NCBI GenBank assembly: GCA_004764695.1
Contig: SMSO01000025.1
Span: forward strand, 310,001-374,000
From: Schizochytrium sp. TIO01
Taxonomy: Eukaryota > Protista > Bigyra: Labyrinthulomycetes
DNA: 64,000 nucleotides
Reading direction: 5' to 3'
The translations under genes and the position numbers were made by a program. A model generated the notes under the pieces. It was not told where the DNA came from. It worked only from the letters and a program-made list of their open reading frames with translations, and made no database searches. Every line of letters begins with the position of its first letter. Position 1 is the first letter of the stretch. Below are positions 1-64,000 of this stretch, one piece after another.

Positions 1-19
1 CCCTCGTGAGCGTTTCAAT

Positions 20-2197
20 ATGCAAGCTGGCATCAACGTAAGCGAAATCGAATTCCCTGCCTTTTTTAACTTCTTCGTGCGGAGACGCCAGATGACGCTG
101 ATCACATATCAAGACTGCTCAGACGATCTCTATACGATCATGAAGGAGGCTCTAGATGGTCCGAATGAGGACCAACTATATATCAATGAGGAGTATTCAC
201 GATTTGCCCCTGAAGAAATTATGCAGGCGCGGCCAGACCACATGAAGGAAATGGCATATTTCTGTGAACCACGTCCTGGAACTCCAGCCATCAAGATCCC
301 AAATTTAATTAAATTTGCGTTTTTCAATGCGTTAGGAGAGTGCAGGTTAGACAATGGAGTGGTCATCAAAGATGAAGCATTTGGATTTACCGTATTACAA
401 GATGACATGATCATTGCGGCAATTTCTGATGATGAAGCGAGTAGTTGCTATTTCCCAGGCACAGACCCAACAACTGCTGTTGCTCGAACGCCCCCCAACT
501 TTGGTTGTATAGATGAGCAAGAAATGGGCACTCAAGAACCTGTTCGGCAGCCCTCGTCCGAATCGTTCACGATTCCCCGCTTCGGTATGACAATATTAGG
601 CAATTCTCATGGTTTTGATGCACTTGGGTCGACATCGGGATTTGTCATTTGGATTAACGGGCAGGGTATTATGGTGGATCCTCCTCCTCATAGCGGTGAA
701 TTTCTGAAGATGAATGGTATCCAGCCGAAGCTCATTACGGCAACTATTCTCACGCATTGCCACGCGGACCATGATGCTGGAACTATCCAGAAGGTTATTA
801 CGGAGGATAAGGTAACGCTTATGACAACCAAGACAATCTTTCAGTCGTTGTTGCGAAAGTATGCTGGTGTAGCTGGGCTTGGTACCGACTTTCTACGCCA
901 GCTAGTCAACTTTCGTCCTGTGTTTGTGGAAGAGCCCACGTATTGGGGTGGTGCCTCTTTTCGCTTTTTTTATTCCTTGCATGCCATCCCATGTGTAGGG
1001 TTTGAGGTGAACTTTGAGGGAAAGAGTTTAGTCTACTCTGCAGATACATTTTTTGACCCGGAAGGACTAGAGAAAATGCATGAACGAGGCATCTTAAGTC
1101 GAGCAAGATGTGATGCGCTGCTGAACTTTCCTTTTCATTGCAATCTAGTATTACATGAGGCTGGTGTACCGCCAATTCATACTCCTCTGACAGCTTTCGC
1201 TAAGTTGCCAGACGATCATCGCAAAAATATTCAACTCATCCACATTGGCAACAAGGATCAACCAAATGCGCTTGCTGCTGGCCTCAGCGTCTCTCAGCCT
1301 GGTCTTGAGAATACCGCTATATTGATTCCAAATTCAGATGCACAGGACACATTGCGTTTTATGCAGCTGATTGCAGGTGTAGATATTTTCAAGGGCTTTC
1401 CGATCCCTCAAGCCCTTGAGCTCTTGCTCATGTCAGCCAATGTTGATTATGAGCCCGGTCAAATCATTGCTGCTAAAGGTACACCTGGTGATAAGTTTAT
1501 GGTGATCATGAGCGGCGAGGCCTCGGTGTCTTTTGGAAATACCAAGAAGTTTTTCAAAGTTGGAGATTATTTGGGTGAAATCTCGGTCATTACTGGAGAG
1601 GACCGCACTGCTACGATTGTAGCCGAGACTCAGTGTACCATTGTGGAAGTGGACAAATATGCATTTCATTATTTCCTAATGAAGGACAAAAAGTTATACA
1701 CCAAGATGGAGTGCTTGGTGCGTAGTCGAATGGATGGTAGTTGGCACGCCATTGCACGTAACTCGTTACTACGAAGACTTTCTGCAGCACAGAAGACAAG
1801 CCTGCAGGCCTTTTTACATAGACGGCAGTTTAACCGGGGTGACGACGTTTGGAAGAAGGGTAGTACTGGTCATGGAGCAGTGCTAATTCTTTCTGGAGAT
1901 TTTGTGTTCGAAGAAGTACACAACGCAGACCCTTATGAACTTCTTACAGCAACTCGTCATCCTCACCAAAAGCGCTTTGACCAAGATATGGATTCGTTCG
2001 CCTTTGAGCCTCTCTCTACAGGTGCCTTTATTTGTGATTTGTATGCAATGACTACTAATGCTGAGCTGACAGTTACGCTCAAGTGTGACTCTGATGAGGG
2101 TGTATTGTTTTACATTACGCAAGAGAATGTACTCGGGTTTCTGGACGCTAATCCAATGACCCTTCTCACTTTACTGAAAACCATCGTCATTTTATAA
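20..2197 (+). CDS. Metallo-beta-lactamase-fold hydrolase with two C-terminal cyclic-nucleotide-binding domains (PdeD/PdeE-like cNMP phosphodiesterase); 5' end probably lies upstream of the window
   Basis: Motifs LGNSHGFD..STSGF, MVDPP, THCHADHDAG (HxHxDH), HAIPC, YSADT and HEAG. CNB motif GDYLGEISVITGEDRTATIVA is followed by a second, degenerate CNB. The frame is open to the window edge (PRERFN before the first Met). Confidence 0.8.
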   Translation: MQAGINVSEIEFPAFFNFFVRRRQMTLITYQDCSDDLYTIMKEALDGPNEDQLYINEEYSRFAPEEIMQARPDHMKEMAYFCEPRPGTPAIKIPNLIKFAFFNALGECRLDNGVVIKDEAFGFTVLQDDMIIAAISDDEASSCYFPGTDPTTAVARTPPNFGCIDEQEMGTQEPVRQPSSESFTIPRFGMTILGNSHGFDALGSTSGFVIWINGQGIMVDPPPHSGEFLKMNGIQPKLITATILTHCHADHDAGTIQKVITEDKVTLMTTKTIFQSLLRKYAGVAGLGTDFLRQLVNFRPVFVEEPTYWGGASFRFFYSLHAIPCVGFEVNFEGKSLVYSADTFFDPEGLEKMHERGILSRARCDALLNFPFHCNLVLHEAGVPPIHTPLTAFAKLPDDHRKNIQLIHIGNKDQPNALAAGLSVSQPGLENTAILIPNSDAQDTLRFMQLIAGVDIFKGFPIPQALELLLMSANVDYEPGQIIAAKGTPGDKFMVIMSGEASVSFGNTKKFFKVGDYLGEISVITGEDRTATIVAETQCTIVEVDKYAFHYFLMKDKKLYTKMECLVRSRMDGSWHAIARNSLLRRLSAAQKTSLQAFLHRRQFNRGDDVWKKGSTGHGAVLILSGDFVFEEVHNADPYELLTATRHPHQKRFDQDMDSFAFEPLSTGAFICDLYAMTTNAELTVTLKCDSDEGVLFYITQENVLGFLDANPMTLLTLLKTIVIL

Positions 2198-3844
2198 GAC
2201 AAGAGAGTCTATCTCTCCGAGTTCCTAAGAAAGCAGCAACATTGCACAATCGTACAATCCGTATTTCGAGAGACCGATTGACATTCTCCCCACAAGAAAA
2301 TTATAAACAAAACGTTTGTTGACTTCAAACAAATACAAGCGAGAGGGGCTCGACTTTTGTGTGCTTTGTCCTTGGAAACTTACTTTTGTTTTGTAGTTAT
2401 GCAATCTGCTCATAGTCTACTGCAATTTGCATCATCTTGAAATCGATAGTCTTGACAAGCAACATATCAAGCATTGACGAGACATATATCCTGCTGTTAT
2501 TTCGTTTTATCTGTGAGCGCGCCATGCACAACAGATTAGCTTCTCGCTCTCATTTATAGATCAACCTTATGTGTAGAATTCTTATCTTTCATTTGTTTCA
2601 AGCCTCCCGCTAATATTGTTTGCAACCTGTTCTCTGTAGGTCTAGTCAGCACCATGTTATGTCAGTCTGAGCATAGCACTTGAATGATTATAGCCAACTC
2701 TGTACCTGTGAAGAGAGCAAACATTAAGGTTAATATCAGTTATAATGCTTAGCATCCATTAATCATCTGGTTGAAAAAATAAACGCAAGAAGCATGATTG
2801 AATTTGCTTGCCTGTCTACTTTCGCAACAACTTCCCTTGAAGAAACGACTGATGAGAAATTAAAAAAGATTTGGAAATACATATATATTCTTTTAATACA
2901 TTCAGACACTGTTAATTAGAAAGGAAATTAGATAATAGGTTACCTCTCTCACATAGAAAACTTCACATTCGCTTTATTATGTTCTAAAACTATTCTGCTT
3001 GTAAGAATATGCTAACGAAGCAGATAACACATGTAGAAGTCATCTCGTGAACAAGGGACAGTGCCAGATTGATTCAAGTCTAACGCCGTTTTAAAATTTG
3101 AGAAAGGAAAATGCAAGTGTTTCATTGGCAATTTTATTGCCTCATAAAGCATTCCAAAATGACCTTATTCCAAGATGACTTTGTGGCTAGTTCTTGATAG
3201 CAGAATTGCCAGGGAGATGAAGGGTAGTGCAAGTGATTCGAGTTCCCCCCTGGTATGTAAAATCAGATAATCGGAAAACTTTCATACTTGCTTGCTGATT
3301 TCAACCAAATTGTCAACTTTCTTTTCTTAGGTCACGAGAGTGGATGGCAGAATAAAAGTGCTGCCTAACTCACACGAAAAGGGGGTTTCCGATGCTTACA
3401 AGGAATCAAAACAAAGCTAACTAGCTCTTGCTAGCGACCTTGGAAAAAATTTACAATCTGAAAGAAAGCCAGCAGGATAATATACATGATTGTGAGTTTA
3501 GATCTGCTCCATGTAGCCCATCGTTTAGGCTAGTATTTTTCAAGTCTAAAATTGATACTGAGATTGCGCCCGTTGTTGAATGCGTTGAGCTTATTGCTCC
3601 CGATAGCCAGCACAACAACGATTGCTGGTGTCGCGGAGCCCGATGAATATTGATTGACACATTTCAACCTACACAGTGGATATTTGAAAGACGCCACTGC
3701 TCTTCGCTCAAAGACACGCTGCTTCACAAAGTAGTTCTGGTTCTTAATTCCTTTCTATGATAAAAGTGCCAAATCCAAAGAGAAAACTTTCTGCAAAGCT
3801 ACATTAGATTAGCGTGAGTGGCAGAAAGATCATGATAATTCCTT

Positions 3845-5266
3845 TCAGGGCTTCCTCTCGCCAGCTGACGAAGATCGGCTACCCCGCGGAAGTCTCGGCG
3901 TAGAGTTCGCGCTCGCGAAGAGCATACCTGCGCTCTCATCGTCTTCCTCATCCATCTCGGTGTCAATATCTCCTTCCGATATACGTGAAAGTCGATCAGA
4001 GGACGTGGCTCCTACGCCTGCATTCCTCATGCGATAGTATGATGGCGGGTCAAGGCGATAGTCTTCATGTCCCGCAAGCAGTGCTTCCACATTGCAAACC
4101 GTCGCGAGTACGAGCGTAATAGCCCCAAACGCTACCAGCAGTACATGAAGCGCTGCCGGCTCTGGTGCAACTTGGCATGCACTTCGTCTCATGGCTTCTG
4201 AGCCACCTAGACCCCATGCCAGACTCGTCAGAGCCATAATTACGACCGCCGCTAGCGCAGCTCTCCTCCGGGCCCAACCACACCTCACGACTGCCGTTGC
4301 CACCAGTGCATAGACCACAAATAGCCCTGATGCCACGCACATATATACCCTCCTTTCCCGAAGGCACTCAGATTCACTAAGCGGTCCCAAGATTTCACCA
4401 GCCATTGAGGCCCCGGACTGGGAAGATTTTGACCCGGCTGCCAAGTATTCGTCAGTATCGTCTCCCCATTCGGCTGCCGTAAGCGCGATTGCGGCAAATG
4501 CTGTGAGATAGATTGGGCCGAGAGCAAGCACGGCTCTGCGGTTTCGGGGCGTCCAGCAAAGGCAGCGGAGGTAGTAGAGCAGGACGGAGTCCATGGGAGC
4601 GTCGGGCGGCTTCCCAAGTTCAAGATCCACGGCGAAGGCTACCACAAGGATACCTCCGCTCAAAACCGATGCAAGGACTCCAAGCCAAGCAAGGGCCACG
4701 AGAACACCGGCCCAAGCAGCAGTACCACGTCGAGCGACGCCGACAATGCCGAGGATAATACCGAGAGCGGAGCCTAGTAAGCCGAGGCCCATTGATGAGG
4801 CAGGAACGGGCTTGTGACGACGAGATGCAAGAAGAGGCTCAGCAGCTCGACATGAAGCAACACGAGATACAACAAGTGCTTGGAGGGCGAGAGCCAAAGC
4901 TTGCGCTGCGGCAGCGCCGGCACCACCACCATCGTGGAGGTCGTGGAGGTCCTGACGAGATCGGGCAGAACTGGCAGGTTTTTGCACAGACCCAGAATCC
5001 TTGGGACTTGACGACGGAGAAGCCAAGGATGGCGTAGGCAGTGACGTGGACGGAGACAATGAAGACGGATGATTAGTAGAGACAAGTTCCAGAGCAGTCG
5101 GGGTCGGCGTTGGTAAGGTTGGCGATGGCGTTGGAGCAGGTGCCGGAGGGTCGTGGGCAGCTAAAAGCGCCATTAACGAGGCTGCCAGCTCGCAGGCCGC
5201 CAGGAGCGAGCAGATGATAACGCAGGCAGCCAACAAGGGGCGCCTGGAGAGGGCACGCATCGACAT
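3845..5266 (-). CDS. Multi-pass membrane protein of unknown function
   Basis: 476-aa GC-rich ORF with an N-terminal hydrophobic segment, a P/S/T-rich linker, about 8 hydrophobic helices and an acidic tail. First ATG is at 5266; the ORF track starts at GTG 5275. Confidence 0.65.
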   Translation of the reverse strand: MSMRALSRRPLLAACVIICSLLAACELAASLMALLAAHDPPAPAPTPSPTLPTPTPTALELVSTNHPSSLSPSTSLPTPSLASPSSSPKDSGSVQKPASSARSRQDLHDLHDGGGAGAAAAQALALALQALVVSRVASCRAAEPLLASRRHKPVPASSMGLGLLGSALGIILGIVGVARRGTAAWAGVLVALAWLGVLASVLSGGILVVAFAVDLELGKPPDAPMDSVLLYYLRCLCWTPRNRRAVLALGPIYLTAFAAIALTAAEWGDDTDEYLAAGSKSSQSGASMAGEILGPLSESECLRERRVYMCVASGLFVVYALVATAVVRCGWARRRAALAAVVIMALTSLAWGLGGSEAMRRSACQVAPEPAALHVLLVAFGAITLVLATVCNVEALLAGHEDYRLDPPSYYRMRNAGVGATSSDRLSRISEGDIDTEMDEEDDESAGMLFASANSTPRLPRGSRSSSAGERKP

Positions 5267-7764
5267 AGTGCACACGGGGACTACGCCCGCTGTGCTGCAC
5301 AGCCGTGAGCTTGTCTCCTCCTCCTCCTCTTTGATGTAGTGGTACTATTTTCTTGTTTTCTTTGCTTCTTTTTTTGGTTGAAGCTTTTCTATTATTATTA
5401 CTTTAGTTTTAGTTTATTTTCAATATTTTGTTCTAAAAACGATTTTCTTCGCAGCACTTTGAAGGAATCAAACTGGGAAACTAAATTCTTGGAGAAACAT
5501 CGAGCGCCTCCTTAAATGTTGAAACAGCAAGGCTGCATTTGGAACTACGCTTATTTAGTCCTTTATTCATGAGTCTATGAGGAAAACAACCCTTTGCTTT
5601 CTCACATGTGAGGTCTTGCTGTTTAATGAGATAGAACCAAACCGAATAGAGACCCTCACAATCCAATTTGGGATTACTATCGCACTACTCAGATCCCAAA
5701 TTATCTAAATCGAAATTTCAACGAACTAGTATATATATATGCTAAACAAACGATAATTTTGATTTCTTGTTTTTAAAATTGAAAGTTACATTTTAATGTA
5801 AGATAATAATAATGATAAAAAGTCTGTCTCACTCTATTCTGAAGTCTGTTTGCCTTTTTCCCCACAACACGATACTCAAGTCTTATATTGAATTCCAAAT
5901 GAAAGTTGTATAATAGATATTATGCGGGTTTGGCGTAATAGACTTGGGTGATCAACGAACGTTCTCCCATTTGACAATGCGGACTCCAAGCCGCTTCCTG
6001 CTGCAAACTGTAGCACCGCACATAATACCAACAATATGAGCCGTATAAAGAGATTAACAGATAAGCAATAACCTTTTATTAAAAAATAAATGTCGTCGAC
6101 AAGAAGTTTTCAGGATCTGAGGAGTAATCAATCATATTGCAAGATTGACAAGCTCATTCTTGAATTATGATTTAACCTAGAAGACGATACAGAAACACTA
6201 GTTGAAGGCAATTTTTTAGACTAAAGTAACTTATTTTGCCTTTGTGATATCTCCTTCTGAGCAGTTTCAACCGAAGAGTGCTAACCTCCTAATACCAAAT
6301 CATGTTTCATGAATACAGCAAGATCACGGTCGGATGCCTTAAACTGATTCGCCTTAAGATTCCTTTTCAACGATCGATTATACATCAAACAACTCGGAGA
6401 CAATTAGTGCTAGCTAACAGGGTTGGCGCCTTGCAGAAACGGGATGATTAGCGTGGTTGTTACTCCATACTAGAAGTTAGCATTTACCAAACTAAAAGCT
6501 TCCCCCAGAAGAATGAGAGTTAGAGTTTTCGAGTGCATTGCAGAGAGTCCTATGACGAGTAGAATGGCTGATGCTATGTGTAAGCAATCTACTGACCCTA
6601 AAATTCAATACCAGAATCTACATCATGATCTTAAGCGTGCCATACGAATATTCCAAAGGCTAGGTGCCTGTGTAGGTTCTCGATCAAAATTTTGGTTCTG
6701 GTTAGCTGTATACACAAGTACTATGTGTATGTAAGTGTATGTGTCCAGCACAGGTTCGTGAATGCATTCTTTTAAAGTTTCTCTTAGTTTATTAGAGTAT
6801 TATCAAGGACTTTTGCAGGAGCATATTCAATTGATCGTCTCAGACTGCCTCTAGGTTCATGGTCAAAGAGGTAAGAGGCACTCTAATTGCTTGCTCTAGT
6901 CGAGAGATTCTACTAAGGTAGGTATATAAAGCATCTACAGTCTATCATATTGTTTCTCCTTGACTGTTTTATAGTACGGGCTCCAGTCATTAAAATTATT
7001 GCTGTTTTTCGTCAAAAACTGGGATATCGATTTATCTTAATCGCCTCAGCGTCAGGCATGTTAAAAAGCATACATGAGCTCTCTTGTATTCATCACGATT
7101 ATTTGTGGAGCTCGAAAATGCCTTCAAAAAGGTAAGACACTTTCTACAATTTTTGCCCGAAACTCAATGAATAAGATTTGTGCATCAGCAAACAACCAAA
7201 GAACCATAAATCCTTAAATATGGGACACTTATACATAATAAAACGAACTTGTGCGCATTGTTTCAGGAATTGAAACCCGAAAATCTGTTGATCTCCAGTT
7301 TCAATGCAAGTAAAGGGGCTAGTTATCCAAAAGAATTTCAACTGTTCGTATATAGCCAAAAGTTTAATTATATGTTCTCTCTCGGGTGAGTTCCGCGCTC
7401 TGCAGTTCAAAGCATCGCCTTGAATCAACCTCCTTTAGTGCCACACTGTCATCAAATCATTTAGTCTAAACATTAACAGTGCAACCCTCAAAACCTCACA
7501 AGAGAAAGAATCGAAAAGAATAAAACATTTTTTGTGATTACGATTTGGAAAGAAATACTTTGGTCATTGGAAAACTTGGATTTGAAGTTGTCGAGGAAAA
7601 CTAAACAGAGACGACGCTCTATATCGCATTAATTAGCTCCCCACGCAAGCCGCGGGGCTTGATGGAACTAAATCGTGCGGGGTCTACTTTGTTTTGGAGA
7701 CATCTTTGAAATCTATTGAAAACAAAGCCCTTCGGGAAAGCCCTCATCCTTGACGTCTCAACTG

Positions 7765-9330
7765 ATGGCGGACGTTCATTTTGAGGAGGACATCGAGGGC
7801 GGTGACTACATTCGGCTGGAGGCCCGTAGCAACTGTATATTTGACGACCATGCTGCGCAATACCCGGACCAGGAGTTTGTACACGGAGAAACACATCGAA
7901 GTCACGACCATGTGGCAGGAAATGAAGCGGAATCTTCATGGCCTCGAAGACTTTCAACACCGAGACTTGCATCTTCACGAATTTCAACGTCAGCTTTTGC
8001 AAGTGCTACTTCTCTTGCGAGTTCTCCACCACGTCAGTCTTTCCTCAGTAGGTACCGAAAATCTTCCAAGCATCTTGGTCTTTCGGCAACCCCAGGTTTG
8101 GCAAAACCAGGGCGTCTTGAACCCGTTAGATCTTGCCTTTCATGGATTTGGTTACCTCCAGTTGTGGTCTTGGCAGCGTCTGCCGTGCTTGCATTGCTTG
8201 GATCACTCTGCATCTCGGCAAGACTCGTCATCTTTGACTCATGTGGGACAACATTGCTGCCAATTGGTCTGTTGCTGCCTTGTCTTGCACTGCTGGTTTT
8301 CGTGTGCGCTGCACAGCCAACGAAGACATCACAACAATACGACAATTTTTATTCAGATGCGCTCCTTGAAGAAGTTCTCGCCGGTGAAAATATTCTTGAT
8401 GTGTACACCGTCACAACAAGAGGGTCCCCGCCCCGTGAGGGGAACGTTGTAGTTTTCCTTAGCGGTATTGGTGGGGTTCCAGAAACCTGGCGCATGCAGG
8501 TTGAGGCCGTCGTAGATGCTGGGTTTGCAGCCATTCAAATTCAACTCCCTGGATCTGGTTGTCTCAGTGCAATTGAATTTAGCCTTGAAAGGGCTGCCCA
8601 AACTGTCATTCGGGTACTTGAGCAGGAGGTCTTGGACGATCCTATCATGTGTGACTCGTCGGTCGGATATCTTGCCAATACGCCGACTGGCCTTTTTGCC
8701 TCTGCAGAGCTTGTGGGGCCCCATCTTGGTGCAGGGTCGCCTGCTTTGCAAGCCCCGGCTAGCCCCGATGAAGAGCAAAACCCTCGTCGTATTGTTTTAG
8801 TAGCCTGGGGTCTCAGCGCGCATGTAGCCATGTATTTAGCATCTTCTAAACGCCTCGGTGATACTCATCTTGCAGGAATTGTGCTCGCAGGCTCGCCACA
8901 ACTGCCCTCCTGGCCTCTCTCTTGGACTACCCGCCTTGCGCATCGCGCGTTTCGTGTGTCATGGATTGCACAACTTGCGCGCTTATCCGAATACGCAGGC
9001 ATGGGTCCACAAAACCGTCGCGCTATTCCATTGCAATCTTTGCACCCTGAGGCACGTTCTGACTGGGGTGTATGTTTTGAACATCATCGTGAGGCCCTTC
9101 GAGTTGCTTGCTCTGAGTTTCTTGGGCCCGTCTTGTGTCTTTCCTCTCAACCCTGGTATCTGGCAGAAATTAGAGAGCTCTTTGGTGGACGTTTGCGTCA
9201 GTCGGGCAGTAATGTAGATGCAATTCTTGCTCCAGGCCACCGCATGGCCAATTATCAATCATTCCCGCCTCCTGAAGATGAGGAACTTGCAGCACACATA
9301 ATCAACTTCGCATCAGCTCATTTTATTTAG
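7765..9330 (+). CDS. Membrane-anchored alpha/beta-hydrolase-fold protein, probably catalytically degenerate
   Basis: Two hydrophobic helices, then VVVFLSGIGGVPETW..Q and IQLPGSG (D-x-P-G-x-G-like). The nucleophile-elbow region reads LVAWGLSAHVA. First ATG is at 7765. Confidence 0.7.
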   Translation: MADVHFEEDIEGGDYIRLEARSNCIFDDHAAQYPDQEFVHGETHRSHDHVAGNEAESSWPRRLSTPRLASSRISTSAFASATSLASSPPRQSFLSRYRKSSKHLGLSATPGLAKPGRLEPVRSCLSWIWLPPVVVLAASAVLALLGSLCISARLVIFDSCGTTLLPIGLLLPCLALLVFVCAAQPTKTSQQYDNFYSDALLEEVLAGENILDVYTVTTRGSPPREGNVVVFLSGIGGVPETWRMQVEAVVDAGFAAIQIQLPGSGCLSAIEFSLERAAQTVIRVLEQEVLDDPIMCDSSVGYLANTPTGLFASAELVGPHLGAGSPALQAPASPDEEQNPRRIVLVAWGLSAHVAMYLASSKRLGDTHLAGIVLAGSPQLPSWPLSWTTRLAHRAFRVSWIAQLARLSEYAGMGPQNRRAIPLQSLHPEARSDWGVCFEHHREALRVACSEFLGPVLCLSSQPWYLAEIRELFGGRLRQSGSNVDAILAPGHRMANYQSFPPPEDEELAAHIINFASAHFI

Positions 9331-10400
9331 AGACAGAGGTCAGGAACGCCAGCTCAAACTACTGTGCGCGTCAATTTACAACTTCCTCTTCACGTTTCGG
9401 AATAAGAGAAACAAGTACTTTATGATGACACGCGATTCCATGATTTTGACTCATATATTGTACATACATACAAGATTCTTTAAGGCAGACCAAAGTAGAT
9501 CATCTTGCTTTAAACGAGGCTGGGCAGTATGCTTGAACCTCCTTTTCAAAATATGCCAATTAAAAAATTGCGATTGTAACTATCTCTGTGTGTAAAATAA
9601 ACTAAAAGGCTAATTAATATACGACTCAGTTTGTCTGCGAAACCTCTTGTTTAGCTTCTTTGGTTAGTTCGAGTATATTTAAATCAGGATATCTTTTTAC
9701 AAACGCTAAAATCTGCGTGGGCAGGAATAAATACCATAATATCCTAGTAATGAATCATTTATTAACTCAATCCATATGCTCTTTTATGGTTACCTTGATT
9801 ATTCTTGTAGATACTCATAAAGCAGCATACATACGATTGTTGAAATTGCTTACTTGAAGATAGCTTCCTCGGCATGAGCTCTGTGGCAGAATATAGAAAA
9901 TAATCTTCCTCGAAAGGTTCATCCCTCTTCCAAGTTGCATTTACGATCATTTCTGTCTTACCCCACTTAGGAATAATGTGGGCAATCTAACACTAGAAAA
10001 ACAAAACAAAACAAAAACTATCCGTTGAGAACGTCCATCTGAAAGAATGTAAAATAAATAGCAAGTGTTCTTGTATTAATGCATTCAACCGCGAGAAGCC
10101 AACGTCCTGATGGCTTGCGAGGACCGACTGCAGCTGGTCTCGTGCGTTTTAAAATCCCTGTGCCTGGTTTGTACTGTGTAGCAGAAGCAAGCCTCTGCAC
10201 AGCTTGTGCTCCTTCCGGGACTCATTGGCAGCTGTTCAAGCAACTGAAGGCCACAGCTGCAGACACAGCTTGCATAGAACTCTTGGTATATTCATCCACA
10301 AATCATCAGATTGATCACGAGGTATAGGGAGACAACGAACGACAGGCAGGAACAGATAGACAATTCTCCCTTGGCGAGGAAGAGAGAAGAAGACACAATC

Positions 10401-12299
10401 ATGTCTTCAGGCGGTAGGTCCCGGCTTGTTGTTAATGGAAAGCAGTCGAGGCCCGCAGCACCACTTTCTATGGAGCACAAAAAGGTGCGAGAACATGACA
10501 AAATCCTCATGAAGCGTATGATTGATCATCTTCTCGCACTTACGAGCAGCGAGCACATTGGCAGGACCGATTTCCAAATCCTTGACCGTGAGCTGTCTGC
10601 AGCAATGCTTGACAATGACGAAACTATTGCCCAAATCATCGACCACAGAGACCAGGAGGCTAAAGAACGGAAAATGGATGCTCGAGCAGAGCGGGGAACT
10701 GGGCCCTTGAAAGCAAAGCACCAGTCGCAGGCACATCCACGCCTACCCCATATTGCAAACAAACCTGCTACAGACAAGGAAACTCCAGAAAAACCAGCGG
10801 CACGTCGAGTTATAGGTGCTTCTTCTCGGCTATACTCACAACCTAACGTTCCGCGTCACAAACCTAAGGAGTTAGCATCAACAGCTTCATTGCAGCAACG
10901 TCGAGCACGCCCGAGCAAAGGTTCTGCACCCCGCGGTCGACCCTCTTCTGTAGTTGATGCGCGGCGTTTGGCAGAACATAAAACCTCCCAGCGTGTGCAT
11001 GCTGTAACATCACCAACACCAAGTAAAGCGTCTACAATTACTGTAGGCAGTACTGCGACACGAAAGTTGAGTTCACGACATTCGGCTTCTTCTGAAGACT
11101 ACAACTATGAACAAAAAATGGCCGAGGAAAAGGCAAAAGAGCAGAAACTCATGATTGACAAATTGCGCAAGGAAAAGGAACGAAAAATCCTAGCCTCTCG
11201 TGAGCGGGAAGCTCGTAAGAGCACAAACGGCAGTGACGGGAAGAAAAAGAAAAAAATAGAGGAAGAGGAATTGGCCCATTCTAATCTAGGCCATAATGAT
11301 GTTGAAGGAAATCAAAATGCTGAAGAACATACTCATGATGATCAAATAGTTAGCGACATAAACTCGGGCAGAGGCGGGGTGAGAGAATTCAAGGAAGAAG
11401 ATATTGTTAAACAAGAATCTACCGACAAACTAAGACCTAGTTCAACAGTTGGCACGCCAAGATCTAAACACTCAACTTCGCCAAACACGTCCTCCCCGAG
11501 GTCACCCAATTTAAAACAAACCAAGGAGAACGGAGACGAAAGTAAAAATGAAGAGTTCGGTAAAACTTCGGCCCGCAGTGAAGTCAAATCCCTGGCGGTA
11601 TCATCTCCAGGGGCTTCATATGAATCCTATGACGAAGATGACTTTGATGAGACTCAGTCCCCCAACCCACCAGAAGCAAAGCTAGGTAGTGAAAAACAAC
11701 AAAATGAAAAAGATGAAGATGAAGAAGAACGTCCTCCAGTGAAGCTACCTCAAGTCGATGCTACACATAAAGCTGGCAGTTATAGAGGCAAGCTCGACCA
11801 GGATAGCAAATCAAGGAAAACGCCAGATGATTCTGTATTGGCCAAAAATGAGGAATCCCGGATCAAATCAAGCAAGGGTGCTAAACAGAGAAAGTCAAAT
11901 CGAAACGGGGATATTTCTCCGGTTAAAGGCTCTACTGGGGATACTACATTCGACAAGGCAATACCAGACGATTATTCAACACTTTCTAGTGCAAGAACTA
12001 ATTATACCGAGCTCGAAGTTGATACTAATGTGAAAACTGCGCGAAGCAGTGCCGGCAATTCAGCCGAGCAAGTACTTTCTCCTACGGAGAAAAGTCCTGC
12101 TCTCCCTTCTATTGTATCTAAACCAGCAAAGAGCCCTCGAGGGGGAGGTGATTCTTCTTCAAAGCAGAGATCGACCAAATCTCAAAGCAAGAAGAATAAG
12201 AAAACAAAAAATGATTGGATGGATACCGCGATATCGCCTGATGATGACGATGAAGGCCTCTCTGATTTTGATAACTTGGACTTTGGTGGGAAACCGTAA
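10401..12299 (+). CDS. Hypothetical low-complexity S/K/E-rich protein with a coiled-coil segment
   Basis: Long open frame (662 codons from TTG 10311, first ATG 10401). Charged, disordered composition with no recognisable domain. Confidence 0.65.
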   Translation: MSSGGRSRLVVNGKQSRPAAPLSMEHKKVREHDKILMKRMIDHLLALTSSEHIGRTDFQILDRELSAAMLDNDETIAQIIDHRDQEAKERKMDARAERGTGPLKAKHQSQAHPRLPHIANKPATDKETPEKPAARRVIGASSRLYSQPNVPRHKPKELASTASLQQRRARPSKGSAPRGRPSSVVDARRLAEHKTSQRVHAVTSPTPSKASTITVGSTATRKLSSRHSASSEDYNYEQKMAEEKAKEQKLMIDKLRKEKERKILASREREARKSTNGSDGKKKKKIEEEELAHSNLGHNDVEGNQNAEEHTHDDQIVSDINSGRGGVREFKEEDIVKQESTDKLRPSSTVGTPRSKHSTSPNTSSPRSPNLKQTKENGDESKNEEFGKTSARSEVKSLAVSSPGASYESYDEDDFDETQSPNPPEAKLGSEKQQNEKDEDEEERPPVKLPQVDATHKAGSYRGKLDQDSKSRKTPDDSVLAKNEESRIKSSKGAKQRKSNRNGDISPVKGSTGDTTFDKAIPDDYSTLSSARTNYTELEVDTNVKTARSSAGNSAEQVLSPTEKSPALPSIVSKPAKSPRGGGDSSSKQRSTKSQSKKNKKTKNDWMDTAISPDDDDEGLSDFDNLDFGGKP

Positions 12300-13525
12300 A
12301 GCTAGAAGAAACATAACTTATTATTCAACCGCCAGTGGGTTTAATTTCCCTGTATTCTTATTATTCAAGACATGTTGGTTTTCCCAATGCACGCAGTCCA
12401 ACCAAAGCCTTTTGATAAACATACGGCATCTTTTACCTCGTCTGTAGCTGCGTACAACTGCATCCAACTATTACAACACACTTGTTAAGTAGGAAATTAA
12501 AGACTGCAAGGCTTGCCAGTGTGAAGAACATGAGTGAAGGAAGGTGTACATGATCTTGAAACGGCATTTTGCATTTTCCCCCCCTTGCCCATTGGAAAAA
12601 GCTTACAATGGTACAGCCTTCTTTTTTTCTCTTTTATCCTTTCTTTTTCTTATTTATTTTTTTCCTGAAACCATTGTAATTGCGTTGTCAAATATTGCCT
12701 GCTGCTTCACTTGCCCTCAACTGTGTGCTACTGTGTCACTTTCCTGAGAATCCATGGCCACTCCTAGCTCTTTGATGAGACCCCGCCAGGGTGCACATGA
12801 TAAGCCCCGCTCCATCCATCTACCCTATGATACATTCATCTAGCCCATTTCATTCGACCTCGACTGTTTTCAGTTTGACCCCGTTAATCTCAATCTCGCC
12901 AATATTCCGCCAAAACCTGTGCCGTCACTTGTGACTCCTGGAGTTAGTTCTTTTGACGATTCACCTGCTTGGAGCGCATTTTCCTCAAGCCAGATCACAT
13001 TGCCCACGCCTTCAGCATTCGCAGATACAGCGCAACAAAGGTGATCTGACTGGACGTGAAGAGCTTTTGCCAAGGTCTCTTTGCGTGTCCGTCCAATCGC
13101 AGTGGCGTCTGCGTGTCTCTTTCCGAACGGAGAGCATTCATTGTGTCATCAGAATTAGACTCAAGCTGAGACAAGGTAACTTCGGCGCCTCGAGTGTCCG
13201 TGCAAAGGGTCCTGGTTGGTTCCTGGCGGCCCACAAAGAGCCAAGAAGCCGCTGCGCAGCATGGTGCATTGGGGCGCCTGATGTGCTGGAGCCTTGGAGG
13301 TTATGGAGTCGTGCATTAATTTGACGGCTTTGAAGTGTGTAGAGCAGACCATTGACTCTTTTCTTTTCGTTTGTCTCTAAACCTGCAGTTTATAACTATT
13401 TTTAATCATACAGAAATACTCTTCTTGTGCCGTACCTAATTAATACCCATTAGTGTAAATGAATGTGCTCATTTTTATTCTTTGTACTTCCAGCTTTGCC
13501 TATCATTCTCTCATAGCTCAAAATT

Positions 13526-13580
13526 AGAAACTAAACTAAACTAAACTAAACTAGTCTTTTCTTTTTCTTTTTCTTTTTCT
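13526..13580. repeat. Microsatellites (AAACT)n followed by (CTTTTT)n
   Basis: agaaactaaactaaactaaactaaactag then ctttttctttttctttttcttttt read directly from the sequence. Confidence 0.7.
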
Positions 13581-16028
13581 TTTAGAGTTAACAGATAAAT
13601 GAAATGAAGACAATCGAGAGTCATTTCTGTTAACTCGACTTAATTTTAAAGTAAAGTTTTGTTTAAAAGCTACAAACAATAAAACAACAACGCAACAACG
13701 CAACAACGCAATAAAGCTATTAAATACATATAAACTATTTTCATGAATTGCTCTAGAGACTAAACCAAGTGATTGAGTAATTACATATTTATAGCGGGGA
13801 AAGGTGAAGAAGAAAGAAAGAAAGAAAGAGAGAAAGATTTGTTCTTTTCTCTTTGCGAGAGGAAAGAACATCACAGTTTCTGGGAGATTTCTGTCAAGTT
13901 TCCAAAACTAGTACGTAGCCCGTTTCGATCTCGATGGAAGATTTCGAGGGCGTGATGCCTCGCGCCGACTCCACCTCACCTGGTCCTTTCTGCTCTTGCT
14001 CTTGCTCTTGCTCTTGCCCCTAACCAACCAGCTTGACCGAAATGCCGTACCCGCCCCAAATTCCGCCTCCACTTTCACAAGTCGTTGATAAATGAATAGC
14101 ACAACCTCAAAGCGGACCCCGAAGACTGCACGAACGAGTGAATGAATCTCACTCAGCATCATCGAGAACCTTGGCGACCTTGTCGAGTTTCCACAGCAAA
14201 CAAGCTGGCTGCGAGGAACTGTTGTGTAAAAATCTCGAGCTGTCAGCGGACTCACATCATCAGCGCCACCACACCTCCGTTACTGCTTCTGCACGTGCAA
14301 TTGCAATTGCACATGCAATTGCAATTTCCTCCGGACCACACATCTGAATCAAAGCAGATACTTCGCCAATTAGGAGAGAAGGCATCCATCGCGTGCACGA
14401 TGTCAAAGTAAGTGACCTGTGAAGCAAACAATCTCTGTGGGGGCCTCGCGAGCTAATGCTATGCTGGCACTTGCCGCGATCGATGGGTTTTCAAGTTGCG
14501 AGAGTATCTACTACACCTATGTATACCTTCGCCTCGATTTATGATGAGCGCGCCGTTGAGGTCTCCGAAGAAGGAGACGAGGATCTGCTGCCTAGCGAAG
14601 GGAAGGAATTAGATCAACCAAGTACAGCTAAGTATTATTGAAGTGAAAGTGTATTCTTGATTTATGCTATTAGGAAGACTGGTGCGATGCGCTTGAAGAG
14701 ACTCGGTACGGTACACAAGACCGTTGAGTGTATGAGAGGGACTTACCTCTCCCGAATTGGCTAGCCGTCGCCGAGACGGTCGATTGCTATTTAAAACTAT
14801 AACGATGGGATAATAAGAGCACTATCGTACTGTCGCCATTCAATCGCAGATGGCAGATTGGTTTCCAAAGACCCTCCATATAAAAAAAAAAAAAAAAGAA
14901 CAAAAAAACAGTACTTCTGATCTAGTTGAACTGTGTGCATATAACTCTATGGAAGCAACTACGGCTGTGTTCAGCTTTGTATGAAATTTAACAACACCAA
15001 CACACCCACGTCTAACTGTCTAAATATTGAAGACCAAGCAGAAGAAGTAGGTGTGAGAAATCTTGAGTAGCATATGTAAGATACAAGACAGGAAGAAGGG
15101 CAGGGAGAGGGGCACTCAAGACTTGGTGTAGTTGGGTTTGCATCAAGATTCAAACTTCCAGGGTAAAGATTGTGCAAATAGGGCTCATCAAGTTATATTT
15201 CGGCTTGGTTGACTTGAAATACATCGTTTGTAGTTGTGGATCATCTAGAAAGGTCCAGTAGCTTGTGGACATTCACACAGTACCTAATATATATGTATGT
15301 AAGTCTGTATGTAAGTCTGTATGTAGTAGCAATCTCAAGCCGCGGCTACAAACCGTCGGTCCGGCACACAATATACAAAATATCGATGTCGGAATAAAAG
15401 AACGAGGAAATGGAGGGAAAGATCATGAAGACGAGAAAGGACTGCAATTGCAATGTTGGTGGTTGAGTTGGTTGTCATTGCGGTATTTGCAGGAATTAGG
15501 TAGGATCAAATGATATCGCACTATGGTGATCTTCCTATATACCAGGGGAGTCTATGCTCAGAAGAGGCCAGCAATGATTCACTGGGTCTGACTTACAAAG
15601 AGTCAGGCAGTTGAACTGGTGTCTTCGTTTCATAGGTAGCATAGCACCGAACCAGAAACTCCATGCTCTGTGATTGTCGCCAGATTCATGAATGTCTCCA
15701 TCCTCGTTAATGACCCCCGCGTAATTGCGCATACAAGCCACCAAACTCACTTCTTTCGTTCGTGTTGATCGGTGCCTTATCCCAGGCTAAGAAGGGTATG
15801 GCTGAGCTATGCGCGCGAGCATAGCGAAGGAGGGCAAATGAAGAAATGTTGTAATCACGCAGAAAAGTAGAAGAGGTATAATAGAGAAAGGTCTCCTAAG
15901 ATGTGAGATATCCCACAGAAGCAAGCTTCATCGCAGGAGCTATGACAAGAAAAGACAAGATACGGTACGCGATGCAAGGCGCTCCTGGCAGTGCAACCAT
16001 GAAACACGCTCGCTGTCATGCGTCGCCA

Positions 16029-16589
16029 TTACTCATCTTCTTCTGCCTCTGCCTTGGCCTTAAGTGTTACCGTGGCGTTTTGCACGCGGCGGGACTCGTA
16101 AGCAAGCTTGTTGAGCATATCGGCCATGTGCTTCCTGTCGGGAGTCTCGCCCTCCTTATCGACTTTCTTGAAATAAAGCTCCACCTCCATGGCGATGTTA
16201 CCGAGAGCATTGAGGCTGCACTGCAAAGAAGAGCCCTTGATGGAGTGCGCTTGGCGCCAGACACCCTCCCAGTCATCCTTGGGGAAGGATTCGAATGCCT
16301 TGGTCAGCTTCTCGTCGAGGCCGTTGGCGAGGAGCTCAATAATCATAAGCATAAACTCCTCCTCGCCACCGATCGACTCGCAGTCCCGCACTGTGTTGAG
16401 CTCCTCCTCCGTGAGCTCTTCGTCGTGGGTCGCAAGCGCCACGCTCTCGTCTCCCCCGGCGCTCTCCGCAGCGGCGTCTTCCTTGGCTGCCTCGCCGTCC
16501 TCCTTGGCGACTTTGGCATCCTGGGCATCGGAAGTCACCTCAGGGGCGGCCTCAGCCTCCGTGTTCTTTACAGCTTCGACCTCAGACAT
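16029..16589 (-). CDS. Stand-alone histidine phosphotransfer (Hpt) protein, YPD1/AHP-like
   Basis: DWEGVWRQAHSIKGSSLQCSLNALGNIAMEVE matches the Hpt signature (A-H-x-L/I-K-G-S-S). Acidic Ala/Glu-rich N-terminus and strong GC3 bias. Confidence 0.85.
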   Translation of the reverse strand: MSEVEAVKNTEAEAAPEVTSDAQDAKVAKEDGEAAKEDAAAESAGGDESVALATHDEELTEEELNTVRDCESIGGEEEFMLMIIELLANGLDEKLTKAFESFPKDDWEGVWRQAHSIKGSSLQCSLNALGNIAMEVELYFKKVDKEGETPDRKHMADMLNKLAYESRRVQNATVTLKAKAEAEEDE

Positions 16590-16756
16590 CTTCTTTAGCC
16601 TTCCACGAGCCGCTGCTTCTACTGCTGATGCCTCTGTTTCTGATCGCGCGCAAAGGATGAGATACCTGGTTTCCGGTTTGCTCTTCGCAGCTATTCACTC
16701 ATTTCTTTCTATCCACTGCATCGATGAGGATTCATTCGTCTTCATTTTCTTCCCTC

Positions 16757-16800
16757 ACTAATCACTAATCAGTCAATCACTAATCAGTCAATCACTCAAT
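16757..16800. repeat. Short tandem repeat (actaatc/agtcaatc units) upstream of the Hpt gene
   Basis: actaatcactaatcagtcaatcactaatcagtcaatcactcaat. Confidence 0.55.
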
Positions 16801-17425
16801 CGATCGATCAATTTTTAAATAGGAAAAATAAAAATTAAACCAAACTAAACTAAACCCAAAAAGCAGAAAGGAAAACCACAGCCAAATAATGAAAACTCAG
16901 CATCATCAAATGGCGATCGTTCGGAGCGGTGCTGATTATGTCCTGATCAGAGCAGCATTCTTCTCTTCGCATTCCTCCTAAGTAGCTAGATGGCAGGTAC
17001 TTAGAGAAAGAAGGAGATCACCGATCGAGTGTTCTTCCTTTCGGTTTCCTTTTGGTTTCCTTTTCGAGCGGAACTTTTATTTGTTTCGGAAACTTCAAAC
17101 ACCGATCCATCAAAAACAGAAAAACACCTTTTAACCTTTTTTTCCCGCTTTTTTTTAAAACTACGAATAAAAAACAAAATTAAAAACCATGTGGATTACT
17201 ATTAACACTACCAGTACCTCCAATTATTTATACCTCAAGTTGTGAATTTTTCTTGAACAAAATCATTTGATTCATTTCAAAATAAAACTCCTTTCTACAG
17301 GAAGTTACTGTTCACTTAAAGTATACCATAGGACTCCTCCATTTATATCGATGTTTCTATAACCAAACCGACGAGTATCTAAGGTAATAGCTATCAAAAG
17401 GTCTACTAAGGCCTTTGTTTACATG

Positions 17426-17453
17426 TGATTCACGGCTCGTCTGCCATGCTGAC
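17426..17453. repeat. Left 8-bp TSD (TGATTCAC) plus left 20-bp TIR
   Basis: tgattcac|ggctcgtctgccatgctgac. Confidence 0.92.
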
Positions 17454-20400
17454 AAAAGTCTCTCTTCCAAAAGAGCAAAAAACTCGCGCTTAGAACGCCT
17501 ATGAATTAATATGGGAGACTCATTGGTGTTCTAGAACAGTGTTCTCAAGGGTGTTCTGGAACGGTGTTCTGTTCTTAGTTCTTATATATTATATGAGTCT
17601 AGCTAACAGTAACGGCGACTTGACTTGAAAACTCAGTCGCTGAAATCTGAGGCGCTTGAGCTTGACTTTGACTTGACATTGCTTGGTTGGGATTTTTGAT
17701 CGCAGCTAAGATTAAATTTAAATGCGTAGACCCCCTTGCGTCAGATCTGGCTGCCCAATAGACCTGTAAATATGAAATATTGTAAACCCTCCAGATTCCA
17801 CGAACAATGTCCATCGCAAATGCCCTACGATAAACTTCATTCATATGTTCATCTTGAATTTCCTGGTGAGCAACTTCTTCAGCTACATCTCCACGCCATA
17901 AAGTATACATTAGAGTAGATACGTGATATCCGCAATCCACACCGTTTTTTTGGTTGCCTCGCCTAATCTCGATCTCCCAGTCTTCAGCTCCAAAAAGACG
18001 GATGGCATCGCCAAATACTTTCATCACGTGGCTCGGTTCATGCAAGGTACTTAATGGGTCGTAAAAGACAACACGCGCTTGCCTTTGGTTAAAATAAAGA
18101 AGCTGCCAATGACTTCCTGTACAAAACGGTAGCATAACATATTCAATGACATCTGGAATATAGATTGACCTCGTTGAGGAGCTGTCCTTTTGAAAATGGC
18201 CTCTTGGTGTGGCATTTGCAATCGCATTGCATACAGACGATATAAACAAATCGTGTCGGTCATCTACCGAACTTGTGAGGAATTGAAGTGCGGTGCTAGG
18301 TACAAATGCGGTTCCGTGACACTTCTTTCTTTCTGCAGGCTTCATAACGCGATTTTCTTCGCAGCAGGTAGCACACCATGCATCCATTGCATCCCCTTGC
18401 ATCCATGATAAAGGTTCCCCGAAAGATTCGGGGTTAGTTGATTCGGAGCATGGCAAGTTCCCATGAGAGTCTAAGAACAGCCTTTGACACATGCCAAACT
18501 CTAGAAACGTATGATTCATAGTGATGTTGTTTGAATGAACAAAGTGTTTTCCACTTGTAAAAACAGAGTGCTTGGGAGAAATGGAGCTCTTCAGAAGACT
18601 GAACACCTTTGCTGAAGCTTTCCAGAACGCTGTGCATTTTGAGTTAAACGTTCGCACAGGTCCTCCTTGTCTTGGTTGCATTTTGACACCGCGTACATTT
18701 CCAACCTTGGGGACATCTACAGTATGTTCTTTAGGGGCTATCGCTTGAGCCCTTCTTTTTTCAGACCCGAAAAAGTCTGTGGGTGGTAAACTGTCCAGGG
18801 CAGAAATTGTTGCTTCGCAGGTCTGAAGTTTGCACTCAGCGCCAAATGGCGTGGGGTGCCCTTCTCTTGGTGCATAGCAAGACTGACAGTACTTGCACTT
18901 GCTCAGATTTTCAGGAGCTCGCCAGATGCTCTTTCGTTTACTTTTCAAATGCTTGAATTGGAAAAAGGTTTGTTGAGGTGCAAGGGGGAAGTTCTTCGTC
19001 ATAATTGACCTCAACTCTGCTGTGTCAAATCGTTCCAGAGAGGGATGCCGAGAGAGGAGTTCTTCGTTTATGATGTTCGCTTCCAGATTGCAACGTGTTG
19101 AATAGTCCAGCTCTCTGATACTTTCCAATAGATGCAAGGGATGCACCAAAGCACCATCTGCAGTAACAGGTACGTCGACCAATGGCTCAGTCATGTGCTC
19201 TAACTTGGACGCTAGCATTAGTTTTCGATTTTTGGCAGAAATGCTATCTCTCTGATTCAGAAAATCTGCATATTGCCTGAGTAGGAACGCCGTCTTTGGT
19301 TTCAGATATTCCCTCAAGTCGCCCGGATGAGAGATCTGCACGGAATCAAGCTTCGGAAGGAAAAGACCGTCAAGATCCCCTGCAGGACAAGCGTATCGAT
19401 TCCACAACTGTGCAAAGCTTTCGAAGCTGTTAGACAGAATGGGCGCAGCTTTTCGATTGAAGTTTTTGGTTTTAAGAAGATATAAATAAAAGTCTTGCTC
19501 CACTTTGTCCTGCTGTTCGGGCTTACCTTTCATTTTGAATGGGCAAGGCGTGCTAGCTCCTATGAGGTCCTTGGGGCGAGGTCTGGCCCAACCAGAGCCT
19601 TTTATGCCGCAAGTTGTATAAGATGCCGACAGTACTTGCTGCTGCTTCTTCCTACATTCCACCGTTTGCTCGGCATCATCCCCACTATTTTCGCTGAGAA
19701 CTCTCTCCCACGAGACGTCATCAGTCAGAGAGGTTCCAGATCGATTTGGCAAAGGATCTTCACAGAATGCAATCCAACGGGTACGGTCAGGCCTTGCCTC
19801 TTCGGCAGGGAACAAGCCTTTTTTTACCCTTGGCGCAGAAGCAAGCTGCGCTTTTGGAAGATTTGTAATATTTTTTCGAACAGAACATCCAATGTGCAGA
19901 TGAATATCAGCGTTTGAGCTACCAACCACTAATTCTGATATTGGGTCATCCTCGTGTTCAGGCGGTTCTAACTGTACGCACGATATTTTGATCCTTTCTT
20001 TAAATTCCTCAGAATCAGAGTCTGTACTTATACAATCTTCAAGAATTTCTACACAAGTTGAAAGGACTCTCTGAACACCAATATCACCTTGAGGTTCAGG
20101 CTTGTCACCGTTCTCTCCTTTAGTGAAAAGGCTGCCGTTTACTAGTATATTCATTGCTATCAGGCGCAAGCTGATGTGGTCTTTCAATTTTTTATCGATG
20201 CCAGCCTCGTCGAGGACTGATCGATCTGTTTCGGTGGGTACCCCTCCTCCCGTTAGTTTTCGAAGAACTTTCTGGAGGTAACTTATGGCTTTTCTTTTAT
20301 GTTCTGGTCGTGCGAGAGCTTTTGCAAAGGCAAATATCACAGCAATGGCTTGCTCTACGGCATGCGCCAGTGTTGAGTTCTCCGTGCTGTCGAAGAAAAT

Positions 20401-23400
20401 CGGCACCACAGTGGCTCGCGTCCTCATTATATGATTAGACTCCAAAACAGAACCAACACTTGGCATCATGCTGAATCCCATATGTAAGTCATGAGAAACG
20501 CACAAAGGCAGTCGTGCATCTGGATAAGGGAGCTCATTATGCTCGATTTTACCATTGAACGCATCATTGACGAGGGAGTTTATCGTGAGGTGGTGGCTGA
20601 ATGGTTGGTGAATTAAATACGAAGGTAAACCTTTTATCTCAATCATTCTGGAACGATTGTATTTAGCAACCACTTTGGTGAGTAGCGCGTCAGCACGAAC
20701 AATACCAATGGTAGCACTTGCAACAGCCTGGTTCAACATACGATGGAACACCTCATTTGCATTAGTACCTCTATTTCCCACAAGATGATTTTTGCCATTG
20801 ATTTTAGTCTGTAGAACGAGACCTGGAGGGTCGCTCAAGCAGCCCTTATGAACATGTTCAAAAAGGCCTGCAATATACTTGTCTAGGCCAACCCCTGTGG
20901 CGGTCTTAGATAAAAATAATCCATGCCGAAACCCATTTGGATAGGGTCCGAAATGTTCTACACAAGCGTTACCAGATCTTGGTTTGCAACGCTCTCGTAC
21001 GCGATGAAGCAGGTCAGCACTGAGATCCATCTTCGAGTTCATAATATAGTGAGTCTTAAAAACTTCCATGATGCGCTTATATAGAACCTCTGGTTGTGGG
21101 ATTCGGGTTTCAACAGCTTGATTGATAAGCCGATCTTTTGTGAAGTTGCTCTTACTCTTATGTTCCTGTTGAACCTGCTTCACTCGCTTGTGGTCGCGCT
21201 GAAGAACAGCGTTTGCTAATGCAGTCATGAATGCAGTACGAGGTGCTCGGCTTTCGTTGCTGCTTTTCACCATTATTTGCTCCCAACGCTTGAGCCAGTG
21301 AAACAAATCGAGCTTGATGGGGACTCCCTTGAAAATTTGTGATAGGCATTTATTTAATTTTCCACAACATGTATCTGTCCAAATACATTCAGGCCGGTAA
21401 TCCCGACCATGCATTTCCTGGCGTAGCTTGACGAATCGTCCTAAAGCTTCTCTTATTTCCCTCTCGTTCTCACTGTTCGCCAACCCACAATAGAATATAA
21501 TCTGGTTGTGTTCGTTACTGATTGTGAGTAGGGCTTGATATGGCTGGTATATCCTAAAGGATTTGTCTTGGTCTTGGAATCGAAGTTTACAGCGCTCGGG
21601 AAACCGGAACGTGCAATCGATAGCGATATACCTGGCGCTGTATGACGCAATTTCGCGAAGCAAAGGTCTTGCCTCTCCTTTAAACTGGTCAATACATAAT
21701 TCGTCGAGAAATTTGGAGCTTAATCGATATCCGTTGTACTCCATGTCGAAGTTGCCAAAATTTTCAGGAGCCGTGATTGATTTCTCTTGCGTTTCTTCTT
21801 CATTTGAGCACGATGCTGATTGATTTGTCTGGTCGACCTGTTTGCTCGCTTGCTCAGCTGCTTGCTCGGCAGATTCTTTATTGATCTTGTCTCGGGCAAG
21901 TCGCTCGTTGCGCTGCTGGATAACCATTCGAGCATACTCCACGCTCAGTAAGTCCTTTTCTCGGAGTATCTGGTTGATTGTAGTCTCCAAAAGTTCTTTC
22001 CAACCCTCTATAACCCTCGTTCGGTCCCTCTCACGTCGAGCAGTGCTGAGTTGCTTGATTTTCTCGCCGTTTTTTGTATCTAGGATGTTCTTAAGCTCAT
22101 GGAAGACATCAACAACTGTAGAGATATTGAGAGCAGACTTTAGGATTTTAATCTTTTTTTCTCCCAAACTCTTGATTTGCTTTAAATCAAATTCCAGTAA
22201 TTCACGAGCAGCCGTCTCCTTTCTCAAAACCTCAGCAGAACATTTTTCGGGCTGGAATTGAATCTTAGATTTGAGCGTATTTGTCGAGTTCACTGCTTGC
22301 TTTTGAAAAAAACTTGGGATTGTATTGGGGCCAGCTTCATCGAAGCGCCGAGTGTGTTCTCCTAAGCTTGATGCATAGTAAAAGTACTCTAGACGATTAT
22401 GGTTCCGTACCTGAGCCTCATTGAAAGCATCTGCAGCCCACGCGGGACTTTTCAACCACAATTGGCTGAGACGTTGGCTAACCTCTGTTTCAATCCCGTG
22501 GCGTGGGGTTAAGGTCAGGCCAAAGCGTATCCGTACGTCAGCAGGGCACAAACGAAGAACATCCTCACTTGTATTGCGAAACTCTTTATTGCACTTTTTA
22601 CATTTATACTTTCGAGCCACGAGAAACCAATTTGCAGTCGCACCAGCAATCTCTCGGTAATTTGGTGCCCAGAAGCCATCGTCACCAGAGACGCTGACAA
22701 GAGGTTCACCCAAATGCGCTTTTTGGTTGCAGTATGGACATGGCATGCGATTGTTCATCGACGCATACATTTTTGCTGGATGCCATAACCCAACGCTGCG
22801 CTGGTGAAAGTACTCTGGTGCAATTTGTTGACCTCTTTTTACTTTCGGCAGTTTGGGTTTCTGGAGCCAAGTGATTGTCCCATCAGGAACAATGTCGTAC
22901 AGGGACTGGCATGTTTTGATATCCATTTTATCAAGTGTGTCTTTGCAGCTGTCGATAAATTTTTGTTGGATTAAGGTGATCGTAGTCTCGCGCTTCTCCT
23001 CATCTACATTAGCGCTTTCATTTAAGCCTTCCAGATCCTTTCTGATATCCTCATGACTCAAGGATTCCTGATCATTGTCCCCGGGAGTGGCTGTCGCCTG
23101 GCGAAGCTTGCAACGTGATGAAAATTGCATCATTTTCGTGTTTGATGTTTACCTCGTTGTTGAGTTTCGCTACCTCAAAGTATCATTTAATATGCCCTGA
23201 TCATCCAGTGAATATTTCCAAGTCTCTTTGCACATGTATTCGAGCCCAAGGAATACGAGCTTAACCACCATCAAAGTCCAGTATTAAATTGCATCAGTGA
23301 AACGTCGGCGTAGTATTCGTTGAGGTGGATGTGCCAGTTTACCAGAAATATGTAACATCCTTGTGAGGAGACCCAGTGGTGATACACTTAATTATTTTCA

Positions 23401-23669
23401 GTGGAATTAGAGGAAGATTATCACTGAGTGTTCTTGCTAAAACCAGTAACAAAATTCATAAAGAGTTTTAAATTAAAAGCTAAATGTCATGCCGCGTCCC
23501 ACAGTTAAAGCCATATATCTTATAAAATGCATATCAAAAAACTCGCCAACACAATGATTTTGTGAGGAAAAGTAGAATTTCCCCCCAGATTTTCGCCTGT
23601 TCTCTCCTATGTTCTCTCCCCCCCCCGCGAGTTTTTTTTTTGAGCTCACGTCAGCATGGCAGATGAGCC
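17434..23669 (-). mobile_element. Intact TIR DNA transposon, 6236 bp, of the DxxH-type DDE group (Mutator/MULE-related), encoding a transposase-Ulp1 protease fusion
   Basis: Left end GGCTCGTCTGCCATGCTGAC (17434-17453). Right end GTCAGCATGGCAGATGAGCC (23650-23669) is its reverse complement with 1 mismatch. Both ends are flanked by TGATTCAC (17426-17433, 23670-23677). A single 1844-aa transposase-like ORF lies inside. Confidence 0.92.
17599..23133 (-). CDS. Transposase (DDE with DxxH) fused to a C-terminal Ulp1/peptidase C48 SUMO protease
   Basis: N-terminal CPYC...YKCKKC Zn motif. Candidate catalytic residues YIAIDCTF (D ~21617), IWTDTCC (D ~21374), KLDLFHW (DxxH ~21298-21309) and RGTNANEVFH (E ~20753). 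C-terminal WMQGDAMDAW, GSHWQL (H), FYDPL (D) and QKNGVDCG (Q, C) form the Ulp1 triad and oxyanion Gln. The ORF sits between the TIRs. Confidence 0.85.
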   Translation of the reverse strand: MMQFSSRCKLRQATATPGDNDQESLSHEDIRKDLEGLNESANVDEEKRETTITLIQQKFIDSCKDTLDKMDIKTCQSLYDIVPDGTITWLQKPKLPKVKRGQQIAPEYFHQRSVGLWHPAKMYASMNNRMPCPYCNQKAHLGEPLVSVSGDDGFWAPNYREIAGATANWFLVARKYKCKKCNKEFRNTSEDVLRLCPADVRIRFGLTLTPRHGIETEVSQRLSQLWLKSPAWAADAFNEAQVRNHNRLEYFYYASSLGEHTRRFDEAGPNTIPSFFQKQAVNSTNTLKSKIQFQPEKCSAEVLRKETAARELLEFDLKQIKSLGEKKIKILKSALNISTVVDVFHELKNILDTKNGEKIKQLSTARRERDRTRVIEGWKELLETTINQILREKDLLSVEYARMVIQQRNERLARDKINKESAEQAAEQASKQVDQTNQSASCSNEEETQEKSITAPENFGNFDMEYNGYRLSSKFLDELCIDQFKGEARPLLREIASYSARYIAIDCTFRFPERCKLRFQDQDKSFRIYQPYQALLTISNEHNQIIFYCGLANSENEREIREALGRFVKLRQEMHGRDYRPECIWTDTCCGKLNKCLSQIFKGVPIKLDLFHWLKRWEQIMVKSSNESRAPRTAFMTALANAVLQRDHKRVKQVQQEHKSKSNFTKDRLINQAVETRIPQPEVLYKRIMEVFKTHYIMNSKMDLSADLLHRVRERCKPRSGNACVEHFGPYPNGFRHGLFLSKTATGVGLDKYIAGLFEHVHKGCLSDPPGLVLQTKINGKNHLVGNRGTNANEVFHRMLNQAVASATIGIVRADALLTKVVAKYNRSRMIEIKGLPSYLIHQPFSHHLTINSLVNDAFNGKIEHNELPYPDARLPLCVSHDLHMGFSMMPSVGSVLESNHIMRTRATVVPIFFDSTENSTLAHAVEQAIAVIFAFAKALARPEHKRKAISYLQKVLRKLTGGGVPTETDRSVLDEAGIDKKLKDHISLRLIAMNILVNGSLFTKGENGDKPEPQGDIGVQRVLSTCVEILEDCISTDSDSEEFKERIKISCVQLEPPEHEDDPISELVVGSSNADIHLHIGCSVRKNITNLPKAQLASAPRVKKGLFPAEEARPDRTRWIAFCEDPLPNRSGTSLTDDVSWERVLSENSGDDAEQTVECRKKQQQVLSASYTTCGIKGSGWARPRPKDLIGASTPCPFKMKGKPEQQDKVEQDFYLYLLKTKNFNRKAAPILSNSFESFAQLWNRYACPAGDLDGLFLPKLDSVQISHPGDLREYLKPKTAFLLRQYADFLNQRDSISAKNRKLMLASKLEHMTEPLVDVPVTADGALVHPLHLLESIRELDYSTRCNLEANIINEELLSRHPSLERFDTAELRSIMTKNFPLAPQQTFFQFKHLKSKRKSIWRAPENLSKCKYCQSCYAPREGHPTPFGAECKLQTCEATISALDSLPPTDFFGSEKRRAQAIAPKEHTVDVPKVGNVRGVKMQPRQGGPVRTFNSKCTAFWKASAKVFSLLKSSISPKHSVFTSGKHFVHSNNITMNHTFLEFGMCQRLFLDSHGNLPCSESTNPESFGEPLSWMQGDAMDAWCATCCEENRVMKPAERKKCHGTAFVPSTALQFLTSSVDDRHDLFISSVCNAIANATPRGHFQKDSSSTRSIYIPDVIEYVMLPFCTGSHWQLLYFNQRQARVVFYDPLSTLHEPSHVMKVFGDAIRLFGAEDWEIEIRRGNQKNGVDCGYHVSTLMYTLWRGDVAEEVAHQEIQDEHMNEVYRRAFAMDIVRGIWRVYNISYLQVYWAARSDARGSTHLNLILAAIKNPNQAMSSQSQAQAPQISATEFSSQVAVTVS

Positions 23670-23677
23670 TGATTCAC
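23650..23677. repeat. Right 20-bp TIR plus right 8-bp TSD (TGATTCAC)
   Basis: gtcagcatggcagatgagcc|tgattcac. Confidence 0.92.
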
Positions 23678-24922
23678 TATTACTATTAGCAACACTACTA
23701 CTACTACTATGACGACGTATAGGCATGCCTATCTATCATCTATCTATTCAGCGTATATACATGGATCCAGATCTACTTAGTGCCGAGCTAGCATAAACGC
23801 TAATCAAGGCACCGACCCATTGCAGATCTTGGATGGAACATACGAAAGAGAACGGAACGCCCGTTCAGGGCACCCTACCAATGGTATTAAATAACTCTAC
23901 ACTAGCATTGACCCAGCCGTTCTGTTCTCTCTGAAATACCTTGCACCCTGTTCTTGTTCTGTTCTTTCTTTGTTGGGATAGTTAATAATGTATACCTGAC
24001 TGGCCTCTATATGGTCGACGTCCATCAGTTAGTTAGAACTGATTAGTTAGTTAGTCAGCTAGTGACTACCTAGGTACATAGGTACGTGATACTTAGCTAC
24101 CTCCATGATCTTCTTCTTCTTTTTCTTCTTCTTCTTCGGCGAGTGCGTAGAAAGTGGGAGAAAGCTGGAGCAAAGATGCGAAGGAGACTGAAATACTGCA
24201 GACGAAGGCAGTTTGATGCATGATATTCGTTTATTAGTTTGTTGATGATGAATAGCAACTAACTTGACGTAACCGCGTTTTCTTCTATGCTAGTTTTTCT
24301 TTGAATAAATTAATGTAAAAGAATGTTTACTTTATAGATTGTAATAGCAATAATAAACCCAGTAGATACTATCTTTTTAAAAGAAAAGAAAAAGAAGTTT
24401 ACCACTACTTCATTACTCATTTTATAATTTTAATTAAATTAAGATATCTTTTAAGCTCTAAACATTTTTACTTGTTTTATTATTATTTTTATTATTTTTT
24501 AAGTACTATGTCAACGCTAAGTACATACTAGCAGGTAATCTAGACATCAATATTTAGTATGGAAAATATGCGCACAAAGTACTGCCATTCGAATAAATGG
24601 ACAGATGTCATCAAGTTTCCCCCTCTCCTGCATTTCCCCATACATTAGTCACCTGCTTCCAGAGGTCTTGGAGAACTTGTATCTAGAGCTGAAGCGCAAG
24701 AAAGCTATTGTGGAGCTGTAGCAAAGGATAGAAGCAGAGATCTCGCGATGATCCCAGATAGGCGTCTGCTTGCCTGCTGCTTGGACCTCCTGGCCGCCTG
24801 ACTGCCTTCAGGGATGCCTGCCTGTGTGGCCAGCTGGCTGTTGTTTTGGCTGCGTGGCGTGGCATTTCTCCGCGCAGACGGAAGAGACGGATGCGATGGT
24901 GTTTTTCCCGTGGTCTCTTTCA

Positions 24923-24996
24923 TCTTTGTTTCTTTGTTTCTTTGTTTCTTTGTTTCTTTGTTTCTTTGTTTCTTTATTTCTTGTTTCTTTGTTTCT
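24923..24996. repeat. Tandem repeat (TTTCTTTG)n
   Basis: tctttgtttctttgtttctttgtttctttg..., about 8-9 units with minor degeneration. Confidence 0.8.
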
Positions 24997-25356
24997 AGCG
25001 GTTTGCTAAGTACACACGTAATGAGCTGGTAGAGCAATTATCATTGTATTCTATGGGTGTTCTTTTCTTGTCATTGTTCTTGTTAGAGTGAACTTTAAAG
25101 TATTATAATTATCAATAGAACGTTTGTTTTGGAGTTCCTGCGTATGTACGTACTAGATTTCGCGTAATTTCGTGAGGTCTCCGTTTCAGGTTGCGGTTTG
25201 ATTGACTGGCGCAAAAACAGCATTGCAAATACGGCTTTATCCAAAACCGTGACGAGGTGCATGCAGGCTTGAGGGCGAATGTTGCTCACTAATTTCACAC
25301 GATTGGATCCCGTGTTTTCTGGTTCCCAGCAGTAATTTCCAACGAAGGACTACTAC

Positions 25357-25387
25357 ATTTAACATTTAACATTTAACATTTAACATT
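25357..25387. repeat. Tandem repeat (CATTTAA)n
   Basis: acatttaacatttaacatttaacatttaacatt. Confidence 0.7.
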
Positions 25388-27951
25388 AAAATTAAATTTA
25401 AAAGAAAACATAGAAAAGAAGAAAGGAAAGAAGAAAGAAATGAACGAATTCGAAACACCAACAAGATTTGACATTCTGCTGAGACGCTCGATGAATATGA
25501 TAGGCACTCTGTTGATTTCTTTGGTCTTAGCGTATCGATTAAACGAGGCCTCTATGACGGTTTTAATTCTATGCCTTGATTTTGATATGCTTTTTGGTTT
25601 GCTCTGAGTGTTCAGATTGATTCATTTCAATTTCACTCATCACAATCCTCCTGAACACTGACCAGGACAAAATGAAAGAAAAGTCACTCATGAAGTGCAG
25701 ACCATTAAATAAATAAAAGTTGTGGTGACAGATGATAATATCTTCTCGTACTCTGTTGGTCGAGTGGTAAAGAAGGTACATACTTTTGAAGGCGCAAATT
25801 CTCAGACAAACATTCACCTGTTTCTAGCAGGGTTGTCCAGAAAAGTGCAGGAGACATCATCGATAATTCACAAGAGGAACAATATTTATCTCTTTTTTCC
25901 ATAAGTAGAGCAGAACAAATGTCTTTTTAGTGCGTTTTTGCGATTTCTATATAGTCTGTTGTTCTAAAAACAAACTCAGATCAAAGCAAGTCCCTCGTGC
26001 AAATCAAATTGACTAACGTGCTGTACACCTTTGTTTCATAATTGTCAAGGGTTCAACAATCACCTTTCATCGGTGTCTTATGTAGTTCCATTCTCATTTT
26101 TGTGCTATGGTATGCCATGCCATGATTTTTTAAAAATTTGTTTTTAAAGCATACCTTAGGGTACACCAATGCCAAGAACCCTACGGCTATGAATTACGAT
26201 CCGTTCACACCTATTATAGAGGCAAATATAAGAAAGGAACCTGGTGATAGCGCAGGGGGTCAACGTGGATCAACTGCGTATGTTGGGCGGTGTCCGGATG
26301 GGTTCTCACTTTATCATATTGATAAATAAGAGTCTTGGTCAATGACTGCAAAATAAAATCCTCAAGATAAGAATTATTCCTCAGGTTTCTGCAGAGTCTT
26401 CATAGGTAGAATCAATCATGGTCTCTACCATAAGTTGATGCATGGTCAGCTTGCGAATCCAAAACTAGAGAGATAAAATAGCAAAGTATCTGTAAACAAC
26501 CTCGGAGACGCCATGAAAGAACGATGGAGTACCTACCAAGCTTTCACGCGGTATTTCAGTATTAGTTTTAATCAAGGTGCCAGGCGGACTAAAAATGTAA
26601 TATAGTCCAATGCTCATGCTTATATAGTATTCTGAAGAAAAGGAAAAGTAACTTTGAAAGGAAAGAAAATCAACAAAGAACGGACACCGCCAGGACATCG
26701 TATTATTCGTAAGTGTGACGATGTTTAGAAATGTGCATCGCGAGACTAATTCATCTAGATATACAAACTAGGATGTGTGAGGACAAATCACACACACAAA
26801 TATTATTCAATTTTAGGAGTCAAGAGGCCTGCGCAATGGCTTTTTAAGACTCTGAGCAGCCATCGCACATTTATTGAGAAGCTCAAAACTTGAGTCCTCT
26901 CGCACAGAAAATTGATAAAACATTTACAGACCATTTTGCTTCGTTGTGGAGAGTACAGCGGGGATGAGGGGGCCAGTCTCATTTGCTTTGTGCTGCGGTA
27001 CCTTAGACTCTATGAATGTAAAAAAAGATTATGCAATTTAAGCAAGTGCTGCAACGTTGGCTCTCGTGAGCCTGCCCGCACCGCCGCAGTCATTTTAGGC
27101 ACCACAACTGTAAAATTCTGTGTACTGGAGTGCGCAGGACAGTTTCCGTATTCGGCAATATAAGCAAGAGTCGGGAGATGTACCGAAAGACAAGCAACAG
27201 AAATGGATGGAAGTAATTGCGTTGCCATGCTTGGTATGTGTCTTGGACAACCTTCTCGTCTATATTTACATGACATTAGCCGTATGTGGTTTGTCCGAGT
27301 GGGCGGTTTTAAAACGAGAAGGACTATGTAGGAATCTTTTCTGTTTTTTTGGAGCTCTTTAATCGGGATTCATTCCGCAAGTACTGAAAGTGACTTAAGT
27401 CAAATCAGCGTGAAGTTTATGATGCGTCTGTTGAGGAGAACAAACGCCATATGATAATGCAGATATTCTTTTTCATAATGTAAACCTCAGTGGACACACA
27501 TGATAGGATGGTAGGTATAAATAAAGGAGTCGTGTTAAAATAAACATCAAGAAACATGGAATCTTTATAATATTGTGTTACATGGTTTGATTATTTTGCC
27601 ATTCCACACCATCGCCATCGTCATAAAGAATGGGATAGTAAGTATACTATTTAGAACTCCATAAATCAAATGACATGGATTTACAATATGATCTAAATTG
27701 AACATCAGAAAAGGGCTGGCTCACATTCAAGGCGGTCAGCATGGAGTATAAAGTAGAACTTTCACGGGATCCCGGTGTGTAAATTGCAAGCTAGCAGCAG
27801 AAGCTACGTAGCAAACTTGCGAATCAAGCAGCTGTTTTGAACCAGAAGAAAAATGAGCATAGAAATCAGAATAACGTTCATTCCCATGTGCACCTGCTCT
27901 TCCGTATGATTCAAGGTTGCTTGCACTTCGCCCAACGCATTTAATCGCAAC

Positions 27952-28428
27952 TCAAGGATTATTATTAGTGCTTAGCATTGTACAAGGCTCCTCGCCTGTC
28001 GCACTTATCCGGTTCATGTACGACTTACGAACACGAGTTCTGCATGTCCTGAAAAGGTTCAAAGATGTTGCTTCGAACTTTTTGCAAGCAAGATACCGCA
28101 TAGCTTCGTCTTCGTTAAGACAGTCTTGTGAAAACAGAGCATTCTCCTTCTTGTCCATGTTTGAGAACTCGAACAGATCAAGTTCGCTCTCCAGAAACTC
28201 ATACTTTGGTTCGCGAACAATATTCTCTGCACTCCAGCGACGCTGTTCTTCCGTGCCGTGAAGATCATCGTCTTCGAAGCTCAATGGTGCTCGAAGTGAT
28301 CGGCCTGAAATAAGATCAGACACGGTTTGTACCGGTCCTAGCATTACTTCTGAAGCTTCTCCACATACCAGAAGGGTATGCCCTACAATGAAGGCGACTA
28401 CAATTGTGAATCTCTCGACACCTCCCAT
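27952..28428 (-). pseudogene. Signal-peptide-bearing ORF, possibly the 5' part of a decayed secreted or Golgi protein gene
   Basis: MGGVERFTIVVAFIVGHTLLVCGEA resembles a signal peptide. The frame continues with protein-like sequence past the TGA (VAIKCVGRSASNLESYGRAGAHGNERYSDFYAHFFFWFKTAA*). It could instead be a short intact or spliced gene. Confidence 0.4.
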
Positions 28429-31400
28429 GGCAAAGTTCCCTTTCACTGTTCTGCTTGTGTCCGAGGCGTCCAACGCTGTGCGGTCTCACTTTTTGCTCAA
28501 ACAATTTAGTCGTCCTGCGACTGCTATGAGCTGATTCCCTCTAACCGCTCGTCCTGGTTCGAATTAGGTTTTGGATGGAGCTAATATTTTTCACTGGGCA
28601 AATTCCAGGTTAGTACCACTCAGCTACGCAATACTCTAGTCTACTGGTGTCTTATTCTTAAGCAGGTTTTCCATCATAAAAGGCAAGCTTCAGCCTTTTC
28701 CTTCGATAACCATTCTATGACAACATTGGATGCAAAGAATGTGCAGCTCGTGTTCTTCAATGCGAGACATCGTTCATTGCAACTCATAATCTTGGAGTCT
28801 TTCATTGCTTCAGAGGTGACACAAGTTTTCACCAGCCAAAATATTACAGAACCCGCTATCGCTTCATGAGAGATAACTTACTCAGCCGGACAAGCGAGAG
28901 TGAGGACCTCGAATTAATTGTACAACACAGGGACGAAGAGGCATTTTGCACCCCCGTGAGTTGAAGAGTGTAGAACATCAGCTTTGTCTTGGAGATAGTG
29001 AAAATAGTAAGCGTATGTACCTGTACCTACTTTGGCGTTAGTATTCATATATTGAATTACCTTGCCTTGGCAAAAACGAAGAACTACTTACTCGGCCGCT
29101 TGCAGGCGAGGAGAAACGAAGACTCAGCTTGGATACTTCTTGTGCAGCAAACAAACTATTCACCTTGCATGGACAGGGTGTCCGCAAGTACCAGAACAAG
29201 TTGGCATGCAACGATAATTCTCTAAATTGTGCTTTTCTTCTCTATTTCCTCTTTCTGCTTTTAGTCTTTACTCTTTAGTCTTTCTTTCTTTCTATCTTGT
29301 ATTTAGTTAGTTATTTAGTCATTTTTCTGAAGAAGGAAAAAAACGATCAAATTTAATTTTTTTGTTCTTTTTTTTTTATGATCAATCAAGAAAATATTGA
29401 TGAAGCCAAACCAGGAATGAATCTCATTGAGGGAATGGCTCGCCGCAACATAAGGTTCTGTGAAATGCACTTAACGCAGACGGGGCTTCGAAACTACTGA
29501 TCCACGTGTATTTGAATGGAATCCGGCCTTCGATCCAAGAACGATAGCATCATAATTGACCAACTCTTCCAGTAGAACTAGGCCTTCTAAACTTCTAGGC
29601 AACTATTAGATGCTACAGAAAATAATGAAACCAAAAAATGACAATCGTGTACAATGATTGATCACTTATGTAGGTAGCTATTTCAAAACTCGCTTTCACT
29701 TTCTTGCCGTTGCTTATGCTTTTCTTTCTTGGTTTCATGCAGCTGCTGTAGTACGTCGTTCACAAGACTAAATCACAGCGGAAGATGCATGAAGATGTCC
29801 GTCACTGATGTCGGCTTACCATGGGTGGCACAGCTGACGTCAAAGAACACTACCACAAGCACACTTTAAGGAGACGCAGTTTTGAAAGAGGTCATAGATC
29901 GATAAGTTCACTTTTCAGGGTCCGAGGTCATTAGCAAATACATCAACACATCCCAAGGTCAAACTCTGATTGCGGATCCATTGGTCTAGGTTTTCAAGAA
30001 CGGATATCAGTAGATGCAGCAATTCCGACAAAGCTCGCAAGCATGTAAGCAATGTACAAATAAAACAACAAAACCAAACTAGTCTTACTGTCCTTCGAAC
30101 AAGAGCCGAGCAGAGTCCAGGATTATGAAAACGCCTCAGGTTTTTGAGAAGCTGTATTTTTTGTCCCCAAAGCTCGGACAGGAAAAATAAAAACAAAGCA
30201 TCAAAGAAAAATCTAAGGATTCGGGTGTGGTGAAAATTGCCGTAGTTGATTGCTACAGCTCAAACCTGTCATATACCCTTACCGACTCAGTGTGAACCGC
30301 AAAGTTGCGAGCTCTCAACCCGAATATGAAGATAATATATATTTATAACCTTTGAAAACCTGAAACTAGACCATTTCAGAACTCATAACTTGGTTGAACT
30401 CTGTTCTGTATCTTCACCTAGACCCACATTTGTCAAATAGAAATATCACATGTATTGCTGCATATAGTCTCAAGCTGAGCACGATTGAATGCTCGATGGT
30501 GGACAGAATTTGCAAAAGGACTTTTTTTATTTTTTTAAAAATTGTTTTTAAAAATAAATATTTAAAAGACATATATTATAAATAATAATAGTAACAATGA
30601 AAACGAAATGGCAATGTAGATTATATCAAATGGTGAAATGAATCAGCTGGAGTAACCTATTGCCTCCACGAAGCCGTTTATGGAAATTGAAGAGGTCTAG
30701 TAGATTGACGCTGATGCCCAATGTGACCAAACAAGAAAGCAAGTGTTAGTGCTAGTGCTAATCTAACGTTTGATCTCCTCCTCCTCCAAAGATCAAACGT
30801 TGTTATGATTGGCTTCGTTTATTTCATTTATTAGATACCTAGCCTTATTCAGTATCTTTGTCGCCGCCTTAAAATATCGCATAATGCTATCTTGGAGTAG
30901 GACAGCCCCAAGTTATTAATTCACCACTCTTCAGGCCCATTTCCCCTAGTTTGACCTCGAGGGAATATTGTTCTGTCCAGGCAGGTTTTAGGGATCAAAT
31001 CTCCAAGAAGTGAACATCATCGACAGCGATCATATAAACACAGCCGAGCTCATTGTAGCGTTATCTAATATAATCCATTAGAATTTAATTCGATACCTGA
31101 TATGTGGGGGTTCAAACTCATGAGGAAAAACGTCTTCGCTTGAGGAATTGGAGCTAGCTACTCATAGAAAGTATGCGCACGCCTGACAAAGTAGCCTGAC
31201 AAAGTAGAATCAATGTGCGAATCGTGAATAATTTAAACTTAGAAGGCCCCAGGTAGTCTACATCTCACGGCTATCGATATCTTCAGGTTGAAAATATTTA
31301 TTTATTTTCCCATCAATCCTAGCCTGAGGCCTAAGCATACTACTACAGACGACATGATGCACAAAAGGTTGGGATTTTACTTCTAGATGATGAGCACGGA

Positions 31401-33008
31401 ATCGCGCTCAAGGTAAACCCTCGAGATGAGGTAACATTTATACTGCGAGGAAGTAGCAAACACTCATCCTGGCCTGAACCTCTCTTTGGAGGTGCAAATA
31501 TTGGGCTCTACTTGTCGCTGGCCTATAAGATCATCCCCAAGACTCTATAACGGTAATACAAAGTGGGGTTTTATATGCTTTAGATGTAAATGAGGATGCT
31601 GGGAGGTGCACTTTTCACCTGGAATGCCTAAACCTAGCGCGCGGGAGGGGGGGGGGGGGCATCCAGAAATGTGGTAGTTTTGTGCAAAGCTCTGAATAAA
31701 CTATATAAGGCTGCATTTCACTTTCTTCTTCCGAGTAGACAATCTAAAATGGGCTAATGTTGCTATTAGTGCGTGCAAGGGTCTAGAGTGCCTAAACTAT
31801 GGGGCAAGCTCGTGCACACATTTTTTGATCAGTGAATTTTACCGGCCAAGTTATTTTAAAGTTTATCTTCAACCTTTCGAGACATCGAATTTCCTCAGTT
31901 TAACGTGTAACGTTTCTGGTCGTTGAAAACTAAGATGCTTGTTATGGCCAATCGACTATAAGTGAAGACCATGTAATTACAGAAAATCGCAATTAGGTTT
32001 ACAATTCAATCAGCATTTCTGGGCTTGCATTTTATTTGTGCAACCGTGATTCGTCTAATACCAATATGTTTAGCCAGAGTCGCGCAGAAACTTAGGCTAA
32101 TTCCCTTTTAAAATGCGTTTAAAGATAACTTTACGTTTTGCATTTACTTTTCGGCCCTTCCAGTTCTGAGCATGGGCTTTCAATCCTCCACAGCACTGTA
32201 TAAACTTGTGCACCCATTCACTGAAACTCAGGTTTCCTTGTCAAACTCGGCGCCTCAAACAAAGTAAAGCAAAAAGCATTCTCATCAAGCTATTCGTAGA
32301 CTTGGTATCTCCCAGCGTGCTTTATGATCTCAAAATGTGGGATTATCTTGGCTGCATATATGTATGCTCTTCCTCCCCTAGACATTTGAAGAGCCAGGAT
32401 GTAGCCAAGCTACCAATCCTCATTTCAACACCCTTTATTCGCATTCATTTATCATAGCAAGCAGACAATCAATGAAGCAAGCAAACAAGCCTTGATCAAC
32501 AACCCGATAGCTAGACGGTTAGCCTCCCGAATAAAGTCCCGACAAATCTAGCGAGACTATCACCAAAACGCAACTCACGATCTCAAAGTCAAGTCAATAT
32601 CTCGGCTAAAGCGCTGCGTTCCAACCCGCCCCTCCTCAAAAGAACACCGCGCCTTGCCACTCCTATACCTTTATAACCAATCCCTACTACCACCTGTTCT
32701 CTTCTTGAAGTTGCCATCAGTCTTAAAGAGTCTTATAGTTTCGATATATAAGCCACCTCATAATGACGCTTTATGTGATTTGGCGGCGCTGACCACGTTT
32801 AGCCTACTTGTTATGATGCCTTCAACTGAGTTATAGGATCTTTAAAGTGACTTATCAGGAAATAACCAATAGTAGAGTGAAGTCACAAGTAGGATATAGC
32901 GCGGTGGTCACTGTGCGGGCTTTGAGGAGCGAGCTGCTGCTGACTCAGCAGATTGCCAAAGTAGTCCGCGCTCGCGAGCAGCGGAAGCAAGCACCTCTCC
33001 GCGCCGCG

Positions 33009-35420
33009 ATGACTTCCACCGCATCGGAGGTAGAGGGCAAGACCGCATCGGCCTTTAGCGGTTTGAGCCTTGCTGGAGGTGCTTCTGGACAGCCTGATGG
33101 CGATCATGGGCAAGGGCAAGCTGGCCCTGCGACCTTCAGAGATGCCACAAAAGAAATTGCTGCCGCCTGCGAAGGCCTCGGACTTGGAGGCATGGTAATG
33201 AATGAAGGTTTTACACTTCAGGAATCTATGAATGCTCTGGAGCTCATGTCACCCAAGATGGACACTGGTATGAATGCAGACTCGTACGAAGATCTTGAGG
33301 CTCGGATGAGCAAAGGCGAAATTCGCGTGCCTGTGGCAAGTCTTCAAGAGCTAGATTGGGTTGCCAAACAACTCCTTATTCGCGAACTTGCATGGTACGA
33401 GGGTCATCTTCTGGCGGCCTCGGTATACGCCTGTGCCCATATTTGTCCAAAGGCCCTCGAAAAGCTCAAGCCGCTTGCGGAAAATATCTTCTCGAGGTGG
33501 AATGCATCCAAGCCCATCACCAAATCTGAGAGTGACAAGGGTGCTAAGAATACCACAAACAAAGCCAAAAGTGAAAACGGTGCGGGCTCGAAGGAGAATT
33601 TTGTTGTGGAAATCTCGGAAGGAGATTCAGACGAGTCGCTGATTGCAGCAATCTCGTACGCTTTGTACAGCAGCGTTGTCAAATCGTGCGGACTCGTGCG
33701 TCAGTGCATTCGCCGAGGAGATATCTATGAAGAAGAGGACTGGTCTGCTCAGACTTTTGCTCTTCCCATGGGTGATATGGGAGATGCGTCCATGACGCTC
33801 GAAATGATTGAATTTGGACAGAGCGTGCTCCGCGCAGCCCAAGCGTCGGGACGTGAGGCTTTTGCACCGGAGATTTGCCAGCGCATTGCCAAACAGTTTG
33901 AATTTCGCAGCCTTTACATGCGTGCTCTAGATGAGATGCTTCAGCCAAACATTGTGGGCTGGCCCGCCGCAGAAAAGCTTTGGGAACAGATTGCAGGCCT
34001 GGTCCCCGAGGTCGGCCCTGGCACCATCGGTGAGGGCGAGGATACTTGGAAGGCTGCCTTCAACGCAGATATTCACCGTAAGCTTCTAGCCTCGGCACCG
34101 CCTCGTGCGGGACCGACCTGCGATCCCGAGGAGGCTCAACACAACTTTGCTCGTCTTGTTGCGGATATGCGTACTGCGTGCACTTTGGTCAATGTGGAGA
34201 CCCTGTTTGGCATGTACGAGGCGCTCAGGGAATTCTCACGCCACGAACCTTCGATTGTAGTACGTTCTGTAGTCATGTTGATGGTATATTCTGACAATGA
34301 ACTAGCCCTGGGCCGCTACTCTTACGAGACATGGATCCAGGACGACATGCATGCGTATGGACTCCCAACCTACCTCCGGGAAACCGAGGAATGCAAGCTG
34401 TACAGCAAATTTGCTGTCAAACATATTTATGATGTTCTTCGCCTCATGCTCGCCAACCGCGCGCGCCAGCGCCGCAACATTGCCAACCTCCTTCCGGATT
34501 GGGCCACTATGCAGCAAGAAGCCGAGCTATACGACCACCTCGCTTTTGTAAAAGCAAACCCGCACCTTCCGCGCCTCGATGCGATGACACCAGAGCAAAT
34601 CCGTGAGAACATGTACTTTTACATGGGCAGCTGGGCCGCCGAGTGGACCAAGCGGATCATGTTACACCATCTTCTCCTGGGTTTTGAACTTGATCTCTAC
34701 AACATCAATGAATACTCCGCGATCTTCTTTTATGCGCAGGATCTCATGTCTCGGTTTTTGTCAGACCGTGAGGAGACCACCAAGTTCAACGTGTCAACGC
34801 TCACCCGCCTAGCCCGGATGGCAGAAGATAACTCAGTTCCTAAAAAGACTCAACGTATTCTCAACGCGCGCTCGGTTGGCTTGCAGAAACTCATTCGGGA
34901 ACAAAAAACTGACATGCTTCATGTCAAGGAACGCCTTCGCATCGAAATTGAGCGCCTTTGCATGGATGGATTGCTCCGCTATGCGATTGGTCTCCGTAAA
35001 TCTGGACGCTTCCCCGACCCTGAGTTAGAGTTCGGTTCTGCCAAGGTTCGTTACAACCATCGTCTCATGCCTTACAGTTATGTTGCTATGCCTCGTTTTA
35101 TTCCCTATGAAAACTTTGAGGCTGTCACGAACATGGAACACTACCAGACAAAGCAACTCCTTGAAAATGCCTCCATGTTTCTCACCAAAGCCAAGGAACT
35201 TCTCGGCCAGGCTCTCAAGACACCAAATGTCACTGACGCCGAGAAGGGCTACTTCAAGGGCCTTCTCAAGGTTGTGGTTTCCAACTCTGTTAACCTGATG
35301 CGCGCCACCGCTAGTGCCGACACCCCATTGCCCGAAGGGGCGAAACCCAAGGTGGAGGCAGACTTTCCTGCTGCCAATGCAAGCTGTTATTTCCCAGTTG
35401 TCACCTCTAAAGATCACTGA
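33009..35420 (+). CDS. NAA35: N-alpha-acetyltransferase 35, NatC auxiliary subunit (Mak10)
   Basis: FTLQESMNALELMSPKMDTGM, ELAWYEGHLLAASVYAC, DIYEEEDW, NRARQRR and LLLGFELDLY..EY..IFFY are characteristic Mak10/NAA35 blocks. First ATG is at 33009 (ORF track starts at GTG 32847). Confidence 0.92.
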   Translation: MTSTASEVEGKTASAFSGLSLAGGASGQPDGDHGQGQAGPATFRDATKEIAAACEGLGLGGMVMNEGFTLQESMNALELMSPKMDTGMNADSYEDLEARMSKGEIRVPVASLQELDWVAKQLLIRELAWYEGHLLAASVYACAHICPKALEKLKPLAENIFSRWNASKPITKSESDKGAKNTTNKAKSENGAGSKENFVVEISEGDSDESLIAAISYALYSSVVKSCGLVRQCIRRGDIYEEEDWSAQTFALPMGDMGDASMTLEMIEFGQSVLRAAQASGREAFAPEICQRIAKQFEFRSLYMRALDEMLQPNIVGWPAAEKLWEQIAGLVPEVGPGTIGEGEDTWKAAFNADIHRKLLASAPPRAGPTCDPEEAQHNFARLVADMRTACTLVNVETLFGMYEALREFSRHEPSIVVRSVVMLMVYSDNELALGRYSYETWIQDDMHAYGLPTYLRETEECKLYSKFAVKHIYDVLRLMLANRARQRRNIANLLPDWATMQQEAELYDHLAFVKANPHLPRLDAMTPEQIRENMYFYMGSWAAEWTKRIMLHHLLLGFELDLYNINEYSAIFFYAQDLMSRFLSDREETTKFNVSTLTRLARMAEDNSVPKKTQRILNARSVGLQKLIREQKTDMLHVKERLRIEIERLCMDGLLRYAIGLRKSGRFPDPELEFGSAKVRYNHRLMPYSYVAMPRFIPYENFEAVTNMEHYQTKQLLENASMFLTKAKELLGQALKTPNVTDAEKGYFKGLLKVVVSNSVNLMRATASADTPLPEGAKPKVEADFPAANASCYFPVVTSKDH

Positions 35421-38400
35421 AATTCATAATTTACCAAACCACGAGAAAAGTATGTCATGTCATGCACCGGAATCTTTATGCCTTTGAGCACTCCGGATTT
35501 TGTGGCCTGTTTAGGATCTTCCTTGATGCCTACCAATGCGAAATCTGCGTTGCTTGGGTTTTTCTTGATTACCTCCAGCCCAATATTCTTGAACATTGCG
35601 GTCATTTCTTTCAAGTCCTTCACGGCACTTGGTGTCATATACATTATCCTTCCTGTGAGTAAAGGTACCGTACATGCATCGCGTTTTAAAAGTGTTTGCT
35701 CAAGGTCAATTTGCATGTCCAGCTTTTTATTGAAACCACGAGGAGCATACTCTTCAGTGTTTTTAGCTGGGAACTTGTTTTGTGAGCTGTCCTGTAGCCA
35801 ACGATAGTTCACAATTCGCGGACTGCTACGACCACACAGGGCAAGGCACTCCAGGAGCTTCCGTGACGTAGGAAATTGCGATTCTGGATCGCCAGTACCT
35901 ACAATAAGATGCGTTAGTCGCACAGCTGGGTCCTTTTCTGCAAACTTCCCTCCAACCGCCCTGATCCACTTCATCGCTTGTTTTCGCTCTGAATTTTCTG
36001 ACATATCGATACCAGTGATTTGTACGCGGATTTCAGAAGTTAATGACGGTGCAGCACTTCGGGTGTTAGTACTGCCACTCGCAGTGCGTTTCGCAGAGGG
36101 GAGGTCTTGTTGGCTGCCCGAAGTCATGGATGAGACACTACGTTTAGCGCCACGACGTGTTGGAGTCGGAGTAGCCTCCACTACCTTGCTCCCGCTCATT
36201 TGTTTACTTGTAGAACTTGAGGACGCTCGACTAGATTTGATATTCTTAGGTGTAGCCTTCTTTCGTGGTGTTGCAGCCGACTCTGACGCTTGACTATTTG
36301 TGTCACCTGCTTTTCGTTTATTGTTCTGGCGACTTGCTCGTGCCTTCGAAGTGCCCATTGAGGTGGACTGTCTGCTGCTTTTCATGGAAGGTGTTGAATT
36401 CAATTCAGATGGATCAGAAACCCGGGTTTTTTGAGTTTCTTGACGCTCTAGAGACGTTGACCTTGCTGACTGCCTTGTTTTCGCTTTCACGTTTTTGCCC
36501 TCGCTAGGAAAGAGTTTAGTGTGCTCGTCTTCATGATCAGAAATGTTTGAATCTTCTCTGCCAACTTTGACGTCTTCATAATGTTTTCGAACTTGAGTAT
36601 AGTTCTCCTTAGAATACTCACTGAAGGTTTCGAGCAAAGTTTTGTGGGTACGGCGTCGGTTCACAAGCTTGGCTGGCACACCATATTCCTCGATTATTGA
36701 CGACTTTAGCTCCTGTATAGACCCCAAACCCATCAATCGTGAAATATGCGTCTGAACCCAGAAGTGAAGGCGAACTCGTGCACGACGCTCTGGTAAAGAT
36801 GCATTTCCACCACAAGCAAACTCGGTTTCGATGCTTGAAATGCCTGATTGATCAAGAACCTTCTGTAGTGCCTCATGGTCAAGAGATGCTACGTCCTGAG
36901 TGCTCGGGCCCCAATCATCTTGCTCACTATCACGTCCTTCATCGACATCGCTTGGGACGTCACTAGCATTGTCATCGTCTTCTGCATCGCCATCTTTTGC
37001 GCCAGTTCCATCTTTTGGAAGAGTTTGCTTTCTTGGTACTGGACTTCACTTCCATGCGAGATGATTTAGCTCGAAGCAAAGGAGACGAATTGGACTTTTG
37101 GGGTGTGGAAGCAGCGTCGCTATCCAATTGCGTCATAAAAAGTTCACGTGCGCGTTTTCGGGGTGTTTCTCCACCCTCGGAACTTTTTTCGTCTTCACTA
37201 TCACCATCCTCGTCTGGAACTTGAGTCTCCGCAGTAGCTACGATATCATCACCACCAAACTCGCCACTTTCATGAGACCGTGTCTCAACGCTATCTTCTT
37301 CAGAGATGAAATTAGCAGGATTTGACACATTATTACCTGTTGGAGAGGATAATACCTTCTCTTCACTTAAACCTTGATCATCTTGCTTGTCTACGTTTGC
37401 TTCTGTGCTGTTTTTATCAGAAACGTTGGTCCAATTATTGTTTTCTTCTTGTTTAGATTTGTCAGATGCAGTTGATGTATGCCCATCCCTATTCTCATTT
37501 TCGTTCTCGGTGGAGGGTTTCAATGTTGCCCCGGCTTTTATTTCTGCGTTAGCATCAGTATTATTTGTTTCTATCTCACTGCCTCCCAGTTTGACTTGGT
37601 GTGAAATTGGCTCGCGCCTTTCTAACTCTTTTCCTTCAAATTTACTGATTGCAGAGGTGTCAATTTTCTCGGATGATTTGTTTATCTCGGCTGTAGTCAA
37701 TAAGGGATCTTCTTTTGAAGCCGAGTTGATTTTCAACGCACCCTTTTTGCCTTCTTGGTCTGATTGATCAAAAGCAGAAAGTTCAAGTGTTGTAGCATCA
37801 ATGGTATCACCTGTAGGAGCCAACGGTTGGAATTCGCTCGGCAATTCAGCACTTGGCCTCTTCGATTTCTCAACCTCTGAGGACGGATCAGAAGTAGTTG
37901 ACTCCTTTTCAGGAGATATAGAACCTTTTGCATCTACCTGCCCTCCCAGCCCGGTCGAATTCAGAGAAGGATTTTTTTCACTCGCGAGGTCTTTTTCTTC
38001 AGTGACACTGTAGCCCTGACCAAATTTCGATTCTATGGAACCCTTGGGGCGAGTTGATGATTCTGCTTCACTTTCATCGATATTGTTAGCTTCGCTTCCG
38101 GTCTCATCATCTTCTTCGTCGTCGTCTGGTTCTAAGCACTGTGTTTTTAAAACGGAAACGTCTACCAGTTTTGCTTCGTTAGAAGTGACTGGATTAATCT
38201 CTCCTTCGGCACTACTTTCATCCCGCTGCGCAGCATCTTCAAGGTTTTGGACACGATTGTCGCCAATAGAACCAACACCCTCGCTATTATTATCTAAATC
38301 ATCTCCCTCGTCATCGAGTTGTTGCGTTTTAAGCTCAGTATTACCGATATTAAGTTCAGACTCAACTCTTGATTCTGAAGTTTCACCTTTGAAAGAACTG

Positions 38401-39662
38401 GCAACAGTAGGAACGGCACGTGCACCATTAGTTTGTGCAACATCTTGGGTGGGCACTTCGTTGACCGTTCTCTCCTCCCCAACCTCTGAGTCCTGAGTGA
38501 CTAGACCGTGGCCGAAAACCTCTTGTGTTGGTAACACTGCCGGATGCGCCTGGCGAGATTTGAAGTCACTCTCTGAGGCAGTCGACACTGCATCGTCTGC
38601 AGCACCGGCGTCTAGCATCTCCTCGTCTTCCTCAAGCTTGTTTCTATTTTTAAACGTCAGATTAGCAGGCGTCTCCATAACCAATGCGCTTCGGTGGTCA
38701 TTGAATTTACCGTTGTAGCCATCATCATCGGCGCTGCTATTATCGTCATCGTCCATTGGCACTCCCATAAAGTCCTGCGACTCTTCGTCCCATTGATCAC
38801 CAGGATCATCGCCCAAAGTGCTTGGTAGAGTGCCTGGAAGTAGAGAATCACGGCCTTGTCGCGAAGAAGCTGCTGCGGATTTCTTTTCGGTGTCGAGTAC
38901 AAGTCTTTCGGTTTGCGGTGGGTATTTGTGTTTACCACCCACTCTGTCCTCTCGAGGCGTGGAAACGATGTGGAAAGGTGGGGGCGTCGGCTTCACTTGA
39001 CGTGCAGTTGGCGGAATGCCTCTTCCCGAGGTATCTCCAAACTGACGTTGTGTTGGTGTGAACATTGGCGTCGATACGACCCCGGTGCTTGCTGTGCCCG
39101 GGTCCTCAAATTGCACCTGCGTAGCTGGTAGCTGAGGTGATTGAAAACTGACTGAGGCCTGCGAGGGCTGGTCACTCTCTCTTTTAGAGTGGTTGTCGAC
39201 TTCTTGGCTACTCTTTTCTGGCTCGTTGGCCTGCGTGCTCAGTAGCCTTGGTGTTGCTGGCTGCTGCTCTTTACTTGGGAGAGCATTTACAACCTTGCCT
39301 TGCGCCAACAAGCTCTGAGTGATTTCTTCTCGCCCGCCCAAGGTGCAAAGGATTTTGTTACCGACCCGAAACGATTCTTTGGAATTTAACGTGTTGTCTT
39401 TTAGTGGTTCATCTTGCTTGGCCTCTCTAAGCTCCGCACTGCCAGCCTTTTGCATCACCAGGTAGCTGCCATCCGCAATACAAAAGATCTGGAGAACTAG
39501 GTCTTCTAATCCGTGTTTCGAAAACATTACAGTCTTAACTGCATTTTCTGAGGTGCTCTCTGAGCTTGCGAGCTCTGTTCTTGCCTTGAGCAGTACAATC
39601 TCCAAATCTGAGCCCTCGATAGACGCAATCTTCAGAAAACCCGTCGCCTCGCTGACCTCCAT
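35414..39662 (-). CDS. Large TQ/SQ-rich protein with C-terminal tandem BRCT domains (MDC1/Crb2/53BP1-like checkpoint mediator), split by a 1-nt frame change near 36975-37045
   Basis: ORF 36972..39662 is acidic with many TQ motifs. ORF 35414..36736 ends in BRCT motifs (VQITGI..IRAVGG, RLTHLIVG, RKLLECLALCG..IVNYRWLQDS, LLTGRIMYMT). The downstream frame stays open up to about 37045 (SPVPRKQTLPKDGTGAKDGDAEDDDNASD...STQDV), overlapping the end of the upstream ORF. Confidence 0.72.
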
Positions 39663-41483
39663 TCTTCAGTATCTCCCGTAGAGTATTCGGCAGGTCAACT
39701 CGAATACTGTAAGAGTTTCCCTGGAAACCAATGACCCCCCTTTGGCCCTAAACAGTGTCAAGCTCGGTTGCTTGCCTCAAGTTTATTCCCAGAGGCACGC
39801 GCCTTTGAAGCGTGGTTGCGAAGTCTCCAAGTTTATCTCAGACCTCGATGCAGATCCTCTTTTCTGATTAAAGGCACCTGGCAGCCCTTCGCAGCTAATT
39901 TTCGCTGCAGAGTTAGCTTCGAGATCGCTAGCCGCTTGTCCAAGTCCAGCGGCGTGGACCTGCGATGTGAACTGCAGCAGAAGAGCGCAGAGACAGCGCC
40001 GCCGAGGTGCGGATTTTTTGCTCTGCTCGAGTGAGTGAACGAATGAGTTCATCAATCAATCATCAATGAAAACTATGAATGAAAATTTTATATTTCATTC
40101 AAACAAAACTATGGGAGCTACCAAATCATTTTGGTGCTTCTGTTTCGCAGTGATTTGCTTTGCCTTGAAATTTTACACAAGCGAGCTACCCTCGCGCCAG
40201 CGAGAGCGCCTCTCCGGTCCTTCGGTTTTTGATAAATCGAGCTTACTTGCGTTGGATGTTATTTTACTTCATGTGGCTGTTTTATCAATGAAGGGCTGTG
40301 AGAGGAGAGAGATCCACAGCAGGATTACGGAGATCATGTCATTCGCTCTCAGGCTCAAGTGTATGAAGGGAGGAATCTGTGCAAGCTACGATAGCGATAC
40401 TCGAGTCCAGGGACATCATCTTCATGAAATGCAGGTGATAGCCTAGTTACAGAGAGCGAAAAAGAACGAGTCTGAAATAGTACCTTTGACCATAATGATA
40501 TTCCATGCGCCAGGCGATTCGCAGAATCAACGAACGAAGGAAAAGAATTGTTTTTGCAAAATGATGAAGAGAAACATACCACATCGGCAGCTGTAGGTGA
40601 TGAGGTAGATCATCGAGCCGAAAGGTGTTTGCAGAATGAACTCAGCAAAGAATTACAGGGTTCCTGGTCAAAGCTAATCGTGAAGTGTCAGGAGTAAAGA
40701 AACCTAGAACTCTGATTCGAGACACCAACAAGAATCAGGCCTATGAGAAGTCATATAGAAAGTCAGACGATTGCTTCTCTTCTAAAAACTATGAATTCGT
40801 CAATCCTCAACAGCGAGCTTGTGGCAGGTATTTATTTATTTTTTTTGACTGGTAATTCCTGCGTACATATACCCGTACTATTCGTTCTCTAAAATGAGTT
40901 TTTCTCTTATTCTTGATTTGCAGTGCCTCCAAACCTTCTGTATCTCAGCTTGCTCGTCTGAGTTCTCCCGAGAGCGACAAGTGCAACCAACATCCAAAAC
41001 TTAAAGTTGATAACCGACTATTGTTTAGCAAATGAAGATTAGGTGCTATACAAGTACACTATCCCAGAAGAACAAGTTCATACTAACATTATAACTCACT
41101 TTGAATATCCTCTCTACTATCAACTATAGATCCCAAGAAAACTCGCAAAAGAACGCCGTTGAAAAAAGAACTATAAAGGGTAGTATGGCCAGATGGGGTC
41201 CCATAAAAATCATAGGGAAAGAGGCAGAAAAAGTAGGACTCGCAAAACCACAAGTCGCGCCAGGAACCACCTCCGCGCGGACCCGGCCACCCCCGTGGCT
41301 CTCGGGCCTGTGCGAAGCCTCTCCCGCGGGCTAACCCAGATCTCCTCGCGGGCCTCCCGACGCATCTCGGCCCTCCGTAACGCGTGCCGCTTGACATCGG
41401 CCGCCCACTAACCTCGGCCACAATCGCGCCTCTGCCTACTGTGAAAATCTTCGTTTAGTTGGAATTAGTCTTCGACGAGCACC

Positions 41484-43208
41484 ATGATGGGCAGAGGCCT
41501 CCCACCGACACTGCCTACGGCTCGAAGGAATGGCCGTCCTCGGGCCGGTAGAGGTAACGCAGTCAAGAGACCGCGCCCTCGACCTCGCTCGGCAGCACCA
41601 CCTGCTGCAAAATCTGCAAGGACTGCCACATCCACTTCAGCCACAGGTAGTTCTGAGGATCACGCTGTGGGAAATGACCGTGAGGATATCAACGTTGACG
41701 ATGATGCAACCTATGATGAATCTAGAAATGATGGAAGTTCTGGCGAACATAATGAAGGTGGAAACGACGTAGGAAATGGGTCTAGAGAGCAAGGCGAAAA
41801 TGGTAACCAAGGTGACTCAAATGCAGGCCTTCCGGCGCCGCCAGCCCTGAGGGAGCCGAATGGCATCTCATCGATGCCAGCAGCAATCTCGGTGACCGTG
41901 GGCACAAGTTTTGGTGAGCTTAATGGTTCAAGAGGCGAGAGCAATGGAGTGCAAAATGAGGCTTCGAATCAGACGTCAACATCGATGGTACCAGCATCGA
42001 ATTTGGTTCCGGAATCTTCGTCAAGATTGCAGAGAAGATTGAGCAACAGCAGTGCACGCAGTAGCTCAGGATCTGGACCATCCTCAGGCGTGCACCAACA
42101 TGGTCACCCGCACCCACATCCAAATCCACACCCGCACCCGCACCCACACCCCCCACATATGCAAACTCAAGCTCATGCAGCGAGAACATCGAGCCTCGGG
42201 CTATCATCAAACCTTGCTCCCGCGAGTACTATGGGCACTGCCGTAGCAGGAGGATCGGATCAGGCAGGAATAACTACAAGCGTGGCAAACTCTGGCATCG
42301 GATCACTCGTGGTGGAACGTAACGGTGTCTCTGCGGACCCCGACGACCTGAGTAAACTGCCCATGAAGGCGTTTCTTCGTAATCGTCCTCGGGGTAAACC
42401 TGCACCGAGTGGTATCCGACGTCGCGAGAATATGCGCAAAAGGCGCGAAGAACTCAAGCGTCTACGAGATCTTGGAATCGACCCGGAGGAAGCTGAGAAA
42501 AAGTTGAGGGAAGAAGCCGAACGTCAAAAGGCCGAGGCTGAGCGCGAGGCCGCTAAACCACGCGCGCCCAAGGCCACAATCAAAAATGGCAAGCTTGTTC
42601 TAGACGAAGAGAGTATTGTTTGGCGTCCCAAGGTGCAGGAGGTTAGCGAGGTTTCTGTCCAAGATGATGAGGGTCATAGGGTCACTTCTCAATCATACTC
42701 TAAGCGTCAAGGTGGTCCTCGCTGGACTGAGGAGGAAACTCGCATCTTTTACATGGCGCTGCGCCAGTGCGGCCAGGATTTTTCCATGATTGCCGAGTTT
42801 TTCCCCAAAAGGACCCGCAAACAAATTAGCAAGAAATATAAACGTGAGGAACGCGATCGTCCAGACCTTGTTGAGCGTGCGTTGAACCCTAACGCTTCAC
42901 TCCCACTAGAAATGACTTCTCTGGAACCTGCTTTCTTACGCGAGATCAGGCGACTGGAGGAGCACTTTGAAAAGCACGGCAAAGAACCAGCATCCACATT
43001 AGAAGAAGCTATCGAGACTGCTGGCGTTGTTGAAGTGGAAGATGATGAGGAGAAAGAGCAGGATGATGGAGAGACTACAACTGGTGACCTTCAAGACAAC
43101 GACAGTAATCAAAACAATGGTGACGACGAGGAAGATGAGGAGGATGAGGAGGATGACGAAGATGAGGATGATGATGTGGATCACGATATAGATGACTATG
43201 ACGAATAA
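41484..43208 (+). CDS. BDP1: Transcription factor TFIIIB component B'' (Bdp1), SANT/Myb domain
   Basis: GKLVLDEESI, VTSQSYSKR and RWTEEETRIFYMALRQCGQDFSMIAEFFPKRTRKQISKKYKREER..P.LVERAL match the Bdp1 signature. Acidic tail. Confidence 0.9.
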   Translation: MMGRGLPPTLPTARRNGRPRAGRGNAVKRPRPRPRSAAPPAAKSARTATSTSATGSSEDHAVGNDREDINVDDDATYDESRNDGSSGEHNEGGNDVGNGSREQGENGNQGDSNAGLPAPPALREPNGISSMPAAISVTVGTSFGELNGSRGESNGVQNEASNQTSTSMVPASNLVPESSSRLQRRLSNSSARSSSGSGPSSGVHQHGHPHPHPNPHPHPHPHPPHMQTQAHAARTSSLGLSSNLAPASTMGTAVAGGSDQAGITTSVANSGIGSLVVERNGVSADPDDLSKLPMKAFLRNRPRGKPAPSGIRRRENMRKRREELKRLRDLGIDPEEAEKKLREEAERQKAEAEREAAKPRAPKATIKNGKLVLDEESIVWRPKVQEVSEVSVQDDEGHRVTSQSYSKRQGGPRWTEEETRIFYMALRQCGQDFSMIAEFFPKRTRKQISKKYKREERDRPDLVERALNPNASLPLEMTSLEPAFLREIRRLEEHFEKHGKEPASTLEEAIETAGVVEVEDDEEKEQDDGETTTGDLQDNDSNQNNGDDEEDEEDEEDDEDEDDDVDHDIDDYDE

Positions 43209-45381
43209 TTGTTTACTCGTGCTTTTTCCAAGCAGTCCGTGCTCATGCTCTCAAACTTCCCCTTATTAAATTCCGAATTCTGCTTCCGAAGCAGACGGGT
43301 CCATACCACTCAATGGACACAGTAGGTAGGTGGGTTCTGCGGTTGCTTGTTTTGCCGCAAGTATGTCACGCATAGAATCTCACTGTTCTGTCTCCTTTTT
43401 GCTTTTTATGCGAAGAAAAACAAAGCAAGTAATAATAATCATAATAACACCTCACACTGAATGGGCTCAAGTGTAACAGCGCTTCTTCGTCCTGTGGCAA
43501 CAAAGCTTTAAATTTAATGCCAAAACCAAAACAAGAAAAAAAAGGTCGTTGTCCAGTGTCTCATGGTGGGATTCCAAGAATCTCACTTTACACATGCCAT
43601 TTCACTCATATAAATCATTACGTAGTATGATCTATCTACAATATTTCGATGTTCTATTTTTGTTAAACACATTAGCTATGGATGGTTATATCTTCAATTT
43701 ACAAGTTTTTTGTTTGTTTGTGTTTTTTTGTCACAAAAATATTCTACTTATGTTTCACATGACTTGGAAACAATCTCAAAGACGCAGCTCGCCGAAAGTG
43801 CATTGCCTCCTATGAGGAAATGCTGAGCAGCGTTTTAATACACCATTATACCAAACTCTTGCCGAAATATTATAATTTAGAAAATATCGCCGCAAGGGTG
43901 GTAAACTACAATGAGCAATATTCTAGTTTTATCGATACTCTGTCATTTCGCCTCGGGCAGAGCATCTATCGAACTCCCAGCAAAGACCTTTTCAAGATAT
44001 GTAGTAGCTTGCTGCATGAGGTTCACTACGACCCCATGCATTGACTTTAAAGGAAGTCAGCAAAGCGCAAACTAAAAAGTCATCATCATCCTCCAAAATA
44101 TATATTAGACCTTTGAACTCAGCGAATTCTTCATACTCTGGGAACCACAAAATATGATTTTGGGTTCGTAATGGAGTCTTAAGCCTATGAAAACACCTTT
44201 TCTCAATGCCTACCTTTGATTTTACATCGCGATCAGAAGGGACTTGATACCTAAAAGAACAATGCTCACTGTGCCGTTTAATAATGACAATCATAATGAG
44301 AGTTGCCATTAGCCAAGGGGTGGCCTTCTGAAGGGTAATGTCGGCAGTGAACTCAAGATGAAATTCTTTCATTGAAAGCACACCAAATTATATTAATTTG
44401 CTCATTCTTAGAGTCAGAGAGAACAAATGGACCAGCCGCACTCGTTGGCAGTGTTGTCCTATCCAGCTTTGAGTGAACTACTCCACAAGACTATAAACTG
44501 CTATGTGTTGAGATTCACGTGGGTTCTCACGCAACTTGGAATAAGGATTGCGAGGAGTATCTATAGCCAGTGAGGATGTGCTCCTCCTATCCAGGTCTGC
44601 GTAGGGAGGTACTGCTACAGAAGAGCTCGCTGTAGGAGGGTTTAGGCTACTTGTAAGAATACGAGGAAAGTAAAAAAATCAAAAAATGGCCTGCAAAACT
44701 TCAATTCCCGAGCTGCGCAGCGTGTTCAAGGTCGCTTCACCATAAAACGCAAGAGCTGTTCAGACTCGTTGGGCACGGAGTCGCCGCCAGGCTTCCAGGC
44801 GAAGCTGGGCAGGCTCGAGGGGTCTTTCCCGTACACGGGAGCGAGCGAATTCCTGCAGGTCATTAACTCGTTTCATTCCTTGAAGAAAAAAGCACTTCAC
44901 TTCTTGTACGATGTCAGAGCGCAATAAAGGTGAGTAGAGGAGCAAGACTAGCAACCATGTACAGAGTTCCAGAGCGAGGATGCTCCACTGCTTGTCTACA
45001 CCCTCAACTTGGATGAGAACGAGGCGAAAGAAAATATATGCACGTGTAAGACGTTGATGTACTTTGTATCGTCAAGTTTCATTTTGTTGCAAGAGCAATT
45101 ATGAGGTTTAGTTATTTTTGGTGCCGGTGGGAAGATGTAAACTGGAGTCATCCTTTTGCATATAAGTTGCAGACAAGTCAAGCAGGATTAATAGTGCACT
45201 AGACAGCGCTTTGCAGGCCAAGGCAATAATCTATCGTCTTCTAATCTTTTTACAGATCTCTAATGCAATTAAGTGAGGAAACGCATCATCAAGAACACTA
45301 ACACATCAGGAGTTTGGATTAATTTTTTTTGGAAACAACCGATGTCGGAAAGCCGCAACGCAAGGGCTCATTGCCGATACA

Positions 45382-45702
45382 ATGCGGCATATCGAGAGCA
45401 ATCATGGTGGAGACCGCCAACAGCAGCATTCACAAATGCACGAGCTTTCATTTTATTACATGAGCTTTCTAAGAGACCGCGCGGCCCGCCAAGGCCCACA
45501 ACGCAACGCAAACGCATCGCCAGCCGAAGCACAGAGACAGTTCGCGATGGCTCAGCATGCTGAACTGACTCAACGCGTACAACAACTGCGCACACAACTT
45601 CCTTTTATGACACCGCCGGACCGCATCCTGGCGGAGCAGCAGCTACAATATATGATGCAACAAGAGCAAGAGCTTCGTTTCCAAATTAGTCAGTGTCCTT
45701 AA
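45382..45702 (+). CDS. Small Gln-rich hypothetical ORF, or terminal exon of a spliced gene
   Basis: 106-aa helical Q/A-rich ORF with protein-like composition. Its stop overlaps the stop of the convergent gene (TTAA). Confidence 0.4.
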   Translation: MRHIESNHGGDRQQQHSQMHELSFYYMSFLRDRAARQGPQRNANASPAEAQRQFAMAQHAELTQRVQQLRTQLPFMTPPDRILAEQQLQYMMQQEQELRFQISQCP

Positions 45703-48700
45703 GTGCTGTACATTCCTGTAATTGTATCGAGCGGGTCGCGATTCCGTGGCGTGCGTGTAAATCTGCGTTTCTTTCTTGCCTTGGCATCCTCACGGAGACT
45801 CCATCCTACGACAAGCGGTGTGCCGAGAACGATACGACCGTTGAGCGCTTCGTAAGCCGCCAACGTCTCCGCAAAAGTTGAAAATTCCAGGATGCAGCTG
45901 CCGTTTGATAATAGCTTCTTGTCTGGACCGCAGTTCAGTTGAATTTCCGGAAATGCTTGCTGCAAGTACTCTTGAATAATATAGGAAACCTCAACTGCTG
46001 TAAGGCCCTCGTGAAGCCCACGCACAATAAGGTTGAGCTTGTTTGTAGCAAGAGAGACCCTGCAGTTAGAGTTCCTAAAGTCTGATTTTTCTTGAACCTC
46101 GACAAGGTTTTCTGCTGCGCGTCTAGTGGTAGGGGCCATCAAAGTCATACCAAAAGTACGCACAGCCAAGCTGTTTGCACGGTTGAACGATTCCTCATCC
46201 TTGAATGTCACAAAGGCATATGCACCGGTACGCGGGCGCATTTCCATGACAACCTTCTTCATGGTGTCCTTGGGCTTATTTCCCTTCGCGCGGCCTGACT
46301 TGGTGATGCGCTGAATGGCCGAAGCACGATCGAGACGATCCTGGAGGTTCATATCACGAGAATCATTGAACTGACTCTTGAACAATTCAAGAATGCGCAA
46401 GTCCTCATCTGTCAAATTTGGAACACCACCGCGGGGAGAACTAGATACGCTCTCATCGTCACCGATGCTAGAACCATCATAGTCATCGTCATCCTCCATT
46501 GTTGCATCAGTGCCCTCGTCATGCTCATCATCACTGACCCAAGAGGAGGAAGCGCGGCGCATCGGAACCGCATGACTGTCAGCCTCGACAAAAGTAGCCA
46601 GTTCGTTATCATCACTCTCGTTCACAAGCTTGAGCTCGCCCCGAGGGACAAAGTCTTCCTCTTTGGGTGCGAACTTTGGCGAGTTAACCACATCATCATC
46701 GTAGAATGAAACCTTTCCTTCAAAGGACTCTGCCGCAGCAAGGACCTCATCAGCCTTGAGCTGTGTATCCATGGAGTCGAGTGCAGCAGCGACAACACGG
46801 TTCCTACGCTGTGACTCTTTGACAAACTCAAGCAAATCATTGAGTTTCTCACCAAAAACGCGCTGCTGCTCAGGTACAATCCTCATGATTGTGTTGAGCC
46901 ACATAACTGTGGAGCGGAATTCTTCGAATTTATCTTGTGCGCGAACAATACCCTTGGTGTCAAGTCTGGAAGTATCGGAATGCACAGAGACACCACTCTC
47001 AAAGAGCTCCTCAACAGTTTCAGGCCATAGAGCATACAGATCAGCCTCGCTAATATCATCCGCATTCAAAGTTTTAACGTAGGCCTTCCAGGCCTTTTGC
47101 ACACGCTTTAGAGCATCTGCAAGACGATCTTGGAGATCATGTGCCACAGTAAGCTCAGACTCGCACTCTTCAGTAAGGTGCAACAAGTTAGCATTCAAGT
47201 CAGAAGAGCGCATGCTTCCAAGCTTGAAGCGGGGCATGTTTGCAATTTCTGGTGATTTGGCCTCGAGTGCTTTCAAAGCGTCAGCCTTTGAAGCATTGCC
47301 CAACGAAGCCTCCATTACAAGGTCGGCCTTGTTCCAGTGACCATCCAGCCAGTAGCTCTGATCACGGGCTAGACGCGTGTACATTGCTGACATGCGTTCA
47401 AGGTTTTTCAGGCGCTTCTTGATACGGCTTACCGAGTCACCCATCTGCATCGCAGTCGGGAAGTTATCTTCCATAAAGCTTGCAAAGAGACCCTCAGAGC
47501 CCTGGGCAGAGTTCTTGGACAAAGAGGAGCGAGAACCGTGAGCAGACCTCTTTTGAGCAGCAAGCTGAGCCTCTGCGGTATCGGACAGGCCCAATTTGCT
47601 TGAGTTTTCCGAGGCAGCGAGTGTTTGCTCGCGGTGTACAGCAATCCGCTCGATTGGACCGTAGCCATGCTCAAGAATAGCTTTGAGGGATGCCTCATCA
47701 AGCTCCAGGGGAATGTTGCGCACAAAAAGGGTGCGGTTTGCCCACTCTTCGTTTGGTGTCAATCCAGATTTTAAGAGGGGGATACCTGTAGCCTTTCCAA
47801 TTTGATCAATCTTCTCGACGTCAAAGAAGTATCGCATACGACGATCACGCAGTATGATCGGACGACGCATACCTTCACGACTGGCCAGACGTTCTGAGAC
47901 TGCCTGGATAGAAGACTGCGAGTTACCTCCATTCTTATCAGCAGATTCTTCGTTATAAGTGAGGTCCTCATTCGGGTTCATGAGGTAGTTGACTGCAGAA
48001 ATACGCTCTGGTGTAACCGCGAGCAGATTTTGAATTGCAACAGGGTATATAGAACGCATAAGATCCTCACCGAAAGCCAATCGGAAACCTTTCACGGTGC
48101 GGCTGAGTGCCTTGGATCGACCAAGCGTAGTAAGCCAACCTGCGGGGTTCAGGATAAGGCGTGATTCAAACCAAAGCTTGGAGAGGTTCTTGTCCAGATT
48201 CTTACGCTCAGTCAGAGTGGTGACAGAGTTAGTAATTCGCAGCAACGCATTCTCAAGATTTATAGCCGACTCCGGTCTAACAGAACGGTGAAGGCTCAAC
48301 ATCTTGACAGAGTCCAGGCTGAGTTCATTAAATTTGCGAAGAGAAAGAAGCAAATCAGCTTCACTTTCTACACTACCAATATCACCAACAATGTCGGGAG
48401 TATACCACGTACGAATGGCATTATCCACTTCGTCATACCAGACACCATCGCATCCGAGCCAGGCAAACGAGTCTTCTGAGTTCCGAGGGCGAATGCTGGG
48501 AACGTTATAAGAATAACTCATAAGTTGTGCATCGCGTCCCGAAGTAAGAGTCTTGGCCTCAGGGAATCCATCGAGATGATCTGACATTGTGTTAATCCCC
48601 GCAGAGGTCTCATCAACAGCCAAACCATTACGTACAGGACGCGTCACGGATTCAATGAACGGAAACTCTGGCGAAACTTTAGTGTAAGTTGCCTTGGATG

Positions 48701-51095
48701 AGTCATAGATCATCGGTGAAATATGCACTGACCGGGCATCACTACGGCCGACAACAGTTTCGGGTGCGAGGAATGCTTGGAGAGCCTCGAGTTTGCTATT
48801 TATCTGGCCAATTGTCAAGAGGTACCAGAACGACTCTGAGTTATGAAATTCGTTCAAAATCGGCAGAATCAAGTCAGCTTGTGGACCAGATGCGTTTACG
48901 ATCGCCTCGGTGAAATACATGAGGCGAGGTGTCAGCATGCCCTTAGATTTGCTCAAGTTCTTGTAAATATCGGCCAAATCGGCACGGGCACGGATCGGTA
49001 AGTGCGCAAGACTCTCTTCCATAAATTTATCGAGACTAGCCTTGGAAGTGTCTTTCATGTTGTTGAGGATTACTGTATCCTTGAAAAGACGCGAGTTGGG
49101 ACTTACTAGCGCATCAATCCATGAGTCCATTCCGTCATCTTTTGCCATAGCTTCCCACTTGCCTGTTTTCACAGAGCTTTGGGACTCGACAACTTTTTCA
49201 AGAAGCTTCATTTCTTCTGTCGAATTAATAGATTTAAGTGGGGTGGATCGCCTGCCTGGTCCGTCCATGGGGTCGGTTTTCCAGCTGTTCAGAAAAGGTG
49301 CGATCTCTTCCCGGACGAACTTAACAAGCTCAGCAGATTCATTTGCAGCATGCCGGGCAGCTGGATCGTGCCAAACAGCATAAGGCTTAAGAACCTTTTC
49401 GCCGACACTGATTTTAGTACGTACGTGGTCGTAGAGCTCCATAAGCTTCTTCACACGCTCAGCTATCTGAGCGTCATAAATGCCGCCCTGCTCAAAGGGT
49501 AGACTGCCTTCCGGAAGGGTAGGGAACTGCGGGCGCGGTAGAGAGGCATGTTTTTCTACAAGAGTACGAAGCTCTGCAGGCATCTCGTACGGAATGCGCA
49601 AAAGGAGCTCATTCTGTGCACGCACAATAGAAGTCTTCATACGCTCTGAGACGGTGCGTAGGCCGACTTCGTACTCCTCAATGAGTTTTTCATCGGAACG
49701 ACTTGATGGGTTTGGGATAGCCTCTTCAAGACGAAGGGGAGCATCGGGAGAGTTAAGCTTCGTGTTCTGGAGAGAAATGGCATATTCCTTTAGTTCTGGG
49801 GTCTTGAGAACCTCGAACGCGGGCAGCTTGTCTATCTTGAGAAGCTCCATCAACAAGGGAAAGACCGCTTCGGACTGATATCCGACAGAGTTGTGCTCAA
49901 AACTACTGACAGCGTCAATTAAGTCGCGGATTGTAGAGTTTGGTTGTGAAACTAGCATATAGGAGCGACGGTAAGCGGAATCCCAGCCCTTCCGACCCAT
50001 GTAATAGTTCAATTGGCGGATACGTGCTGCAAGTGTGCGGGCGATTTGACGCGTTTCCCTGGTTTCGCCCTCAATAAAGTTCATACGCGCATGCTTCACG
50101 ATATCATTGTTTAGTTTGGCTTGCTCTTCAGGCGAGAGCTTCGCAACCTCAGCAGTAGTCATGAGGGGCGGAAATGTAGAGTCCTTCGTTGTCCCTGCTT
50201 GAGACGATCTCAAAGACTGTAGCACGGCCTCAACAACATCGTGATCTTGTTGAAGTTCTCCCTGAAGGTAGCCTTCGATGGCTGTGTCGAGCTCTTGAGT
50301 TGCGCCGATACGATTTGTGAAGGCCTCCAAAAGGCCGAGACCGAGATATTGCTGTTGGGCTGCAAGGAAGTCGGCTTTGGCATCTTCTTCAGAGCGAAAT
50401 CCCTGACGACGAGTCCTGCGGCCAAAAGAGTCCGTAAGCTCAAACCCCCATGAGTTGCTCTCGGTATCCTTGAAAACGCCACTCGCATCTCTACGTGATC
50501 TACGAAACTGATCAAAAGATTCCTTTTGATCACGAAAGAGGTCTGTGCGAACAGCATCCTCAATCAGCCGCGTGAGATCATCGCCGCCTGGAAGGTCTTC
50601 ATCCACTCTGTTACTGCTGCCAACGCGACCTTCAAGAAGTGACTCTAAGCTGGCATTGGCAGCAGAGATCTCAGCAGCAGATCTTGTATCCAAGCTCTCA
50701 TGGCCGTACTCAGATGCGGTTGTTGTTGCAGAGTGGACTTCAGATGAAGATGTGTGTTCATTTACAGATGCAGTCGCGGATGCAGATGCAGGTGTTGAAG
50801 TTGACGTTGATGTAGAAGCAGAGGTAGAAGCAGAAGTAGAAGATGAAGAAGGCTTCCAGCTTGATGTTGATGGCACGTGAATCTTCGTGACTCGTTTTTG
50901 AGCATCACTCGTCGAGGTTTCTGACGCCGGGGCACCACCAGTGTTGGCATTCTCAGCCTTGCTTACAGACACATTTCCATCTGCAGACGTCTGCGCAGTA
51001 GAGCTCAGCTGTCGCCCGGACCATGCGGATCTTTGCGTAGTGCTTCTGCTCCGCAGAATACGGGTCACTGTATAGTAATTCGCGGTTTTGCGCAT
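45699..51095 (-). CDS. 1798-aa RRM-containing RNA-binding protein, probably mitochondrion-targeted
   Basis: R/S/T-rich N-terminus lacking acidic residues (MRKTANYYTVTRILRSRSTTQRSAWSGRQLSS). RNP2-like RTLFVRNIP and RNP1-like GAYAFVTF. C-terminal RRM LIVRGLHEGLT...CILEFSTFAETLAAYEALNG. Confidence 0.75.
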   Translation of the reverse strand: MRKTANYYTVTRILRSRSTTQRSAWSGRQLSSTAQTSADGNVSVSKAENANTGGAPASETSTSDAQKRVTKIHVPSTSSWKPSSSSTSASTSASTSTSTSTPASASATASVNEHTSSSEVHSATTTASEYGHESLDTRSAAEISAANASLESLLEGRVGSSNRVDEDLPGGDDLTRLIEDAVRTDLFRDQKESFDQFRRSRRDASGVFKDTESNSWGFELTDSFGRRTRRQGFRSEEDAKADFLAAQQQYLGLGLLEAFTNRIGATQELDTAIEGYLQGELQQDHDVVEAVLQSLRSSQAGTTKDSTFPPLMTTAEVAKLSPEEQAKLNNDIVKHARMNFIEGETRETRQIARTLAARIRQLNYYMGRKGWDSAYRRSYMLVSQPNSTIRDLIDAVSSFEHNSVGYQSEAVFPLLMELLKIDKLPAFEVLKTPELKEYAISLQNTKLNSPDAPLRLEEAIPNPSSRSDEKLIEEYEVGLRTVSERMKTSIVRAQNELLLRIPYEMPAELRTLVEKHASLPRPQFPTLPEGSLPFEQGGIYDAQIAERVKKLMELYDHVRTKISVGEKVLKPYAVWHDPAARHAANESAELVKFVREEIAPFLNSWKTDPMDGPGRRSTPLKSINSTEEMKLLEKVVESQSSVKTGKWEAMAKDDGMDSWIDALVSPNSRLFKDTVILNNMKDTSKASLDKFMEESLAHLPIRARADLADIYKNLSKSKGMLTPRLMYFTEAIVNASGPQADLILPILNEFHNSESFWYLLTIGQINSKLEALQAFLAPETVVGRSDARSVHISPMIYDSSKATYTKVSPEFPFIESVTRPVRNGLAVDETSAGINTMSDHLDGFPEAKTLTSGRDAQLMSYSYNVPSIRPRNSEDSFAWLGCDGVWYDEVDNAIRTWYTPDIVGDIGSVESEADLLLSLRKFNELSLDSVKMLSLHRSVRPESAINLENALLRITNSVTTLTERKNLDKNLSKLWFESRLILNPAGWLTTLGRSKALSRTVKGFRLAFGEDLMRSIYPVAIQNLLAVTPERISAVNYLMNPNEDLTYNEESADKNGGNSQSSIQAVSERLASREGMRRPIILRDRRMRYFFDVEKIDQIGKATGIPLLKSGLTPNEEWANRTLFVRNIPLELDEASLKAILEHGYGPIERIAVHREQTLAASENSSKLGLSDTAEAQLAAQKRSAHGSRSSLSKNSAQGSEGLFASFMEDNFPTAMQMGDSVSRIKKRLKNLERMSAMYTRLARDQSYWLDGHWNKADLVMEASLGNASKADALKALEAKSPEIANMPRFKLGSMRSSDLNANLLHLTEECESELTVAHDLQDRLADALKRVQKAWKAYVKTLNADDISEADLYALWPETVEELFESGVSVHSDTSRLDTKGIVRAQDKFEEFRSTVMWLNTIMRIVPEQQRVFGEKLNDLLEFVKESQRRNRVVAAALDSMDTQLKADEVLAAAESFEGKVSFYDDDVVNSPKFAPKEEDFVPRGELKLVNESDDNELATFVEADSHAVPMRRASSSWVSDDEHDEGTDATMEDDDDYDGSSIGDDESVSSSPRGGVPNLTDEDLRILELFKSQFNDSRDMNLQDRLDRASAIQRITKSGRAKGNKPKDTMKKVVMEMRPRTGAYAFVTFKDEESFNRANSLAVRTFGMTLMAPTTRRAAENLVEVQEKSDFRNSNCRVSLATNKLNLIVRGLHEGLTAVEVSYIIQEYLQQAFPEIQLNCGPDKKLLSNGSCILEFSTFAETLAAYEALNGRIVLGTPLVVGWSLREDAKARKKRRFTRTPRNRDPLDTITGMYST

Positions 51096-51322
51096 CGTGT
51101 CAACAAGGTAGTCTTGCTGCTGAAGTTGCTTTTTCTGCAGCTAAATGCTGCAATCAACTATGGCAATAACGCTAAACCCGCGAGCTTTGCCAGAAGCTCG
51201 CTAGAATAGATCGCCTAGGGATCCCGCAGCCGCGGACTTAAGGGCGTCACTTGCTGCTGCCCGCACAGGCAGTGCTCACGAGGCCTGAGAACCCCGATGG
51301 AGTATTACAGCTCGCAGCACGA

Positions 51323-51352
51323 CCAATCGCATTGGGCCTCTTTATATATAAT
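51323..51352. promoter_or_regulatory. Candidate bidirectional promoter core: inverted CCAAT pair plus TATA-like element
   Basis: CCAATcgcATTGG (51323-51335) followed by TTTATATATAAT, between the divergent genes starting at 51095(-) and 51893(+). Confidence 0.3.
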
Positions 51353-51787
51353 TAGGTCACTTTTTCGTTTTACCCGTTCTATGTACCGCTTACATTTGCT
51401 TTTACCCAATTAATAAGTCACCTTAATGTACTTCTACTATGACCACGTCTGCTGTCACCGTCGTTCTTCTTTGCCGTTCTCTTCCTCCCGCGCCGTTCTC
51501 TTCGCCTAATAACAGTCGGCTACTATTACTAAGACCCCCCCCATCTGCAGCACCGTCATGGCTCAAAATCGCAGATGAAGGTTTTATTGAGGCTGCTTCC
51601 CGACGATGATTAAATTCACTCGAAGCAGCCTCATTGTCAAAGGGTCGTGAGAGAGCGCCCTGCGTTCTCCCACGTATGGCCGCGTCGTGATCTAAGCCTT
51701 CGATTTAATTGCAGAGAATAAGGCGTGAGAATTGTGAAAGAAAGTGCTTCAGAGAAATGATATTTAGAGAATCCTATATAGAGAATT

Positions 51788-51811
51788 AATGAGTGAGTGA
51801 GTGAGTGAGTG
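51788..51811. repeat. (GAGT)n microsatellite
   Basis: aatgagtgagtgagtgagtgagtgag. Confidence 0.7.
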
Positions 51812-51892
51812 AGGAAATGAAAGCACAGAACAGAAAACAAGAGCAGAGCAAGATCACAGCCGTCTCAAGTTTGGCCTGCCGGTCGCCTTGCG

Positions 51893-52795
51893 ATGAGCTC
51901 GAGCAGCGGTTCGCGCCTGGCTGGAGCCGGACGCGCTTTTGGCGCGTTCTTGGCCGTGCTCCCTGTAGCGATCACCGTGCGCGACAATCTTGTGGACTAC
52001 TGCTTCGCTCGCGGCATCTCCATGCAGCCCACCATCAACCCGTACCCTGACGAGGAGACTCTGCGCAAGTACTATTTTGCGCGCTATTGGCAAGATGTTG
52101 TGCTTGTGGATAAGCTCTCGATCCGCGCAGGCGTTTACCAACGCGGCAGTGTAGTTCTGTGTCAGAGCGTAGAGGACCCGCGTAGATTCCTCATCAAGCG
52201 CCTCGTGGCTGTTGAAGGCGACTGGGTCGAGTCTCGCCAGGGCGACTACGTTCACCTCGGCAAGGGTCAGTGCTGGCTTGAGGGAGACAACGCTGACCAC
52301 AGTATTGACTCTAATGAGTTCGGACCTGTGCCTCTCGGCCTCATCCACGGCCGCATCCGCTACGTCTGCTGGCCTCCATGGCGCGCATCCAAGCTGCCAG
52401 ACGGTGACAGGCCTGAACAGGCTCAGCGCGTCAGATCCAGACCTTATCAAGTTGCCGCGAGGGCCAAGCAGCTTATTAAAAACAACCCCGACCCCTCTAA
52501 GATTGACGCTGACACCTCGGGCGCCGATGGCGCAAACGATAGCAACGGCATCATGAAGAATAAGAGCCACAGAGACAGCAGTGATGGCGACGATCGTCAA
52601 GATGATAGTCTTGGAGAGCCGCAGGTCACCTTTGACATGACAAAAGAGGCGAAGGAGATTGAGGAGTTCCTCGCGAGGGTGGAAGAGATCAAGGATGAGT
52701 TTGGTCTGAATGACGTGCATGGACCGCAACAGGAGCCCGGTACCGGCCATGCTGAGAATAAGTATGATGATGATAGCGTGGATGACGAGAAATGA
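51893..52795 (+). CDS. IMP2: Mitochondrial inner membrane peptidase subunit (S26), IMP2/IMMP2L-like, with acidic C-terminal extension
   Basis: GISMQPTIN (catalytic Ser), LIKRLVAVEGDWV (catalytic Lys) and CWLEGDN..SIDSNEFGPVPLGLI..WPP. Assignment to IMP2 rather than IMP1 rests on CW.EGDN/FGPV.LGL. Confidence 0.85.
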   Translation: MSSSSGSRLAGAGRAFGAFLAVLPVAITVRDNLVDYCFARGISMQPTINPYPDEETLRKYYFARYWQDVVLVDKLSIRAGVYQRGSVVLCQSVEDPRRFLIKRLVAVEGDWVESRQGDYVHLGKGQCWLEGDNADHSIDSNEFGPVPLGLIHGRIRYVCWPPWRASKLPDGDRPEQAQRVRSRPYQVAARAKQLIKNNPDPSKIDADTSGADGANDSNGIMKNKSHRDSSDGDDRQDDSLGEPQVTFDMTKEAKEIEEFLARVEEIKDEFGLNDVHGPQQEPGTGHAENKYDDDSVDDEK

Positions 52796-55700
52796 ATGGT
52801 AGGTGGCCCTGCGTGAAAACGTAGCCCCCAACTTGCCTGTCTGTCTCCATAATTGCCTGACGACTGGACTCAGCGAAGGTCTCCTGTCGAATGGAAAGTT
52901 CGCCTGCAGACTGACTACTGTCTGAGTATTTGCTTATCTAGGGGGCTTCATGCGGAAGCGCCCAGACCCTCAAATTTTAATGAATGACCCCACGCGTGCC
53001 TGCTGGTCTGCCTGAATGGCTGCCTGCCTCCTTGTGACCTGTTTTTGCTGCTGTTGTGGGCCAGAATACGGCACCTGGCCCCTTCAATGAAACAACCCGA
53101 CCTCGCCATTATAGCTGAATAGTTAATAAACTCATCGACGTATTATTTTTATGTTTGCATACGAGTAAATGTCCTTGAAAGGTGCACTTGTTCGTTTTTT
53201 CTCTTAATTCAAGTTCTTAAATGCTTCTCTAGCTTTAGAGCAACTAAAGAATTCAACCTCTCTTTCATTATCATGTGCGCATAGCACCACGTCAATGCTC
53301 AATGGGCAGCTAGGTTCTGTTCTCCCACTTCAAAATTAAGCTCGAGTCTAACTTTGCCCACTGCTACGTAAATTTGACATTTAACATAAAAATAAGAGAG
53401 TCAATATTCGCAGATTACGAAAATAACAGATGTAAAACTTAGTTGCAAAAGAAAGCAACATTTCTATACAACAACAACAATATCAAACTTGTAAAAAGAA
53501 AAAAAAATTAGGCTAACAAAATAGGAGAGGTTACAATCAACTAGGTTGTAGGATAAATAATTCAGGAAAGAAGATTATAGTGCAGAAATGGATGTTTATC
53601 CAACCACAAATAGTAAAAGTCATCTTGCATACTAAAAGACTCTGACCAGTTTCTAATTCTGTTTGCACAGGGTCATACGATTTTGTTTCGTACGCAGTGC
53701 AGGTAATATTAGAAATAGCCTGGAAGGAGTATCCGGTTGCTAGTATGTGCGAAGACTATGGTTTGGTGCGCTGTGCATTACATAAATGTAAATTTGAACA
53801 AAAAGTCAGTCAACCTGTTACGATGTCGTCTATGTCTCGAAACGCTTTAATTTTCTCTTTGCCTCTTTCTTAGACAAACCCCAGCTGTCTTGTCAACCGA
53901 AGCTAGTTCTTTAAAGTAGATATCTGCCCCCATGTCCACCCTCAAGCACGACCTTTTTGGGAGGCTCGCTTTTCAGGCGCCTATTCTCATATAGGGAGCA
54001 TCTTTATTGGCCATTGCGAAGCCGACGTGCACGTGAATTCCGTGCACCCGGTTTAGAGTAGGCCCTTCCTTTCCAACCCCCACGTCTCCTGCTGATCTTC
54101 GTCATCCGATCGGCTGCCTCAGACGCGCCCAACACCACTTTCTCCTCAGGAGATGAACCAGAACCAACTACTTACGTTATTAGCATGCGAGAGCTACAGC
54201 TGTGTACACGCTACTGGCTACGCATCAACAGGATGCGGGACCCGCTCACCCTCCTGCACGCATTCCGCGGGCAGGAGTTGCGGGTCTGCCATTGCAGCTT
54301 TTGCTGCTCCTCCATCAATTCTGAGAATTTGGATCAAAGCTTTCCTTTCACTTTTCCTCTCTCTTATTGTCTCTATTTATAGGACTATACCGAAAACTTT
54401 AGAACTAAGCAGTTTCATCAATATTGTGATTGTTATTACTCTTATTATTGTCAATGATTATCATTCAATTCTAATCTTTTTTAATAAAAATGAATGATAT
54501 TTTTGGTTTAAGTTAGTTCATGGATGGTAGGAGTAGCTAGGCGCCCGCCTACTTGGCTTTTCTTTAAGCGCTATACTATGACTGACAGCGACGATATAAA
54601 GAAAAGCCTTCTTTAGCGTTAGTTAAGTTAACAAACCAAAGTACTTTTTCTTTTTTTTCCTTCGCGAAACAAATAAATAAAGTCATACACAGAATGAATG
54701 GCTCTCAGCCGCACATTTGCTGACGTCAACCTCTGATGTGCCATCCTTCTCCACAAATGCTTGAGGAAGCCGTCCTTTTCAAGCTGCCGGGAGGCTGTTC
54801 CGCGTAGCCAGGTCCACGTAGCGAATAAAACGAGCGTTCGCCCTGGGCCTGCAGCTAGCTGCCTGGATAAGCAAGCTGAGATTCTTGAGCATGGCACCTG
54901 TGAGTGACCACGCTCTTGAAGAGCTTGGCCATGACCTAGGAGAGACCTTAGCGAAAACGGTAGTGGCTTGTTTGTAGTGCCCGGGTTCTCTGCTGATGGC
55001 TTGAGATTTCCAAAGGGAGCTAACTGCTGCTGCTTTGTGAAGCGCAGAGCGCAGGTTTCTGCGTTGCGATGCCACTGCCGCTCATGGTGGTTATGGCTGA
55101 AAGTTTATTCACGCGGGATCTGAAGTGTCAGGGCGTGTGTCAAAAGCATCAGGCTAAAGTTTATGTGATACTCGCTCACCGTCGAGATAGGAGCACTCAC
55201 TGGAAAGAGCAATTCTTCGAGAAACATTGTAGTTCCTAGTAGATGCCTCTCCACATCAATTGGGATCGATTGTAGCCAGATTCACGAAATATGATTGTGG
55301 TCAACGCCTTTCACGAATCGTCGATGCAAATGTGCACCTTGGCATCTTTATTGCTCTTGATGTGCTGCTGCTGCGTTGCAATTTGTAGAATTCCTATGCA
55401 CTTCCAAAGCGAGACTCTGGAGGAGGACTGTCCTCTTTGCGTGACAAAATCTCCGGTGCTGGCAGCGTTCATCTTTTTGGTTCTTGGATTGATCGATCGA
55501 ATTTGCGTGAGCCTACATATACATACTCCTCTCACTCTCCCCGAGTATTGTGCCTGCCTACCTTCATAAGATAAGCTGCGACCATTGCGAAGGAATATTG
55601 CTTCGTGATCAAGCACGAGTGTGCCGAGCTTCAAGCTCATTCCTGGTGAAAGTGCTCTTGGGCGTGCAGCCGCGGCGTTCTGCCACATTCAAGTCCTCCT

Positions 55701-56212
55701 CCTCCTTAAAGTATGCCTTCCATTCCTGCAAAAGAAGAGCAAGAAAACCAAACCTTTTCATAACTAGCTTTAAAACACACCTGTTCTTCCAGCGAGCCAC
55801 TAGCCGCCCATACCGAGCTCCTAAACGTCGAGCAGCAGAAAGCTTCTACATCATCGAAATGAAATCAAACCAGAGCACAGAAAGAAAGCACAACAGGAAA
55901 CTAATCAAATTGTCCATGATGTTCGATTAGAATTATTCTTTCCTCTACTACCTAGTGCGTGCCTAACTGGTGCCTAAGCAACCATAGGAAGGCTTTGAAC
56001 CTGAAAATAGAGGTAAAAGAAAAAGAAAAACAGCGCATGAAGATGATTGTAGTAGCAATGAGAGTGCCTCCGAGCAGGGCATGAACCAGCGGTAGAAGAA
56101 GCAGACCGCCATCAGCAATTCGCGAACAGCAGCAGCAGCAGCAGTCCCGGCAGCAAGAACAGGAAAGCAGCAGGTTAAGACTGAGTCTCGCGAGACCTCA
56201 TATTTAGACACA

Positions 56213-56635
56213 ATGGCTGACCCCAACACCCGCGTTCAGCAGGCCGTCGAGGGCCTCCTCAATGGCCTCGAGAAGGAAAAGCTTCGCCCCATGCGCAAGG
56301 AGGCCTTCCTCTGCAGCGCCAAGTGCTGCGACACCGCCTCTGGCAACGAGCAGCTCCAGCACTGCGTGCAGCAGTGCCAGGCTAAGACCGCCCAGACCGA
56401 GAACCTCATCTCCCAGGAGCTCGAGGTTTTCCAGCAGCGTCTCCAGCGCTGTGCCATGGGCTGCAATGACCGCGCCCAGGACCAGATCCCCGCTGACCCT
56501 GAAAAGCAGACCCCCGAGCTCATCCAGCGTCTCCAGAAGGAGGCCGAGGCATGCGCCAACAAGTGCATCGACGACAACCTCTCCTCCCTCTCTCGCATCA
56601 GCGAGCGTGTCACCCAGGCCGTCAAACGCATGTAA
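56213..56635 (+). CDS. FAM136A: FAM136A / DUF842 family protein
   Basis: LRPMRKEAFLCSAKCCD, CVQQC, ELEVFQQRLQRCAMGCND and CANKCIDD (paired CX3C motifs). Strong GC3 bias. Confidence 0.92.
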   Translation: MADPNTRVQQAVEGLLNGLEKEKLRPMRKEAFLCSAKCCDTASGNEQLQHCVQQCQAKTAQTENLISQELEVFQQRLQRCAMGCNDRAQDQIPADPEKQTPELIQRLQKEAEACANKCIDDNLSSLSRISERVTQAVKRM

Positions 56636-57231
56636 GTAAAATCGACGATGTCAAGTTAGTTCCCAACTAGATTCTGAATCTTCTACTACGACCACAACCA
56701 CTAGCACCGTTTTTCTATTCAATGATATCCCCACCCACCCCTTATCCTCCTATCAAATTTGCAACTTTCCTTATTTCGTTCTTCAAACACGATTTCGTTC
56801 TCTTCGTATTCGCTCACATCTGACCACCTTGTACCAGAAAGGCCTTGAAAATGTAACCCTTCCTCTCGATTATCATCGTTCTCTGCATATAAGTTGCGAA
56901 CCTTCTATCTGTGTAATTCACGTATGAACTGAGTGAATTCCGTGTTGCTTGAGCAGTGCGTCCGTGTCTAAATGCATTGTCAAAAAAAAGTTCTTGAATC
57001 ACTTGCACAATCATAAAGGGTTAACATAAGAGTTGAAATGTTAATTTCACTTTAAATATCAAGGTGGGTACTACTCTTGGGGTCATTCCCACATATTAAA
57101 AAAAAGGAACCTGTATGTCCGTGTCCATATCACCATCACCTCTTCGAGCTCAGGAAAAAGGCAAGACTGGTTGTTATAATAAAATTGGTTGGTACTGAGT
57201 AAGCATAGATAGCTCTCTCAAAGGGAAAATT

Positions 57232-58776
57232 TTAGCGATTGCGTGGATCAAAAAAGGACACTGTGAAATATGAACGTAAAGCCTGGGAAGCAACGTAAAA
57301 CGTAAAAACAACGGCTCGTGGGATTGGAGTGAAAAGTACAATGGCTTGCCCAGCTACAGCAATCACAATTGCAGAAAGAGCGAGGAGAATTGCGGTTAGG
57401 ATAATTTTCCAGGTTAATCGCTGCAAGTTCTTTTGTGGTGGCGAAACCAGCTTTTTGCGGCTCCCGGTGCCAACGCTGCTCCGCGCAAGGCTCGGCTGAG
57501 GAGCTAAAGGTGGGTCGCCGTCTACATCACCCCCAAGCCTAAACGATGTTGGCTGTGGAACCAGAGCTTCTACTGAACTCATTGTATCCACGCGAGGAGT
57601 CAAAGGTAGCATACCTGAATCCTTTGTATCCTTGGAAGGAAATGAGGCATCCCAAGAAGGTGAAGCTGGGCGAGAACTCTTTGAAGTCGTTACAATCTTT
57701 AAGTTGTGCAATAGCTTGGCACCTACGGCTACAACGGCAATACCAACAATCAATGTGAACGAAGCCTCGGCAATTGCGGCTGCCTCCGAAAGATCCACAA
57801 GTCCTTTATACATTGCTAGCAGACTCATTGTCAGCTCAAAACCGATGAAAATGATAGCGAGGACAATGAAAATAATATGGGAAGAACGCCGATGAAACAA
57901 TAACGTTTTATGTGGCGTGTGAGAAATTTTGAGCATATCATTCCAAACTAAGAACAAGAGTGAAGAAGACAGAAGACCGATAGGGACAGTTAAAGTCAAA
58001 AATAATCTGCCAACACCGTAGGTGAAGATTGCGCGACTCCATGTTGGATCTACAGACGTGTACATGAGACGGAGTATGTTGCAGACAAACTCTACGGACA
58101 AAATCACAACTGCGACTTTATAAGCTCCTTCTCGTCTATACCACTTGGCAAATTTTGACAACCGCATGCAAACTAACGTTAATACATATGAAGACATTAG
58201 TGAGCACAAAACCTGTACAGTAATCCATCCAGGGCCATCAAATAGTGTTCGCCAAGGATTACTTGTGACAACTACATCAACACGTACTTCTTCACCAGCG
58301 TCAAGCAAGGATTTTATTTTGTTAGCTCCGCTTTCACCTAATTCGAAGAATGGGATTCCTTCTGCTTGACTCCATGCCTCGAAACTATGAATGACGCGAA
58401 ACTCATGGCCAGCAACTCTATCCGAATAATATAAGGTTGCCGCTGCTCCAAGTTTGTCGGCGACTAGAGCGAGCCAGGCATATCCGCAGTGAAAGCATTC
58501 TTGTGAGTATGCAAGTTGTACTAGCGTAGAGTTTGCTGAAAGCACATAGTTTTCTGGAGGGCCTTGGCAGCCATAATGGCACCAGGCATCATCTAGTTGT
58601 ACAACTCTGGAGTTTGCAATCACGATATCCCCCACTTCATACTCGTCTTGACTGAACGAGAACACTGGTGTTTCTAACTGCAAACCTATAGCTGATGCTG
58701 GACTGACGACAATGCTGCCAAGCCCTTGTCTCACGCAGCACATAGCCACTAGTATGGCTGGTTTTGTTAGACGCAT
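57232..58776 (-). CDS. Signal peptide + protease-associated (PA) domain + seven-transmembrane protein (GPCR-like)
   Basis: N-terminal signal. PA-like CFHCGYAWLALVADKLGAAATLYYSD...IPFFELGESGANKIKSLL. Seven hydrophobic helices with a long S/P-rich loop between TM5 and TM6. Confidence 0.7.
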   Translation of the reverse strand: MRLTKPAILVAMCCVRQGLGSIVVSPASAIGLQLETPVFSFSQDEYEVGDIVIANSRVVQLDDAWCHYGCQGPPENYVLSANSTLVQLAYSQECFHCGYAWLALVADKLGAAATLYYSDRVAGHEFRVIHSFEAWSQAEGIPFFELGESGANKIKSLLDAGEEVRVDVVVTSNPWRTLFDGPGWITVQVLCSLMSSYVLTLVCMRLSKFAKWYRREGAYKVAVVILSVEFVCNILRLMYTSVDPTWSRAIFTYGVGRLFLTLTVPIGLLSSSLLFLVWNDMLKISHTPHKTLLFHRRSSHIIFIVLAIIFIGFELTMSLLAMYKGLVDLSEAAAIAEASFTLIVGIAVVAVGAKLLHNLKIVTTSKSSRPASPSWDASFPSKDTKDSGMLPLTPRVDTMSSVEALVPQPTSFRLGGDVDGDPPLAPQPSLARSSVGTGSRKKLVSPPQKNLQRLTWKIILTAILLALSAIVIAVAGQAIVLFTPIPRAVVFTFYVASQALRSYFTVSFFDPRNR

Positions 58777-59824
58777 CTCGTTCCTTTTGCTTGTAGCTGT
58801 AGTACTTCCCTTTGTAAGTCCACTAGTCCTCCAAGAAAGCTGTCACTCTTGTCTTCTTCGTCTTCGTCGACCTTATCAATGACAGTCAGACCAAGTTTGT
58901 CTTTGTTGGAAATAGCCTTGTCAGCAAGACCATAATGGGTTTGCCTCTGACTTTATGCATCCTCGCCGGAGCTGTCACGGCCGTACTTTCCTTTCAGGTT
59001 TTGACACTGTCACCTAAAGATCTGAACGGCGACGGGTCCATCCTTCTCTCAGACCAGTAAGTACCTACCGGCACGTACTACCCTAACCAAGCTCTTGTGC
59101 CGAGCTGAACCCAGGAATTGGTCGCCGATGTGATCTTCTCTGGCAACAAAGTCAAGGACTCCACCAAGACTGCTCTGTAACTCACTCGAGGCCTCAAGTT
59201 TCGAGTTTGGCTTCATCTCATCTTCTTATTAGAAGTGTCTTCTTATCAATAAACAGAATAAATACGCTCTCTACTTCAGGAATGACTCTGAGTCAAAAGT
59301 GACCTGATCCGTCAAAGTCCGAAAATCTTCAATGCTACAAGCCAAAGCGAACTCGATAATACGCTAACGATTGATCCGTATTGTTGTTGACTGACGCACA
59401 AACTTGTTTTTGCTTTTTTTTAATGACGTATGAAACTCAATGCCCAGAGCAGAGCGTACATTTACGAGGCTATAAAACCATATTCAAGATGATTATCTTG
59501 GAATTTAAATTTATTAAAGGGTCCGGAATGGAAAGTCTGAATTTTGCGAATTTGAATTTTCTAAAACAGTTTTGGACGAGGCAGAGCAAATCCCAAACAT
59601 CTTGGCGCTCAGCACGGACTGCAGGGGTTACGATTTTGCGAAGCTTGCGGACGACGTTAGGTTGAAGAGGGATCCTGGTTGCATTAGGTCGAGGACATTT
59701 GCTAAATCCATATTACTCCAGCTGTGCAGCGCAGACGTTCGACTGGCCAAGCCATATCAGGATCGATTGGACCAGAAAACAAGATTCAAAAAGATTCAAA
59801 TTGGCAATTTTGACTTGCCAGGAA

Positions 59825-62284
59825 ATGTCGGCGACGAACGAGAGTGCGCGCGTACTGAGCGTGAGACGCGCTCGAGGTGATGCACTTGGTGCGTGTTATT
59901 ACGATGCGGAAGAGCAGGTCCTTGCTGTGCTAGCTCGCACACAGGTGCTTGGCGACAAAGTTGAAAGAGCCCTCTCAAATCTTGTAGAGAAGGTTCGACC
60001 TACCAAGCTTGTGCTTGCTGCACAAACATCGGACGAAATTTCGGAAGCAGCAGAGAAATTGTGCGAACAATACAGTTTCACGGTGGAACGCGTAAGCTCT
60101 CGAGCATTTGAAAGCGATTCAGCGGCGCGAAGACTCGAAGACCTTGGCTTCCCGGCCTCTCTCCTCCGAACAAGACTTGACAGAGATCACGTTGTGAGCT
60201 TAGCAAGTGTTGGTGGTGCTCTTCATTATGTTGATCGCAAGCAACTCCTTCCAGCTGGCAAACTGGCTCGAATTGAGTTGCTAAACCTCGACGACTACAT
60301 GATCGTAAATATGGAAAGCTTGCACAGCCTTGACGTAATCCGTGAGGAAATGCATCCGTCAGTTGTCCGCACAAACCACAAACGCAAAGAAGGTTTTTCG
60401 TTGCTGACACTCCTAGATCGAGCAAAGTCAACACTTGGTCGCAAAATGCTTCGAAGATGGCTCTTACAGCCTTTGGCCAACCCGAACATGATCAATGAAC
60501 GCCTTGACTGTGTTGAATACCTAATGCATCGATCCGCAATGGACCATGCAGCTGAGCTTGGCAAACACTTTGCGGGTCTTCGTGATGTTCCCCGTTTTTT
60601 AACTTTACTGAGAGCGCGCACTGCAAAATCATCTGACTGGATGATTTTTGCAGAATCAATTTGCGCTTTGGATGCAATCCTTGATACCCTTGTTCAAATT
60701 GTTAAAGATATTACAAATGAGAACGGAGACACAACAGGTCTCCCAGGTCCATTGGAGGAGCTTGTACATGTGGAGCGGACAACCTTACGTAGCGTTGAAG
60801 TATTGTTAGCATCTATCGACTGGGAAGCTACAAAGGAACAAGGTTGGATGGTGCCAAACGCAGGTGTCTCCCGACCTTTGGATATGGCCCGGCGCCAATA
60901 TGATTCATGTGAGAGTATTCTTTCAGAGGCAGAACCTGCTTTGCACAATTCTCTCGCTTCATGTGTTAGCCATGCCAAAGAAATGTTTTCACTTGTTTTC
61001 ATGCCTATTCTTGGATTTCTGGTTCAGGTTCAAAGTGTAGATTTTCGCCGTCTGAAACAAATCCCTGCAGACTTTACAGAGGTTTTCCGGCGTCCTGCTG
61101 CAATTGATCAACGGAGCTCAGATGCAATTGCCAGCTCTCCTCGAGATGACGATATTGTCTACCTCCGTTGTGACGTGACACATCGTCTGGATGCCAAGTA
61201 TGGAGACTTGTTCGGTAATGTCCGAGATCTTGAGGAGGCGTTTAGCCGAGAGCTAGAAGCGCATGTTCTTGATAAAGAGCAAGACCTTTTTGCTATCTGC
61301 ACTGCATGTGCAGAGCTCGATATCTATCTTGCCTTTGCAATTACCTCGAAAGAATTCGATTACGTTCGCCCAGTGTTCACACCTGAACCAGTGATGATGT
61401 TCAAAGGTGCAAAACATCCGCTGATTATGCATAGTCTTGAACAGTACGTTCCAAACGATATTATTCTGGGAACTGAAGGGCGCCGAGCACTCCTTATCAC
61501 AGGTCCAAATTACTCCGGCAAATCTGTATTGCTTAAAACAGTAGCAACCTTAACCATAATGGCTCAAGTTGGTTGTTTTGTTCCTGCTGAAGAAGCAACT
61601 TTAGGTGTTGTAGAGAGACTTTTTACTCGTGTTGAGTCGCTGGAGTCTAGCTCGACACTTATGGAAAGCTCGTTTTCAATTGATGTGCAGCAGGTCGCTA
61701 ACATGCTTCACAACCACACCCCGCGTTCGCTTCTTTTGATTGACGAATTTGGGAAGGGTACATCCAGCGTTGACGGGGCTAGCCTTTTAGCTGCAACGGT
61801 ACGCTACTTCGGACGGCTGGGACATGAAATGCCACGAATCTTGATTACGACGCACTTCCTCGAAATCCTGAATCAAGGACTTGTACAAGACTGCCAGGGC
61901 ATTCAACCTTGTGAAATGAAAGTACTGTTGGATAAAACCATCGAAGAATCCGATGCTGGACTGAGCTTTGCAGGTAAAGATGGGCGCTGCTGTGCTACGC
62001 CTATTCCACTCTTTCAGCTAGTCGACGGCTCGGCATCGGCCAAGTCCTTTGCGCTAGCTTGTGCAGACCGAGCCAATGTTCCTCGTTCAATTTTGGACCG
62101 CGCAGCAGTTATTCTGACATTAGCAGAGCATGAAATCTCTCCATCGCAAGATATGAATCGGGATGCAGAGCTGTGCCGATTGCTGCGAGCAATTGGTATG
62201 CGAGATTGGCAAACTGCACCACAGAATGAAGTAATGAATTTGTTGAAAACAATTAACAGAATTAAAGATCATCAACAAGAATAA
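59825..62284 (+). CDS. MSH5: MutS homolog 5 (meiotic crossover factor)
   Basis: SLDVIREEMHPSV...KEGFSLLTLLDR, Walker A ITGPNYSGKS, SSFSIDVQQV, SLLLIDEFGKGTSSVDG and TTHF. The N-terminal mismatch-binding domain is absent, as in MSH4/5. First ATG is at 59825. Confidence 0.92.
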   Translation: MSATNESARVLSVRRARGDALGACYYDAEEQVLAVLARTQVLGDKVERALSNLVEKVRPTKLVLAAQTSDEISEAAEKLCEQYSFTVERVSSRAFESDSAARRLEDLGFPASLLRTRLDRDHVVSLASVGGALHYVDRKQLLPAGKLARIELLNLDDYMIVNMESLHSLDVIREEMHPSVVRTNHKRKEGFSLLTLLDRAKSTLGRKMLRRWLLQPLANPNMINERLDCVEYLMHRSAMDHAAELGKHFAGLRDVPRFLTLLRARTAKSSDWMIFAESICALDAILDTLVQIVKDITNENGDTTGLPGPLEELVHVERTTLRSVEVLLASIDWEATKEQGWMVPNAGVSRPLDMARRQYDSCESILSEAEPALHNSLASCVSHAKEMFSLVFMPILGFLVQVQSVDFRRLKQIPADFTEVFRRPAAIDQRSSDAIASSPRDDDIVYLRCDVTHRLDAKYGDLFGNVRDLEEAFSRELEAHVLDKEQDLFAICTACAELDIYLAFAITSKEFDYVRPVFTPEPVMMFKGAKHPLIMHSLEQYVPNDIILGTEGRRALLITGPNYSGKSVLLKTVATLTIMAQVGCFVPAEEATLGVVERLFTRVESLESSSTLMESSFSIDVQQVANMLHNHTPRSLLLIDEFGKGTSSVDGASLLAATVRYFGRLGHEMPRILITTHFLEILNQGLVQDCQGIQPCEMKVLLDKTIEESDAGLSFAGKDGRCCATPIPLFQLVDGSASAKSFALACADRANVPRSILDRAAVILTLAEHEISPSQDMNRDAELCRLLRAIGMRDWQTAPQNEVMNLLKTINRIKDHQQE

Positions 62285-63068
62285 GGCTAGTCTTCGATTC
62301 CTCAAAGTCATCTTCTTTGCTCTCCGTCTCATCACGCGCTCCAATTCCGGTGCGATGATAACGAACGTGAGAGTTCTGACGAATTTGTCTCCTACCCCGC
62401 TGTTGTTGAGGGCTTGTATCTTGATTGTCGTCCTCTGGAGTCAAAACAAGAGACTGTTGAAGGGAAAAAGCTGAAACATTGACACGACTGGGGCTCTGCG
62501 ATCCTGATTGTGGTTGACGCTCTAGGGAATAATCAAATGCAAGTTTGGATACACGGGGCCATAGAGCTCCAATAAAAGTCTCTCTCGCAATACTTTGTGT
62601 ACTTGCATCTCTTGCGGTGGGTGCTGCACGTTCATTCATAGTCCGCATCAGGAGATCCATATGGCACCATGCAAGGGAAAGGCCCAGGAGCTCTCGCAAG
62701 CCTTCATGTAATTCCAGACGGGAGATCTTGTTTGGAGTATTTCTTAATGTACAAGTTTGTGTGGTTTTTGAATAGCAAACAGGTCGAAAGGGGAAACCTG
62801 GTTTGTGCGAGTTAGTCCACTTTTTGCAGCCGCTGGTGTTCGCTGGAATTTGATCAATCTTTATCCATGCTTTCTCCAAAATTCCGCGAGGTTGTTGGCC
62901 GTGCTCATTCTGTGTCTTGGCCCACTGCCAAACTGCATCTCCTACAATTGTTAATAATCTGTCTGCTGTGACAAAGGAGTCTGTTGGAACCTTACGAAGC
63001 TCTCGGGTATGAACTTCTCCGGAGTTAGGGTCGCGTCTCTGCACGCGAACTTTTCGAAGTGCTTCCAT
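62262..63068 (-). CDS. Hypothetical protein
   Basis: 268-aa ATG-initiated ORF with a folded-looking N-terminal half and a disordered tail. Its 3' end overlaps MSH5 by 23 nt. Confidence 0.6.
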   Translation of the reverse strand: MEALRKVRVQRRDPNSGEVHTRELRKVPTDSFVTADRLLTIVGDAVWQWAKTQNEHGQQPRGILEKAWIKIDQIPANTSGCKKWTNSHKPGFPFRPVCYSKTTQTCTLRNTPNKISRLELHEGLRELLGLSLAWCHMDLLMRTMNERAAPTARDASTQSIARETFIGALWPRVSKLAFDYSLERQPQSGSQSPSRVNVSAFSLQQSLVLTPEDDNQDTSPQQQRGRRQIRQNSHVRYHRTGIGARDETESKEDDFEESKTSLILVDDL

Positions 63069-63719
63069 AATGATTGATCAAGAAATCAGATGACTGTCTC
63101 GTAGCGCAGAGGCAAATAGTTTTGATATTGTAGAAGATGCTTGATTACCTTGATATCCTTGCCATATGCCAGCTTAAGTTTAAGGTCTATTTGCTCCAAA
63201 TCGAGTTGGGGGTTTGCTTGCTATGTTAGTGACCTGATCGCACACAGCTGATTTCCCGGTTAACGATAGAGCCCGAGGATTGCTTCTGAACAGCACACGT
63301 GCAAACTCACCAGGACAGGGAAAGTGCAAGGAAGGAGCGTGGAGGAACGCTGATCGTATCAAGCACGCCTTAGTCCAGCAAAATAAAACAGTGCTGGCTG
63401 ACGCTGTATGTTATTCTTTACTGGAGTTTCCAAAGCAGCTACAAGACTGGCTAATCTCGATAATTCTTTGTTACCAGCTAGAGAAGCGAGCCCCACTCCT
63501 CTGCTACCGCGCCTTTATGGTTGATATTGCACGCAAGGTCAGACCCGTGACCTGGTCTGGTCAAACGCCCTACGAGCGGAGAAAATAAAAGACTCACAGT
63601 CTACTCTTTAGTTGATGGCGTTTCAGAAAGCTATTGCTGGTGTGTCTTTACGCGTGAGAATAGAATCGAGCTTCTAAGCAGCAAAAGACCAAGAGAATGT
63701 CGTGTGGTCCACTCAATAC

Positions 63720-63819
63720 TTATGCAAGCCGTCTTTGGCTTTGCTCAACTTCGTAAAAGCGCCCAGCTCGCTGCCGTCGCTTTTTCTCTTCTTCCTGCTC
63801 CTCTTCCAGGAAATTTTGC
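63720..63819 (-). CDS. Possible terminal exon of a spliced gene entering from beyond the window
   Basis: The minus strand has a pyrimidine-rich acceptor ctttctttag, then QNFLEEEQEEEKKRRQRAGRFYEVEQSQRRLA*. A further gtgagt...ttttctcacag intron-like segment lies near 63940-63970. Confidence 0.3.
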
Positions 63820-64000
63820 CTAAAGAAAGAGTGGTTGTCAAAAAACCGTGCCTGTAGTAGAATATTATCTTCAATCTAATGTAAGACTTGATCGTTTCAA
63901 ATGAGACCTGCTTATACTCTGTTTTCTTTTTCTCGATCAACTGTGAGAAAATTTTAAAGGATTTACTCACAAGCTATTCTCACAGAGCTCCCTTTGTGCA

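Follow-up and report, generated by a model that had tools for sequence, protein, structure and literature searches.

Mutator-like elements (MULEs) have TSDs of 8–11 bp and TIRs of 14–500 bp (PMC6446971). The MULE/MuDR group and the IS256 family (ISCth4, PDB 6XG8/6XGX) share with the element described here a DDE core of RNase H-like fold that contains an alpha-helical insertion, a (C/D)xxH motif followed by W (its significance is described in PMC5499845) and TIRs starting with GG. They also provide the best structural match, and the 8-bp TSD of the element falls within the MULE range. The proteins differ in their accessory parts: MULE transposases have a WRKY/FLYWCH N-terminus and/or a SWIM/CCHC finger, whereas the element carries DUF6729 at the N-terminus and gave no Pfam match to WRKY/FLYWCH, SWIM or a CCHC finger at E ≤ 1. 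Its protein is about twice the usual size. In plants, non-TIR MULEs harbour Ulp1 genes that have been tied to escape from silencing, and the transposon-borne Ulp1/C48 domain of plant Kaonashi (KI-) MULEs/VANDAL has been conserved over long periods (PMC13317346). The element shares this domain; in KI-MULEs/VANDAL it lies in a separate accessory gene, whereas in the element it is an in-frame C-terminal domain of the transposase.

Three other groups show partial likeness. ISL3 elements make 8-bp duplications, have D-x-F-H after the second Asp and have inverted repeats starting GGCTCTT. They are bacterial, 1.2–1.5 kb long and, unlike the element, without DUF6729 or protease. Zisupton has an 8-bp TSD and a protein of more than 1,300 aa (PMC12730594, PMC9297572), and Pfam PF18758 recognises both the original Zisupton and its relatives (PMC9297572). 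Zisupton/KDZ elements and the element have in common the 8-bp TSD, a very large single transposase and a patchy eukaryotic distribution. The TIRs of Zisupton are reportedly about 99 bp long, against 20 bp here. The hAT (Hermes) and P elements resemble the element in the 8-bp TSD, short TIRs, (C/D)xxH motif and insertion domain. They differ from it in their BED/THAP and hAT dimerisation domains (missing from the element at E ≤ 1), in a weaker structural match and in their termini: hAT ends are YARNG and P ends CATGATG, both unlike GGC.

Structure, copies and mobility of the element

The window is the whole stretch of DNA analysed (64,000 nucleotides). The element occupies 6,236 bp of it (17434–23669), its ends being set by the TIRs and flanked by an 8-bp TSD. 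The terminal features are as follows.

17426–17433, no strand: left TSD copy, TGATTCAC, 8 bp; a single TGATTCAC lies between the flanks in other strains
17434–17453, plus strand: left TIR, GGCTCGTCTGCCATGCTGAC, 20 nt, on the 3' side of the transposase gene
17473–17488, plus strand: second imperfect inverted-repeat block, GAGCAAAAAACTCGCG, pairing with 23626–23647; both ends read directly
17526–17571, plus strand: four GGTGTTCT subterminal repeats, spaced about 12–13 bp
23134–23649, minus strand: 5' leader or promoter region, 516 bp
23598–23615, plus strand: right-end subterminal repeats, TGTTCTCTCC, two copies, oriented like those of the left end
23626–23647, minus strand: right partner of the second inverted-repeat block, GAGCTCAAAAAAAAAACTCGCG (inward reading)
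23650–23669, minus strand: right TIR, GGCTCATCTGCCATGCTGAC (inward reading), 20 nt
23670–23677, no strand: right TSD copy, TGATTCAC, 8 bp

The two TIRs match at 19 of 20 positions, with one mismatch. The window has exactly two occurrences of their pattern (0.04 expected from shuffles), and a genome-wide search found 27 TIR-like sites compared to 0 for the reversed control. The left end of every genomic copy is the exact start of the left TIR (17434). The second inverted-repeat block brings the TIR to roughly 45–55 bp, with an indel. The GGTGTTCT subterminal repeats are candidate transposase-binding sites. The outer part of the leader and the right TIR (about 310 bp, 23359–23670) show 70–87% identity to an older non-autonomous 1.4-kb family.

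The 64-Mb genome contains five full-length copies that do not differ at a single one of their 6,236 bp. All their TSDs are perfect and all are different (TGATTCAC, CTTTGCTC, TATGTGTG, ATAAGTCT and ACCAAGTG), which places the TIR/TSD structure far beyond chance. A 2,073-bp internal-deletion derivative has its own perfect TSD, CTTCAATA, so that six perfect and mutually different 8-bp TSDs were counted. An older copy (98%) has a 7/8 TSD. The copy flanks are single-copy sequence, and none of the six TSD-bearing insertions falls within a long ORF.

Contigs of runs X9 and X3, from two other strains, join the left flank, one TGATTCAC and then TATTACTATTAGCAAC of the right flank, i.e., the empty site. 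Fixation of all five sites across strains is contradicted at the window site by these empty-site alleles. The same two runs also have the element at other sites with about 99.5% identity, and in runs X2 and X16 different flanks adjoin the TIR. The assembled element copy of two other strains contains a frameshift; judging by sequence, the element need not be active in every carrier strain. The single run labelled "RNA?" probably consists of DNA, with contigs of 49 kb.

The earlier note had described an intact, probably recently active transposon; its TIRs, 8-bp TSD, 1,844-codon ORF and protein motifs were all recovered where it had placed them. The empty site that it predicted was present in the two other strains, and further copies, a derivative and differing 8-bp TSDs, which it had proposed to look for, were all present in the genome. 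Intactness and recent activity are strongly supported by the identical copies with distinct TSDs, the TSD-bearing deletion derivative and the empty sites in two strains. On these sequence comparisons, it was concluded that the element is an intact, very recently mobile cut-and-paste (class II, TIR) DNA transposon of a protist, probably a thraustochytrid.

The three-part protein

The ORF takes up 5,535 of the 6,236 bp (89% of the element) and is identical in the five copies. Its product consists of an N-terminal DUF6729 domain, an RNase H-like DDE core and a C-terminal Ulp1/C48 protease. The coding features, in order from the N-terminus, are listed below.

17599–23133, minus strand: single intron-less unbroken ORF of 1,844 codons, a transposase-protease fusion
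22471–22872, minus strand: DUF6729 domain, aa 88–221, with conserved CPxC...W...CxxC cysteines (Pfam and alignment A2)
20599–21717, minus strand: RNase H-like DDE domain, aa about 473–845, with an all-alpha insertion domain (alignment A1, AF2 and fold match)
18817–18897, minus strand: Cys-rich motif CxYCxxC...GH...FGxxC, aa 1413–1439, in an otherwise unannotated middle region; also in the family consensus
17815–18147, minus strand: Ulp1/SENP-type cysteine protease (Peptidase_C48), aa 1663–1773 (Pfam)

The motifs IDCTF, WTDTCC, KLDLFHW and RGTNANEVFH start at aa 505, 585, 607 and 788, respectively. Between-strain variants in codons up to 900 comprise 8 synonymous and 4 nonsynonymous changes, a sign of purifying selection on the transposase part.

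The DUF6729 match (Pfam PF20499) has an E-value of 9e-9 and 35.7 bits (cut-off 27), in agreement with the resemblance to DUF6729-type proteins that the earlier note had proposed. The four cysteines are conserved in alignment A2. The AF2 model of the domain has a pLDDT of about 95, and a PDB fold search with it returned no match. Seventeen DUF6729 matches are found in the genome. The domain is presumed to be a zinc-binding DNA-recognition module, DNA binding being the role that we infer for it.

The catalytic residues of the core are D506, D587, D609xxH612-W613 and E794; the D, D, DxxHW and E positions form conserved columns across 38 homologues (alignment A1). In the D609-L-F-H612-W613 motif after the second Asp, the D, H and W vary little or not at all. 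The AF2 core model (pLDDT 80.8, pTM 0.77) has the order beta1-3/alpha/beta4/alpha/beta5, helical insertion and E-helix. With its D, D, E triad it resembles DDE transposases and integrases, and the model and its fold matches bear out what was proposed from the sequence, a DDE fold of the RNase H-like type that includes the (C/D)xxH motif. The top match is ISCth4, an IS256-family transposase (Foldseek E 5e-4; VIA Z 13.4, 245 residues). Weaker matches were Hermes, at Z 9.3 (253 residues), and the P element, at Z 8.6 with a Foldseek E of 1.4e-3.

The C48 match (Pfam PF02902) has an E-value of 8.2e-9 and 36 bits (cut-off 20.7). The protease catalytic set H1675, D1692, Q1728 and C1734 is intact, and the H/D/Q/C set is invariant in three paralogous families whose mutual identity is just 25–29%. 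The family profile matches Ulp1 and SENP structures at 8.5e-9.

Placement among DDE transposons

Among 1.8 billion proteins, 229 related cluster representatives were found and almost none bears a name. The named relatives come only from the thraustochytrid Hondaea fermentalgiana and an MMETSP transcriptome, which fits the protist setting suggested earlier. The three-part architecture is also present in two sister families of the same genome and in the distant relatives P0005 and P0011; relative P0033 has the core and C48 only. A C-terminal Ulp1 domain fused to the transposase recurs throughout the DUF6729 lineage.

None of the Pfam transposase models matched the protein above threshold. Transposase_mut was below threshold, and the hAT, KDZ, P and Kolobok models gave no match at E ≤ 1. 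DDE_Tnp_ISL3 (PF01610) did not match the query protein. In the relatives, the ISL3 model gave sub-threshold matches in 5 of 38 at E ≤ 5 (best 7.6e-4) and is the commonest transposase signal among the matches listed (best 25 of 51 families). With hhalign, thin IS256, ISL3 and MULE profiles gave no significant alignment; this comparison had little power, its ISL3-versus-IS256 control being equally blank.

The element is very probably an active autonomous DDE transposon with a three-part protein, belonging to a distinct and barely annotated "DUF6729-type" lineage of the (C/D)xxH group, of which MULE/IS256, hAT and P are also members. It does not belong to the canonical MULE, hAT or Zisupton/KDZ elements, and the lineage may already be named in Repbase or Dfam. 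The element shows that the uncharacterised DUF6729 proteins form the N-terminal end of a scarcely described transposase lineage with a SUMO-type protease of its own. Its predicted position relative to the named superfamilies is drawn from structure and sub-threshold profile matches.

The strongest alternative, which we consider unlikely, is a divergent Mutator/MULE member along the lines of the Spectre clade with its 8-bp TSD or the KI-MULEs with their Ulp1, i.e., a known kind that would be labelled MuDR in Repbase. The best fold match is to the IS256 family, the prokaryotic kin of MULEs, and a neighbouring ESM-Atlas cluster bears the name "MULE transposase domain-containing protein". The TSD and TIR ranges fit (PMC6446971), and Ulp1 is known from plant MULEs (PMC13317346). 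The Pfam MULE model (PF10551) does match weakly in the region from D2 to CxxH (E 0.0085), but with 16.9 bits against a cut-off of 27.6. This score and the silence of hAT agree with the earlier statement that the protein does not match canonical MuDR or hAT. The MULE model matches only 3 of 38 relatives even at E ≤ 5, and a genome-wide PF10551 search detected one unrelated MULE+SWIM gene and none of the five element copies. Comparison of the family profile with that canonical MULE gene of the genome gave a probability below 1%, in a low-power comparison. Also against a MULE assignment, DUF6729 is found where WRKY/FLYWCH, SWIM or CCHC would be expected, and Ulp1 is fused in frame and not a separate captured gene.

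A Zisupton/KDZ element is very improbable. The 8-bp TSD and the protein size of more than 1,300 aa agree with it (PMC12730594, PMC9297572), but PF18758, matched by the original Zisupton and its relatives, has no match in the protein at E ≤ 1. PF18758 likewise did not figure among the families listed at E ≤ 0.01 for the 38 homologues or among the best 25 of 51 families at E ≤ 5. It was silent in a search of the genome, as were the controls of that search. The weak profile signals among the matches listed all point toward ISL3 and MULE.

Membership in the hAT or P superfamily can be given hardly any more weight than an outside chance. The 8-bp TSD, 20-bp TIR, (C/D)xxH motif and helical insertion domain would fit and both Hermes and the P element are among the fold matches, but ISCth4 scores clearly higher than either. 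The hAT dimerisation (PF05699), BED and THAP domains were not found in the protein at E ≤ 1, and the GGC termini are unlike those of either superfamily. Immobile copies, arising as segmental duplications of a host gene or as an assembly artefact, are a negligible prospect: the copy ends coincide with the TIRs to the base, with distinct perfect TSDs and unique flanks, and the empty site is present in independent assemblies of other strains.

Proposed transposition pathway and significance

For the DUF6729-type transposon favoured here, the following pathway is proposed. The DUF6729 zinc module would recognise the 20-bp TIRs together with the TGTTCT repeats of the subterminal regions. The catalytic core (D506/D587/E794) would excise the element and join its 3'-OH ends to the target with an 8-bp stagger, the repair of which would leave the 8-bp duplication. 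Since (C/D)xxH-W and long TSDs are common to MULE and hAT and the fold is nearest to IS256, excision probably proceeds via a hairpin that forms on the flanking DNA, the route demonstrated for Muta1, a MULE; hAT elements use a flank-hairpin mechanism as well. The C48 protease may strip SUMO-like modifiers off host chromatin or silencing factors, or off the transposase, and thereby favour transposition.

A more far-reaching reading is put forward tentatively, as a possibility that we would not yet bet on. The element may be the first structurally complete, demonstrably mobile member of an unnamed eukaryotic DDE superfamily ("DUF6729-type"), either a sister group of MULE/IS256 or what corresponds to ISL3 in eukaryotes. 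Such a superfamily would be defined by a zinc DNA-binding domain of new fold, by 8-bp TSDs and by short GGC-ended TIRs, with an ancestrally fused SUMO-type protease that counters host silencing.

Ends, copies and derivatives of the element

The 6,236-bp element lies at window 17434-23669 between the two copies of its target-site duplication (TSD). The following features define it.

17426-17453, left end: TGATTCAC (TSD) followed by GGCTCGTCTGCCATGCTGAC (terminal inverted repeat, TIR), read from the sequence
23650-23677, right end: GTCAGCATGGCAGATGAGCC (TIR) followed by TGATTCAC (TSD), read from the sequence
17599-23133, minus strand: stop-free ORF of 1,844 codons, the sole long ORF of the element

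Reading the sequence confirmed the TIRs, the 8-bp TSD and the unbroken 1,844-codon ORF as the earlier note had described them, and the protein motifs quoted there are present at aa 505, 585, 607 and 788. A repeat finder returned the TIR pair as 20 nt with 95% complementarity. Two occurrences of the TIR pattern were counted in the window, compared with 0.04 expected from shuffles; genome-wide, 27 TIR-like sites were found with up to one mismatch versus none for a reversed control pattern. In a search of the 64-Mb genome assembly (37 contigs), we found four more full-length matches that begin and end at the TIRs. The five extracted copies are each 6,236 bp long with no mismatches among them, and a different perfect 8-bp direct repeat surrounds each one (TGATTCAC, CTTTGCTC, TATGTGTG, ATAAGTCT and ACCAAGTG). 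The sequence 1 kb on either side of the window copy is single-copy, and no long ORF is broken by any of the six insertions that carry a TSD. To the right of the window insertion (24001-32000) there is no ORF of 250 aa or longer, and the GC content is 39-41% versus 45-49% elsewhere in the window.

Shorter derivatives were also found. An internal-deletion derivative of 2,073 bp retains the TIRs at both ends and lies between perfect copies of a TSD of its own, CTTCAATA.

G000:C34:3980596-3982668 (L012:1501-3573): deletion derivative, left 0.8 kb joined to right 1.3 kb

Another copy (5,958 bp, 98% identical to the element) has a TSD matching at 7 of 8 positions, and two copies are truncated at the end bearing the 3' part of the ORF. 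The derivatives of the element are trans-mobilisable, which we count among the points shown. A non-autonomous family of about 1.4 kb with at least 30 copies (loci L013-L030, e.g., L021:1501-2927) has TIR-like termini, GGCACATCTGCCATGCTGAC, and has only about 310 bp in common with the element, at the right (5') end (window 23359-23670). Its copies are 70 to 92% identical to one another and thus represent an older amplification. A preserved TSD was sought at the older copy L021 and none was found; the TSDs of this family are no longer recognisable.

Empty site and variation among strains

Logan contigs of four sequencing runs from other strains (X2, X3, X9 and X16) were aligned on window 16900-22899, a comparison that gives no copy number. 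One of these runs, marked "RNA?", looks like DNA. The predicted empty site with a single TGATTCAC was found in contigs of X9 (organism F) and X3 (organism C). A 587-nt contig of X9 matches window 17296-17433 and then continues with TATTACTATTAGCAACACTACTACTACTAT, the exact sequence after the right TSD (from 23678). One X3 contig has the same junction of left flank to right flank. With a single TGATTCAC at the empty site, the 8-bp repeat qualifies as a genuine target-site duplication. Runs X9 and X3 carry the element nevertheless, with 8 to 13 differences in about 2,480 nt. In runs X2 and X16, other, unrelated sequences adjoin the TIR, indicating different insertion sites. It was concluded from the empty site in X9 and X3 and the other flanks in X2 and X16 that the window insertion is polymorphic among strains.

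In X3 and X9, the element (17434-19923) differs from the window by 0.3-0.5%, and the comparable flank (140-200 bp in 17227-17433) differs by 2-3.6%. In this small sample, the element may be younger than the strain split, having arrived via introgression or horizontal spread; alternatively, its lower divergence may reflect coding versus intergenic constraint. The assembled copy of X3 has a 1-bp deletion at 22306 and that of X16 a CT insertion after 22812, each expected to cause a frameshift near the N-terminus. Up to codon 900 (20434-23133) the strain variants comprise eight synonymous and four nonsynonymous changes. Beyond codon 900 (17599-20433) there are four synonymous and 15 nonsynonymous changes, near the neutral ratio (1,200 synonymous to 4,332 nonsynonymous sites). 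Judging from these variants, we regard purifying selection on the transposase part (codons ≤900) as shown. Seen at short range, the protein's long middle and C-terminal part is under almost neutral evolution, although at long range the residues of the protease are conserved.

Domains and catalytic core of the protein

Pfam searches of the 1,844-aa protein found DUF6729 at aa 88-221 (35.7 bits, cut-off 27) and Peptidase_C48/Ulp1 at aa 1663-1773 (36 bits, cut-off 20.7), with no domain above cut-off over the motif-bearing region. Sequence searches of the PDB gave no match for the whole protein, and none at E ≤ 0.01 for the C-terminal 285 aa alone. The family consensus also keeps a Cys-rich motif (aa 1413-1439).

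The core was aligned as aa 430-900 with 37 homologues. D587, C589, C590, D609, H612 and H760 are invariant, and D506, W613, C765 and E794 are nearly so. The spacing is D(80)D(206)E, and D-x-x-H-W follows the second Asp by 22 residues. An AlphaFold2 model built on the 38-sequence alignment (pLDDT 80.8, pTM 0.77) runs in the order three strands (D506), helix, strand 4 (D587), helix, strand 5 (D609), a long helical insertion and the E794 helix. The modelled order matches an RNase H-like transposase. The RNase H-like DDE fold, on which the earlier note had made its reading depend, is therefore seen in both the model and its fold matches, as listed below.

Fold matches of the modelled core (Foldseek E; VIA-align Z; residues)
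ISCth4 (IS256 family): E 5e-4; Z 13.4; 245 residues
P element transposase: E 1.4e-3; Z 8.6; 250 residues
Retroviral integrase cores: E 7e-3 or weaker; Z 9-11; about 130 residues
Hermes (hAT): E 2e-2; Z 9.3; 253 residues

Four cysteines are conserved in the N-terminal domain (CPxC...W...CxxC). Its model (aa 60-330, window 22144-22956) reaches a pLDDT of about 95 over 190 residues. Against PDB structures, Foldseek found no match for it at E ≤ 0.001, and VIA reached at best Z 4.6 (helix only). By this model, DUF6729 may be an undescribed zinc-binding fold. Its N-terminal position and zinc-type motif suggest a role in DNA binding. A literature search found no paper mentioning the domain. The protease residues H1675, D1692, Q1728 and C1734 do not vary among three paralogous families, although these share only 25 to 29% identity there. 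The family profile matches Ulp1 and SENP structures at 8.5e-9, whereas single-sequence PDB searches did not.

As to mechanism, the analysis established defined ends, 8-bp staggered target joining (TSDs and empty site) and recent multiplication to five identical copies, together with an intact DDE triad in the modelled RNase H-like fold and an intact protease catalytic set. The earlier reading of an intact, probably recently active DNA transposon holds up on the identical copies, their distinct TSDs and the empty site in other strains; we regard the element as an autonomous transposon with recent activity. From the identical copies and the polymorphic insertions, the element is apparently active now. 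In the mechanism that we propose, DUF6729 would bind the TIRs and the subterminal GGTGTTCT/TGTTCTCTCC repeats, excision would proceed via a flank hairpin (the MULE literature is taken as support), and the protease would act on SUMO-like conjugates, favouring transposition.

The DUF6729-type lineage and its classification

We ran an exhaustive HMMER search of 1.84 billion cluster representatives, using aa 60-1000 as the query, and obtained 229 proteins at E ≤ 1e-3; the closest full-length relatives are 23 to 30% identical to the query. Almost none of the 229 is named. Those with a name are hypothetical proteins from the thraustochytrid Hondaea fermentalgiana, one of them a "DUF6729 domain-containing protein" in UniRef, and a transcript of MMETSP0960, a sample that we take to be Aurantiochytrium limacinum; the taxon id given in its record belongs to an unrelated fungus. 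One match comes from an aquaculture metagenome. Taken with a GC content of 45% and the genome size of 64 Mb, these relatives point to a probable thraustochytrid host. A search with a 9-sequence alignment found 31 related loci in metagenomes, nearly all from microbial-mat samples. Among 185,579 prokaryotic species genomes there was one matching contig of 5 kb (L078, PXBV01000325.1), in a "Psychroflexus sp." MAG, where a DUF6729 ORF precedes the same DDE core. The contig is probably of eukaryotic origin and mis-binned into a bacterial MAG.

DUF6729 has 17 matches in the TIO01 genome, and three sister families (the loci listed here and L036-L041) show 27 to 32% identity to the query where measurable.

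L031, 3714-9218, minus strand: 1,834 aa, DUF6729 + core + C48
L032, 3290-9010, plus strand: 1,906 aa, DUF6729 + core + C48
L033, 3481-8232, plus strand: third sister family, without C48

Deletion derivatives of the L031 type, about 2.3 kb long, are present at no fewer than six places in the genome. For L031, L032 and 31 metagenomic relatives, no TIRs and TSDs emerged from a TSD+TIR scan able to recover the window element. The repeat TTCTAAAC was considered as an L031 "TSD" and rejected, as homology runs on past it. A maximum-likelihood tree built from 26 cores places the query, L032 and L031 together in a single clade (support 97/94). Path lengths among the three are 1.5-2.3 substitutions per site, so their split is an old diversification. 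Their nearest neighbours in the tree are long proteins (1,600-2,147 aa) that stand separate from a large clade made up of shorter ones. All three parts are found together in the distant relatives P0005 and P0011, and P0033 has the core and C48 with no DUF6729 match, so fusion to the protease is a widespread feature of the lineage and not a local accident.

The MULE model PF10551 scores 16.9 bits on the core against a cut-off of 27.6. Among 38 relatives, it matches three at E ≤ 5, and the ISL3 model PF01610 matches five (best E 7.6e-4). An RNase H-like model of the MULE-derived ZSWIM1-3 matches one relative weakly. No hAT, P, Kolobok or KDZ model is among the matches listed for the 38 relatives (25 of 51 families at E ≤ 5). 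The assertion that the element is not canonical MuDR or hAT thus agrees with the sub-threshold MULE score and the absence of hAT from the matches listed. PF18758 (KDZ) is the Pfam domain used to analyse Zisupton sequences, the original Zisupton included (PMC9297572). It matched neither the query protein nor the genome, where the controls of the search were silent too. A genome scan with PF10551 detected none of the five element copies and one unrelated MULE+SWIM gene.

L046:166-2859, minus strand (G000:C4 ~670673-673366): 897 aa, MULE domain + SWIM finger

This is the genome's only canonical MULE-domain gene and is single-copy by the PF10551 search. An hhalign comparison of the core profile with the same-genome MULE and thin bacterial IS256 and ISL3 profiles was not significant, and the ISL3-versus-IS256 control was likewise not significant, so the comparison had little power. 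The ESM-Atlas neighbours are DUF6729 clusters and an oomycete "MULE transposase domain" cluster (score 0.93), followed by Mutator, IS256 and ISL3 clusters (about 0.8).

Across MULE clades, TSDs are 8-11 bp and TIRs 14-500 bp long (PMC6446971). Ulp1 occurs in an accessory gene of plant non-TIR MULEs and is linked to silencing escape (PMC13317346). The element works like the MULE/IS256 type, yet tests for sequence-defined membership of MULE, hAT and Zisupton were all negative. It is best described as a DDE cut-and-paste transposon of the MULE/IS256-hAT-P group, from a separate "DUF6729-type" lineage that is essentially unannotated and carries a fused Ulp1 protease.

A function is thereby assigned to DUF6729: it forms the N-terminal module of a DDE transposase, an enzyme with a catalytic core for which Pfam has no dedicated model. 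Proteins listed as "hypothetical" in fish, cnidarians, oomycetes and metagenomes can in many cases now be recognised as remnants of transposases. The lineage also receives an element-level definition (TIR sequence, 8-bp TSD, subterminal repeats, non-autonomous derivatives and empty site), which is required for classing it against MULE, hAT, P and Zisupton. Thraustochytrids are used industrially for omega-3 oils. An element apparently active in one of them is therefore a possible source of strain instability and a candidate endogenous tool for insertional mutagenesis. A transposase with a conserved in-frame Ulp1 protease lends itself to the study of why SUMO proteases are acquired again and again by mobile elements.
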